From Podospora anserina (lineage: Eukaryota), in assembly GCA_017654855.1 (NCBI GenBank), contig CM030332.1, forward strand, positions 186,001-250,000: a stretch of 64,000 bases of DNA. Reading direction: 5' to 3'. The notes under the pieces were generated by a model, which was not told the DNA's origin, did no database searches, and saw only the letters and a program-made list of their open reading frames with translations. The translations under genes were made by a program, and so were the position numbers. The stretch's first letter is position 1. The number at the start of each line of letters is the position of its first letter. Positions 1-64,000 of this stretch are shown piece by piece.

Positions 1-1901
1 CCCTCACTCCATACACCATCAAGTCCTCCCCTACCACTCCCCCCCACTCCCTCGGCATTTTGGCTGCCGTCCCAACTGGGTGGTACACGCTGGGAATGGT
101 ATTTGCCCTCACCCATGCCCCAAGCGCTTCGTCTGACTCTTACCCAGGCCCCGGCACGACCTCGGTGGCATTGTACCTAGACAACTCCCCGGTGGTCATG
201 AACCTCCTCAAAAACTTGATCTCCTCAACCGCCACATCCACATCTATCGGGTTCGAGGCGGCCCTGTAGTTCACGATCGGCTCGACTTCAATGTCGCTGC
301 CTGCGGCCGGGTCGATCAACACGGTGCCGCGGCTGACGGGGTGGATGATAATGGGGACAAAAGACGGATCACCCGAAAAGGTTGCGCGGAGAAAAGAGAA
401 GTCTTTGGCTCGCATCTCGCGAGCGTAGATCTGTTGCTGCTTACGATAGCCTCTGATGATGGTTCTGTCGGTATCTTTGGGTAGATATGTAGCCGGATCC
501 TGAGACTCGTACTTGGATGCGATCCGCTTGAAGGAGCCTGGGGAAACAACTGGCAGCTCGACTGATAATCCTAGCGAGGTTCTTCCCAGCCCATCATCAA
601 CCACGGTGATATTTAAGTGCTCTGGGATTAGTGGTGACGTTAACCCTGAAGAGTGTAAGTTGTTAGCTGGTTCCGTCCATCCTCAGCGACCCTGGATATA
701 CATACAACTGAAAGATACTGCAGGTATGAAGGTGTGATCCTGAAAATTGTACCCGACACCAGGGAGGTCAACTTTGACCGGTATCCCGGCACGTTTCAAA
801 AGGTCAGCAGGTCCGATGCCGCTCAACTGCAGGATCTGAGGCGTATGAATGGCGCCGGCAGCTAGGATGACTTCCTTTCTGGCACGGATGGTAGTCTTTT
901 TCGTGCTTTCACCTCGGGGGTAGATTTGAACACCTGCGGCTCTGTGGTGATCAAAAACGATCTTGTTCGCACGCGTTGCCGTGAGAAGATCGTAGTTGGC
1001 GCGGTTGAGACCATCCCAGTGGCCCGTTCGGGAGTAGGACCTCTCTCCCGTGTATGGATTTGTTGAAGTTTGGTAGTACTGTAGGCCAAGCTGCCCACTG
1101 CCAGCGTCTGGTGAGACCTTCATCCCCGATAGTCTTTTGGCCGCTTCATAGAAGGCATCTGATAGGAGAGACGAGTTGAGTTGCTAGAACGGATATTGAG
1201 ACAGGCTTATGAAAAGACACTCACGAGTCTTGGGGCTAATCACATTGCCAAAGGTGGCGAAAATGGTATGGTTGGTCGTAAGGTTGCGGCCCCAGTATTT
1301 GGTGTCGTATCTGAGGTCAAACGCAGCTGTCTCTGGCTTCGGAGCTGTCATCTGGATGCTCTTTTTGAAGTACTTGAGCATGTCAACCCAATTCCAGCGG
1401 ACTCTTGGATTGCCACCGCCAAGCTCTCCCCAAACGTCGTAGTCTTTTGCGTTTCCTCGCTGGAAAACCATGCCGTTGACGGCCGAGCTCCCGCCAACGA
1501 CACATCCAATAGACACAGGAAACGTCTTGTTGTTGAGACCAGCAACTGGCGCCGAAGTTATGTTGTAGAGCGTTCCAGGCCTCTGACCATCCGGTTCTGT
1601 CATCAATGTCAGAACACAACACGGATACAGCCCAACATAAGTCCCTGCACTCACCCAGGTAACCATACTCTATGACCAAGACGCTGTCTTTTGCATGAGT
1701 CAGTGTTGATAATTTCTCAAAAGGCAGGAGATATGAGATAACTCCCTTACGTTTTCCACTCTCGCTGAGACGGTCTCCAACCGTCAGGCCAGCGGTTCCG
1801 CCCCCAACGATGACATAGTCGTATGTCTCCTTGATGGCTTGGATGCTGGCCGGAAACAACCCTGCAAAGCAGGATACCTGTATGACGCCGCAAAGTCTCA
1901 T
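1..1901 (-). CDS. GMC (glucose-methanol-choline) oxidoreductase, secreted type; multi-exon; 3' end outside window; in-frame TAA at 140-142 (possible pseudogene)
   Basis: Signal-like N-terminus followed by YDYVIVGGGTAG (FAD binding), GCVVGGSSAVNGM, KEVILAAGAIHTPQILQLSGIG, LPGVGYNFQDH, SRGTV and YHPVGTA. Exons are joined by GT..AG introns. Confidence 0.93.
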
Positions 1902-2509
1902 GATGGCTTCACAGAGTATCTCACTTGCTGTGTCTATAGGAGCTCGAGACAACGTATGTACTGGGGGCCTGGTCTCTTCTTAAGCCGCACTCACGGAGTT
2001 CTGCTCTGATTCCAGCTTCACATAATGGAACCCAAGCACAACCTCATATCTCACCCGCATTATATTGGGAACAGGGCGGGAACGAAAAGAGCTCGTCTGT
2101 GTAACGTCGCCATACGCCTTGGCGTGCCCATTGGCCACATCGCACTACACGCGGCGCGCTAGAGAAGTCGGCTTCTCGGAACCGGGAGTTCATACCGACA
2201 GAGGTGCATTGCCGGCTTGGGAATGGATCTTTAGCAGCAAAGGAGGGGTTGATTGTGACGTTAAAGGCAAGGAACTTTTTTTGTGGCTCCAAGTGGTCCT
2301 TTTGAGGCTTGGCCAGGACATACGCAACGGTCGGAAATTTCGTGTAGGGTGGAAACCGTAGAATCGCCGTCTATTATACGCCAGGAAATTCCAGTCCATT
2401 TCCAACCAGTGGTTGGGTAGCGATACATGTAGTCTAGAAAGAGGCACCTCCGTTGCCCTGCCCAACCTCCACAAACTCTCCCACAGCTCCCCACGCAATC
2501 AAAAAATTA

Positions 2510-3646
2510 TCACCACTCCTCTCCTTGACCTTCTACCCGTTCCCAATAGTCATCCTCCGCCTCGTCATCCGCCCACATGATGCCCTTTGCAGCGTCAAAT
2601 GCATACCCCGTCTCGCTCCCCCCGTCGGCGTCATCATCCGTCTCATCGCAACTTTGACTAACTTGGTTTGTCTCTTCGGCATACGATCCATCGTACTCCT
2701 TTGGGTCATCCAACTCAAACTCATCTCCTTCTGGCGTGACCAACACCAAATCAGGCCCCTCAGACCCAGGGTGCTGGTCCGGGTCCTCCCAGTGCCACCA
2801 GTCACACCGGGGCAGGGCGCCATGGGTATACAAGTCTGCTTCGCGGAGCTGACGAAGGCTGTAGAGATCCATGCGTCCGTCTGAATCAATGTAGCTGTGT
2901 GTGGCCCAGGAGGTGAACTCCAGGCCGGTCCAGGTGGTGTACTGCACGCTGTAGTCATCCGTGTCGCTTTGGCCGTCGTAGTCGGAGTCTGAATCATGGC
3001 TGGGTGGTCCGTTCCCGGCCTGGATACTGTGGTTGTAGTTTACATTGGGTGTTAGCTGGAGCCAGGCGAATTGTGAAGAGATGGATGAATCCAGCGCGAG
3101 ATGATGTCCCAACTTTGGGAGGGAATGTGTGAACGACGGGTGGAAGGGGTTCAAGAAGGACGGCGGTTTTGTTCCTAGACCGGGATCTTGCGGGCTCCTG
3201 CGCGGACCCCGACGGGGCAAAGCTTGATTTTGCCAGCTCATGCAAAAGCTCTCAGTATTAAAGCTTGCATGAGGTGGGGGAAAGACTTGTCCAAGAAGAA
3301 CCACATCGCTTCTCTCGTATGTTCCATCCTTCTCGAAAGGATCGGGTAGATAATAACGGTCCTCTTCCACATCTGTCCAGACCAGGAGGAGTGCGTGGGT
3401 TCCGTTTCGCCGCCGAGGGAGGCGCATAATGGTAGTTTGGTTGCCAACCACAGTTGCAACAAGGTAGATTCCTTGCAGATTTGTAAGGCTCCAGAGATTG
3501 AGGAGTCCTTCATCGTCGATATAGATGTTCTGGACGCCGTGACGTACGGGGGTAGTCGTCTTCCTCCAGTTGGTATCGCAGTCTCGGACTGTCTCTGTCG
3601 CTGGCCCGTTCGCTTCTATGGGCCCAGAGAACGGACATGACGGCAA
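2510..3646 (-). CDS. Hypothetical protein with acidic C-terminus (true start uncertain)
   Basis: 378-codon ORF. The C-terminal half has coding-like codon usage and a PDLVLVTPEG..LDDP segment; no family recognised. Confidence 0.5.
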   Translation of the reverse strand: MPSCPFSGPIEANGPATETVRDCDTNWRKTTTPVRHGVQNIYIDDEGLLNLWSLTNLQGIYLVATVVGNQTTIMRLPRRRNGTHALLLVWTDVEEDRYYLPDPFEKDGTYERSDVVLLGQVFPPPHASFNTESFCMSWQNQALPRRGPRRSPQDPGLGTKPPSFLNPFHPSFTHSLPKLGHHLALDSSISSQFAWLQLTPNVNYNHSIQAGNGPPSHDSDSDYDGQSDTDDYSVQYTTWTGLEFTSWATHSYIDSDGRMDLYSLRQLREADLYTHGALPRCDWWHWEDPDQHPGSEGPDLVLVTPEGDEFELDDPKEYDGSYAEETNQVSQSCDETDDDADGGSETGYAFDAAKGIMWADDEAEDDYWERVEGQGEEW

Positions 3647-4472
3647 CGTCCTAAGGAATCGTTTGGCGAAAGTCTGCGGAGGCTGGATCTAAAGAGCCGA
3701 CCTCGAAAGTTTCTGCGGAATCAGACACAAGGACACTAATATTGTTGCGGGATTGTAAATGAGCTCTTTGGCAGCTTGTTGATAAAAAGCAGCGCTTGCG
3801 ATGTAATTGGCTCTAGTTAGAACGTGGCAGCCTCGATTAATGTAGGATGGTGCGTACCTAGCTTGTACGATGCCCTTCTCGTTGGAGAGCCGTGAGGTTT
3901 ACCCTGGTGCTGCTGTGTGGTATCGACTCGAATAGCTACTGATGGGTGTGTGTAATGCGGTGGATACGGGTAGGAACGTGACAGGGCTACCTTTATTCCA
4001 AGCTGGGGACATCTTCGCGACCGACGGCATTTTCCGGACAAGGCTCATGGCGCTGCACTGATCAGATGATCGATGTTTGAGACAGGTGGTGTTGATGTTT
4101 CGGCCAGGTGCTGGAGCGTCATGTTGATTGTAGGAGACAGAATGCGCTTGCTTTGATGGTGTATCAAGACTCCTCTTGAATGGGCGGAAGAAGGTTGAAG
4201 CGCCCATGTTGTGCGGGCTGTAAATCTGGACTGTTGGGAACGAGGCTATCTACACATGTGCACCTCTTTCCTATTCCGGCGGTCCAGTGGGCCCGGGGTA
4301 AGGCTGAAACGGACCCCTGTTTCGGCTGGCGGCATGTGCCGGCGAGCCGCGGCCGGCAATCAAATTTTTCTTATCGCACCGCCCGCGGTCCCTAAAAACC
4401 ACCTGTTGCTGTCACCATCACCACAGCCCGCCGCCGCCGAGTCCGGATCATGACCACCGGGCCGACGTCAAC

Positions 4473-5525
4473 ATGAGTACCAATGCAGCTGACCCCGTCG
4501 TGGGAGTCGCCGATTCCAATATGTCTTTTTTTCGAAAACACACCCCGTTCGGGTCCCTGTCTGGCGGCCGGCCACCGCTGAACAACATCGCGATCACGCC
4601 TTTCCTCCAGACCTTGTTCACCATTCCCACCGTCGTCTCGCCTTCGCCCCAAACAGCTGGCCTGGTTCTTGATGGCGACGACAAGACCGATCCTACTTCC
4701 CCTGTCGAGACCTCTCCCGAAACTCCTGCTTCCTCTGTCCCGAGCGACACTGGCGCCGCCGACAAACAACCGTCTCCGACAGTCGCCGTGTTCACTCCGC
4801 TCTCCGCCTTGGTTCCCGACAACGCTTGGCTCGACGAGAGCCTGAATGCCCCCGTTTCTCCCGACTCGATTCTTGCTTTGCCGAATACTTTGACTGGTGT
4901 TGGTGCGGCAGTGGTGGAATTGCCCGCTCCTGTCGAGCCCTGCGATGGTTTCCCCACTGCTACCGTGGCTGCCGTCGCTGCTGCTGCACCTGCTTCGCCT
5001 ACTATGAAACTGCTTTCTGTCGACCCGACATGGATGGATGATGCTCTTGCAGCACCTGTAACACCTGCCGCTCTTCTTGCACTTCCCCAAAGGACTCTGA
5101 TCTTGCAGGTTGATGCCCTCGAAGAGTCCCCCGTCGCTCCCGTCGCTCCTGTCGAGAACCAAGAAGCCGTTGCCGCTACCGAGGAAAAGGATGCTGAGTC
5201 TAACGCTCCTGTTGCTATTCCCACTCCGGTCCCCGAACAGCCCACAGTCGTTCTTGATCAACTCGCAGCCGAATCCACCCTGGCCCCAGTCGTCCTGATC
5301 GCCGACAAGACTTGGATGGACGAAGCCTTCAATTCGCCCGTTACACCTTGCGCTCTACTCGCTCTGCCCGAGAAGAACGTGTCTGCCGCCGACTCCTCAG
5401 CTCCACCGCCAACTCTGCCCGTGGAAGAGGTCCAGATCGCCGTCCCTTTTTTGAAGGCCTTCAATGCCCCGGTTACCCCTCTTGCGCTGCTGGCGTTGCC
5501 TGAGAAGAATTGTACTCTCCCCTAG
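4473..5525 (+). CDS. Orphan Ala/Pro-rich protein with four internal ~20-aa repeats
   Basis: 350-aa ATG ORF with C/T-ending codon bias. Repeated motif W(L/M)D(E/D)x(L/F)xxPV(T/S)PxxLLALP. Confidence 0.7.
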   Translation: MSTNAADPVVGVADSNMSFFRKHTPFGSLSGGRPPLNNIAITPFLQTLFTIPTVVSPSPQTAGLVLDGDDKTDPTSPVETSPETPASSVPSDTGAADKQPSPTVAVFTPLSALVPDNAWLDESLNAPVSPDSILALPNTLTGVGAAVVELPAPVEPCDGFPTATVAAVAAAAPASPTMKLLSVDPTWMDDALAAPVTPAALLALPQRTLILQVDALEESPVAPVAPVENQEAVAATEEKDAESNAPVAIPTPVPEQPTVVLDQLAAESTLAPVVLIADKTWMDEAFNSPVTPCALLALPEKNVSAADSSAPPPTLPVEEVQIAVPFLKAFNAPVTPLALLALPEKNCTLP

Positions 5526-5535
5526 TCTCTTGTGT

Positions 5536-5964
5536 ATGTACACGCCGCTAATTACCATTGTGCACATAGAGAAACTCCCGACCTCGTCCACGTCAACCCA
5601 GGCGACACAAACAGGCCCTGAGAGAAGCTCCGGACCTCGTCCACGTCCAAGGAGGCGAGCTGGACGCGGGCAGCGCAAGGTCTTGACATCCAGCCCTGTT
5701 TCCACCTCCAACCCTCTCGCTGATTCACTCAATCTGGAAGTGGACAATGCTGTGGACGATGAATGGGAAGATGGCAGTGCTGCCTGCAGCACCCCTTGTG
5801 ATCCGACATACAACAAACTGTTGTGCGACGTCGTACTCTTCGTGCCCAGGGACATGAACTGGGAACGGGAGGAGGCCAAGGAGTGTGGAAAATGGTTCTG
5901 GGAAACAAGAAGATTGGTTCGTGCAGCGAAACAGTTGACTCTGGACTGCCAAAGGTTAAAATAG
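5536..5964 (+). CDS. Possible continuation or separate small hypothetical ORF downstream of the repeat protein
   Basis: Open frame with a protein-like C-terminus (YNKLLCDVVLFVPRDMNWERE...WFWETRRLV). The obvious splice joins to the upstream ORF create a TAG, so the link is unresolved. Confidence 0.35.
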   Translation: MYTPLITIVHIEKLPTSSTSTQATQTGPERSSGPRPRPRRRAGRGQRKVLTSSPVSTSNPLADSLNLEVDNAVDDEWEDGSAACSTPCDPTYNKLLCDVVLFVPRDMNWEREEAKECGKWFWETRRLVRAAKQLTLDCQRLK

Positions 5965-7460
5965 AGACAGGGATGGCAAGATATGAGTGATGATGATATA
6001 CTTGGCAATGAGCAAAGAAATGGGCATATGACCTTGGCGAAACAAGAAAACAGTATACGCATGAGTCTGCAATACTGTTTTAACTCGTTTAGTTTTCAGC
6101 GGTTTCGGCGTTTGGTACCTCGGTATGGGTTGGCTTGTGTAGTTTTGTGGTTATATATAGAATCTTGGCACAATCAAAGCTATCTGTTGTCTGATGTGGC
6201 TGGAGGTAATACGGCCATCTCATGGTTATAATGTGCATAGTTACTGAGACGATATACTTCTCACGCATTATCCAGGCACGGACATGATCGGTAGGTACCC
6301 TTAAGTTAGCTCCGGAGGATGGATCGCTTTTCCTTGGTCGTTGATCTAGGTGTACCATGTTCCCTCATCGATATTTTTACTGGCCTCTCATCCAATCTCT
6401 CCTTGTTTCTGGTATTTCATTCAACCGGTGTGCCCTTGGTGGCGATGGAAAAGCTGCAGAAGTAAACATTGATTCAGGTGCTCTAGGGCTGCTCAACCAA
6501 TCCCCATTATGCCATGGGTTACCTTTCCCAAGATCTCGAGATAATGACAATTTGACATTCAAGACAGATAGTCGAAGCTTGGGGACAGATACATGTCGAC
6601 AGGCACTCCCACAACCTGAGAAACAGGGCAGATCGTTGATGAGAGGGCATGCTGCTGGCAATAGCGCGGTCGCTCCTTCCCAACGCGTCACCACAGTGCA
6701 ATGTCTCCGCGAACCTGCCGAGGTGGCCTGTGCACGCTGTGTTGACTTTCCTTCCCATAATTATGCAGTGAATAAGAGCTGGGGCTGTCACTCGATGCTC
6801 TTCCTCCTCCATGGTTCACGGATCTCGTCTTTCTTCTCTCCCGCTTCCCTTTTTTCCTCCAGCGACCTCAGTCGTCCAAGGATCCCTGACCCAGCAATCC
6901 TTCGACCGATTTTTATCTCTCACATTCTCTACCAGAAGCGATACCATCATCCCCTTCAAGTTATCCTGTCTTCATTTCCTTGGTTACCGACTGTTAGGAG
7001 TCGCATTCATCGATCGACCAGCTCTCCGAACAACCGAGACAGGTGAAGCCGGTCGCATTCAAGACCGCGTGAAGCAGCTGCCTCTTGTTGGCCAAGCCTA
7101 TCTGATTGATTCTGATTGATAGTATACTTCGACTTTCCTCGCAAAAGAGAGACAGCGAAGACTGTCGCTTGCAAGAACACGCTGGGGAGCTCGCCCTTCC
7201 GCTGACATCACCTTCTAAACATTACCTTTCTGGAGGTTTCAGCCACCAAAGAAAATTCCCTGGTTTTCTCGTCAATCTGAAGTCGCGACCTCCCATCCGC
7301 GCGTCGTCATCTTCTCGAAGTTCTCAGCTCGGTATTTACTACCATCAGTACCAGTTATCGCAAAAGTGACTATCTGTAAGTGTGTCTCAATTCATTAGCT
7401 TCACGCCTACAAACTGTAAACGTCTCTGACTAACACAGATCAGCAACAAGTCAATTCAAG

Positions 7461-10265
7461 ATGATGACCTTTTCCATGGTGGACTGCGAGCCCGCCGCCT
7501 CGTCTCTCTTCTCCTGCGCCGAGCTGTCGCGTGAGCTCGAGGGCGAGAGTGACTGGACCATCTTACTCATGCCGAAATGGGTCCGAAGCCGAGTTCGAGG
7601 AACCAGTGACAGTTTAGCCCGGCACATTCAGCACTCGGAAAACACCCGCGACCTGTCAACAGACAAAAAGCTTGAAGAAGCAGCACACCAGCTATCTTCG
7701 CCCAGATTTGATGGTGAGTACAAGCGTCAAAAGAGAGAGGCAGTTGTCAAGAAGAGAATGGCTGTCAATAACCTCTTCTCCAACACTGGACCTGTCACCA
7801 CGACTCGGACATCAAGCTTCAAAGTTGCCAATGACTCCGTTCCCACGGTAGTCGATACCACTCTGACTAGCACAATTTCGACCGCTACCGGCGAGGCCAT
7901 GGTTGACACCATGGTGCCTGGGTTCAAACAAGACAACATCACACGCCAGGTCAATGAGACCAGGTGCAAGTCACAGGTGCCCATCTCAAACCCTGGCAAC
8001 GCCTGTAATGATGTCATTCTGCCTGTGGAGACTGTTGGGCCACAGCCAATTGATGTCAAGACTCCCAGCAACACCATTGCGACCGAGGAACAGAGCGCCA
8101 TGACCCAGAGTCACTGGCAGCCCCCTTCTCAGATCAACCAAGTACGCGACAAGCTCCCGTATGATGCCCAGCTTTCCAACACCTAGGAGTTGTTGATAGG
8201 CCGGGAGGTACCCATTGAGCACATGCTTCGCAAGTTTGGCAGGGTTGTCGACGACGTCATGTACGGTATTCGCCGTAACGGAAAGGTTTTCTGGTACTAC
8301 ACGGATGAACCAGCATATGTTCCTCTCATAGTGCGGGAGTTCATTGATTTCGAAGCTGTGTACCCAGCCGAGTACTTTCCGTACCACAACGACTACTATC
8401 TGGCACAAATGTACGGCGACAACGCGTGCCTGGGCGGAGATTACCTCATGCCTCTCTTTCTGGACAATCGGGAATGGAATGCGGAAAAGAGTATGATTGT
8501 GTGGGCGGAATGGACGAGATATTTTTACGCCATGGCAACGAATGACGATATGCGCCAGCAGGCCAGGGAGCTGGCTCGTCATGAAGCCAGCATGGTTTGG
8601 GGGCCTGAATTTTTGAACTGCTCCTTCACTCCTCTGCGCTACCACGAGGGCCATGATGAGCAGACAACCTACGGTCACTCTCAAGCTGAAACCCAATACG
8701 AGAATGCCGTGGGCCTTGAAGCTGGAACTCAAGAGATGCTGGCCATTCTTCACGGGACCCCAGCGTCGTCCCCGTCGAAGCATAAGCAACAGAGGGCCAA
8801 CGCGACAACCGAGATCGCCCAAACCGAGGCGCCCCAACGTTCTCAGCAGATACTCGAGACACCTTCACCCCCCGGAAGCTGTCTCAAAAAGAGGTCCGAG
8901 AGTGACTCTTCTGGCACTGGGAGCGCCAAGTCGGTGCGGTTTTCGGATGAAGTCCTTCTTCTCCGCCTTGTAAACCGCGGCAATCGTGGCAGTCTCAAGG
9001 ATGAACAGGCTGAATACACCAAAGAGAAGCTTGTAGAGAGCGAACCGGGTCGAGTTGACTGCGAAGAGTCTGTTGAAGACTCGGATCGTGTGGAGCCTCC
9101 AAGGACTGGCCTCATGTCACCCGCAGTAGTTCACCGTTCCTGCCATCAAGAAACCAAAACTCCCAGAGACAAGGCACGGAATCAGAGGTCAGTGAAGGAG
9201 CAGCGAACAGACGGCTCAGCAGCCCTCATGGGTGGCCACGAAGTTGCCCAGAGATTCGGTGGTGCCAAAGCTGTCAGAACCATAAGTCAGAAGACGAGCA
9301 AGTTTACGCTTACAAAGAGTGACCAGAGAGTCATCGACACGCCCAACGGTCGAACAGTGAGCCAAGTAACACCATTTGAGAAAGGGCCATACTCTCCAAC
9401 TAGCAGCACCGCAACTCAAAAGAGTGAGAAGGTGCCAGAGAATACAGCCACAGTGTGTGACAAGACAGAAGAGCCCCTGGCGGCCAAATCCAATGCCCCA
9501 GCAGACAGCACAAAAGGTTCTGACAAAACCAAAGCTGTGTGGTCCAAGTTGGTAGCCGCCTCTCCAGAGAGTTCACAGGCTAGTTCACGCAGCTCCGACA
9601 CATCTCCAAGAGGGTGGCGGACATTCCGCAAGCCGCCCACATCCCCCGGCTTTCCAACCAGAAGCCGGACCGAAGAGATGAGCAGTCCCGTCCCAGCACC
9701 AAAGAAGCAGAGTGTAGACTTGGCTGAGAAGATTGAAGAATCCCCACCCAGCCCAGTCCCAGCAGCCAAAACCCCAACTGTGGTCTGGGTTGAAGAGGTC
9801 CAAGAACCGGCGGCCAGTCCCGTCCAAGCAACCCTGGGTCCGGTGCGCCCTCACGCGCGCCAATCTCCCTTGCCACCGCCGCCGAGGGGACAGGGTGGAC
9901 GTACCCTCATCGAAACTCTCAACACCGACATGAGCTGGACGCAGCTACAGCCAAACCCGGTCCCGCGCGCGCCTGTCAACCCCCGGGCTCCGGCTCCAAG
10001 CCCAGCCACGGCGTGCGCGGGCCAACGACAAGAGAACCCGGGCGCTGGCAGGTGCGGAGGACAGGGCGGACAAGCCAGGAGAGGGGGCGGGAAGGCGGGA
10101 GATGTCCGGGGTGGCAGCAGTGAGGGCAGGCGCAGGGCCGACGGGCGGAGGGACTCGCGCGGGGGCGGTGAGACAGCCGCGGGAAGGAGTAGAGGAGACG
10201 GTCCTGGGGCGAAGAGAGAGATGTCGCGATGGAGGAAATTGAGGAATGAGAGCAGTTGGCGTTGA
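7461..10265 (+). CDS. Large orphan protein (~934 codons) interrupted by one in-frame TAG at 8184-8186; 5'-UTR intron 7376-7438
   Basis: ORFs 7461-8186 and 8190-10265 are in the same frame. A canonical GTAAGT...CTAAC.CAG intron lies just upstream of the ATG. An aromatic-rich globular segment follows the stop, then a low-complexity S/P/G/R tail. Confidence 0.7.
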
Positions 10266-12479
10266 GAGGGTGGGTTCATGGTGCAATGTATATTGTTGGG
10301 AGGCTATGGGTGCTTGGGAGTTTGGGGAGCAGATTGTGGTTTTGCATCTTTTTGTTGTTGGCTGGATCAGGAGCGTTGGTGGAGCAGAGCGGGTAGACAT
10401 GAATGGATTGTTGTATACATCATTTGTGTATTGTCTGTGTTGATACCGAGTCCTATTTCTACGTACATTACTTGTAGACCAGCATTTCTTCCAGCGCGTC
10501 CCGTGCTATAAACCTTCTCCTCTGCTAAGCCCCCCTATCATCCACGTCAGAGCCAAAGACACCTCTCGGCATTACCAAGTTTGATGTATGCTCGCCTTGC
10601 GGCATGTACAACCTCATACCTGTGGGGTAGATCTCCATGATTAGCCATATGCCGTTGCCACGTGTACGCAATGGTCACAGCAGTGTCTCACTTTCTCAGC
10701 GCAAGATGCAATCTGATCAGTAACCACCAATTTTGGTTCTACTAATCCAGGCGCACGGCGGGAAAATGATTCGGATGTCGTCGGAAAGAGTGGGTCGCCA
10801 CTTGCCTGATCTGGAAAGTTTGTCGGAGTTGGTGGAGTAGACACCGGGACCGGCTCCGAAGTGGACGGCGAAATGCCGGGCCTGAACCCACTCACCTGGA
10901 ATATCAATAGAGAGTTTGAAAGAATGTGAGCTAAAGGGGACCGTATGCCTGTAACTCATCGTGAAGCCTTTGATCTTGTCACATCTCCCCCAGCTGTCGC
11001 CGCCACATCCATCCTCGGGGTGCGGCGGCAGAGATCCAATGGGGAAAGCATAGATACTCGACCGAGTTGATGGTACCCTGAAAGGTCCGAACTGTTGGAG
11101 GTGTGCGATGGCAGGCTGTTTATCCGACGCATGACAGGATTCGCACTGCATTATGCGTTAAACGCGCGCGCTCATCGAAACGAGCTCGTGTCCTGTGGAT
11201 GGATTCTCCAGGTCCCCAGAATTGGCCTCAGCAAGTCCTGTGTAACGGCCGCGGGTGGTTTCCGTTGCGGCCCAGCAGCAGGATGGGTCGCGTCGGTCTC
11301 AGGGACGGGACGGTCTGAGTCCTGGCATCGGATGAGCTTTGGGATACTGACGACGACGGTTATCTGCAAAGGAAAAGAGCCGCCATGCTGGTGTGTTGGC
11401 CCGGTAAGGTATTGATGCTGAAAATGAAAGTTCCTTCAAGGAGGAATCGAAATGCCCCTCCCCCCACCTGCCAAACATGCCAAGAGGTTGTGTTGCGCGC
11501 CGTTGGAAGGCTCCACTGATCGGCCGACCCCAGAGAAACAGGGGTCTTGTGGCTTGCTCAAGCTTTGCTTCCAGGGGTTTGAGTTTCATCAATCACATTG
11601 TAGCTGACAACAACCCTCAGCTCTGCGACCACAGTTGACCACAAAAAGAAAGGCTACCTCCTGGCGATGCATACTCCGTCGGCTCTGGGCCGTGTCAAAG
11701 GCCGCCTACCGTAATTTATCTCCTCTCGGTCGGCAGCCGAGAGCCCCACCGCTGAGCCGAGACCTACAATCCCCTGTCGGAGTCCAGAACGCCGTCGCCT
11801 CTTTGGACGATCAACTTGGTGCGGCCAGCAGTGAGACGACAACCCAGAGACTTCAACCGAAGTGCCCGACCAGAATCAGACGAGAATCCACTCACTAACT
11901 CCGCTCCCGGTTTGGTCGTTGGTTTTACACGCGCGCCTGTCTTGTCAGACAGTTTCCATTTGGAGCATCCAAAGAACAATGTTCCACATTCCAAACCTCT
12001 GCCGACAGGGGTTTTGTGCCACCTTCTAGACCCCTGTCTGCACCCCGCGTTAGTGATCCTGGCACATCACCACCACAACCACTAACACCCGAGGGCCTGA
12101 GACGACAACTGCATCGGGTTGGAAGGACTTTCTGATCGCCTGGCTCGACCTGTCACGACTCAGAACGCCACCGACAGGAGAGTGAACTTTGGACACCCCT
12201 GAGTTCAGCCTTATTCCAAAGCCCATCACCTCATGAGCAACCTGTATAAAGACGAGTCGTTCCCTCCGGTTCAGATGGACCATTCAACTCATCTCGCCAT
12301 CCCTCGACCGCAGTCAATCCTTTTACATCTTTTTTCTTCAAGAACAGGACCCGGTGTCCCTTTGCATTCCTTTCTCTACAGCAGTCGCCAGTCGACTCTT
12401 TAATACCACTCGTCTTTCCTTGGCACCCAACTCTTGACACCGTTTTAGTCTCTTTCGCTTCAATTCATCACTCGCCACC

Positions 12480-25014: not shown

Positions 25015-25891
25015 CACGGGATGATGGGCGGGTGGCGTACACTTGGAAAAGCTTGGGTAGCTTGGCGTTCAGCAGTGTGTTCTCGATGCGGGGAACTGTG
25101 GATTCTTGCTGAAACTCTGTGGATGCCGATGTTGACTTGGTGTAAGCAGAAAAGGGTGTTGCTGTAAATATCAGGTAGGGAACTTCTGGTCTAACACAAT
25201 AACCATCTTGACAAAGGAACCGCAGCGGGGGAAGTCGGCTTTAAGGTTTGAAGCTGAGCGTTGCTGAAAGCTGCTGCGCCTCGCCATCTGGCTAACCCCG
25301 CGCCTACCAGCAACCCCAACCTCGGTGGGTTGCCCTTTTTGGACAGCTCTTGGCCAAGATGGACATCGCCTCTCGGTCAGCATTTGAGAACCGCCATTCG
25401 CGCATCACCACGTCCAGATTACAGGTATCTCCTACACTGGTGATCATGGGCGCCGGAATGAGAAGAGGATTGGGGGGCTGAGTCAACTGGATGAAGCGAA
25501 CTGATGACGCGGTCCGGCTACCCCTCGGTGTGCAAAGTGGTCAGGCTGCTGGGTAAGGCGTCTTGCTATCAATGGTCTTGCAGCAACACATGGTTTTCGG
25601 TCGAGAAAACGGTGTGGTACCACGGCCAACAATGTTTCATTAGCTGACGTGTCCAAGATTGTGGCTGCAGCTGGGATGGTGTTGACATGGAACTTTGAAG
25701 CCCATGATCGATGAACATGAGAATAGGTGGTCTGGACAAAGATGACTCGCAATCGTGGTGTTGTGGAAAGGCATAATAGGACATTAAAAGGCAAACATAT
25801 TGCATAATACTGGCTATCTGACATCGCTGCAGAGTGTAAAAGAAAACAAAAGTGGCTCAGCCGAATGATATCACCAAAACCAGACAGATAA

Positions 25892-28800
25892 CTACCAGTG
25901 AGAAGCTTGACGATGCATACTTCCACTAGTGACGGTCCATTTATCCTGGCCTGCGATTTTCACGGTCGTCGATGTCGTCACTGCAACACCCTCAGAGAAT
26001 CCCAATCCACCGTTCATAACAACTACCCGATGCCCATTCACAAACGCTATCCCAACTTCCCGACTGCCAGTTGAACTCCCATTTGCCATTCGCCCCCAGG
26101 CCTGTGTATGCCCCAGCACGATTGTTGTGGCACGAACTTCCCCAGCTGCGGTCCTCCACTCACTCAGAACAAAGCAATGCCTTCGTGCATGAGTCATGGG
26201 TGTGCTTGCATGAATTGTTGATGACGAGGGCGATGCACTCGCTGTGCCAGAGCCGAGAGCCTGAGTTCTGGACGTGCCTTGGTAGTTTCTATTGGCAAAG
26301 CCCCTGGCTTGTGATCCACGACCGGTCGACAAGTGCGTGTTTATCATCATTGATTGCAGGCTGACACTGCAAACCCACAGGTTGGTGTCCAGAAACAGCA
26401 AAGTCGACGCACCAACAAGACCCAGAACTGAGTGGACATTGTGTCTGACCGTGTACAAATTCGTTTCGTCTGCTGGTCTGATAGTATCCTCGGTGGAAAA
26501 TGGGTCGAGCGTGGAGGCGGACCACAAGTGAAGCTGCGGCCGGGTGGTCGAATAGGGCTCAATAAATTCCACAACACAGTCTTTTGCCACGTGGTAAGAT
26601 GCCTTGATTCTGACATGGCGACTCTGCAAGGGAGCATCCACTCCGGTTTTGGGTGCGGGGGCTTCGTATGGTCTCTCAATTCTTTTAACATGAACAGGCG
26701 TGAGTTCTGAAAAGTTTGACCAGGAGTAAATACGAACAACGTCGCCATATAGGAGCACGAACCAGGCAGTATTCGGGTGTGGGAAGACGGCGCGGTGTGT
26801 TAAATCTTGTGCATCAGACACTTTCCCGCTCAGCCCAGGAGAGATTGGGCCGTCAGTGGCGGCGATGTCACCAACTGCAAGTCCCACAGTGGCCTCGACA
26901 GTTTGACGACCAGGAAAATAGACCAACCCAGTCGTTAACTCCGCAGTTGAGCAGAAGTACGACCGGCAACTAGTAACGTATCGGCGGCGGAGCTGAAAAA
27001 CATTTGCGTAACAGCTTCTTGATAGCGTCGGTCTAGAAGAATATTGCCCTGCTGAAGCTGTGTGTGAGCCGAAGACAGAGTCAGTGGCGCTTCAAACCTG
27101 ACAACTAGAATACGCGCCGAATCGTCGACAGACGCAATCATCTGTTGGGATGCGCTCAGTACAATTTCGCCAATCGCTGACCCAATTCCATGTCTGTAGA
27201 GGACACCGATTTCTCTCGCCCCTGCTGTTGATAATGCCACTACACTCCCATCTCTTTTGACAACAATGATGAGGCTCCCGTCAGAGGATGCCACGATTGA
27301 ACTCGTTATTTCTGGATGGTCAGGAGGGTGAAGCAACATCGTCCTGGATGCTTGTGAGCCAAACGTTTGGGCAGCCTCTGCGTCCAAGCTCCCAGTCGAG
27401 CTCATCAAGTCATTCATACTCTTTCTGACCAAAGAAGCCGGAGCCCACACGCGGCCTTTCTTGCCACGAATGTCAACAAAGCGTACCCCATCTGAACTGA
27501 AGCAGAGACCACGGACAGCCTGGTCTAATGGGTGATTTGTGCGGTAGATGGGTACTAGAGTTGTGATAGCGCCATGGTGATCACGCTCGAATTCGAAAAT
27601 TTCGACAGCACCCTGATTGGTCCCCGCCCCGAGGCTTCTTCCATCTGGAGAGCAGGCGAGACTTTGGGCATGGACCTGAGGCCGGCGGAGATGCAGTTCT
27701 TGCGTTAGGTAGTCAAAGACACAGAGACTACCGCCCTCAAAGGCTGCCACTAGGGTACGAAATTCCGGGTCAGGGTTGAAGATGAGGTCATTGACTCCCT
27801 TGCTGTCGAATTTGGTGGCGCAAATACCAACCAGACGGAACTCGAAGATGCTTAGGATGAGAACTGGATGTGAACGATAGCCGACAGCGACAAATACCTC
27901 GTCAGGGGTAACGAGAAATGGTGCTTGAGATGGGGCTTGTGTCGGAATGATCGTGTGCGGAAAGGAGTTTGGTATGTAGTCACTACGGTTGTCCGGATGA
28001 TTCCAGCAAATCGTGTCAAACTCCTGTGTTTGTAGCTTCCTGCGATAGGGTAGGTCAGCGGTAAGCACACATTGGAGAGATAGGACGCTCGGTCACACAC
28101 CATTTTGTGAGGACACTAGATTGGTGTGCCAATACGATCTCTTCGACACCGAGAAATATCATGGCCAGCGGTGGTGACATCATCGAAATTGCATATCTCA
28201 TGGATCCCGACTTGGGATCCCAAATCACAAGCTGTTTCGCGCCGCAAGAAGCCAAAAGGGCGTCATCAAGGCTGAATGCCAATTTCCGGGCACGTTCAGG
28301 ATGGCTCAAATAGCGAAGGCAGTGAAGAGACTCCGGATCGTATAGCAATAACTGACCAGTTGCCAGACCAACGGCGAAATAACGCTCACCATGAGCCACT
28401 GTTGTCGCAGGACCACTGCGGAAGTCTATTTGAGTAAGACAATCGTCCCATGTCCCAGGTAGTACTCCTTGTACGGTAAGTCCTCTAGGAGCTCGCTGGT
28501 GGCCTGATTTTTTGGAGATCAATGAATGAGCCAAAGGGGCACATAGGTGGAACCAGCAAGTATATTGACGAGGGACATGTCAATAGCTGAGGGCGAAACT
28601 TGGCGGCCACACGGATGAGGTCAATCACCCAACATCCACAAGTTGAATAGTAGGGTTGGCAGACAGTCCGTCTCTCGTTCTTCTACCAATATATTCCCGT
28701 AAATTTGTGGCTGTCTGAGCGATCACGGCCAGATTTCCGGCTGCTGAGACATGTTCGATCCATTCTAGGACAGTGTTGCTCCGTAGAAACTCGCAGAGAG

Positions 28801-30495
28801 CGTCCGTGAGGTAGTCGTCAGATGATGCGAACAGGAAAACATGATTGGAGAAGAAGCGGCATGCGTAGTTAACCATAGAGGGGTCCAATGGCTGTGGTGT
28901 CGCTGCAAACTTTCCGAGTCCCACCGAACCCCCAATCGCTGACTGCTTCTCCGTAACTCTGGACTTGAGCACACTAGTGGAGATATATTCGAGAAGCAAT
29001 GTACCAAGCAGGATATGCCCTTGTTCTTTGTTGATAAGCAATTGTTCGTCGACATTTGGTGTCAGTAGGAACTCGTACGGTTTCGTATGTCATCTGCACA
29101 GTGCTATTAATGTCAATGAATACGAGCTGTGCGCAGAGATCCGGTATGGCTTTCATGCATTCTGCAGAGTTTGCCCTACATCCAGCTTGACAGCACATCG
29201 TAGCTCCTGCAAAGTGAGTGGGCGGGATGAGAGTGTAACCCAAGTCAAGATGGACTTTGCAAGGGTAGCTTTTCGTTTCTTGAAAGTAATGGATTCCGTC
29301 ATTCGACGATAGAAGGCGAACAGGTCGGCAGGTACCTCTTCCAACACAACCTCCATGGTCTCATCCCACCAGACATCCTCAAACTCTTGTACGACCAGTC
29401 GTGTCCAAAAAAAAAGAGCCCCGGGATTTGGCAAGTATCTTCTCACACATGCGCTCGCGGTCTTGGGGGTTGTCTGGCCTACCCAGCTCTTTTAGTCGCG
29501 TGTCCAGAAAAAGGTGCATGTCCTCGACAGTGTCCGTATCCGATAGCTTCTCTATTGTTGCCTTCTTCCGTCCTAGAGAGAGCAAGCCACGCTCAATGTC
29601 TTCCAAAAGTCGACTGGTAGCAAAAAGGTGAAGATCGTGGGGTATAGTGGCAAGAAACTTGTTGGAAAATAAAGAACCAAAACATGAAAATTCGTCCACA
29701 CCATCGATCACCCAAAAGTGGCTTGCCATCGACGGTATTTTGAACAGGGTAGCCGTAAAGATGCGGCGCCAAACCACAGCTTCATCGGTCTTGTCCCAAG
29801 GCATATCGTCCTGGGCGAGCTTGAGCAAAGCGTCCCGAACAAGGTTGTCCTGGAGCGCCATCTGATAGGCTAAGGATAGGAAACATTCACCCAAGGTAGA
29901 GTTGCCAGTCTTTGCGTGTCGAGAAATGAAATAACTGCAGAATGCATTGGGAGATTTGAGCTGTTCAATGATATGACAGGCAAGAATCGCCTTCCCTACG
30001 CCCGGTCTTCCCGTGAGCCAAAGAATCCCTGGGGCAGTGCGCGCCTTCCAGGCTGTGTAGGGTGCCGACTGGTGAACCATTGGCATGACCCCGGCTGCTT
30101 GAGGACCTGCAGAGTTGCCAAGTCGGTCTCGAAGGAGTCTCTAGTTCCTAGAAAAGAGCGAAGGAGTGCAGCTGCTGTGGCATCGGACAGAGATGGAGCA
30201 CTACTCAGCTGCAGGATAGGTCCAGACAGGGAGGATGGCTGCGGTGGCGGAGTCTCGGGCCGAGATGACCGTATTGCATCGACAGCTGTGAGAAGAGCAT
30301 TTCGCAGCATCTTGTATTTTGGGTCCGAGGGGCTGTCGAACTTGCAGACATGGCGGTGGTCAGCGTCCATTGCCGCAATTCTCCTCGTTGTGGAAACCAA
30401 GGGTTGCTGAGTGCCGCTCCACAACGATCTGATTCATGGCGCTCTTGACAGGAAGGGTTTCGTAAAAAGACCAAAGACGAAGATCGGGGGCAATG
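25892..30495 (-). pseudogene. Fungal NLR (NWD-like) pseudogene: truncated alpha/beta-hydrolase (SesB/PGAP1-like) N-terminus, NACHT, WD40-like repeats
   Basis: LRLWSFYET..DADHRHVCKF (end of hydrolase domain), Walker A WLTGRPGVGKA, Walker B FWVIDGVDE, GSFFWTRLV, RPLTLQEL, and WD-like LAFSLDDALLASCG and LACSPDGRSL. At least six frame breaks; the 5' part is missing beyond the AT-rich block. Confidence 0.9.
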
Positions 30496-31134
30496 ATAAA
30501 CCCCAGGTTTTTAAACTTTCGGATAATAATAACTTTTCTGGGCTCGAAACGGGTTTATATTAAGCTACTTACTTACGCTAATAAAAAATAACATTTCCTA
30601 TTAATTAAAAACTATTTAATTATTAATGTAAGTATTATTATAGTATTACAAAGTCGCTTAAATGAACATTTTATTTATATTTTATTAAAAAACAATTTTA
30701 AAAAGCTTAGTATTTATATATTTCTATACTTATGTATTGTTTACTGTTAAAATACAGCTTTTGCTCGTGGACTTTACAGTGTATCTGAGCCCTGTGAAGT
30801 ACAGGGCCTCAGAGGCAATACAATGACTTGAAATCAACAGTGTCCACTGAGGTCTAAGAACCGGAGTGGAACTCGGCTCCTTTTAAGCAATCCAAAGTGC
30901 CGGGAGGCCGGGCACCAAGGCTAGCGCTCTGCAACGGTGAAACGGTAGTGCAACGTGGCCTGAAACCTTATCTTAAACCACGCACTTAGCGGACGTTCGG
31001 ACTCGAGGTCGGAGAGAGTTGCGGTGCGCGATTGTGACGAACCCCTATACAGAACCTCTAAAAGGGATACTAGTTGAAGGTAACTTCTGACAATTTGTGA
31101 CGAACCCCTGTACAGAACCTCTGAAAGGGATACG

Positions 31135-31580
31135 TGTCACAACCCTGGTACAGGACGGTTGTGGGGCCACGGGAATAAGGGGCCAATCGGGAGAACGTAT
31201 AGGGGAGCCAATCACAGTGAAGGCAGAGTGATCAGTGTGATCAGGGCACTGAGCAGACTGAGCAGAGTGATCAGTGTGATTAGGGCACTGAGCAGACTGA
31301 GCAGAGGTGATCAGTGTGATCAGGGCACTGAGCAGACTGAGCCGAGGTGATCAGTGGCCTTGGGAGACTGATCACGGCTTGGCACAAGGACTATATATAC
31401 GGAGGAACTGGCTAGTGTAAATAGACAGTTCCGCAGTATGCAATTCAAGCTTGTATTCACGGCATCTTGTGTTTACATCGAGATATCTTGTTGTGCACTG
31501 TTTAGCTGCACCGAACCAATTGTCAGAAGTGGCCTTCAACCAGTATCCCTTTCAGAGGTTCTGTACAGGGGTTCGTCACA
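31135..31580 (+). mobile_element. Inner solo LTR (446 bp) inserted in opposite orientation into the middle LTR
   Basis: TGTCAC...GTCACA ends with perfect TSD ATACG (31130-34 and 31581-85). CCAAT boxes and a TATATATA element are present; the 3' ~190 bp is homologous to the middle LTR. Confidence 0.92.
31223..31356 (+). repeat. 39-40-bp tandem repeat (~3.4 copies) in the 5' half of the inner LTR
   Basis: Unit GCAGAGTGATCAGTGTGATCAGGGCACTGAGCAGACTGA. Confidence 0.9.
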
Positions 31581-32755
31581 ATACGGGTTGAAGGTAACTT
31601 CTGACAATTGGTTCGGTGCAGCTAAACAGTGCACAATAAGATGTCTCAATGTAAACACCAGATACCGTGAATACAATTGTGAATTGCATACTGCGGAACT
31701 ATCTACAAGCTATTTAGTTCCTCCGTATATATAGACCTAATGCTAAGCCTGGATTATTCTGTTTCTCCCCGGATTATGACCGATTCTTAAGGATCATGAG
31801 TGATTCCTGGGAATCGCTCATGATTTCTTCATGTCCCGGATGATCCACCTCTTATTGGTCCATCCTCCTTTCTCTTGATTGGCTGCCGTGCCTCCTCTTC
31901 CCTATTGGTTGTTCTTTGCGGGTGTCCACATTATATTCGTGACAGCGATCGACAGACCGAAAGCCTGTAAAAGACTTCTGCCTCAGACTTTGTTCACTGT
32001 GATATTTCTTAGTCTTTAAGTTCAATTAATATACTGGTTCACCATATGTTTTCTGTGCCTCACAAACCTACATAACAGTGATTACCTTTTATATATTGTA
32101 GGGCGCCGTCTCTGCAATCCTTCTTCTTTTAGTGCCTCTGCTACTGTTGAATACTGCAGTTAAAGTCTTCTTTGCTCTCAGTGTACTGCGTCGATAGCTA
32201 TTTGAGCCTCAATTTCGCAGGCATCGATAGTACCCCTTTCAACATTTATTAAAATAATATTAAATAAATTTTATTGTTAACTTTCTTATAAAATAACGTG
32301 GGCCTAGGTTTATAGGTTTTTATTTCATAGTAAATTAGTTTATCGAGGCCTGTTATCTCTCTTTTAGGGCCCATTTACTATGTTTTATGGTCTATTTACT
32401 ATGTTTTACAGCCTATTAACTATCAATCGATGTATAGGTCAGTGGCTTTATATACCACAAGCGATTTACAGGCCCATTGTCGGCTGTCTCCGTTATATCT
32501 GCTTCAACCCCGAACATGTTGCTGGTGGTGAGGCAGTGATTGTTGTTGGCGCAGATCACAGAGCTAATGAAAGCTGTCAAAAATGGTTATCTGGTCCCTT
32601 TTTCAGACCCACATGCAGACTGCATCACAAAGGCGCCAACTCAATTTCGTGAAATGCGCTTGAAACATTACGCAGTACACAAATACATCAACCACACGTG
32701 ACGCAACTTCCTTCAACACGTCTGAGATCAAAAATCGTAAGAGCATGGAACCTTC

Positions 32756-34026
32756 TTACTCTGTGCATTTGGTGATTCCATCATGTAACTTTTCTACCAG
32801 CCGTTGGATTTCGTCAATGGCCCTGTTATGGCTGTCAGCGGGCTTTCCCTTGGTTGCTTCGGGAGGAGATACATACATCTGAACATATTCCTCCTGGGTT
32901 GAGAAGAGTGCCGCAGCGTGCAAGTCGAATCGTCTGTTGGAGTAGTTTTCCTGTTAGTAACCGCGGCCCCTATTCTGTCAACGCATTCCAATACAAGAAA
33001 AGATAAAAGACCTTACAGAGCATACAGAGCGTTCCTATCATCGTAATCCTCGGCGGGTTCAGCCTTTGGCACATGTGAATGGTACTCGTCAAAGTACAAA
33101 CGAGTGAACTGGTTGCTTGCCGACCGCCAAGTTGCCCAGTTCATACTCATTGTGAGCCCAAAATGCGGCGGGATCATACACGATTCCTTCTTCTGTCTCT
33201 TCATTGACAATACTGGCATTCCCACACCATAAATCACCATGAAGCAGAGACGGTATTATGGTGCGACCACTCGTCTCCAGTGGGGGCAACAGTCGTGGAA
33301 TTACCTTGTCGAAGAGGTCAGGGAGCAGAGAGTCCAGCTCGTCATGGGGACCTGCCCGGTCTTTACGGACTTGAAGAACATTTCGTAGTTTATTGGTAAA
33401 AAATTGCTCCAAACTGTTGTGCCGAGTGCTGTCCTGGGGCAAGTCTCCGTTGTATGTAGTATAATGGAAGCCAATCTTTCCTTCGGGAGAACTACCGCTC
33501 GAATGCAGCCGCGCAAGCTTCTCGCAAAATGACACGGGCTCAGGCACGCCATCCGTAAAGTCATAGAATTTGCAAAGGTAGAAATGAGAATCTTCCTGAA
33601 TATTGAGACTGCCCCAAGCGATGGGTGCTGGACAGAAATCAGGCGTGATAGCAAAGATGGCCGATGTGCCCTCATATTCACCTTTCAATGCTTCGCGGCC
33701 GTGAGTTCCAACAGAAATCTGATCTTTCTGACTAGCTACAATGCGAGAGATCAGTAGTTGTTTGCGAATTCTTAAGCTTCACCTTCATGAAGTAGCTCTC
33801 CTTGTTGCCGTTCGTCGTAAGAGTATCAACGCGGAGAGCTTTGGCCCAGGCCGATTCTTCATGGTGGCTGACATTGACTATCTCAGCGACATTGGGAAGG
33901 ACTGGAGGAGACACATTAGAGACATAGCGCTACATTGGATGAAATGCCCAACGAACCGTCCAAAACAGCTGGGTCCAGCTGAAAAACTGCACCTTCGTCC
34001 CCTCTCACAAAAGCTTCGCTTTCCAT
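32756..34026 (-). pseudogene. Fructosamine-3-kinase / protein-ribulosamine kinase-like gene, 5 exons, one frameshift at ~33130
   Basis: MESEAF..LDPAVLD|VLPN, SYFMK|, GEYEG..P.FCPAPIAWG, PSLLHGDLWCGN, YDPAAFWAHNEYELG, PAEDYDDRNALYAL|RFDL. An extra base lies between ELGN and WRSASNQF. Confidence 0.88.
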
Positions 34027-34127
34027 GGGCAGTCGGAATAAAAGACAACAAAACTTCGAGTTGAGAGATTGAGACAAGCCCCACGAAGAAGAGAAATTGC
34101 TCAATAATCAGGTCTTTGTGAAATATC

Positions 34128-34430
34128 GTGCAGCCAAAGAGGGGTCGGGTTGTTGAAGTTGCAAAGCAGGCAGGGGTAACCCCGGCCCAGGTTTGTCTGT
34201 CATGGGCCGTCCAGCGAGGGATACCAATCGTTCCCAAGTCTGTTCAACGGGCTCATCTGGAACAAAATCTCCATCTCACAAGGCTGCCCGATGATCTATT
34301 CAAAATCGTTGATACTGTTTCATCGGAAAAAGGCCCGATTCGCTTCCTGGACCCGAGCCGCCACATCTGCTTCGACATCTTTGACGAAGAGAACGACCAG
34401 CCAGTGGAGAACAAGGCGCCCTGGGGCTAG
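34128..34430 (+). pseudogene. Aldo/keto reductase C-terminal fragment (5' part deleted)
   Basis: VAKQAGVTPAQVCLSWAVQRGIPIVPKSVQRAHLEQNL. Only ~100 bp separate it from the start codon of the divergent kinase gene, leaving no room for the N-terminus. Confidence 0.85.
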
Positions 34431-35805
34431 ATCTATCATGTGTCCGATTGGTGACAGATGACGAGGTCTCGGGAGAGGCCTTCAGCGTACGTGGATGAAA
34501 GTCAGCCGCCAGATGCTGAGTGGTTTTTAATCTGAAGCCGGGTTGATGCAGTTCGCGAAGCTGGGGCCAGGTTGGGGGTACACGCACCACTTGTTTTCCA
34601 GTGCATGTCGACATCAACACTGTGGGAAGCTGGTACCCCTACTTCGAGCTCCTTGGTCACACCACTGTTGTGAACCATCGCGAAATCAACCGGCGTCACG
34701 GACACCGACGTATTTGCAGGCGCCACTTTCTATTTGGCAGCTCCTCATTGATGCGCTTTATCCGCGTCCGATCTCGATCCTCCATTCACATCTCTTTTGC
34801 TTTCTTGTTGGACGATTATGAACGATCTTCCGCCGCCCTCTCCGTCTCCATCTCTACGTCGGAATCAAAAGTACTTCGGTAACATGCAGTTTTATCCACA
34901 CCTACCTTTCCCCTCATTCCGCAGCAGTTGTATCAAGACGGCGCCCCGCATCAATAGATAGTGTTCACCGTTACAAGTTATCCATCTTAGTGGGTGCAGG
35001 GTTCAAGGGCTTGTGGGAGACTGGAGGTGAACGTACCCCTGCCCCGGCTCGCTGCAGTTAAGCACATTTGGGCTAATGCAACAGCCTCAAGAAGTACACT
35101 GATAGGAATTGGTCAATCGTCATTATATGTCTTCTTCGATGCGTTCCACAGACCGTAGCTCTTTTCCTGACTCGCTGACGCCCAATGTCTCACCGCTTCT
35201 GGGCCTTCTTAGCCCCTGCTGCTGCTCGCCCAAAACGGACAGTCTGCAGGGTCGAACCCCTCAACATTTGGCTACGAAGACATGCGCTGGCAGGCCAAAA
35301 TGGCAGGAAATCCCCACCGGGGATCACAATCGAGACCAAATCCGTTTCCCATCCGACACGCACGCCTGCTAATGCAGACCACCCTGTACCGTACTGTACG
35401 ATTCTTCACGATCCGATCCGATGTGGCGCCATGGAGCGGGAGCACGTAGGGGCCGGATGTCGAAAGGCGGGACGTTTTCCGGGACCGATGCGTGGCCAGG
35501 CCACTCCAGTGGCTTTGCGGGATCAATCCGATGGGCTTTTCGGAGTTATTGGTGGATAGGTCTTGCCTCTACTGCGTCTTTCTTGGTGGTTATCTAGAGC
35601 GGTCTTCTGTCAACGGGTTTTAGCGGTGTCGCTTATTGCTTGTCTTGTTGTTCTCCACTGGTCTACTGTAAACCCCTGAACCCCTGAACAAGACCCACTG
35701 TTTCCACGACAGCCCAGAACAACATCAACACCAGACAAGACATATTAGAGCGCCTCGCCTCGACTAACGAAAGCTAATTTCGACATCGTTCGTTCTCGTG
35801 CCAAG

Positions 35806-36855
35806 ATGTATCTCGACAAATCCACCAAACAAGGTTTCTCTTCCTCGAGATCATTCCGGCGATCAGGCACCGGATCAGATCTTCAGCCCCTCAACTCGGC
35901 TCAGACGGCCGCCATTATCGTCTTTGGGGTTCTCATCGGCCTCATAACAACGGGGATAATAATCTGGTGCTGTTGTTGCCGTGGACCAGGCTGGCAGCGC
36001 AGATCTAGCTCGAGATCCAGAGTCAAGATCATCCGCATGTCTGGGCCACGAGGCGAGAAGGGTGAGAAGGGATCACCAGGACCGATGGGAATGCAAGGGC
36101 TACCTAGTCTCCCAGCACCAGCAGTCTTTCTACCTCTTCCCGCCTCGGCAGCGCCAGTGCCGATTCGCCCTCTGGGGCCAAGGGGGATGCTTCCCGGTGC
36201 GCTTCCTGGCATCAACACGGGTGCTGGCGAGACCACCAAGCAGAGCAGCAGAGAGTGCTCCCCGGAACGCCAACAAAATCCCCTTCATATACATCCACCA
36301 CATCCTCATTCTCGTCCACAACCGAGCATACCACCAACACAATATTCTCTGCCTCCCCACCTTCAAAAGTTTGCTCAGCCCCTCACCCCAGCGGCACCGT
36401 CCGTCTCGCAACTACCATCACAACCATTACCGCCATCAAACACCCAAATCCGACCATTGCCATTGCCGTCACAACCACCGCTGCGAATCCAACCCCTCCG
36501 CATTCCTCCACCAATCCTTCCTCACCCCCAGCACCGCTACTACCAACCCAGGCCCCCCATCGCAAAAATAATCAACGACCACGCAGCAGGCGTCACCAGG
36601 CCATTGCCGCTAGCCCTCCCAATAGGTCGCCACGGAATGGTAAATCTTGCCTTGAAGTACCAAGTCCACAGTGAGAAGGGGGCATCCAGTCGGCCGGTGT
36701 CCTCGAGGGGACTGGAGAGCGGGTACCAGAGTGCGTATTGTGAGAGTAGTGCCGAGTCTGACGACGGGGGGGAGATGGGGTACGAGTCGATGGAGAATTT
36801 CGGGAGGGTGGTGGAGGAGGATCGAAGGGGGAGATGGGCGAGAATGGGGGTGTAG
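35806..36855 (+). CDS. Single-pass membrane protein with Cys cluster, short collagen-like motif and Pro-rich tail
   Basis: 349-aa ATG ORF; transmembrane segment AAIIVFGVLIGLITTGIIIWCCCC; GPRGEKGEKGSPGPMGMQGLP. Confidence 0.7.
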   Translation: MYLDKSTKQGFSSSRSFRRSGTGSDLQPLNSAQTAAIIVFGVLIGLITTGIIIWCCCCRGPGWQRRSSSRSRVKIIRMSGPRGEKGEKGSPGPMGMQGLPSLPAPAVFLPLPASAAPVPIRPLGPRGMLPGALPGINTGAGETTKQSSRECSPERQQNPLHIHPPHPHSRPQPSIPPTQYSLPPHLQKFAQPLTPAAPSVSQLPSQPLPPSNTQIRPLPLPSQPPLRIQPLRIPPPILPHPQHRYYQPRPPIAKIINDHAAGVTRPLPLALPIGRHGMVNLALKYQVHSEKGASSRPVSSRGLESGYQSAYCESSAESDDGGEMGYESMENFGRVVEEDRRGRWARMGV

Positions 36856-37485
36856 GTGTCTGCATACGGACTGGGTTGGCAGGCGTTTGGGTTGGGTTTA
36901 TTTTGTTTTGGAGGAACATGATTGCATATCGGCGTTCGGATCTGGTTTTGGGATTGGGAATGGGAAGGGTACGGGATTTGGGACATGGCATTATGCATTA
37001 CAGATTGACAGCATTTTTTTTTGTTTGAGCATTATTCGAGATGAGCATTGCGGGCGTATATCCCGTTTAGCTGTATAAAGAGACGAAAGTGTCTCTTTGT
37101 GATCTATGTAGCTGGGTAGCTGGCTACAAAATACAACAAGTAAAACTCTGAGCAACCGTCGCTGACCTCGTCATCTTCTTTCCTCGCCCTGTTCATGCCT
37201 TGGATGTGAAGAAACAGCAACCATGGGAATCGAATCATGGCCTGTCTCTCCAAGTGGGGTAAAGTCTTCAGGTCCGTCGTCTGTTGCTACGGTAATGTTG
37301 GAAGAGGCTGGGTCTGCGGAGGTGGCTCCATGAACCTCCTGAGATGAATGTAGATTTGGCGGTGAGCCAAGCTGGCAAGGAAAATGACGAAAATGTCGTG
37401 AAACCATGAAGAACAGACCCGAGTTTGGGGCAAAGACAGGAATAATTTGTTGAGTCTCAGAATGTGGCTGGTCACTAAAGCTGCT

Positions 37486-38616
37486 TTACATGCGACCCTT
37501 CTGGGCACTTCGCAAACTGCCATCCTCGTGAATCTTGAGAATAGGCCTTGCGTTGTCAACAGCCTCCCATAGCGATCCCCGTCCGTCTGCCTTTGCCTTC
37601 TCATTCTCCCTTCTGAAGAACTCCTCCACGCTCTTGATCCTGTTTGGGTGGATCTCGTCCAGCAGGGCGTAATCCCTCTTCACCACACCCTGATTCGATC
37701 CAGACCCCTGCCACAATCTCCAAAACCCGGTGAAGTTGTCCTTGAGGCTCATAAGTGCCGGGCTCTTACTATCCACCGTATATCCAGTGGGTAGCGAGGC
37801 GGTCATACCCCAATGCCCAGTTGAAAAGTACGTCTCGAGATCAACATCAACATGCTTTGCCTTGCGTCCAGTAACCTTCTCAAAAGCGCTGGCCACCTCC
37901 GAGTAGTGGATGTGATCAACCGCCACCGCCAGGTTCATCCCATCCGCCCTCTCAGGGTTATCAAACAGCCACCTGACATAATACGCGCAGTCATCCAACG
38001 AAACGTGCGGCACCCCTCCCTTCTCCCCCAACGGCACCCTCCAAGTCACCACCTGTTCCCCCGAAGCCTCACCAACTTCCACCCTTGGCGCCATAGGTGT
38101 AAACGGAGCAAGCGCCATCTCAATATACGGCCCAGTCGTAAACAGCGCAGCCTTCATCCTCTTCTTGTCGGAAGCATTCTGACTCAGAATCCACTCCCCC
38201 ATCCGCCCCTTCCCATCATAGTGACCGCACCGAAACCTCGCATCATACCCACCAAGCTTGTACCCATAGTCAAGATTACCATGAACATAAAACTTGATTC
38301 CGCACTCAATGGCGAGTTCATAGCAGCGGTAGGTCCAAAAGGTTTCCATTGCCTCGCCGGTGGCAAACCCGTCGATGTTGATGAAGGCGCCCCAGCAGCC
38401 TTGGAAGCCGGCGCGGAGGTCAGCTTCGGAGGTGAAGGTGCCGGGGATGAGACTGACGTCGGGGCCGAGCGTGAGGAGGTGTTTCGCGCGTCTGGAGTTG
38501 GGGTCGCGGGTGAGGACTCGGACGGCGTAGGCTCCGTCTTGGACGAGGCCTGTGATCACGGGGATGCCTTGGGCGCCGGTGCCGCCGATGATGAAGATGG
38601 TTGGTTTGGTGGACAT
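37486..38616 (-). CDS. NmrA-like (atypical SDR) family protein
   Basis: IFIIGGTGAQG, VRVLTRDPNS, LDYGYKLGGYDARFRCGHYDGKGR; intronless, 376 aa. Confidence 0.93.
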   Translation of the reverse strand: MSTKPTIFIIGGTGAQGIPVITGLVQDGAYAVRVLTRDPNSRRAKHLLTLGPDVSLIPGTFTSEADLRAGFQGCWGAFINIDGFATGEAMETFWTYRCYELAIECGIKFYVHGNLDYGYKLGGYDARFRCGHYDGKGRMGEWILSQNASDKKRMKAALFTTGPYIEMALAPFTPMAPRVEVGEASGEQVVTWRVPLGEKGGVPHVSLDDCAYYVRWLFDNPERADGMNLAVAVDHIHYSEVASAFEKVTGRKAKHVDVDLETYFSTGHWGMTASLPTGYTVDSKSPALMSLKDNFTGFWRLWQGSGSNQGVVKRDYALLDEIHPNRIKSVEEFFRRENEKAKADGRGSLWEAVDNARPILKIHEDGSLRSAQKGRM

Positions 38617-39103
38617 GATGTGCGATGAGAAGGATTTGGTGAGAGAGGGTTTGGATTGTTCGGGCGAGAGGATGATGAGGTGTTACATAGCGGTAACTCT
38701 TGCTCTTTAATACCACTTCTTGAGCCTCTCTTCACATGTCAACTGAGGGCCAGGCTGACACTGATCAGTCATCGTAAAGACCCGAAGCCAGGATGGAATG
38801 ATGAAGCCATGGATTATCACTAATCTGCGTGGTCATCGGCCCCATACAAGTCAAGTGCAGAGAATGTCTCCCTCGCCAAGTCTCGCTAACACATACGATC
38901 AGTAATCCTCGTTGCTCTTTTGGCCTGCTCTTCATTATGGATTATGCCAACGGGTACATTGCACCCAGAGTCCTGTTTCTGTGTTTGCTTTGGATCACCG
39001 CTGACAAAAGCCCTTCATCGAGTGGGAAACGACGCCGAAGACGGCCCTCATCGTGTCTTGTTCCCCCTGAGGTGGACCCACTTTACCCCGAAGTCCGGAG
39101 CCC

Positions 39104-40774
39104 CTAGGTGTTCGTTGCGAGGGTGGATGTCTCATCCCTTTCAAAAGGCTGTTCTTTGAGGCTCCTGGCAATGTCATTGGCAAGCAAAACTGCAATCCGA
39201 ACACCAGTCAACACCCCAATGCTTCTCAGCTTCTCGACAGCAAACTTCCGTGTGTCGAGCGGGGCAAGCGACTGGATGGCGATGATGTGTAATGGTTGAA
39301 CAAGAGAAAGAGCAACTAGGACACCGTCAGTCAGTCGAACGGAGTCTGGAACAAACTGTCGGTAAGTACTCACACCCGTCCTCCCCAAAGCTCGAAGCCG
39401 AGATGCACACGTCCGCCATCAGCTCATGGATCCATCTGAGCGTCGTGGCCTTCCTCTCAACTGCGCACACTTTGTTCTGCACCACAATCCTTCCAACCAG
39501 GATGCACAGCGTCCTCCAATTGTTCCACACCTTTGCCATCGACAGACTTCCGTATTGGTGGCGCTTCCCGTTGAAGCCGGTGCTGTCGTCAGAGGTGCAG
39601 TACTCCCACGAAAGAGGAAGCCCCTCCCTCCATGTTTTGAGATCTGCATTGATATCCAACGCGCTCTGAAGAATAGCCTCTTGACTTAAAGTTCTGTGCT
39701 TGACGGCTGCTCGAAGGTTGACGACCCGGAAGGAAATCTCGCATATCGAAGCTGGATTCCGCGTCTCCCGCTGGTGCAGCTGCTCCCTGATGCCGCTCGA
39801 CTGGAAGTTGTACGTTGCTGTCACGAGGGCAGGCGGGACAGCGACCCGCTGCTTCATGCATGCGAGGAGCTATGTGAGTGTAAGAAGATGCATGGAACTT
39901 GGAAGAAAAAGGGAAAAGAAAAGAAAAGGTGGGGACTCGTACTATTTGAGGCCGGATCTGCACGTAGAGTTGCCCTCCGCGCTCCCGAGTAAATTGCTCT
40001 TGACCTCGCAGATCCAACAAGGCTGTGGCACCCTGGATGTGGGTTGTCCAACTGTGATATCGATCCCAGGTGTCAAAGTTGATCATCTCGTAGAGTCCGA
40101 GCAGGATGACGGCCATGAGGGTGGCGTCGTCAGCCGCTTGGGATGGGTTACTCAGAGCCTCCTTGACGGCGGTAAGGGCATGTCGATACTGCTGCCGGGA
40201 TTGGACCGAGAGTTGAGGCGAAGGATTGATGTTGGAGAGACCTGCCAGACCTGCCGCCTCGATGGCTGCTCGAAGAGGTGCAAAACGACCATCATGATGA
40301 CGGTAAGCTGTGGCTAGCCAATCTTGATAGCCCGAGCTTGTGGAAAACGGGTCTTGGTGAAACACGTATTTGGCGAAAAAGAAGTTTGCACCAACCTCGT
40401 CGGCGGGACTGGTGAGTGAAGCCGGCAGAGGATTGGCAGCCGACGGAGATAAGGCAGGACCGGTCTGCTTTCTCTCCCCCTTGCGGGATATCCGAATAAT
40501 CCGACTGGACTCGTCTCGAAAGATTACCTCATTCAGGTCTCGGTAGCCGGGACACGGAAGACCGGACTTGTGACATCTCGTACACTCCGGTTTGCGCTGA
40601 TCACACTACAATCGCCATGTGTTAGCTTTTCCTGCATATACGGCAACGTGGGACGACAGCACAACAGGAATGCAGCATGGGAGGGCTAAAATGACATAGG
40701 TATCGAATATGTACCTTGATCTTTCGCTGCCGGCAGCGCTGGCAGCCTTTGCTCACAACACCGTAATAAACCAT
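39104..40774 (-). CDS. Zn(II)2Cys6 fungal transcription factor, multi-exon
   Basis: MVYYGVVSKGCQRCRQRKIK|CDQRKPECTRCHKSGLPCPGYRDLNEVIFRDES, DDATLMAVILLGLYE, HIQGATALLDLRG.EQF and C-terminal SLVQPL. Confidence 0.9.
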
Positions 40775-41305
40775 GGTTGATAGCTGAAGTCTCTGGGCGA
40801 GTGAGAGAGAACTAGAAACAAAAAATGAAGACCCAGGGTCCATGGGCTAAGTTTTTGTTGTTCCTTGCTTGCGTCAACATCGAGCGCAGCCACAGCCTTT
40901 TAACCCCTATCTCACCTGCCTGTGGATCCTTACCGTCCCCCCCTGCAGTCATACTTACACCGCAGTCTTACCACCAAAGCGGACTAGCGCGGCCTTTTTT
41001 TTTTCACTCATTTCATTGGCTGTTTCGCTTCATCAATCTCTGGATATGAAACTTCATAGGGTTGTGGGTCTGGCGATCTTCAACCACCAACCGCGTACAC
41101 ATTCCATGGAGCCGGAGGTGGAAGCTATCTCGATATTGAAACCAGGTAGATATAAGGACAATAAGATGTTGCCTCTAGGAGTGTTGAGATGTGGACAGAA
41201 AGCCATAGACACAGCTGTTCTCTCGTCGTGCCTATTACCAATTGAGTCCTTTAGGCAATTCCGCCTTTTGCAACAGCCCCTTTCCATCATAACAACCAAG
41301 CCACC

Positions 41306-42235
41306 ATGCCTCACCAGGAAGCTGAACAGACCTTCCGGTCCTACGGCAAGGAAGACAGTGAACACTACACCAAACACCGGCCAAACTACCACCCTTCCCT
41401 CTACAAAGCCATCCTCAACCACCACACCTACACCGGCGGCAAGCTCGACACCCTCCTCGACGTAGGCTGCGGCCCCGGGTCCCACGCCGTCCGTACCCTC
41501 GCCCCCCATTTTGCTCATGCCATCGGCATCGACCCCGGCGAAGGCATGATCACAGCCGCCAAAAACCTCCTCACCACCGACCCCATCTTCACCAAAACAT
41601 CCGAGTCGATCGACTTCCAAGTCGGCTCTGCCGAGCAACTTGAGAAAATCACCCCCAAAAACAGCGTCGACCTCATCACCGCCTCCCACGCCGCCCACTG
41701 GTTCGACATGCCCCTGTTCTGGAAGTCGGCCGCCAACGTCCTCAAGCCAGGCGGCAGCGTGGCCATCTGGGCAAGCGGCGAGATCCGCATCAACCCCAAC
41801 ATCCCCGCCGGCCGGGCCATCCAGCAGACCATCGACCTCTTCTGGGACCGCCACTTCAAGGACTTTGTCGTCCCCGGCAACGAGATGATCAAGCACAGCT
41901 ACGCTGACCTTCTCCTCCCCTGGACCCTCCCCGAGCCGATCGACGACTTTGAGAAGGACACGTTTTACCGGAGGGAGTGGAGTCCCAGCGAAAGTTTCTT
42001 TGATGTGGAGAACTCCGAGGTGAGTCTGAACAAGTGGGAGAAGATTATGAGCACCGGTACGCCGGTGACGCGCTGGCGGGAGGCTCATCCCGATGATGCC
42101 GGGACGGAGAGGGACCCGTTGAGGAAGTGCAGGAGGGAGATTGAGAGGCTGCTGCATGAGGCCGGTGTTGAGAAGGGGAAGGAGACGGTCAAGGGGTACA
42201 CCAAGGGGGTTTTGTTGATGGTGAAGAGACAGTAG
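41306..42235 (+). CDS. Class I SAM-dependent methyltransferase (trans-aconitate methyltransferase Tmt1/Crg1-like)
   Basis: Y..HRPNYHPSLY, LLDVGCGPG, IGIDPGEGMI and SVDLITASHAAHWFD..LKPGGSVAIW. Confidence 0.92.
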   Translation: MPHQEAEQTFRSYGKEDSEHYTKHRPNYHPSLYKAILNHHTYTGGKLDTLLDVGCGPGSHAVRTLAPHFAHAIGIDPGEGMITAAKNLLTTDPIFTKTSESIDFQVGSAEQLEKITPKNSVDLITASHAAHWFDMPLFWKSAANVLKPGGSVAIWASGEIRINPNIPAGRAIQQTIDLFWDRHFKDFVVPGNEMIKHSYADLLLPWTLPEPIDDFEKDTFYRREWSPSESFFDVENSEVSLNKWEKIMSTGTPVTRWREAHPDDAGTERDPLRKCRREIERLLHEAGVEKGKETVKGYTKGVLLMVKRQ

Positions 42236-42504
42236 GTTCCGAGGCGCTTCATGTTCTTGATATCAACTATCATGGCTTGACTAGATTAGACTTGCTTAGT
42301 ACAGACTGTTAGAGACAAAGACTGGTTGAACACTCACAGAATGATGGAAGCTCGATTCGAATACGCTGTGCTAGACTGACAAAAGAAAGAGAATATGTGT
42401 GGTGTGGGTAAGTACAGATAACAAGAAAGAAACAGCTTTGTCACAGCTGGGTATTCATTTTGGACCCCGTCGAATCCCCCAAAAAGACACCCCTAGATCA
42501 CCAC

Positions 42505-43763
42505 TCAGTAATTCCTGTACCCCAGGGCTCCCTCCAAATCCAATCCCCTGACCGCATCCTCCAAAGCATCCAGCTCATCCAGTCTTGCGACAGACTTGCG
42601 CGCATCACACTCGTGAGTGTCAAAGTACCCACCCCCGTTTCTCAACACCGGCTCAGGGGAAGCCTCGGGGGTCAACGGACCACGGCCTCCCCGTCCATTA
42701 CCATTCACATAACCATTCCCATTCGGCTTGGCAGCGACGCCGTTACACACATTCCAGAGATCACCGCACACAGCCGAACCTCGAGAGTGGCTCGGGCTGG
42801 TAAAGACACCCTCCACAGCGCTGACAACAAAAAGGAAGCTGATACCAGCAAACGGCCTCTCCGGGCGAGGCCAAACGAGCTTGTTCTTGGTGAGGGTCTT
42901 GACCAGCTCTCCGAGTAAGAACGAGTCGCAGTGGTACTTGTTGCAGCCCGCCTTGCCAGCCACTAGCTTCTCGAGCGTCGAGGTCACAATCTCGATGGCG
43001 GAGGAAACGAGAAGTTGGCGTTGCTCGTCGATGTGTTCTTGTTTGTGTTAGCCACTACACCTTTTTGTGAACAGCCTATTAGAAGAAACTTACTGATCAA
43101 CTTGTCCCGGATGGGCAGCCCCAACGTCTTGATCGGCCCGTCACTCCCCACAATGGCAGTCTTTGTCACTCCCCTGAGGACCTCTGCGTTTCTAAACACA
43201 TAGCTGATGTACAACCACACGATCAGATCCCTGTTGTAGGCATCCGGGATCGTGTGCTCCAGCCGCGAGATCCATCTCTCCCCATACACCTCCACCGCGT
43301 CAAACAGCTGGAACTTGTCGACAAACAGCGCGATCTGGCCGAGGGTATCAAGATCAACCTCCTTTGGCACCTTTGACCCCTTGCCATGGAGCGCATTGAG
43401 AACAATGGCCACGGCCTTGCTGTCGAATTGCTCTTCGGATGCCAGCTGCAGGTGGATGCGACCATCGGATTGCTTCGACTGTTGGCCGCCCGCATACTTG
43501 AGCTTGCTCTTGAAGATTTTGGACGCAAAGGACAGATGCTTGGAAGAGACCTTGATCCTCAGACCTGGGCGAGAAGCTGGCGGCGCGGCCGTGGTCGAGG
43601 TTGTTTTTTGCTGGGTATGTGTTGTCCCCTCCTCCCATGGCGCGAATGGCTCTGTCTGCGGGGGCACAATGACCAGCGCATCGGCGTCAGGGTCGACTTC
43701 GTAGAGGGGCGCCAAGCCTGCAAAGGGCGAGGCTACCACGACGACCTGGAGGGAGTCTGACAT
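42505..43763 (-). CDS. BTB/POZ-domain fungal protein, 2 exons
   Basis: YEVDPDADALVIV, IKVSSKHLSFASKIFK, AIVLNALHGK..VP, IALFVDKFQL, LGLPI..|KHIDEQR and CDSFLLGELVK. Confidence 0.85.
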
Positions 43764-43966
43764 TGTCTTGTCTGTCCTCTGAAGGGTGATGTTTCTCGTA
43801 CAATGATGGCAAAGCACGAACAAAACAAGAGAGAGAGGAACAGAAACAAAAAAGAAAAAACCAAGAAAGACACCCGTCCCAAATTTACCTCAATCTCATT
43901 TCCGATTTTCGGGTGGCAGGAAAGGACACACACCTGAAATCCCTCCCCCAAGACAGAGCGTGTCCC

Positions 43967-44002
43967 GTGGTGGTGGTGGTGGTGGTGGTGGTGGTGGTGG
44001 TG
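43967..44002. repeat. (GTG)12 microsatellite upstream of the BTB gene
   Basis: Perfect trinucleotide run. Confidence 0.9.
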
Positions 44003-44622
44003 TGGGTGATGTGCCATGCATCGCGTGCGGGGCACAATCGATCACGCAATCCCGCCCAATGGCCAGGCCTGGTTGGACATCCCGCGGGGGAAGGGTGTCA
44101 AGGAAAAGGTAAGCGATTCCCACGTTTTTTTTTATTGTGTGTGTGCCAATGAGCAGTGCTTGAGCACGGCTAGCCAATCCCGGGGCTCAATTGATAGTTG
44201 CCGTCTTGGAAACGGCCGCTCGGCAGCTTTTCATGTCGAGGCTTGTTGCCACCTTGCTGTGGTGTTCATTTTATCACACAAAAATAGGTGCGTAAGTGGG
44301 CGAAAAGAGTATGGCAATGTTGTAATACATTAATATGTTGATGTGTTATTGTGTACATGTGCTAATAGGGTGATGTGCTAATGTGGTGAAGGGGTAATTT
44401 GTGAAAGGTGAAAGGGAGTATCAAAACACATGTTGTATGTTTCCTCTCATCCTAGAAGCCTCTCGAGATTTGCGGCCCCTTTGCAAGAAAAGGGGCAGCC
44501 TGGGTCATTCCCGTTGATCTCTCTCCACTTTGGTGTTGGCCTGGTGACCCTGCCTGTGTTGTTGATGAGCACTATCATGTCTGGCTTGAGGTACTATTCA
44601 GGTAGCATTCCGTATCTCTTGG

Positions 44623-45207
44623 TCAAACATCCAGCAGCCCGGGCTTGTATTTCGAGTACGCCGGTGGAGGCTCTGGAATAGCTGGTTCCGAGCCAACTGT
44701 TGTTTCTGGCGAAGAAGCAGCCACGCCAGGAGAAGAAGCATTTCCGTTCATCTCTGACGATTGCACAGGCGATGCTCCTCGTTTGGGCAGCGGAGTCGTG
44801 ATATCCAACAAACCCAGATTCCTCGGCCTGTCCCCTCCACTCCCAGTCTCCTCCTTAGATTTCACTCCCAGTCCCGTTGACACTCCTGAAGCCGGACTAA
44901 CGGGGTCAATCCTCGCAGAAACCCTCGGCCCGCTCATCTCCCCTGCCCCCAACCGCGCGGCCTGACCCCGTAGTCTCATGTGCAAAATCTCCTCCTCCGC
45001 CTTCCTCTCCTCCTTTCTCTTCTTCTTCTTCAGCTCCTGCCTCCAATACAGTATGGTCAAGCCAACAATAAGCGGAACCGCAATGCCCACTCCCAATCCG
45101 ATCGCAAGCGGGTTGACCCTGCCGTTATTGAAATATTTGCGGGGATGGAGGTTTGGTGTTTCCAGTGGGATGATGGAATCCAGGAGTTGGGCTAAAAGCG
45201 GGGCCAT
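44623..45207 (-). CDS. Small single-pass membrane protein with C-terminal PPxY motif
   Basis: Transmembrane segment LAIGLGVGIAVPLIVGLTILYW, basic stop-transfer KKKKRK, and PEPPPAYSKY. Confidence 0.7.
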   Translation of the reverse strand: MAPLLAQLLDSIIPLETPNLHPRKYFNNGRVNPLAIGLGVGIAVPLIVGLTILYWRQELKKKKRKEERKAEEEILHMRLRGQAARLGAGEMSGPRVSARIDPVSPASGVSTGLGVKSKEETGSGGDRPRNLGLLDITTPLPKRGASPVQSSEMNGNASSPGVAASSPETTVGSEPAIPEPPPAYSKYKPGLLDV

Positions 45208-45800
45208 GGTGTCGTCGTTACGCCTGTGACCCTGGGAATGGTGATAGCGCCGAGATATGGAACACAGTGGTGTTTGTAGATAACTGGGGGCCGATGGATA
45301 TATCTAGGTACTTTCGTCCGTGATTCGGCCGTGAGCAACAGCCTTCAACTCAACCTGACGTGAGGCTAAGCGCCCGAGACAGGGGCGCTGCGCTGCGCCA
45401 AGGCGACGGTATGGTGATGTTGGCAAAAAGATCCAACACCTGATCAAAGAAAACTGTGCATGTTTAAATAGTTGAGCTGTTTTCTGTCGAATCGTCTTCA
45501 TAGCTCAAAGATGGTGCTTTCTGAGAGCCGACAGGTGGTTTGATACTCTGTCGGAAGACTCTTGCCATGGTGAGGAATATCGACAAGACGGGAAGGCTCT
45601 TGGCGTTGGGACTTTGGTTGGAAGAGTTCCTTTCATGTGATCCCGACCCTCTCTGTATTCCAGACTCGATGAAAGCTTCCATTCATGATAATCCCTTCCA
45701 AAATCCGTCCCCAAAACCTCCTCCAAAACAGTGAACTAAAACCAAGCCCCCATAACTACCCCCCATGCCCATCTCCCAAACCCACAACCAACTTCACCCC

Positions 45801-46088
45801 CTACCCAGTCTTTGTTCCTTCATAACCCTCCCCAAAAGTCTCCTTTTCCGCCCGCAACCTATTCCTCTCCAACCTCTCCTCCTCCAACCTCGCCATCTCC
45901 TCGGCGTCAATCTCCCTGGTCCCCCTCCTAAACCTGTCCCTGACAAACAAAAACCACACAATGACCGAAATGATGGCCAGCACCAGCACCGTAACCCCAA
46001 CCGCGATTCCTGTAACGACAGGCCTCGAGATGTCGCCCGGTTGCGCGATCCTTGCGCTTCGAGCAAGGAGGAGCGTTGTTGGGCTCAT
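45801..46088 (-). CDS. Small single-pass membrane protein (95 aa)
   Basis: Transmembrane segment VVTGIAVGVTVLVLAIISVIVWFLFV followed by a charged helix. Confidence 0.6.
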   Translation of the reverse strand: MSPTTLLLARSARIAQPGDISRPVVTGIAVGVTVLVLAIISVIVWFLFVRDRFRRGTREIDAEEMARLEEERLERNRLRAEKETFGEGYEGTKTG

Positions 46089-46484
46089 GAACGGATGCGT
46101 TGTCGTGGAATGCTATTTTGGCGCGTAGTGAGATGTGTCTGGAGTGATGGAAATGTCCATGACAACATGTCAAGACTGTCAAGGTCGGGGTCTTCTTTTG
46201 TGCAGCTCCCTCCCTTTCCCCCTTCACGTTGCATCCAAGAAAACCCATCCCCAACGGCGTTAGCCCAAGCCAAGCATCGTCAACTCTTGCCCAAACGACA
46301 ACAAGCTCGCTCGCTTAACCCCAAACCCCAGACACAGCTCGCACAGATCACCCTCTTTGGCAACCTCCCTCTTCTTGGCGCACTGAACATGTCAAATCAT
46401 CTTCGTCTTCATTAAAGTGTACTAAAATATTCTGGTATATATATCATGTCATATCTCGTTCATTCCCCCTTTTTCCTCCTCCCC

Positions 46485-47715
46485 TCACCACTTGAGAACA
46501 GCCTTGATGGCGCTACCCGTCTTGCTGTCCTCAATGGCCTTCTCGTAGTCCTTGAAGTCGTAGTACTTGATGAACCTGTCGAGCGGGAAGTTGCCCTTTT
46601 GATGCTGCTCGATGAGATAGGGCACAAACTGGGTAACGTCATGTCAGTCAACGCCCAAAGCAAAGGGAAAAAGGGGGAACTGACCTCCTTGGGCAAGCTG
46701 TCACCCTCACAGCACCCGACGTACTCCTTGCCATAGGTCAAGTGCTCCATGATGTCAACAGCAACGTTGTTGCCTGGACCGGGAGCACCTACAGTGGAAG
46801 CTCTGCCGAGAGTACCCAGAGAGTCAATCATGGTCTTGATCACAAACGGCACACCAGTGGCATCAACGGCGTAGTCGCAGCCGTTCGACTGGCAGATATC
46901 CCGAATCTGCTGCACGACATCCTTGGCGTTACCAAGCACACCGTGAGTGGCGCCCAGCTCCTTGGCCAAGTCAAGCCTCGACTGCTGCAGGTCAACAGCG
47001 ATGACGATTCTCGCCTTTCTGATCTTGGCAGCAGCCATGACCGCAGCCATGCCGACCGACCCAACACCAAACACAGCAACAGTGCTGCCCTCCTTGACGT
47101 TGAGAGAGTTCAACACGGCGCCGGCGCCAGTCTGCATGCCGCAGCCCAACGGGGCATAGAGGGCAAGGTCTGTCTCAGCAGGGACCCTCACCACAGATGA
47201 CCGGTGGACAAGAGAGTGTCTGGCAAAGGAAGACTGTCCAAAGAATGTGCTGTAAATGGGCTCACCGCCGGGCTTGGTGAGCATGGCAGAGGAGCCATCT
47301 GGGCGGGCGCCGCCAAAGTTGCGGTCGTTGAAGGTGTGGCAGTAGGCTGGGTGGCCGGATGTACAAGCAGCACATGTCTCGCAGTGAGTAAAAGAGAGGA
47401 GGACTTTGTCACCGGGCTGGACATGGGAGACAGCGGAACCAGTCTGGACGACGACACCACCACCTGTGAACAACAATGGTTAGACGGCTCCCAACAAACC
47501 GGCGCGTAGGGACAGAACCAACCCTCATGACCAAGAACAGCGTTGGGGCGGCATGGCAAGATGCCAACGGCGCATGACAGATCGGTGTGGCAGAGACCGG
47601 AGGCCTGCATCTCTACGAGAACCTCATCGGCCTGGAGGGCATCGAGGTAGACTTCGCGAAGCTCAAACTTGCCGTTGAGCTCGGGGGCAACGAGAGCAGT
47701 GGTGGTGCGGGACAT
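46485..47715 (-). CDS. Zinc-dependent alcohol dehydrogenase (aryl/benzyl-alcohol dehydrogenase-like MDR), 3 exons
   Basis: GLCHTD, VLGHEG|, C..C..C..GHPAYC, FFGQSSFA, APLGCGMQTGAGAV, VFGVGSVG and terminal IKAVLKW. Confidence 0.95.
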
Positions 47716-49994
47716 GTTGACTAGCTGGCTTGTGGATGTGATGGTAGATCTGTATGGGGTATCGCTATCTCTCTCTTGCGAATGGAAGGACGGGGTGGAT
47801 GAGATGAACAGTAGTACTGGATTTCCTGCTTTGGGACCGGGCGAGTAGACATTATCGAGTGGGTAGCCCCATCTCGGTCGGCTTCAGTTCGCGCCCAGGG
47901 TCGTCGATGGCATCCCCCCTTCCCCCGCATAAACCGCCAAACCCACCCCCTCTTTCAGTCGTGTTCATCCCAACCCCATGCTGTGCCCGACGAGCCGCTC
48001 GGCAAGTGTCGCAATCCGGCAAGGGGTCCGCTGTCTGTTTGGCTGGAAATTTCGGTGGGTCGGCGGCATCGCGTTCGCACAGAGAGCTCTCGATTTTTTT
48101 TTTCTGCTCAAAAGTCCGCGGTCGGGGTGGTGGTGGGAGGAGGTTTGTGTTGGGGGCCACGAAATGGCTGGATGTGGGAGGGGGTCACGTTGGCCGGCTT
48201 GGGGTTATTGGACTGGCAGCTCGGGCCATTCGGCGCGAAATGACAGCCAAGTCACGGGACCACAACCTTAAAGCGGATAAGGCACTTTGAGGCACACTAG
48301 CCGTTTGAAGTCTGGCACGCTAAATTAAAAGACTATTTTGCATTGTGAAGAGACATGGTTTGCTATCGTGGCGTGTATTCACTTACGCCTTAAAGTCTGG
48401 ATTTTTCTGTTGCACGAATGTCGGGACCCAGGCAGTGTCCACGCGTTGTTGCTTTGCTTGCTTGCCCACGTGTGTTGAGAAAACAATCTGGATGTTCTGA
48501 TTGGCGGTTATCAAAGCATCACAGACCACACGGCTCAACCAGACAACTGGAAGCACTAACCCAGGAATCCGGAGAGAACCCCATGCGGCTCCATCGTTGA
48601 CAGTTGCGAAATGGATGGCCACCACGGACGCCGGTCTTGGCCCGATATCCGCTCCTACCCGGCCGCCTGAACCGCAGGGTTGTGTCAAGAAAAAGTTATG
48701 ATGGGCACCTGGTGATGATGTTATGCATAGTCTTGTCCGGCCTTGACAGCCCACGTGCCCGCCTCATCTTGAAGCATTTTCCCAGCTGCTTCCCTTCTCA
48801 CCCCCCACAAAATAGCCACTAAACAAAATCGACGAAGCCTGAAAGAACGAGACCCAGTGGAGATGCCACGACCGCCCAGAAAGCAACAGAAGACGGGACC
48901 GAGCGACATTTGGCTTCTCATCAGTGGCTTCCCCCGGGGAACTCGGGGCCGACGAGATCGCTCACTTTTTTCGGTCAGGTTTCCCTTCTGCTCCAATGGA
49001 CCCCCGGCGATTACTGAGTGATGGAGCCCTACGTCACAGGGACTCGTCGAGAACCCAGCGCCCTGCATCTGCCGGCCTTTTAGCGCACCTGGCCGGGCGC
49101 GGCAAGCTGGGGAAGTCTGGGGCCCCCCTGCCAACTCAATATCAACCATCGTCGGGGATGAGTGGGAGGGCTGGACGGCGCACAACGGCAGGTAGGTGAG
49201 GCCTTTGTTGGTGATGAATGCCGAACACCGATTATTATTGATTTGTGAGTGAACAAATTCGCTGAAGCGAGACGAGGGCTGGCCACGGCACACACTTGTC
49301 CACTTTGGTGTTGATGTTGTAGTCAGGAGAATAGATACTTGGAATAAACAGTGGTAATGATATTTGATTATCCAAGCTTGGAAACAGACAAACAAAGACA
49401 ATGCTGTTAAAGTTCGGCTAATGTGAGGTTTCATAATAAATGTACCAACCATAACTTCGTACTTTTTTCTGTCGTCGTGTGATAATTTAAGAGCCCGAGA
49501 ATGCTAGCCCCCTTCAAGCCCGCAAAGGTGAAATTTGAATTTTTGATGAACGCAAGTCGGTTGTTGTCTTGTCATGTCATTTTCGAAAACATTATTAAAA
49601 AAACAGAGTATATTTTCTCAAGTTGGGGTTACTTGGGAAAGACCACTTTTCCTATAACAAAAAAGAGGAAGCTACCGAATCAGTCACAAAACAAAAATCA
49701 TCACAGATGACAAAAAGGACATCACAGCACATGCAAAAGACCAAAAGTAATGGTAAAATGTCAATTCGTGATCGATGCCGCCCTTCATAGACGCCCACGA
49801 CTCCGTTCCCTAATTATCAAACTTGACTAGGTATCCAAAAAGGGATGTCCAAAACCCATGCTCGCTTCCCTGACTGCGAAACATACCCTGATGATGATGA
49901 TGCTGATGATATGCTTGACTCCCCTGCCTGTTGTTCCCATACATGAAAAAAAGAGGAAAAAAGAAAATGTTCATTATTGTACACGGCCAAGGCT

Positions 49995-51673
49995 CTATGC
50001 CTTGCGGGACCTGGCGGGGCCGAGGGGGTTGACCTTCCACTGCTTGGTGACGGGGTCGATGCACTCATCCTGGGCCTGCTTCCACTCGTTGATGACGATC
50101 TGCTTGCGGGCCTCGGAGCGGGGGGTGATGGTGCACTTGAACTCCTCGGGCTGGCAGACGAAACCCTGCGTGAGCTTCTCCTGGTCGGGGAGGATGGTGT
50201 TGCCCTGGGCGTCAACGTAGGGCTTGATGTCAAAGGCCCAGAGGATGCGAGAGATACCAAGGAACAAGCTGCGCTCGGCGACGTGGATACCAGGGCAGAT
50301 GCGACGGCCAGCACCAAAAGTGAACTGATCACGCTTGGTGTAGTCGGGGTTGGCAGCGGCGTCACCGAGGGACTGGAAGTCGTTCTCATAGCGGTCCGGG
50401 TTGAACTTGCGGGGCTCGGGGTGGCGCGCAGGGTCCATGTGGATAGCCCAGACGTTGTTGACAACACCGGCGTTGGCAGGGATCAGGTAACCGTCATAGT
50501 AATCATCCTTGGTGACAGCGTGGGGGACAGCACCCATGATGGTGGTGGGCATCCAGCGAAGAGCCTCCTTCATGATCTGGCGAATGTACTGCAGGTCCTG
50601 CTCGTCATCCATGGTGGGCAGACGCTTGTCACCAATGACGCGGTCGATGATCTCCTGGGCGCGCTTCTGAACCTCGGGGTAGAGAACCATGGCCTGAATG
50701 AAAGCGTAGAGAGTGCTGGAGGTGGTGTCGGAGCCAGCCTCGAGGAGGGTGCCAGAGATGTAGGCAGCCTGGTCGTCGTCAAAGCCCTCGGTCTTTTGAG
50801 CCTCAACCAAGTCCTCAGAGAAGCAGCGAGTGATGGTGCCGTTGAGAGTGTCCTGCTTGGCCTTGAGCCAGTGACCCAGATAGAGAGCCTTCTCCTTCTT
50901 GTGCAACTCCTTGGCCTTGACACGAGCAGGGAGCATGAAGTCGGGGAGGTAGCGGATGATGGGGAAGAAGTCCATGAGGCCGGCAGCACCAGTCTGGTTG
51001 AGCTCGGCGAACTCGCCGAAACCGTCAAAGAGCTGCATCATCTTGGGGTCATCGTAGGTCTCGCTGCGCCAGCCAAAGACCATGGTGGTGGTCAGAGAGT
51101 TGGTGTAGCGACGGACGTGGTACATGGCGCGCTCGGGGGTGTTGAGGATGTCGAAGAGCATCTGCTTGTTCTCGAGCATCTGGTAGGGGACGTAGGACTT
51201 GGCGGCAGAGATGTTGAGAAGGGTGTGCACCATCTTGCGGCACATGCGCCAGCGAGGGGTGTAGCCCATCATGAGAATGCGGAGGTCACCACTGCAGAGA
51301 GTCTGGCCGAGGTACATCTCCTGACGATGCGAGTACATGTTGCTCTTCTTGTCCAAGAGCTCCTTGACAGCCTTGTCGCTCGAGAGAACGATCATGACCT
51401 TGGTACCGAGAATCAAGCTGTAGACTGGGCCATATTCACGAGCCCACTTCTCGAACTGAAGATGAGCATCCCGAGTGGGCATCTGTCATGCCGAGTTAGC
51501 AAACCGGAGGCTCCAAGTGCGAATGGGCAAAAACAAACCAAGTGAAGATTGCCCAAGATGGGAATGGTAGGAGGTCCAGGAGGGAGGTTCTTGGGCCGGC
51601 GACCAATGGTCAGGAGTTTGGCCAACAGAACCACCGTCACAATGACGGGGAGGATGTTGAGAATGACAGCCAT
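49995..51673 (-). CDS. Cytochrome P450 monooxygenase, 2 exons
   Basis: N-terminal anchor and LPPGPPTIPILGNL, AGSDTT (I-helix), EALR (ExxR), FNPDRY and FGAGRRICPG (heme Cys). Confidence 0.97.
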
Positions 51674-52288
51674 GGTGCCGACAAGCGCAGAAGCAGAGCA
51701 AAGACGCAAGTGACAAAGTCTAAAGAAGCTGTTGTTGCTGTTTCGTCACCTACGCAATGCGCTGGTTCTTGTCGGATGCTGAGTCGAGAAAGAGTTTGAG
51801 GTGATGGGAGGAGAGGATTCAAGTACTCGGCCATCTGGTGTTGACCTCTCGGGGACGCCTCGTCTGCTGGCATCCCAAGACCCCAGAGGACCCCGCAATC
51901 CCAAAAGGCGTTGATCTCTGTCGGAGCCGAATGGGAGTGACAAGGTGCCAGGGTTCTGGGTATGGGGCTACATTAGCGCACGGTGCGGAGGTGGGATAGT
52001 GTTTTGCGGGGTGAAGCTGAGATCCATGGCGGCCCACCGCGCGGAGATAGCGGTGGTGATGTGGGAGGCCGGATCGGCACGCTCATTTTTCCGGCTTCCC
52101 AAAACAGAAATCAAGAGCATTCTCAATCCTACGTGGCATTGGAAAGAGCAATCTGTCCTTCGTGATCCTTCTCGCTCCCCGGATCTCCCCGCAATCTCTC
52201 TCCTCGACCGAGGTGTGCTCGAGTCAGCACTCGGGTATCACAAGGGCACGGGTTGACAGAGATTCGCAAACCCCCCAGCTCTTTACGT

Positions 52289-54934
52289 TTACTCAACGTT
52301 GAACTTTTGAAAGTCCGTGATGAGGTCGTTGACCTGCCGCATGCTCGTCTGGTCGTACTTGTCCAAGATTGGCTCAACCCTTGCCGGCTTGGTGACGGCT
52401 CCCTGGTCGCCATATTGTTCGGGTGGAGAGGCACCCATGTGAGGGTGACGGGCCATGGGCTTTGAAATCGTCGCAGAGAGGCGATTTGTGAGTAGACTCC
52501 CGAGAAGCCAGTACTCGGCCGAGAACCGGACAAACCCGATCCGCTTCCAGAGCATCTCGGGAGGCAGATTGTGATCTTGCAGGAGCCCGTGGGGCCAACA
52601 TGATGTCGACATGTCAAAACACCTCTCCCATATGGTGATCCAGTTGTCCAACGCATTGCGAATCGGTATGAGTTGGCCTTCGACGCCAAACAGATTTTGG
52701 TGTTGGAAGATCATGTAATGAATCGCTGTATCCACTGTCATCAGCATGAAGCACCGGGGTGCAAGAGGAAGTGGAGCGATATGCTTACCCGAAACCGTTG
52801 CGAACAGGTTGACAGGACCTAGATGAGAAAAGTGCCGGTGCATTTCGGGGGACATGGGACCAATGCAAAGCTGCTCAATTGCATCGCGAAGGAGCATGCC
52901 CCCAAACGGACTTGATGGAGGCATCCATCGATGGATCTCTGCGAGACACGCCTCTGCGCTAGCGGCCTGGAAACACACCTCCGGGCTTGCCATGTGCATT
53001 TTCATCTCCTTGATCACCATGCGATGGGGCAGGTTGTTGAAAATGACGAATGCCGTGTCGACAAGGAATATCCACAAGAACGTGCTGCCAGCAATGTTAG
53101 GAACTCTCTAACAGTCAAGTCGAAGTCAACACTCACCGAATAAGTTCCTCCCGCACGACGAACTCCATCCAGTTGAAATCATGCTTGAACTGCCTGCTGT
53201 AGTCAGGATGTCGAGCAGTGTCGATACCCAGATCTCGCGCCACCTATCCAGTGTCAGCAAAAGTAGAGAAAGCACCGGGGGTTCCATCACTTACAGACAC
53301 CACTGTGCTGAACCGATGGCGGCGAATCCTCCTCTTCCCGGCATCAGTTCCTTCCCAATTTTGGTACAGACATACAATGTACGAGGCTTGTAGTGCTTGG
53401 AGCTTGCGGCGGCTGGCAAGCACACTTGTTGGGGAGGTGACTTCTGTGCTAGGCTCAATATCCCTACAGAAGTCGTCATCTGTAAAGACCATCTCCTCCA
53501 CACAGTTGAACCACACCTTGGCATCCTCATTGTCCGCTGGGTCTGGAGAAACGCACGCTCCTATTTTCATGTGTCAGAAAAGAGACGGCGTCCCAATACC
53601 AAGCATGGACTAAACTAACCTATGAGAGCCATGGCTGCCAAGAGGATGGACTTGCACGTGGTCGGGTCAAAGGTTGGGCGATGGAGTATGTTCACGTTCG
53701 GATGCCAGACTGACCAGTATAGCTCGATGAACTTGGCGAACCTCGATGGCGAGAAGAACTGAAGACACTGCTGTTCAAGGGCGGCGGACCACGTGAGGGT
53801 GACAGTGCTATTGTTCGGCTTGACCGTGACAACATTTTTGATTAGTAGGACCACCTGCTGCAGTTTGATTACTATAGGGTTATGGAGCCATAGTGACCAA
53901 GATGAAAGGGTGTTGCTGCCGGACACGCCACTAGCCGTTAGTGCGGCGGCAGTTGGGTCGTCTAGTGGCATGAAGAGAGGTGGAACGGCACCCAAGAATT
54001 CTGGATGTTGGCGTTCTAGGTAGGAATTATGAAATGCCGCCACGATCTGGTGACGCTGAGCCAGAGTAGCACATTCGAACGATGAGACCAAACCAGTCCG
54101 GCTGGTGAAGTCGTACAAGAATCCAAAAGAGTAGCCTCTATACTCTGAAGTGGTTGAGCTTGGGCTCAGCTCCCGCTGGAAAGCCTCGGCTTGGTGATCT
54201 TGCTCGGTGAGGCCGTCATGCCCGCCGGGATTGGGTTGGTGGGAGAAGTCGATATCCAGCCATCCGTCCGGCATGGAGTGGTGACCGTCAAGAACAGGAA
54301 ATGTTGTGACGGCTTGGTGGATCAGGGCATCGAGATCGTCATAGGGCACATCATCAAAGGTGGACGCTGTGCCGTCGTCCATGCTGCCGCCGTGAGTCGA
54401 GACGATGGCCGAGGAAGCATCGTCAAAGGTCTGGTGGTGGTGGTGGTGGTGGTGTATCGGGGCTGGTACCGGTGGGAGCTGTGGCATGATACGGGGAAGA
54501 GGAGGAGGAGCTGAGGAGGTCTCTCCCAGGATGGAAGGGGGTCCGGGGGCGGAGACAGGAGGAGCAGGGAGGGGGGCTGCGCTATTGCTGGCACCGTTAC
54601 TGGCACCGGCACCGGCAGAGCCGCCATAGGTGCACTCGACACCTCTCTTTTCGCAGTTGAGACACGGCTGGCCCGAGTTGCAGGCCTTCTTCTGGCGAAC
54701 ACAGCGGTCACAGGCACGACGACGGCCCGAGGACGAGTTGGCGGCGCCGTCACAGGTCTGGAGATGGCGCTTCAACACATCGGTCCGCTGGAAGGCAGCA
54801 TTGCAGAGGATGCAGCGGTGGGGTCTCTCGGATGTGTGCGTGCCGCGATGGCGCTGGAGGTGCTCTCGCCGTTTGTAGGTCTTGAAGCACACGGAGCAGC
54901 GGTGGAGTCCTGAGGTGTCGGCCATTGCTGACAT
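52289..54934 (-). CDS. Transcription factor with two C2H2 fingers plus a Zn(II)2Cys6 cluster and fungal TF domain, multi-exon
   Basis: CSVCFKTYKRREHLQRHRGTH, CILCNAAFQRTDVLKRHLQTC, ACDRCVRQKKACNSGQPCLNCEKRGVEC, WHPNVNILHRPTF and FLVDTAFVIFNNLP. Confidence 0.93.
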
Positions 54935-55707
54935 GAGACAGTAGCATTCCCTTGCCTTGTTGGAGCCCTGAGATGCCGATGACAGATGACATGGGGATTT
55001 GGGGAAGAAAAAGGTCGATAGCCGAAACCAAGACAGGACTGGATCTTTCAAAAATGCGGGGGGTGGGCCCTGGTGGATGATTTTGTCCGTCCGCGGTGGG
55101 GGCCACTTGACTGGAACAGACATCGCCCTGTTGTGCCAGCCAATCAGCGCCTAGAGATATGTCCGTTCAGGGGATCAGCGCTCGACCGAAGCCCCATAGA
55201 AGCGGCAAATTCCACGAGCCGAGGGCGGTGAGGTCAACGTCATGTCACCATTTCACACTATGTCTTACACCCGACTTATAATATGGCAGTATACGAATGC
55301 TCATGACTCGATTCGAGCTCTATACCTAATTCTCGAGATGGGGTTTCCAGTTCGAGCAAGATCATGTGTTCAAGATTACCTTTGTCCAGTACAATTGACA
55401 AGAATATATATGCGCCAACATCACCATGTAACAGACCAAAATATCGTGGTACCAACATGTGTAGGTGGCGGCAAGGTCAGATGTCTTCCGCTGCAATGTG
55501 GTCATCAGTATTTTCTTCTTTAAACTCCAATGGCAGAATGTTGGTAGTAGCACGAGCTCCCTATGTTGTTCAGAACGTGATAAGTGTCAAATGTGTACAT
55601 GTGAAGAGGTTCGTTATGTGTTTTGACTGTGAGATCGTGACCTACTATCATCAGCATCCGCTGCTCTTTCTGTTATGACACAATAAATCATTCATGTTCA
55701 CTGGTAT

Positions 55708-56317
55708 TTATTGCTCCCAGAAAGTGGTTGCCCGAGGCCAATCTTCCCAGTGAACCCTGATGGGTTGCTCCAGTTAAGATTCATTCTTTTCATCCCATTC
55801 TTGGAGCATGATCAGGTTCGTCCCACAGTTATTCACTTAGATTGTATTGTTCCCAGACTCACACTGTACAATGGCAACTTTTTCACCATGGCGGGGTCCA
55901 TGATGGTAACAGGAGCAAGTTGGAGATCTTGAGAGTTTAAATTCTTCCTCCTCATCCCCCCAACTCTTCTCCCCACCATCGTATCAGTGACCTTCACATC
56001 CCGAGAACTCAAAGTTTACCCAGTTGCCGTCATCAAAACCATCAAAGAAACATTCCCTCTTCACTGTAAGTCCAATGTGAATTATCGACAGACAGGCGTT
56101 TCCTGACGACAAAAAAGCCAAAGCTAGGTACCTCAACTTCTGCCTCCGCCTCGAATTCTCGACGAAGGACATCCTCGGCTAGATCGATTCCGCGCAACAA
56201 TCCAATCTTAGCTTCCCAAGAAACCTCGACTTTCTCATGCCAATATTGTCGCCTTTCAGATAGCAACATTGACCTGGGATCACACGTCGGCTCTTGCCTT
56301 AGAACCAATGTCCTCAA
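55708..56317 (-). pseudogene. Possible decayed hypothetical gene
   Basis: Protein-like reading (LRYLALAF..., FDDGNWVNFEFSGC, IRVHWEDWPRATTFWEQ) broken by several stops and frame changes. Confidence 0.3.
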
Positions 56318-56620
56318 AATACCTGGATTTTTCCTCAGATATTAACTTTAACGCAGGAACAGCGTGTGATTTCTTGATCCAGTTTTCAGGATCAATCTCC
56401 TCACAACAATCTCATTAGCAGTGTTGGTCTCGCAACAGTACAACAGTTCAGCCTTCAACCACCCGCAGGCCTTGGTCTATTTAAGCAAAAACCCATCCCG
56501 ACGACTCTCCGATCAAACTTTTCCTCATCATTCGCATTCATCAGCAAAATCTCATCTGTCCATCAACCAGCTAAGACTTTGCCACGAATACCAATACATC
56601 ACTCGGACCCAACAATCATC

Positions 56621-58120
56621 ATGGATTCTCAGAGAGTGCTGTCCCTTTGGGACCAAGCTGCCCTCCGAGGCTACATGTTTTGTTGCCCTCTGCTTTCCTA
56701 CCAGCCTCACCGCTAAGCCTCCGGGACATGACATCGTTGGCCGCATCAGGCATTCGCTCAGGCGGCTCGCTTTGGAGCGGGCAGAGTTTGCCGGCAATCT
56801 CACGGTGCAGCACACCAACGTTGTTCTCCAGCAGACCAAATCGTACTTTATCCCCTTGGAGGTGCTCCACACCCCCTCTGACGCCCCCTCTGACACCCTC
56901 TTTAAGATGTCTTACGATGAGCTGGCGGCCCAAGGCTTCCCGGCCAAGGCTTTCGTCCATCCTGACTTCACTCTGAACATTCCTTTGGAAGAAGGGGGTG
57001 AACCTGTCCCGGTCTCTAAATTCCGGGTTCTCTTCCTCATCGAGGGTGGGTTCGTTCTCTTTGTCAACCTCCACCATTCTTTTGCAGACGGATCCAACCT
57101 GGCTACTTTCCTTGAGCTTTTTGGCAAGGCCACCGTCGCTGAGGACAAAAATGACCCCATCGGTGCTTACCAACCAGCCAACGTTTGGCTGAGCCTTCCC
57201 TTTGAAAAGTGCGGCAAGGACTTCTCGAGCCTCCTGGCCAAGTGTCCGGAGTACGCTCTGCTGGACGAGTCTACCGGCCCGACCCAACCCATCCTCTCGA
57301 CTCTCCCCAACGCTCCTGAGACCAATGATGTTGGCAAGACTTTCATTATCGATCTTGACAAGATTACTAACCTTTTCGACAAGTCGTTGAAGATCTCGGC
57401 CTTTTTCGGATTTTCTGCCATTGCTTGGTCTCACATCGCCAGGGCCCGTCTCTCCGGCATGGAACCTGTTCAGCAGTGGGCTTTCCGGAACCAGGCCCCG
57501 GCCTTCTGGAACCCCGCTGACTGGTCCAACAAGTTCAAGAAGCTGTTCGCCGAGGGGGAGTACGCCGACAAGTACTTTGATGCCATCCAAGGCTATTATT
57601 ACGGTAACTCGGTGACCCTTCCCATCACTCGTGGACCCATCAAGGTTCTCGACCTCTTTCTGCTTGCCGTTGGAACACCCACGCCTCGGGTCGCGACAGC
57701 CTCACCAAGATCGCCACGGCCATCAGGGCCGCCAACAAGGCCGTCAACGAAGACTTCATCCTCACCCGGACCGCTCTCTTCCACAACACCCCAGATATCC
57801 GCAAGCTAAGCATGAACCTCGACTCTCGTGGTCCCCAGCACTTGTCAGTCAACACCTGGGGCTTCTTGGGCACCGAAGCCAAGTTCTTCTTCCCCGGTCT
57901 CAGAAACGCTGTGACCGGTGGTGATGGTGTGAGAGCTGAGGCTGTCTGCCGTGTTCAGGGCGCGTGGGCCAAGGCTCCTCACTGCCTGGTTCTCCCCCAT
58001 CGCCCCGCCATCAACCCCAAGAAGGAATGGGAGGTGTTGATTACTCTTCCGGAGAAATCCATGGAAACTCTGCTCGCTGACAGCACATTTATGTCTGTCG
58101 TCAAAAAGGTTGTGGAGTAG
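56621..58120 (+). pseudogene. CoA-dependent O-acyltransferase (Tri101/BAHD-like transferase family) with two single-base frameshifts
   Basis: MDSQRVLSLWDQAALRGYM-FVALCFP, catalytic HHSFADG, YYGNSV, and KIATAIRAANKAVNEDFI..NTW. A +1 change lies in a T-run at ~56678 and a -1 change in a T-run at ~57657. Confidence 0.85.
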
Positions 58121-58979
58121 GGGTTTATTACCATACAGGGCGTACTTTGGCGGTATTCCTATCCATACAGGGATGGCGGATTTTCACGGGTGCTGGACAT
58201 AGCGAAGAGGTGGATAACTGATTAATAATAATTAATATTTTTTATGAAACAACAATTCCCAACGTACCAATGCATTCGTGATATCATGTCTATTGTAGAG
58301 GTGTGGCCAGGTTCAAGTCGCCCTATTTCTTTTTGATGATGAACATAGTAGTAGGATTTGACACATAAAATGAGGCTATTCTCGTCTCATCAAAACCTCC
58401 GTCGACCGGTGTCTTTCATTGTTCACAGAACACATCGCATGTGTATCGTACAAAGGGGGGTCGCCAGGGTTAGGGTCCCCTTATTTTTGGCCAAGAACAC
58501 GCCAGGTGAAAACGCGGAAACGCCGACAGAGAATAGAGAATGAGAAAACCAGCACACCATCGATATGAAGGCAGCCCAGCGCCGAGGTGAGAGTAAGTGT
58601 CACATCAAAAAATCCAACAGCTTTGTCCGACCTGCCATGTGGTTACAGTCGCCCCACAAAGAAAGAGTGCCTGGCGTGCCTGGGAAGGCGCAGCAGCAAG
58701 TTCCAGAGTGGAGTGACGTATTGGATCCAACCACAATGCGAGAGCCGATCAACGGCCTCCGTCTTTCATCGACAAGATGACGGGTAACGTCATTCGATGC
58801 CCGTTTGTAAGGCGCATTCCATTCTTGGCTTCAATACAAATAAATACAGAAGGATTTTCTCTCTGGGCGACCCTCTGCCAGGTTCAATTCTCCTGCATCG
58901 TGAAGAGACCACTTTCACTCTTTGAACAAGATCGTAACACACAACCAACAAACCCCAACCCCACAGTATCACCAAAAAA

Positions 58980-60059
58980 ATGGCCGACCAAGTCCGCGCC
59001 AAAATCACGGCCGCCGCCGCCAAAAACAAGGAACTCCTTGCCATCCTCCAACAAACTGACCACGCCATCCCCTCACTAGAACAACAGCGCCGCCTCGTCA
59101 AGGATCTCGAAGGCGAGGTCAGAGCCTCAGACGCGCGCGTCGCAGCGGTAGACCGCAAGCGCAAAAAGGAATACCACGAACATGAGAAATACCGTGACTC
59201 CGTCCTCAAGCGCTTTGCTTACAAGGCTACCGGCAAGCGCGAAAAGTTTGAACAGAGGGCTGCCAAGGAGGAGCAAGAGTATTTTGAGGCGCTTCAAGAA
59301 GAACACCGAGAAACGGAAATCAACAAGGACGTCAAGATTCAGTTGCAGGAGGCGAGGCGAGTGGCTGCTGACTTGGAGAGGGATGTGGCGAGACATAACG
59401 ATGTGCAAAAGCAGTTGGATGAGCTGTACGGCAGGATCTTTGGCGGGCCGACACCGGGGTATCCGGAGGAGGATGAGCAGGAGCGGGAGGCCAATGCAAG
59501 GACTCAGGCGTACCAGGCTACCAAGGGCAAGTCAGAGGCGGAGAGGCAGGCTTTGAAGATTTTGGGAGAGGGTCAGTTGAGGATGAAGAGAGCGCTGGGC
59601 TTCATGGAGGAGGCGTTGATGCACTCGAGGCGGGATATGTTTGGTGGCGGGACCTTTACGGACATGATGGAGCGAAATGCGCTGTCGCAGGCTGAGAGGG
59701 AGGTCATGTCGGCAAACATGCTGGTGATGCAGGCTCAGCGCATGAGCCCAAGAGTCACCAACCTGCCGCAGGTCAATATCGACCAAGGCAACTTGATGAT
59801 GGATGTATTCTTTGACAACATTTTCACCGACATGGCGTTCCACGACAAGATCAAGGCTTCAAGGGAGAGTGTGTTGCGGGCAGCCATGGCGATGGACGGG
59901 CAGGTTGCCGCTGCAAGGCAAAGGGTGGCCCAGTTCGAGGGACAGCTGAGGGTGGAGGAGCAGAGTATGAGGGAGGCTCGCGAAAAGCTGCAAAAGGTCA
60001 GAGAGAGGGTGTTTGAGACTGTGGCAGCAAGTACACCACCGCCGGCATATGAGCCTTGA
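58980..60059 (+). CDS. Fungal coiled-coil hypothetical protein with C-terminal PPxY
   Basis: Intronless 359-aa helical ORF; LYGRIFGGPTPGYPEEDEQE, DVFFDNIFTDMAFHDKIK and PPPAYEP. Confidence 0.85.
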   Translation: MADQVRAKITAAAAKNKELLAILQQTDHAIPSLEQQRRLVKDLEGEVRASDARVAAVDRKRKKEYHEHEKYRDSVLKRFAYKATGKREKFEQRAAKEEQEYFEALQEEHRETEINKDVKIQLQEARRVAADLERDVARHNDVQKQLDELYGRIFGGPTPGYPEEDEQEREANARTQAYQATKGKSEAERQALKILGEGQLRMKRALGFMEEALMHSRRDMFGGGTFTDMMERNALSQAEREVMSANMLVMQAQRMSPRVTNLPQVNIDQGNLMMDVFFDNIFTDMAFHDKIKASRESVLRAAMAMDGQVAAARQRVAQFEGQLRVEEQSMREAREKLQKVRERVFETVAASTPPPAYEP

Positions 60060-60830
60060 GATTGTACTCTGAACATTTCCTTCTTTTTTTATCGATTAAG
60101 ATAGATAGGTAACCTTATGCTGAGATGATGCGCGGCTGCTGCGCTGCCTTTGTCCCCCCTCCCCACTCTGCACATCGGAAATATGCTTTGAGCTACTGCC
60201 CACCCGTTGACAGCCGGCCAGTTGAATTGCATGCAGGTCGAGGTGGGCCCCTTTTCCGACAGCGATTTTCTCCCTGATGGCTCCTTCTTCGTAGTTGTTG
60301 GCAGATGGATGCGATGGTGCGTTACCTTAGGTGGTAGCCTTGTTACAAATCTGGTCCCCTGACCCAGAACGGCTTAGCGACTCCGCCTTCTCCGAGGCCC
60401 GCCTGGCTCCTGCCTTCTCCTATCGAGCACTGCTGTCCTGTCACTCGAGCAAACGAACGCACAAACTTGGCAGAATTTGCGTTCAAATTTCCATTCTTTG
60501 CATCTTTGTTATTCTTTTCTTCTCCGTTGCCCACTGTATTGGCGGAGACTGGCGTTTGTTTGGCTGTGTGACTGGAGGCTGCCCCGGCTTCGCGAAGCCG
60601 AGGCCACCCTTATCTATGCCCCGAGAGTTGCTACACCGCACATAGAGTTCTTAGCCCTACCTTACTTGCTTTCGTACCTTAGACTCGCAGCCACAACGTG
60701 CCGGCCGACGCCAACCTTGGCTGCCTTACCGTCTGGACATCAGCATCGCCAATCCACCGCGCGCTCCATCTCACATGCACTTGAGCTGTTGCTGTCAACA
60801 TATATAAGGTAGCTCAGTTTCATCGCTACA

Positions 60831-62811
60831 ATGCCTAGAGTAACAAGGCGGAGTACAAAGCGAAGTAAGTCCTCATATTCTACCTGGGCGACCACAACTT
60901 CTTAACACCACTCGCTACACAGAGGCGGAAGAGGAAGTGGCGGACAAGACGGCGGTAACTAGCACGAATCAACAATCGCTTCCCAATACAAAGTTTGGGC
61001 AAGCTTCTGAAGTTATCACTAGATACTTTGGAATCCAAGGTGTCCCAAGGCGGTTCACCAAACCGAGTAGTGATAATGGCTCAACGGACAGTATTCACAG
61101 CTGCCCACCAAGTTCTGAGGATGAGTACGAGGACGAGGTGGCCAATGTAGAAGACATGCAGTCTGAACCAGCACCCCAACTGCAAGAAGGTACCGAATCA
61201 TCCACGTCACTAGTCACCGAGTGGCTATCCACGACTCCCGAACCGGACAAGGATGACACTCGCTCTATTCCATCGCCTTGGAAAACACGAAAGACAACGT
61301 CTGAAACGAGCACACTGTCAGCCTCGAAAGAACATCAGCCTTGTTCACCTCTCAATTCGCAAGACCTATACCATCAGAGTGATTCGATGGACATTGATCC
61401 GCCAAGATCGCCGCAACAGACATCACTCAGCTTCAAACCCATCGAACCGCCTTCAACCGACTTTGAGTTCCAGGTCCAGTACAACACCATTTCAGGAAAC
61501 AAGCTGAAAACCCGATCACTCTCTCCATATGTTAGCGGCAGTCCTCTAGGCGGCGAATCTGAATTGGTTCAACGTCCTCATTCAATACCTCCCGAGCGAA
61601 CTACACCCAACCTAGTCCTCGAAACAGTGTTGGGTTGCTCCGACTTGCTTAATAGAGGGGATGCCTCAGCTTCACAGGCTGACATCAGCGAGTTTTTGGT
61701 TGACGATCAACTTCACCTGCCAATCCTGTCTGGTGAACAGATACCAACAACTGAACATCAGATTTCAGCATGGAACCCTTCATCTTCACGCGGTTCCAGT
61801 CCTCTATCGTCACCTCCCGACTCACCGACCATGCAATTGCTTGATATGATAAACTTTCCATCCGTCTCGGCTACTCCCTCAGTCCTGGAATCTGCCGGCT
61901 CTGCAACACTTCCAACGACCGAGGCGTGCTTCGAACCCGGAACTAGCCCAGTGTATGAGACGAGCGTGCAAGCCCTAGATCAAGCTATTGTTGTTCCGTT
62001 ATCCGCTCAGCCAGCACCCATCCCAGATCACTCCTATCTACTTCGGCCATCTGTGCAATCAGCACCCGCCCCGGTTCGACATGCTGTCCCTTTGAGCAAG
62101 ATGGACAAAGTACCTAGGGTCGCAAGTCAAGTCCCCAAGAAGCGAGCACTAGTTGTAGGCTCAAGGGAAGAACGCGACATCCTGGTGAGACTGTATGTGC
62201 AAGAGGCCGGCGAGCTGACAACAATAAAGACTAAGCTGTCCTATCTCGGTAATCGAATTGGACAGGTCAAGGGCGTGAAAGAGACCGACAGGATGCTGAG
62301 AATTCTGGGGCAGGCGGAAGATGATGGCGAGTTGACACTGAGGTCTATTCACAGAAAACGGGCGGAGGAAATTAGGCAGCGAGATGCCAAGGTTGACGGT
62401 CAGAGTGGGAAACAGGTCAAGAGTGGTGAAGGACGCAGTGGGAGTCTTTCAACTTCTAACATCAAGAATACTGTTGGGGATGGCACTGGTGCTGCTAAAG
62501 TTGGGGCTGAGGACAGCACTTGCACTGATATTCCCATGACTGATGTTGGGGACAAGGTTGATGTCGACAGCGGTGCCAATCTTGAGCAACCCGCGGTTAC
62601 TAAAGGCAAGACTGCGGCTAAGGAGGAGCATATTGAGGATATGATCTATGTATGCATGGGACTCTTTACAAGCCGGCAGGATCTGGCTAGGACGACGAAG
62701 GCGGCCGGGGCGAACGCAGGAAACGGCACGGCCGGGAATACCTTGGAACCATGGGCGCTTCACACCTGCGCTAAATGCCGACTTTGGGCGATAGAGGAAG
62801 AAGGCATTTGA
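60831..62811 (+). CDS. Ser/Pro-rich hypothetical protein, 2 exons
   Basis: Exon 1 MPRVTRRSTKR, then an intron (GTAAGT...CAG, ~60865-60922) joining in frame to the 624-codon ORF. Confidence 0.7.
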
Positions 62812-63030
62812 TAGAGTGGTACGAGATAGATAGTCGTTGCTCGTTTCTTCTTGTTGCTCTTCATTAGAAAGCTCAATCATGACCTTGCTACAGAATACCT
62901 GAAACATGCTTCTGGAAGCGACGCGCAGTCACCTTGTTATTGATATGTGATGATCTATTAATAAGTCACGTATAGATGCGATAAAGTGTATTTTCTTCCT
63001 AATTCAGGTCACCACCCTGCTGTCAAATGT

Positions 63031-64000
63031 TCAGGGAGCCGCGGGGGCAGTCTCAACAATCTCCACATATCGGAGAGTGATCTCGTACTTGGTGTCGGAC
63101 GGCGCCGAACTCGTCGAAGACATAAAGGCCGCGAGGTCTCCAACGGGGTACATCCACCCGCCAACACGATACAGAACAACCGGAGCGACTGTGTTGGTGG
63201 TTCAGCAAACTTTGTCGGTTTCTTGAAAGGGGATTGGGGCCAACAACTTACCGCTTCCATCGGGGATGACCCAATTCCAGCCGATTGAGCCTGTCTCTGT
63301 GTCCAGAGTCCACTGTTACCAAGAGGTGGTTAGCAAGCGTGACCCACCAGATCAAAAGGGGCAACGTACAATGTCCGTGGCGTGGCAAAACTGTGCGTCG
63401 CAGACATATGGTTCGTTGGCGGATGCTGTTGGTTTTAGAGGTTAGCATTCTCACCATTCCTTGGGGGGCACATATGCAGGCGGCGGGGAACTCTTACTCA
63501 ACGGAACGTAGTCCGTGCTGCCACTAAATGGTGATAACAAAGCACACGTTAGTTTGTCTGGCTCAACAAGGGCAGTGCGGCACATACTAGTACGTCTCTA
63601 TCCTGGTGGTCCCGCCCGCAGTCCTGAAACCGAGCGCCCGGGTGGCCTCACCGCCGACTGGTTGAATCCTGATGCCGGAGGAGGAGGTGCTCTGATCATC
63701 AGGGACGGTGATGGTAAAGCGGCGGGCGCTGTTTTGGTTAGTGGCGATGTTGGGGCTGGCAGCGTTGGAGATCCAGCCGACGGATTGACCTGTGGATTTC
63801 CTCAGGACTTGGATCGCAACGCTGATGGTTGTTGACGAGGGGGCGGGGGGGGTGAGGGTCTCTGTTGCTGTCACGGTGGACACGAGAGTGGAAATGACGG
63901 TTGACGTGGCTGGCTCGGTGACGGTGACGGCGTTGTCTGGGTTGATGTGGGTGATGGTTGTGGTGGACAGGGGGATGGCACTGGACCTGTCGAGGCAGTG
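63031..64000 (-). CDS. Thr-rich hypothetical protein, multi-exon, 5' end outside window
   Basis: TVTVTEPATSTVISTLVSTVTATETLTPP, then a beta-rich region. The final exon reads ...VLYRVGGWMYPVGD...KYEITLRYVEIVETAPAAP*. Confidence 0.6.

Follow-up and report, generated by a model that had tools for sequence, protein, structure and literature searches.

Restorative A-to-I editing of premature stop codons is established in Fusarium and Neurospora, and two members of the Sordariales, N. crassa and S. macrospora, have been demonstrated to edit their mRNAs. Reportedly, rfk-1 of the Neurospora Sk-2 spore killer carries an early stop that is edited in the sexual phase, giving rise to a longer protein. 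According to published work, fungal editing prefers U at position -1 and purines at +1 and +3, with UUAGG and UUAAG as the best contexts, and the sexual-stage editing system is said to date from the ancestor of the Sordariomycetes (Sci Adv 2024, PMC10776026). For F. graminearum, Liu et al. (2016, PMC4817773) describe 69 genes with edited UAGs concealed in wrongly predicted introns, most of these genes being without a known domain. A splicing counterpart is the meiosis-specific intron of yeast AMA1, an in-frame interruption that, according to PMC10776026, limits the full-length protein to the sexual phase. A 2024 review of editing does not list Podospora, and a 2025 preprint describes differential expression of ADAT genes during sexual development of P. 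anserina and reports no editing sites.

Here we analysed a window of 64,000 nucleotides from Podospora anserina (contig CM030332.1, positions 186,001 to 250,000). Coordinates count from the first base of the window, and all features described below lie on the forward (+) strand. The window contains a gene of about 934 codons for which we propose sexual-stage A-to-I correction of an in-frame UAG at A8185, a reading to which we assign a probability of roughly 50%. rfk-1, too, is reported to be a small, lineage-specific gene of the Sordariales with a short product when unedited and a long one when edited. However, rfk-1 is said to be a meiotic driver with a demonstrated phenotype, whereas nothing ties the Podospora gene to drive. 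The locus also resembles PUK1 and the premature-stop-corrected (PSC) pseudogenes of Fusarium graminearum described in PMC4817773 and PMC10776026. As in these genes, the UAG lies in an otherwise intact and conserved ORF, the annotated model skips the stop by an implausible in-frame intron, there is no known domain, and the gene is lineage-restricted. Likewise, the A lies in a hairpin loop, is preceded by U and has purines at +1 and +3. However, editing has been demonstrated in PUK1 and PSC, whereas the Podospora gene is a candidate, in a genus for which a literature search found no published catalogue of A-to-I editing sites.

A reading frame with a single in-frame TAG

The reading frame opens with the ATG at 7461 (MMTF...) and runs to a TGA ending at 10265, a single frame of 934 codons in which the TAG at 8184-8186 is the sole interruption. 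The upstream ORF (7461-8183) comprises 241 sense codons, encoding a conserved N-terminus (LEGESDWTI..MPKW, LSPPRF) followed by a variable Ser/Thr-rich linker. Codon 242 is the TAG, which is embedded in the context ACC-TAG-GAG. Its A at 8185, the candidate A-to-I site, is preceded by U at -1 and followed by two Gs (+1 and +2) and an A (+3). Downstream of the TAG the frame is open from 8187, and not from 8190 as given in an earlier note on this DNA, for 692 codons up to the TGA at 10263-10265. This downstream ORF (8187-10265) encodes a mostly disordered polypeptide whose tail is RGG-rich and whose C-terminus is conserved (KREM.RW.KLRNESSWR). An in-frame ATG is present at 8223, 12 codons 3' of the TAG (IEHM). 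The earlier note had described one frame with one UAG and no other lesion, and indeed no further stop or frameshift was found between 7461 and 10265. Its 5'-UTR intron was likewise recovered from sequence signals, as a 63-nt intron-like element at 7376-7438 (GTAAGT..CTGACTAAC..CAG). With canonical donor, branch and acceptor and a GC content of 0.41, this element is probably a genuine intron.

Orthologs and conservation of the stop codon

The P. pseudoanserina ortholog of the gene is QC764_100450 (model P0004), whose cluster has 12 members. The gene probably represents locus Pa_1_450 of the P. anserina complex, a name taken from the locus tag of the ortholog. A homology search revealed orthologs in Cercophora, Apiosordaria and Triangularia and none beyond, and by this comparison the gene appears to be restricted to the Podosporaceae. 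The label "orphan" used previously was overstated, since orthologs exist in four lineages of this family, although Pfam contains no family for either half of the gene. In C. samala, A. backusii and T. verruculosa both halves are found within one protein, and the N-terminal ORF is unbroken in four lineages. The 692-codon ORF aligns with P0004 free of gaps apart from 22 skipped codons, and the whole proteins are 93% identical. Judged from this divergence of about 7% at the protein level from P. pseudoanserina, the gene appears to be fast-evolving.

Two other genomes of the complex harbor ORFs (P0010 and P0011, on contigs of 18 kb and 15 kb, respectively) that are collinear with the upstream ORF and differ from the window in 15 and 23 of 239 residues. 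Compared as proteins rather than as codons, both stop at ...LSNT (...QVRDKLPYDAQLSNT), the same residue as in the window. The P. pseudoanserina model, too, can only continue by leaving out this position. The alignments support a real stop, conserved in at least three lineages of the species complex, and on this evidence the stop appears to be old. Since both halves have been kept intact, some bypass must exist by which the cell, as judged from the ORFs, overcomes the conserved TAG. TGG at the aligned codon was seen in none of the orthologs compared, because the linker is shorter in the other genera and no residue is aligned at the site. Hence, the orthologs give no indication of a restorative origin from an ancestral W, a point in which the locus differs from PUK1 and the PSC genes. 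The 14 residues before the stop are identical in three lineages, which is not significant given a 22-column invariant run and another of 26 columns elsewhere.

Metagenomes were also scanned for DNA of orthologs. The domain alignment hit 177 stretches in one scan, 0 of which were confirmed, and a second scan, based on a degenerate pattern, had no hits. Two further sequences (P0009 and P0012) had been considered as RIP-mutated paralogs. All of their differences are C-to-T and confined to one strand, which fits assemblies of bisulfite-converted reads, and consequently they were dropped.

Context and predicted structure of the candidate site

The site reads C-U-A-G-G-A, in agreement with the published preference, with C rather than U at -2. 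The claim of an editable context holds in part. U at -1 and G at +1 are true of every TAG and hence carry no information, whereas G at +2, A at +3 and a local hairpin are informative. This hairpin (8177-8195) has a stem CAACA/UGUUG of 5 Watson-Crick base pairs and a 9-nt loop (CCUAGGAGU), in which A8185 takes loop position 4. Counting a C.U pair as closing, A8185 becomes position 3 of a 7-nt loop (CUAGGAG). In the predicted fold A8185 is unpaired with a probability of 0.999, and the 101-nt fold around the site has a z of -0.82, which is not significant. By a criterion that was fixed after the site had been seen, comparable hairpins occur at 52 of 4422 UA sites and at 14 of 988 UAG sites (1.4%) of the window. 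A plain MFE classification places 25 of the 55 UA sites of this gene in hairpin loops.

Coding or intron character of the sequence before the stop

An alternative to editing is that the stop lies inside a short in-frame spliceosomal intron, which would begin at 8142 and end at 8186 and/or 8207 through alternative 3' sites. Such an intron could be old and minimal, or could have arisen by recent intronization of coding sequence after a nonsense mutation, and its splicing might be stage-specific. We regard this explanation as possible but rather doubtful. The 45-nt segment GTACGC..TAG (8142-8186) consists of 14 sense codons (VRDKLPYDAQLSNT) and the stop, or else would be a minimal intron. It had been described correctly as 45 nt in length, in frame, starting with GTACGC and devoid of CTRAC; the wider branch site motif CTRAY is absent as well. 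Its GT..AG ends are in frame and the donor falls on a codon boundary. GTACGC fits GTRNGY, and the same hexamer occurs in 3 pattern hits of at most 120 nt in the window. In addition, CCAAC, which departs from CTAAC at a single base, is located 7 nt 5' of the TAG. The 5'-UTR intron of the gene likewise has branch motifs 5-9 nt from its acceptor, so that a 45-nt intron is physically possible.

Ordinary short introns of the Sordariales, such as the gene's own at 7376-7438, share GT..AG ends and short length with 8142-8186. However, the segment differs from them in several respects. The 22 ORF-joining canonical introns of the window measure 53-114 nt, all of them longer than 45 nt. The GC content of the segment is 0.556, a value matched by 5 of 32 intron proxies (proxy mean 0.49), and its C at donor position +6 recurs in 3 of 31. 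CTRAY, according to the Fusarium literature, is found at more than 90% of branch sites in that genus. The likelihood contrasts are rough, because the proxies were picked by the very signals tested and include chance hits (one inside this gene's ORF) and the splice-site PWM was applied to the very sequences used to train it: the donor CAA|GTACGC scores 2.67 bits, below 31 of 31 proxies (minimum 4.5), and the acceptor at 8186 scores 3.36 compared to a proxy minimum of 4.1. As a donor, a score of at least 2.67 is reached by 13 of the 107 GT dinucleotides in the C-terminal ORF of the gene.

Codon usage of the segment is coding-like, with a log-likelihood ratio (LLR) of +4.36 bits in frame versus -0.87 and -10.3 bits in the other frames. 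This corresponds to the 73rd and 91st percentile among the gene's own N-terminal and C-terminal 14-codon windows, respectively, and is attained by 2% of off-frame windows and by 1 of 32 canonical-pattern intron proxies. Thus, the view that a 45-nt intron would be very short and without a branch site was borne out, the segment being atypical in length, donor, branch site, GC and codon usage. However, a segment intronized only recently would have kept its coding-like character, and hence codon usage and GC are no argument against this variant. An in-frame intron at 8110-8199 (donor GTCACT) and a donor GTATGA at 8159 were rejected by eye, on account of poor donors or frame.

The 45-nt form named in the earlier note does exist, but it is not the sole form, as the 66-nt segment 8142-8207 (GTACGC ... 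TTGAT ... GGGAG) is GT-AG and in frame as well. It is implied by P0004, the only annotated ortholog model, which lacks exactly these 22 codons. In favor of splicing, the annotation of P0004 drew on P. anserina and P. comata proteins and on RNA-seq transcript models, as stated in its description. TTGAT, 11 nt 5' of the GAG at 8207, is a TTRAY variant, a form reported in Fusarium. In the C. samala model, ...NIAHQ is joined straight to EVLVLRE, where an acceptor at 8186 would place the junction. Moreover, alternative 3' splice sites are described as the commonest splicing variation of P. anserina by number of genes. Both forms thus provide a frame-restoring GT..AG pair as in Sordariales introns, and neither combines a donor near GTRNGT with CTRAY 5-30 nt before YAG. 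The 45-nt form is too short and coding-like, whereas the 66-nt form is of typical length and holds conserved coding sequence.

The acceptor of the 66-nt form argues against its use, since GAG scores -4.03, under 31 of 31 proxies, all of which end with CAG or TAG. In addition, its removal would take out ELLIGRE (8187-8207), a peptide conserved across genera. These seven codons are coding in orthologs and skipped in the P. pseudoanserina model. At the same place C. samala has EVLVLRE and A. backusii EAFLKYE; the BLOSUM62 score of this homology is 19, attained by 9 of the 102,109 stop-free heptapeptides of the window. An AG is always available to a gene predictor at a TAG, and consequently a model that bypasses the stop cannot be taken as evidence for splicing. 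An annotated skip of a stop is a known artefact, as in the 69 Fusarium genes of PMC4817773. The 66-nt intron of the P. pseudoanserina model may be such an annotation device, stepping over the stop as at PUK1-like sites in Fusarium.

Published P. anserina records were searched for the locus. Pa_1_450 has 0 entries in the supplementary tables of Lelandais 2022 on transcripts and splicing, where its neighbours have 1 and 2. RNA support for a P0004-type model is therefore probably nil, which argues against the intron. Pa_1_450 is also absent from part of the Grognet 2019 supplements, a set in which large tables may be missing. A full-text literature search for Pa_1_450 returned other subjects only, mostly Pseudomonas PA1450. 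As a model for stage-specific splicing, AMA1 differs from this locus: its intron carries canonical signals, in an organism without mRNA A-to-I editing, whereas the signals at 8142-8186 are weak.

The stop as a true terminator

The stop might also be a true terminator, a reading we consider improbable. The gene would then be split into a 241-aa protein and a C-terminal protein starting from ATG 8223, be a young unitary pseudogene, or be translated in full by low-level UAG readthrough. A stop fixed in several lineages with an ATG shortly downstream is consistent with this, and the 7% protein divergence from P. pseudoanserina could mean relaxed constraint. Expression records point the same way. 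In the mycelial arrays tabulated in Bidard 2011, Pa_1_450 has a very low signal (A about 5, relative to an unestablished background) and is not differentially expressed. Three sequencing runs (X1-X3; 5-8% of words), which are RNA by guess only, yielded contigs covering 7164-7324, 7571-7742, 8414-8711, 9789-10391 and an end piece, fragmentary and at low depth, without joints; 8142-8207 lies outside all of them. The contig at 7164-7324 derives from run X3 and ends 5' of the 5'-UTR intron.

However, the two halves form one protein in C. samala, A. backusii and T. verruculosa, which speaks against a split gene. A 692-codon ORF without stop, frameshift or gap relative to P0004 at this divergence is unexpected for untranslated DNA. 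The stretch from the stop to ATG 8223 (ELLIGREVPIEH) is still orthologous coding sequence. An A at -3 of the start ATG is preferred, and ATG 8223, in the context CAC-ATG-C, has no A at this position. As to readthrough, UAG-G is not known to be a leaky context. Finally, the TAG is unlikely to be an assembly error, since a DNA sequencing run (X4), which may itself be the source of the window sequence, is identical across the TAG, including the A at 8185, and shows a single difference from the window elsewhere (10046 T>G).

Downstream domain and predicted products

An aromatic-rich conserved domain is encoded at 8208-8645 (VPIEHMLRKFG ... IRRNGKVFWYY ... FPYHNDYYLAQMYG ... VWAEWTRY ... LWGP). An AlphaFold2 model of residues 205-425, calculated from a 6-row alignment with W put at the stop, reached a mean pLDDT of 41; residues 1-57 of this model, ELLIGRE included, were below 50, so that the model is uninformative. 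A search of the ESM Atlas with the domain gave a best score of 0.80, which is chance level. In the case of editing, the UAG would be read as UGG (Trp), leading to a full-length protein ...LSNTWELLIGREVPIEH... that includes the aromatic-rich domain. The tryptic peptide predicted from the edited, unspliced mRNA is LPYDAQLSNTWELLIGR. Splicing would instead generate the junction peptides ...SQINQELLIGR (45-nt splice) or ...SQINQVPIEHMLR (66-nt splice).

Discussion

The interpretation of this locus as an editing target, put forward in the earlier note, is strengthened by the conserved stop, the intact ORFs, the atypical intron and the context of the site. It is weakened where it called the gene an orphan, and by the lack of an ortholog with TGG. 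Editing itself, its restriction to the sexual stage and a role for the short product, if any, are inferred. Under sexual-stage editing, the 45 nt before the stop would be ordinary coding sequence. In vegetative cells, translation would end after 241 residues and the mRNA may be poorly expressed or unstable. In developing perithecia, the ADAT-type machinery of Sordariomycetes (Tad2/Tad3 together with stage-specific cofactors) would deaminate A8185 in the hairpin loop. A bolder variant would combine editing with weak alternative splicing of 45 or 66 nt, resulting in three isoforms.

If the stop is not edited, the locus would contain an unusually small, degenerate intron, of interest mainly for gene prediction. 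If it is edited, this may be the first premature-stop-corrected gene in Podospora, with synthesis of its aromatic-rich domain dependent on editing of A8185 in perithecia and with a UAG kept since before the species complex diverged; from the sequences compared, we judge the odds of this to be about even. A UAG kept for that long would suggest a developmental on-switch rather than a lesion. The published gene model would then be wrong, as it deletes 22 codons, 7 of them conserved, and further genes of this kind would probably be concealed in Podospora annotations, disguised by short in-frame "introns" with weak signals. Podospora serves as a major model in research on sexual development, on meiotic drive and on heterokaryon incompatibility, and the gene would provide a young, lineage-specific test case for distinguishing an adaptive switch from tolerated damage.

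Gene structure and relatives

On the + strand, a reading frame opens with the ATG at 7461 and continues for 241 sense codons to a TAG at 8184-8186 (context ACC-TAG-GAG); past this stop the identical frame is open from 8187 for 692 codons, ending in the TGA at 10263-10265. No further stop or frameshift was found between this ATG and TGA. The 5' leader contains a canonical intron-like element of 63 nt (7376-7438). The single frame interrupted by one TAG that the earlier note described (ATG 7461 to TGA 10265) and an element fitting its clean 5'-UTR intron were both recovered. Neither the N-terminal nor the C-terminal half matched a Pfam family. A DNA sequencing run (X4), possibly the very source of the window, carries the same TAG and differs only at 10046 (T>G). 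The G at 10046, also present in one contig of run X1 (guessed to be RNA), is synonymous at a third codon position (GCT to GCG, Ala) and presumably reflects strain polymorphism. An extra G after 8598, seen in one contig (depth 2.4) of a further putative RNA run (X3) and not in X4, probably stems from faulty assembly or sequencing of a G run. On the - strand, a 292-codon open frame (7986-8864) runs antisense to the TAG and the conserved domain, and GC-rich codon usage probably accounts for it.

The top protein match was Podospora pseudoanserina QC764_100450 (P0004; 912 aa, 93% identity overall), representative of a 12-member cluster, and three more orthologs were found in Cercophora samala (P0005), Triangularia verruculosa (P0006) and Apiosordaria backusii (P0008). 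Exhaustive HMMER scanning with the domain against 1.84 billion representatives returned only five proteins and a profile search four, pointing to a family confined to Podosporaceae; the gene is lineage-restricted rather than the orphan it had been called. Features common to all orthologs are a conserved N-terminus, then a variable linker, a domain rich in aromatic residues that starts VPIEHMLRKFG, and a long disordered tail bearing a conserved C-terminal motif. Two metagenome scans recovered no confirmed ortholog DNA. The locus-tag convention makes Pa_1_450 the probable P. anserina name of the gene; in mycelial microarrays Pa_1_450 shows an A of about 5 and no regulation by mating type. Two short entries, P0009 (91 aa) and P0012 (61 aa), align to 8223-8700 with about 70-74% identity to the domain, all differences being coding-strand C-to-T changes (A>V, P>F/L, T>I/M, H>Y, R>C/W, S>F). 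Their reading as RIP-mutated paralogs was rejected; the C-to-T-only pattern resembles assembled bisulfite-converted reads, and both look like artefact entries in the protein collection.

Elsewhere in the window, adjacent ORFs at 26938-30140 (- strand) carry an NPHP3_N/NACHT domain (29382-30140, E 5e-29) and weak WD40 matches under the Pfam gathering cut-offs (26938-28092), suggesting an NLR-like gene of a kind common in Podospora non-self recognition. A gene run typical of a secondary-metabolite cluster occupies both strands at 37489-57806, with NmrA-like, Zn2Cys6 factor, methyltransferase, zinc alcohol dehydrogenase, cytochrome P450 (E 6e-71), second Zn2Cys6/C2H2 factor and TRI-like acyltransferase N-domain matches. 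The ORF at 23147-24412 (- strand) has a GRDP-like (glycine-rich domain-containing protein-like) Pfam match (E 3e-17).

The stop codon appears to be old

A search for shorter proteins identified two 239-aa ORFs (P0010 and P0011) on 18-kb and 15-kb contigs of two other species-complex genomes. They differ from the N-terminal ORF of the window at 15/239 and 23/239 positions, respectively, and both end exactly in ...QVRDKLPYDAQLSNT, as does that ORF. The P. pseudoanserina model P0004 also jumps the TAG, and the downstream 692 codons align to it gap-free despite about 7% residue difference between the proteins; we infer that untranslated DNA at such divergence would gain stops and frame-breaking indels. 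The shared ORF ends and the intact downstream frame argue for an old stop for which some bypass must exist, and against both an assembly error and a recent lesion of a dead gene.

Intronic or coding nature of the segment preceding the stop

An in-frame segment of 45 nt (8142-8186), ending in the TAG, could formally be an intron. Codon usage was scored against 3,947 codons from ten Pfam-confirmed ORFs (pool of 30 ORFs with 250 or more codons; 25 were scanned, the gene's own two and three antisense ORFs being excluded). Intron proxies were window matches to GTRNGY...CTRAY...YAG (n = 104; 32 of 46-75 nt), with a stricter set joining two open frames of 40 or more codons (n = 25, 22 of which block read-through); both sets are rough and noisy, being chosen by the signals under test, and one match lies inside the gene's own ORF. 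The 14 codons at 8142-8183 scored +4.36 bits in frame versus -0.87 and -10.3 in the other frames, a value exceeding the median for genuine coding windows; 2% of off-frame windows and 1/32 proxies score as high. The segment has a GC content of 0.556, close to the 0.567 of the gene CDS; the proxies average 0.49, and the value for the 5'-UTR intron is about 0.40-0.41. The donor CAA|GTACGC scored under all 31 proxies and was equalled or beaten by 13 of the 107 GTs within the gene's C-terminal ORF. The earlier note had remarked that the segment is very short and lacks a CTRAC branch site; its length is indeed below that of all 22 ORF-joining matches (53-114 nt), and it contains no CTRAY, the form published for more than 90% of Fusarium branch sites. 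Because each measurable feature is atypical of introns, an ordinary long-standing intron is the least likely reading, leaving A-to-I correction of the stop to be weighed against weak or cryptic in-frame splicing.

Such splicing would find GT..AG boundaries in place, the TAG itself supplying the acceptor, and a CCAAC 7 nt 5' of the TAG differs from CTAAC by a single mismatch; the branch-to-acceptor distance is equally short in the gene's own 5'-UTR intron, and a recently intronized coding sequence would pass every composition test. A longer form is implied by P0004, which lacks exactly 22 codons (8142-8207), equivalent to a 66-nt in-frame intron GTACGC...GGGAG. The P. pseudoanserina annotation is described as made with MAKER, with supporting evidence from proteins of P. 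anserina and P. comata and from RNA-seq transcript models. Since the transcript and splicing tables of Lelandais 2022 include neighbouring genes yet lack Pa_1_450, the P0004 model is probably a prediction alone. The GAG acceptor scored -4.03 bits, whereas 31/31 proxies end in CAG or TAG with scores of at least 4.1; a plausible TTGAT lies 11 nt 5' of it. Removal of the 66 nt would delete ELLIGRE (8187-8207), matched by EVLVLRE in C. samala and EAFLKYE in A. backusii immediately before the conserved VP(I/T)(E/R)H; only 9 of 102,109 stop-free heptapeptides (window, six frames) equalled its score against EVLVLRE. The AlphaFold model (mean pLDDT 41) is too poor to place ELLIGRE or the preceding residues in a fold. 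We consider the 66-nt intron unlikely as the main form.

Candidate A-to-I editing of the stop codon

The adenosine of the TAG (A8185) lies in C-U-A-G-G-A. The U at -1, G at +1 and A at +3 noted previously are indeed present and fit the published preferences (U at -1, A or G at +1 and +3), although the first two are common to every TAG; the best pentamers are given as UUAGG and UUAAG. Editing sites are reported to favour hairpin loops, highly edited ones having more stable hairpins. Folded with 30 nt on either side, A8185 is in a hairpin loop (P(unpaired) 0.999) closed by five Watson-Crick pairs (CAACA/UGUUG). Counting the flanking C.U as a pair, the 7-nt loop CUAGGAG with UA at positions 2-3 would, in our own comparison, be anticodon-loop-like. 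Across the window, a criterion chosen post hoc finds hairpins of this kind at 52 of 4,422 UA and 14 of 988 UAG sites. Neither the 25 of 55 UA sites of the gene also within MFE hairpin loops nor the 101-nt fold (z -0.82) is discriminating. Contigs of the three putative RNA runs (X1-X3) stop short of A8185.

In F. graminearum, 69 genes besides PUK1 are reported with UAG-to-UGG editing in exons that had automatically been misannotated as introns, avoiding the stop, most without a known domain (PMC4817773). An updated list holds 71 premature-stop-corrected (PSC) pseudogenes, 7 of the 70 originals being reclassified after correct annotation, which shows that the call easily goes either way; the premature TAGs derive mainly from TGG and often from other codons, and A-to-I editing is described as common among Sordariomycetes (PMC10776026). 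Demonstrated cases include N. crassa and S. macrospora. Podospora is not listed among the genera of a 2024 editing review, and no A-to-I sites of Podospora are described in the titles and abstract openings of the literature matches listed; the sole pertinent remark found was that its ADAT genes are differentially expressed in sexual development.

A-to-I correction would bring a mechanism known in this fungal class to the right context in the right kind of gene, and an annotation that skips such a stop would repeat a documented artefact. The editing interpretation of the earlier note is a plausible one, and the sequence favours it somewhat; we give A-to-I correction of the conserved UAG a probability of about one half. 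Weak or cryptic splicing is less likely, and gene fission, readthrough or a not-yet-decayed pseudogene are less likely still, even taken jointly. If edited, the gene would be of the PSC type, a kind already known, and the first in Podospora among the literature searched, and it would serve as a warning on short in-frame introns in Podospora annotations.
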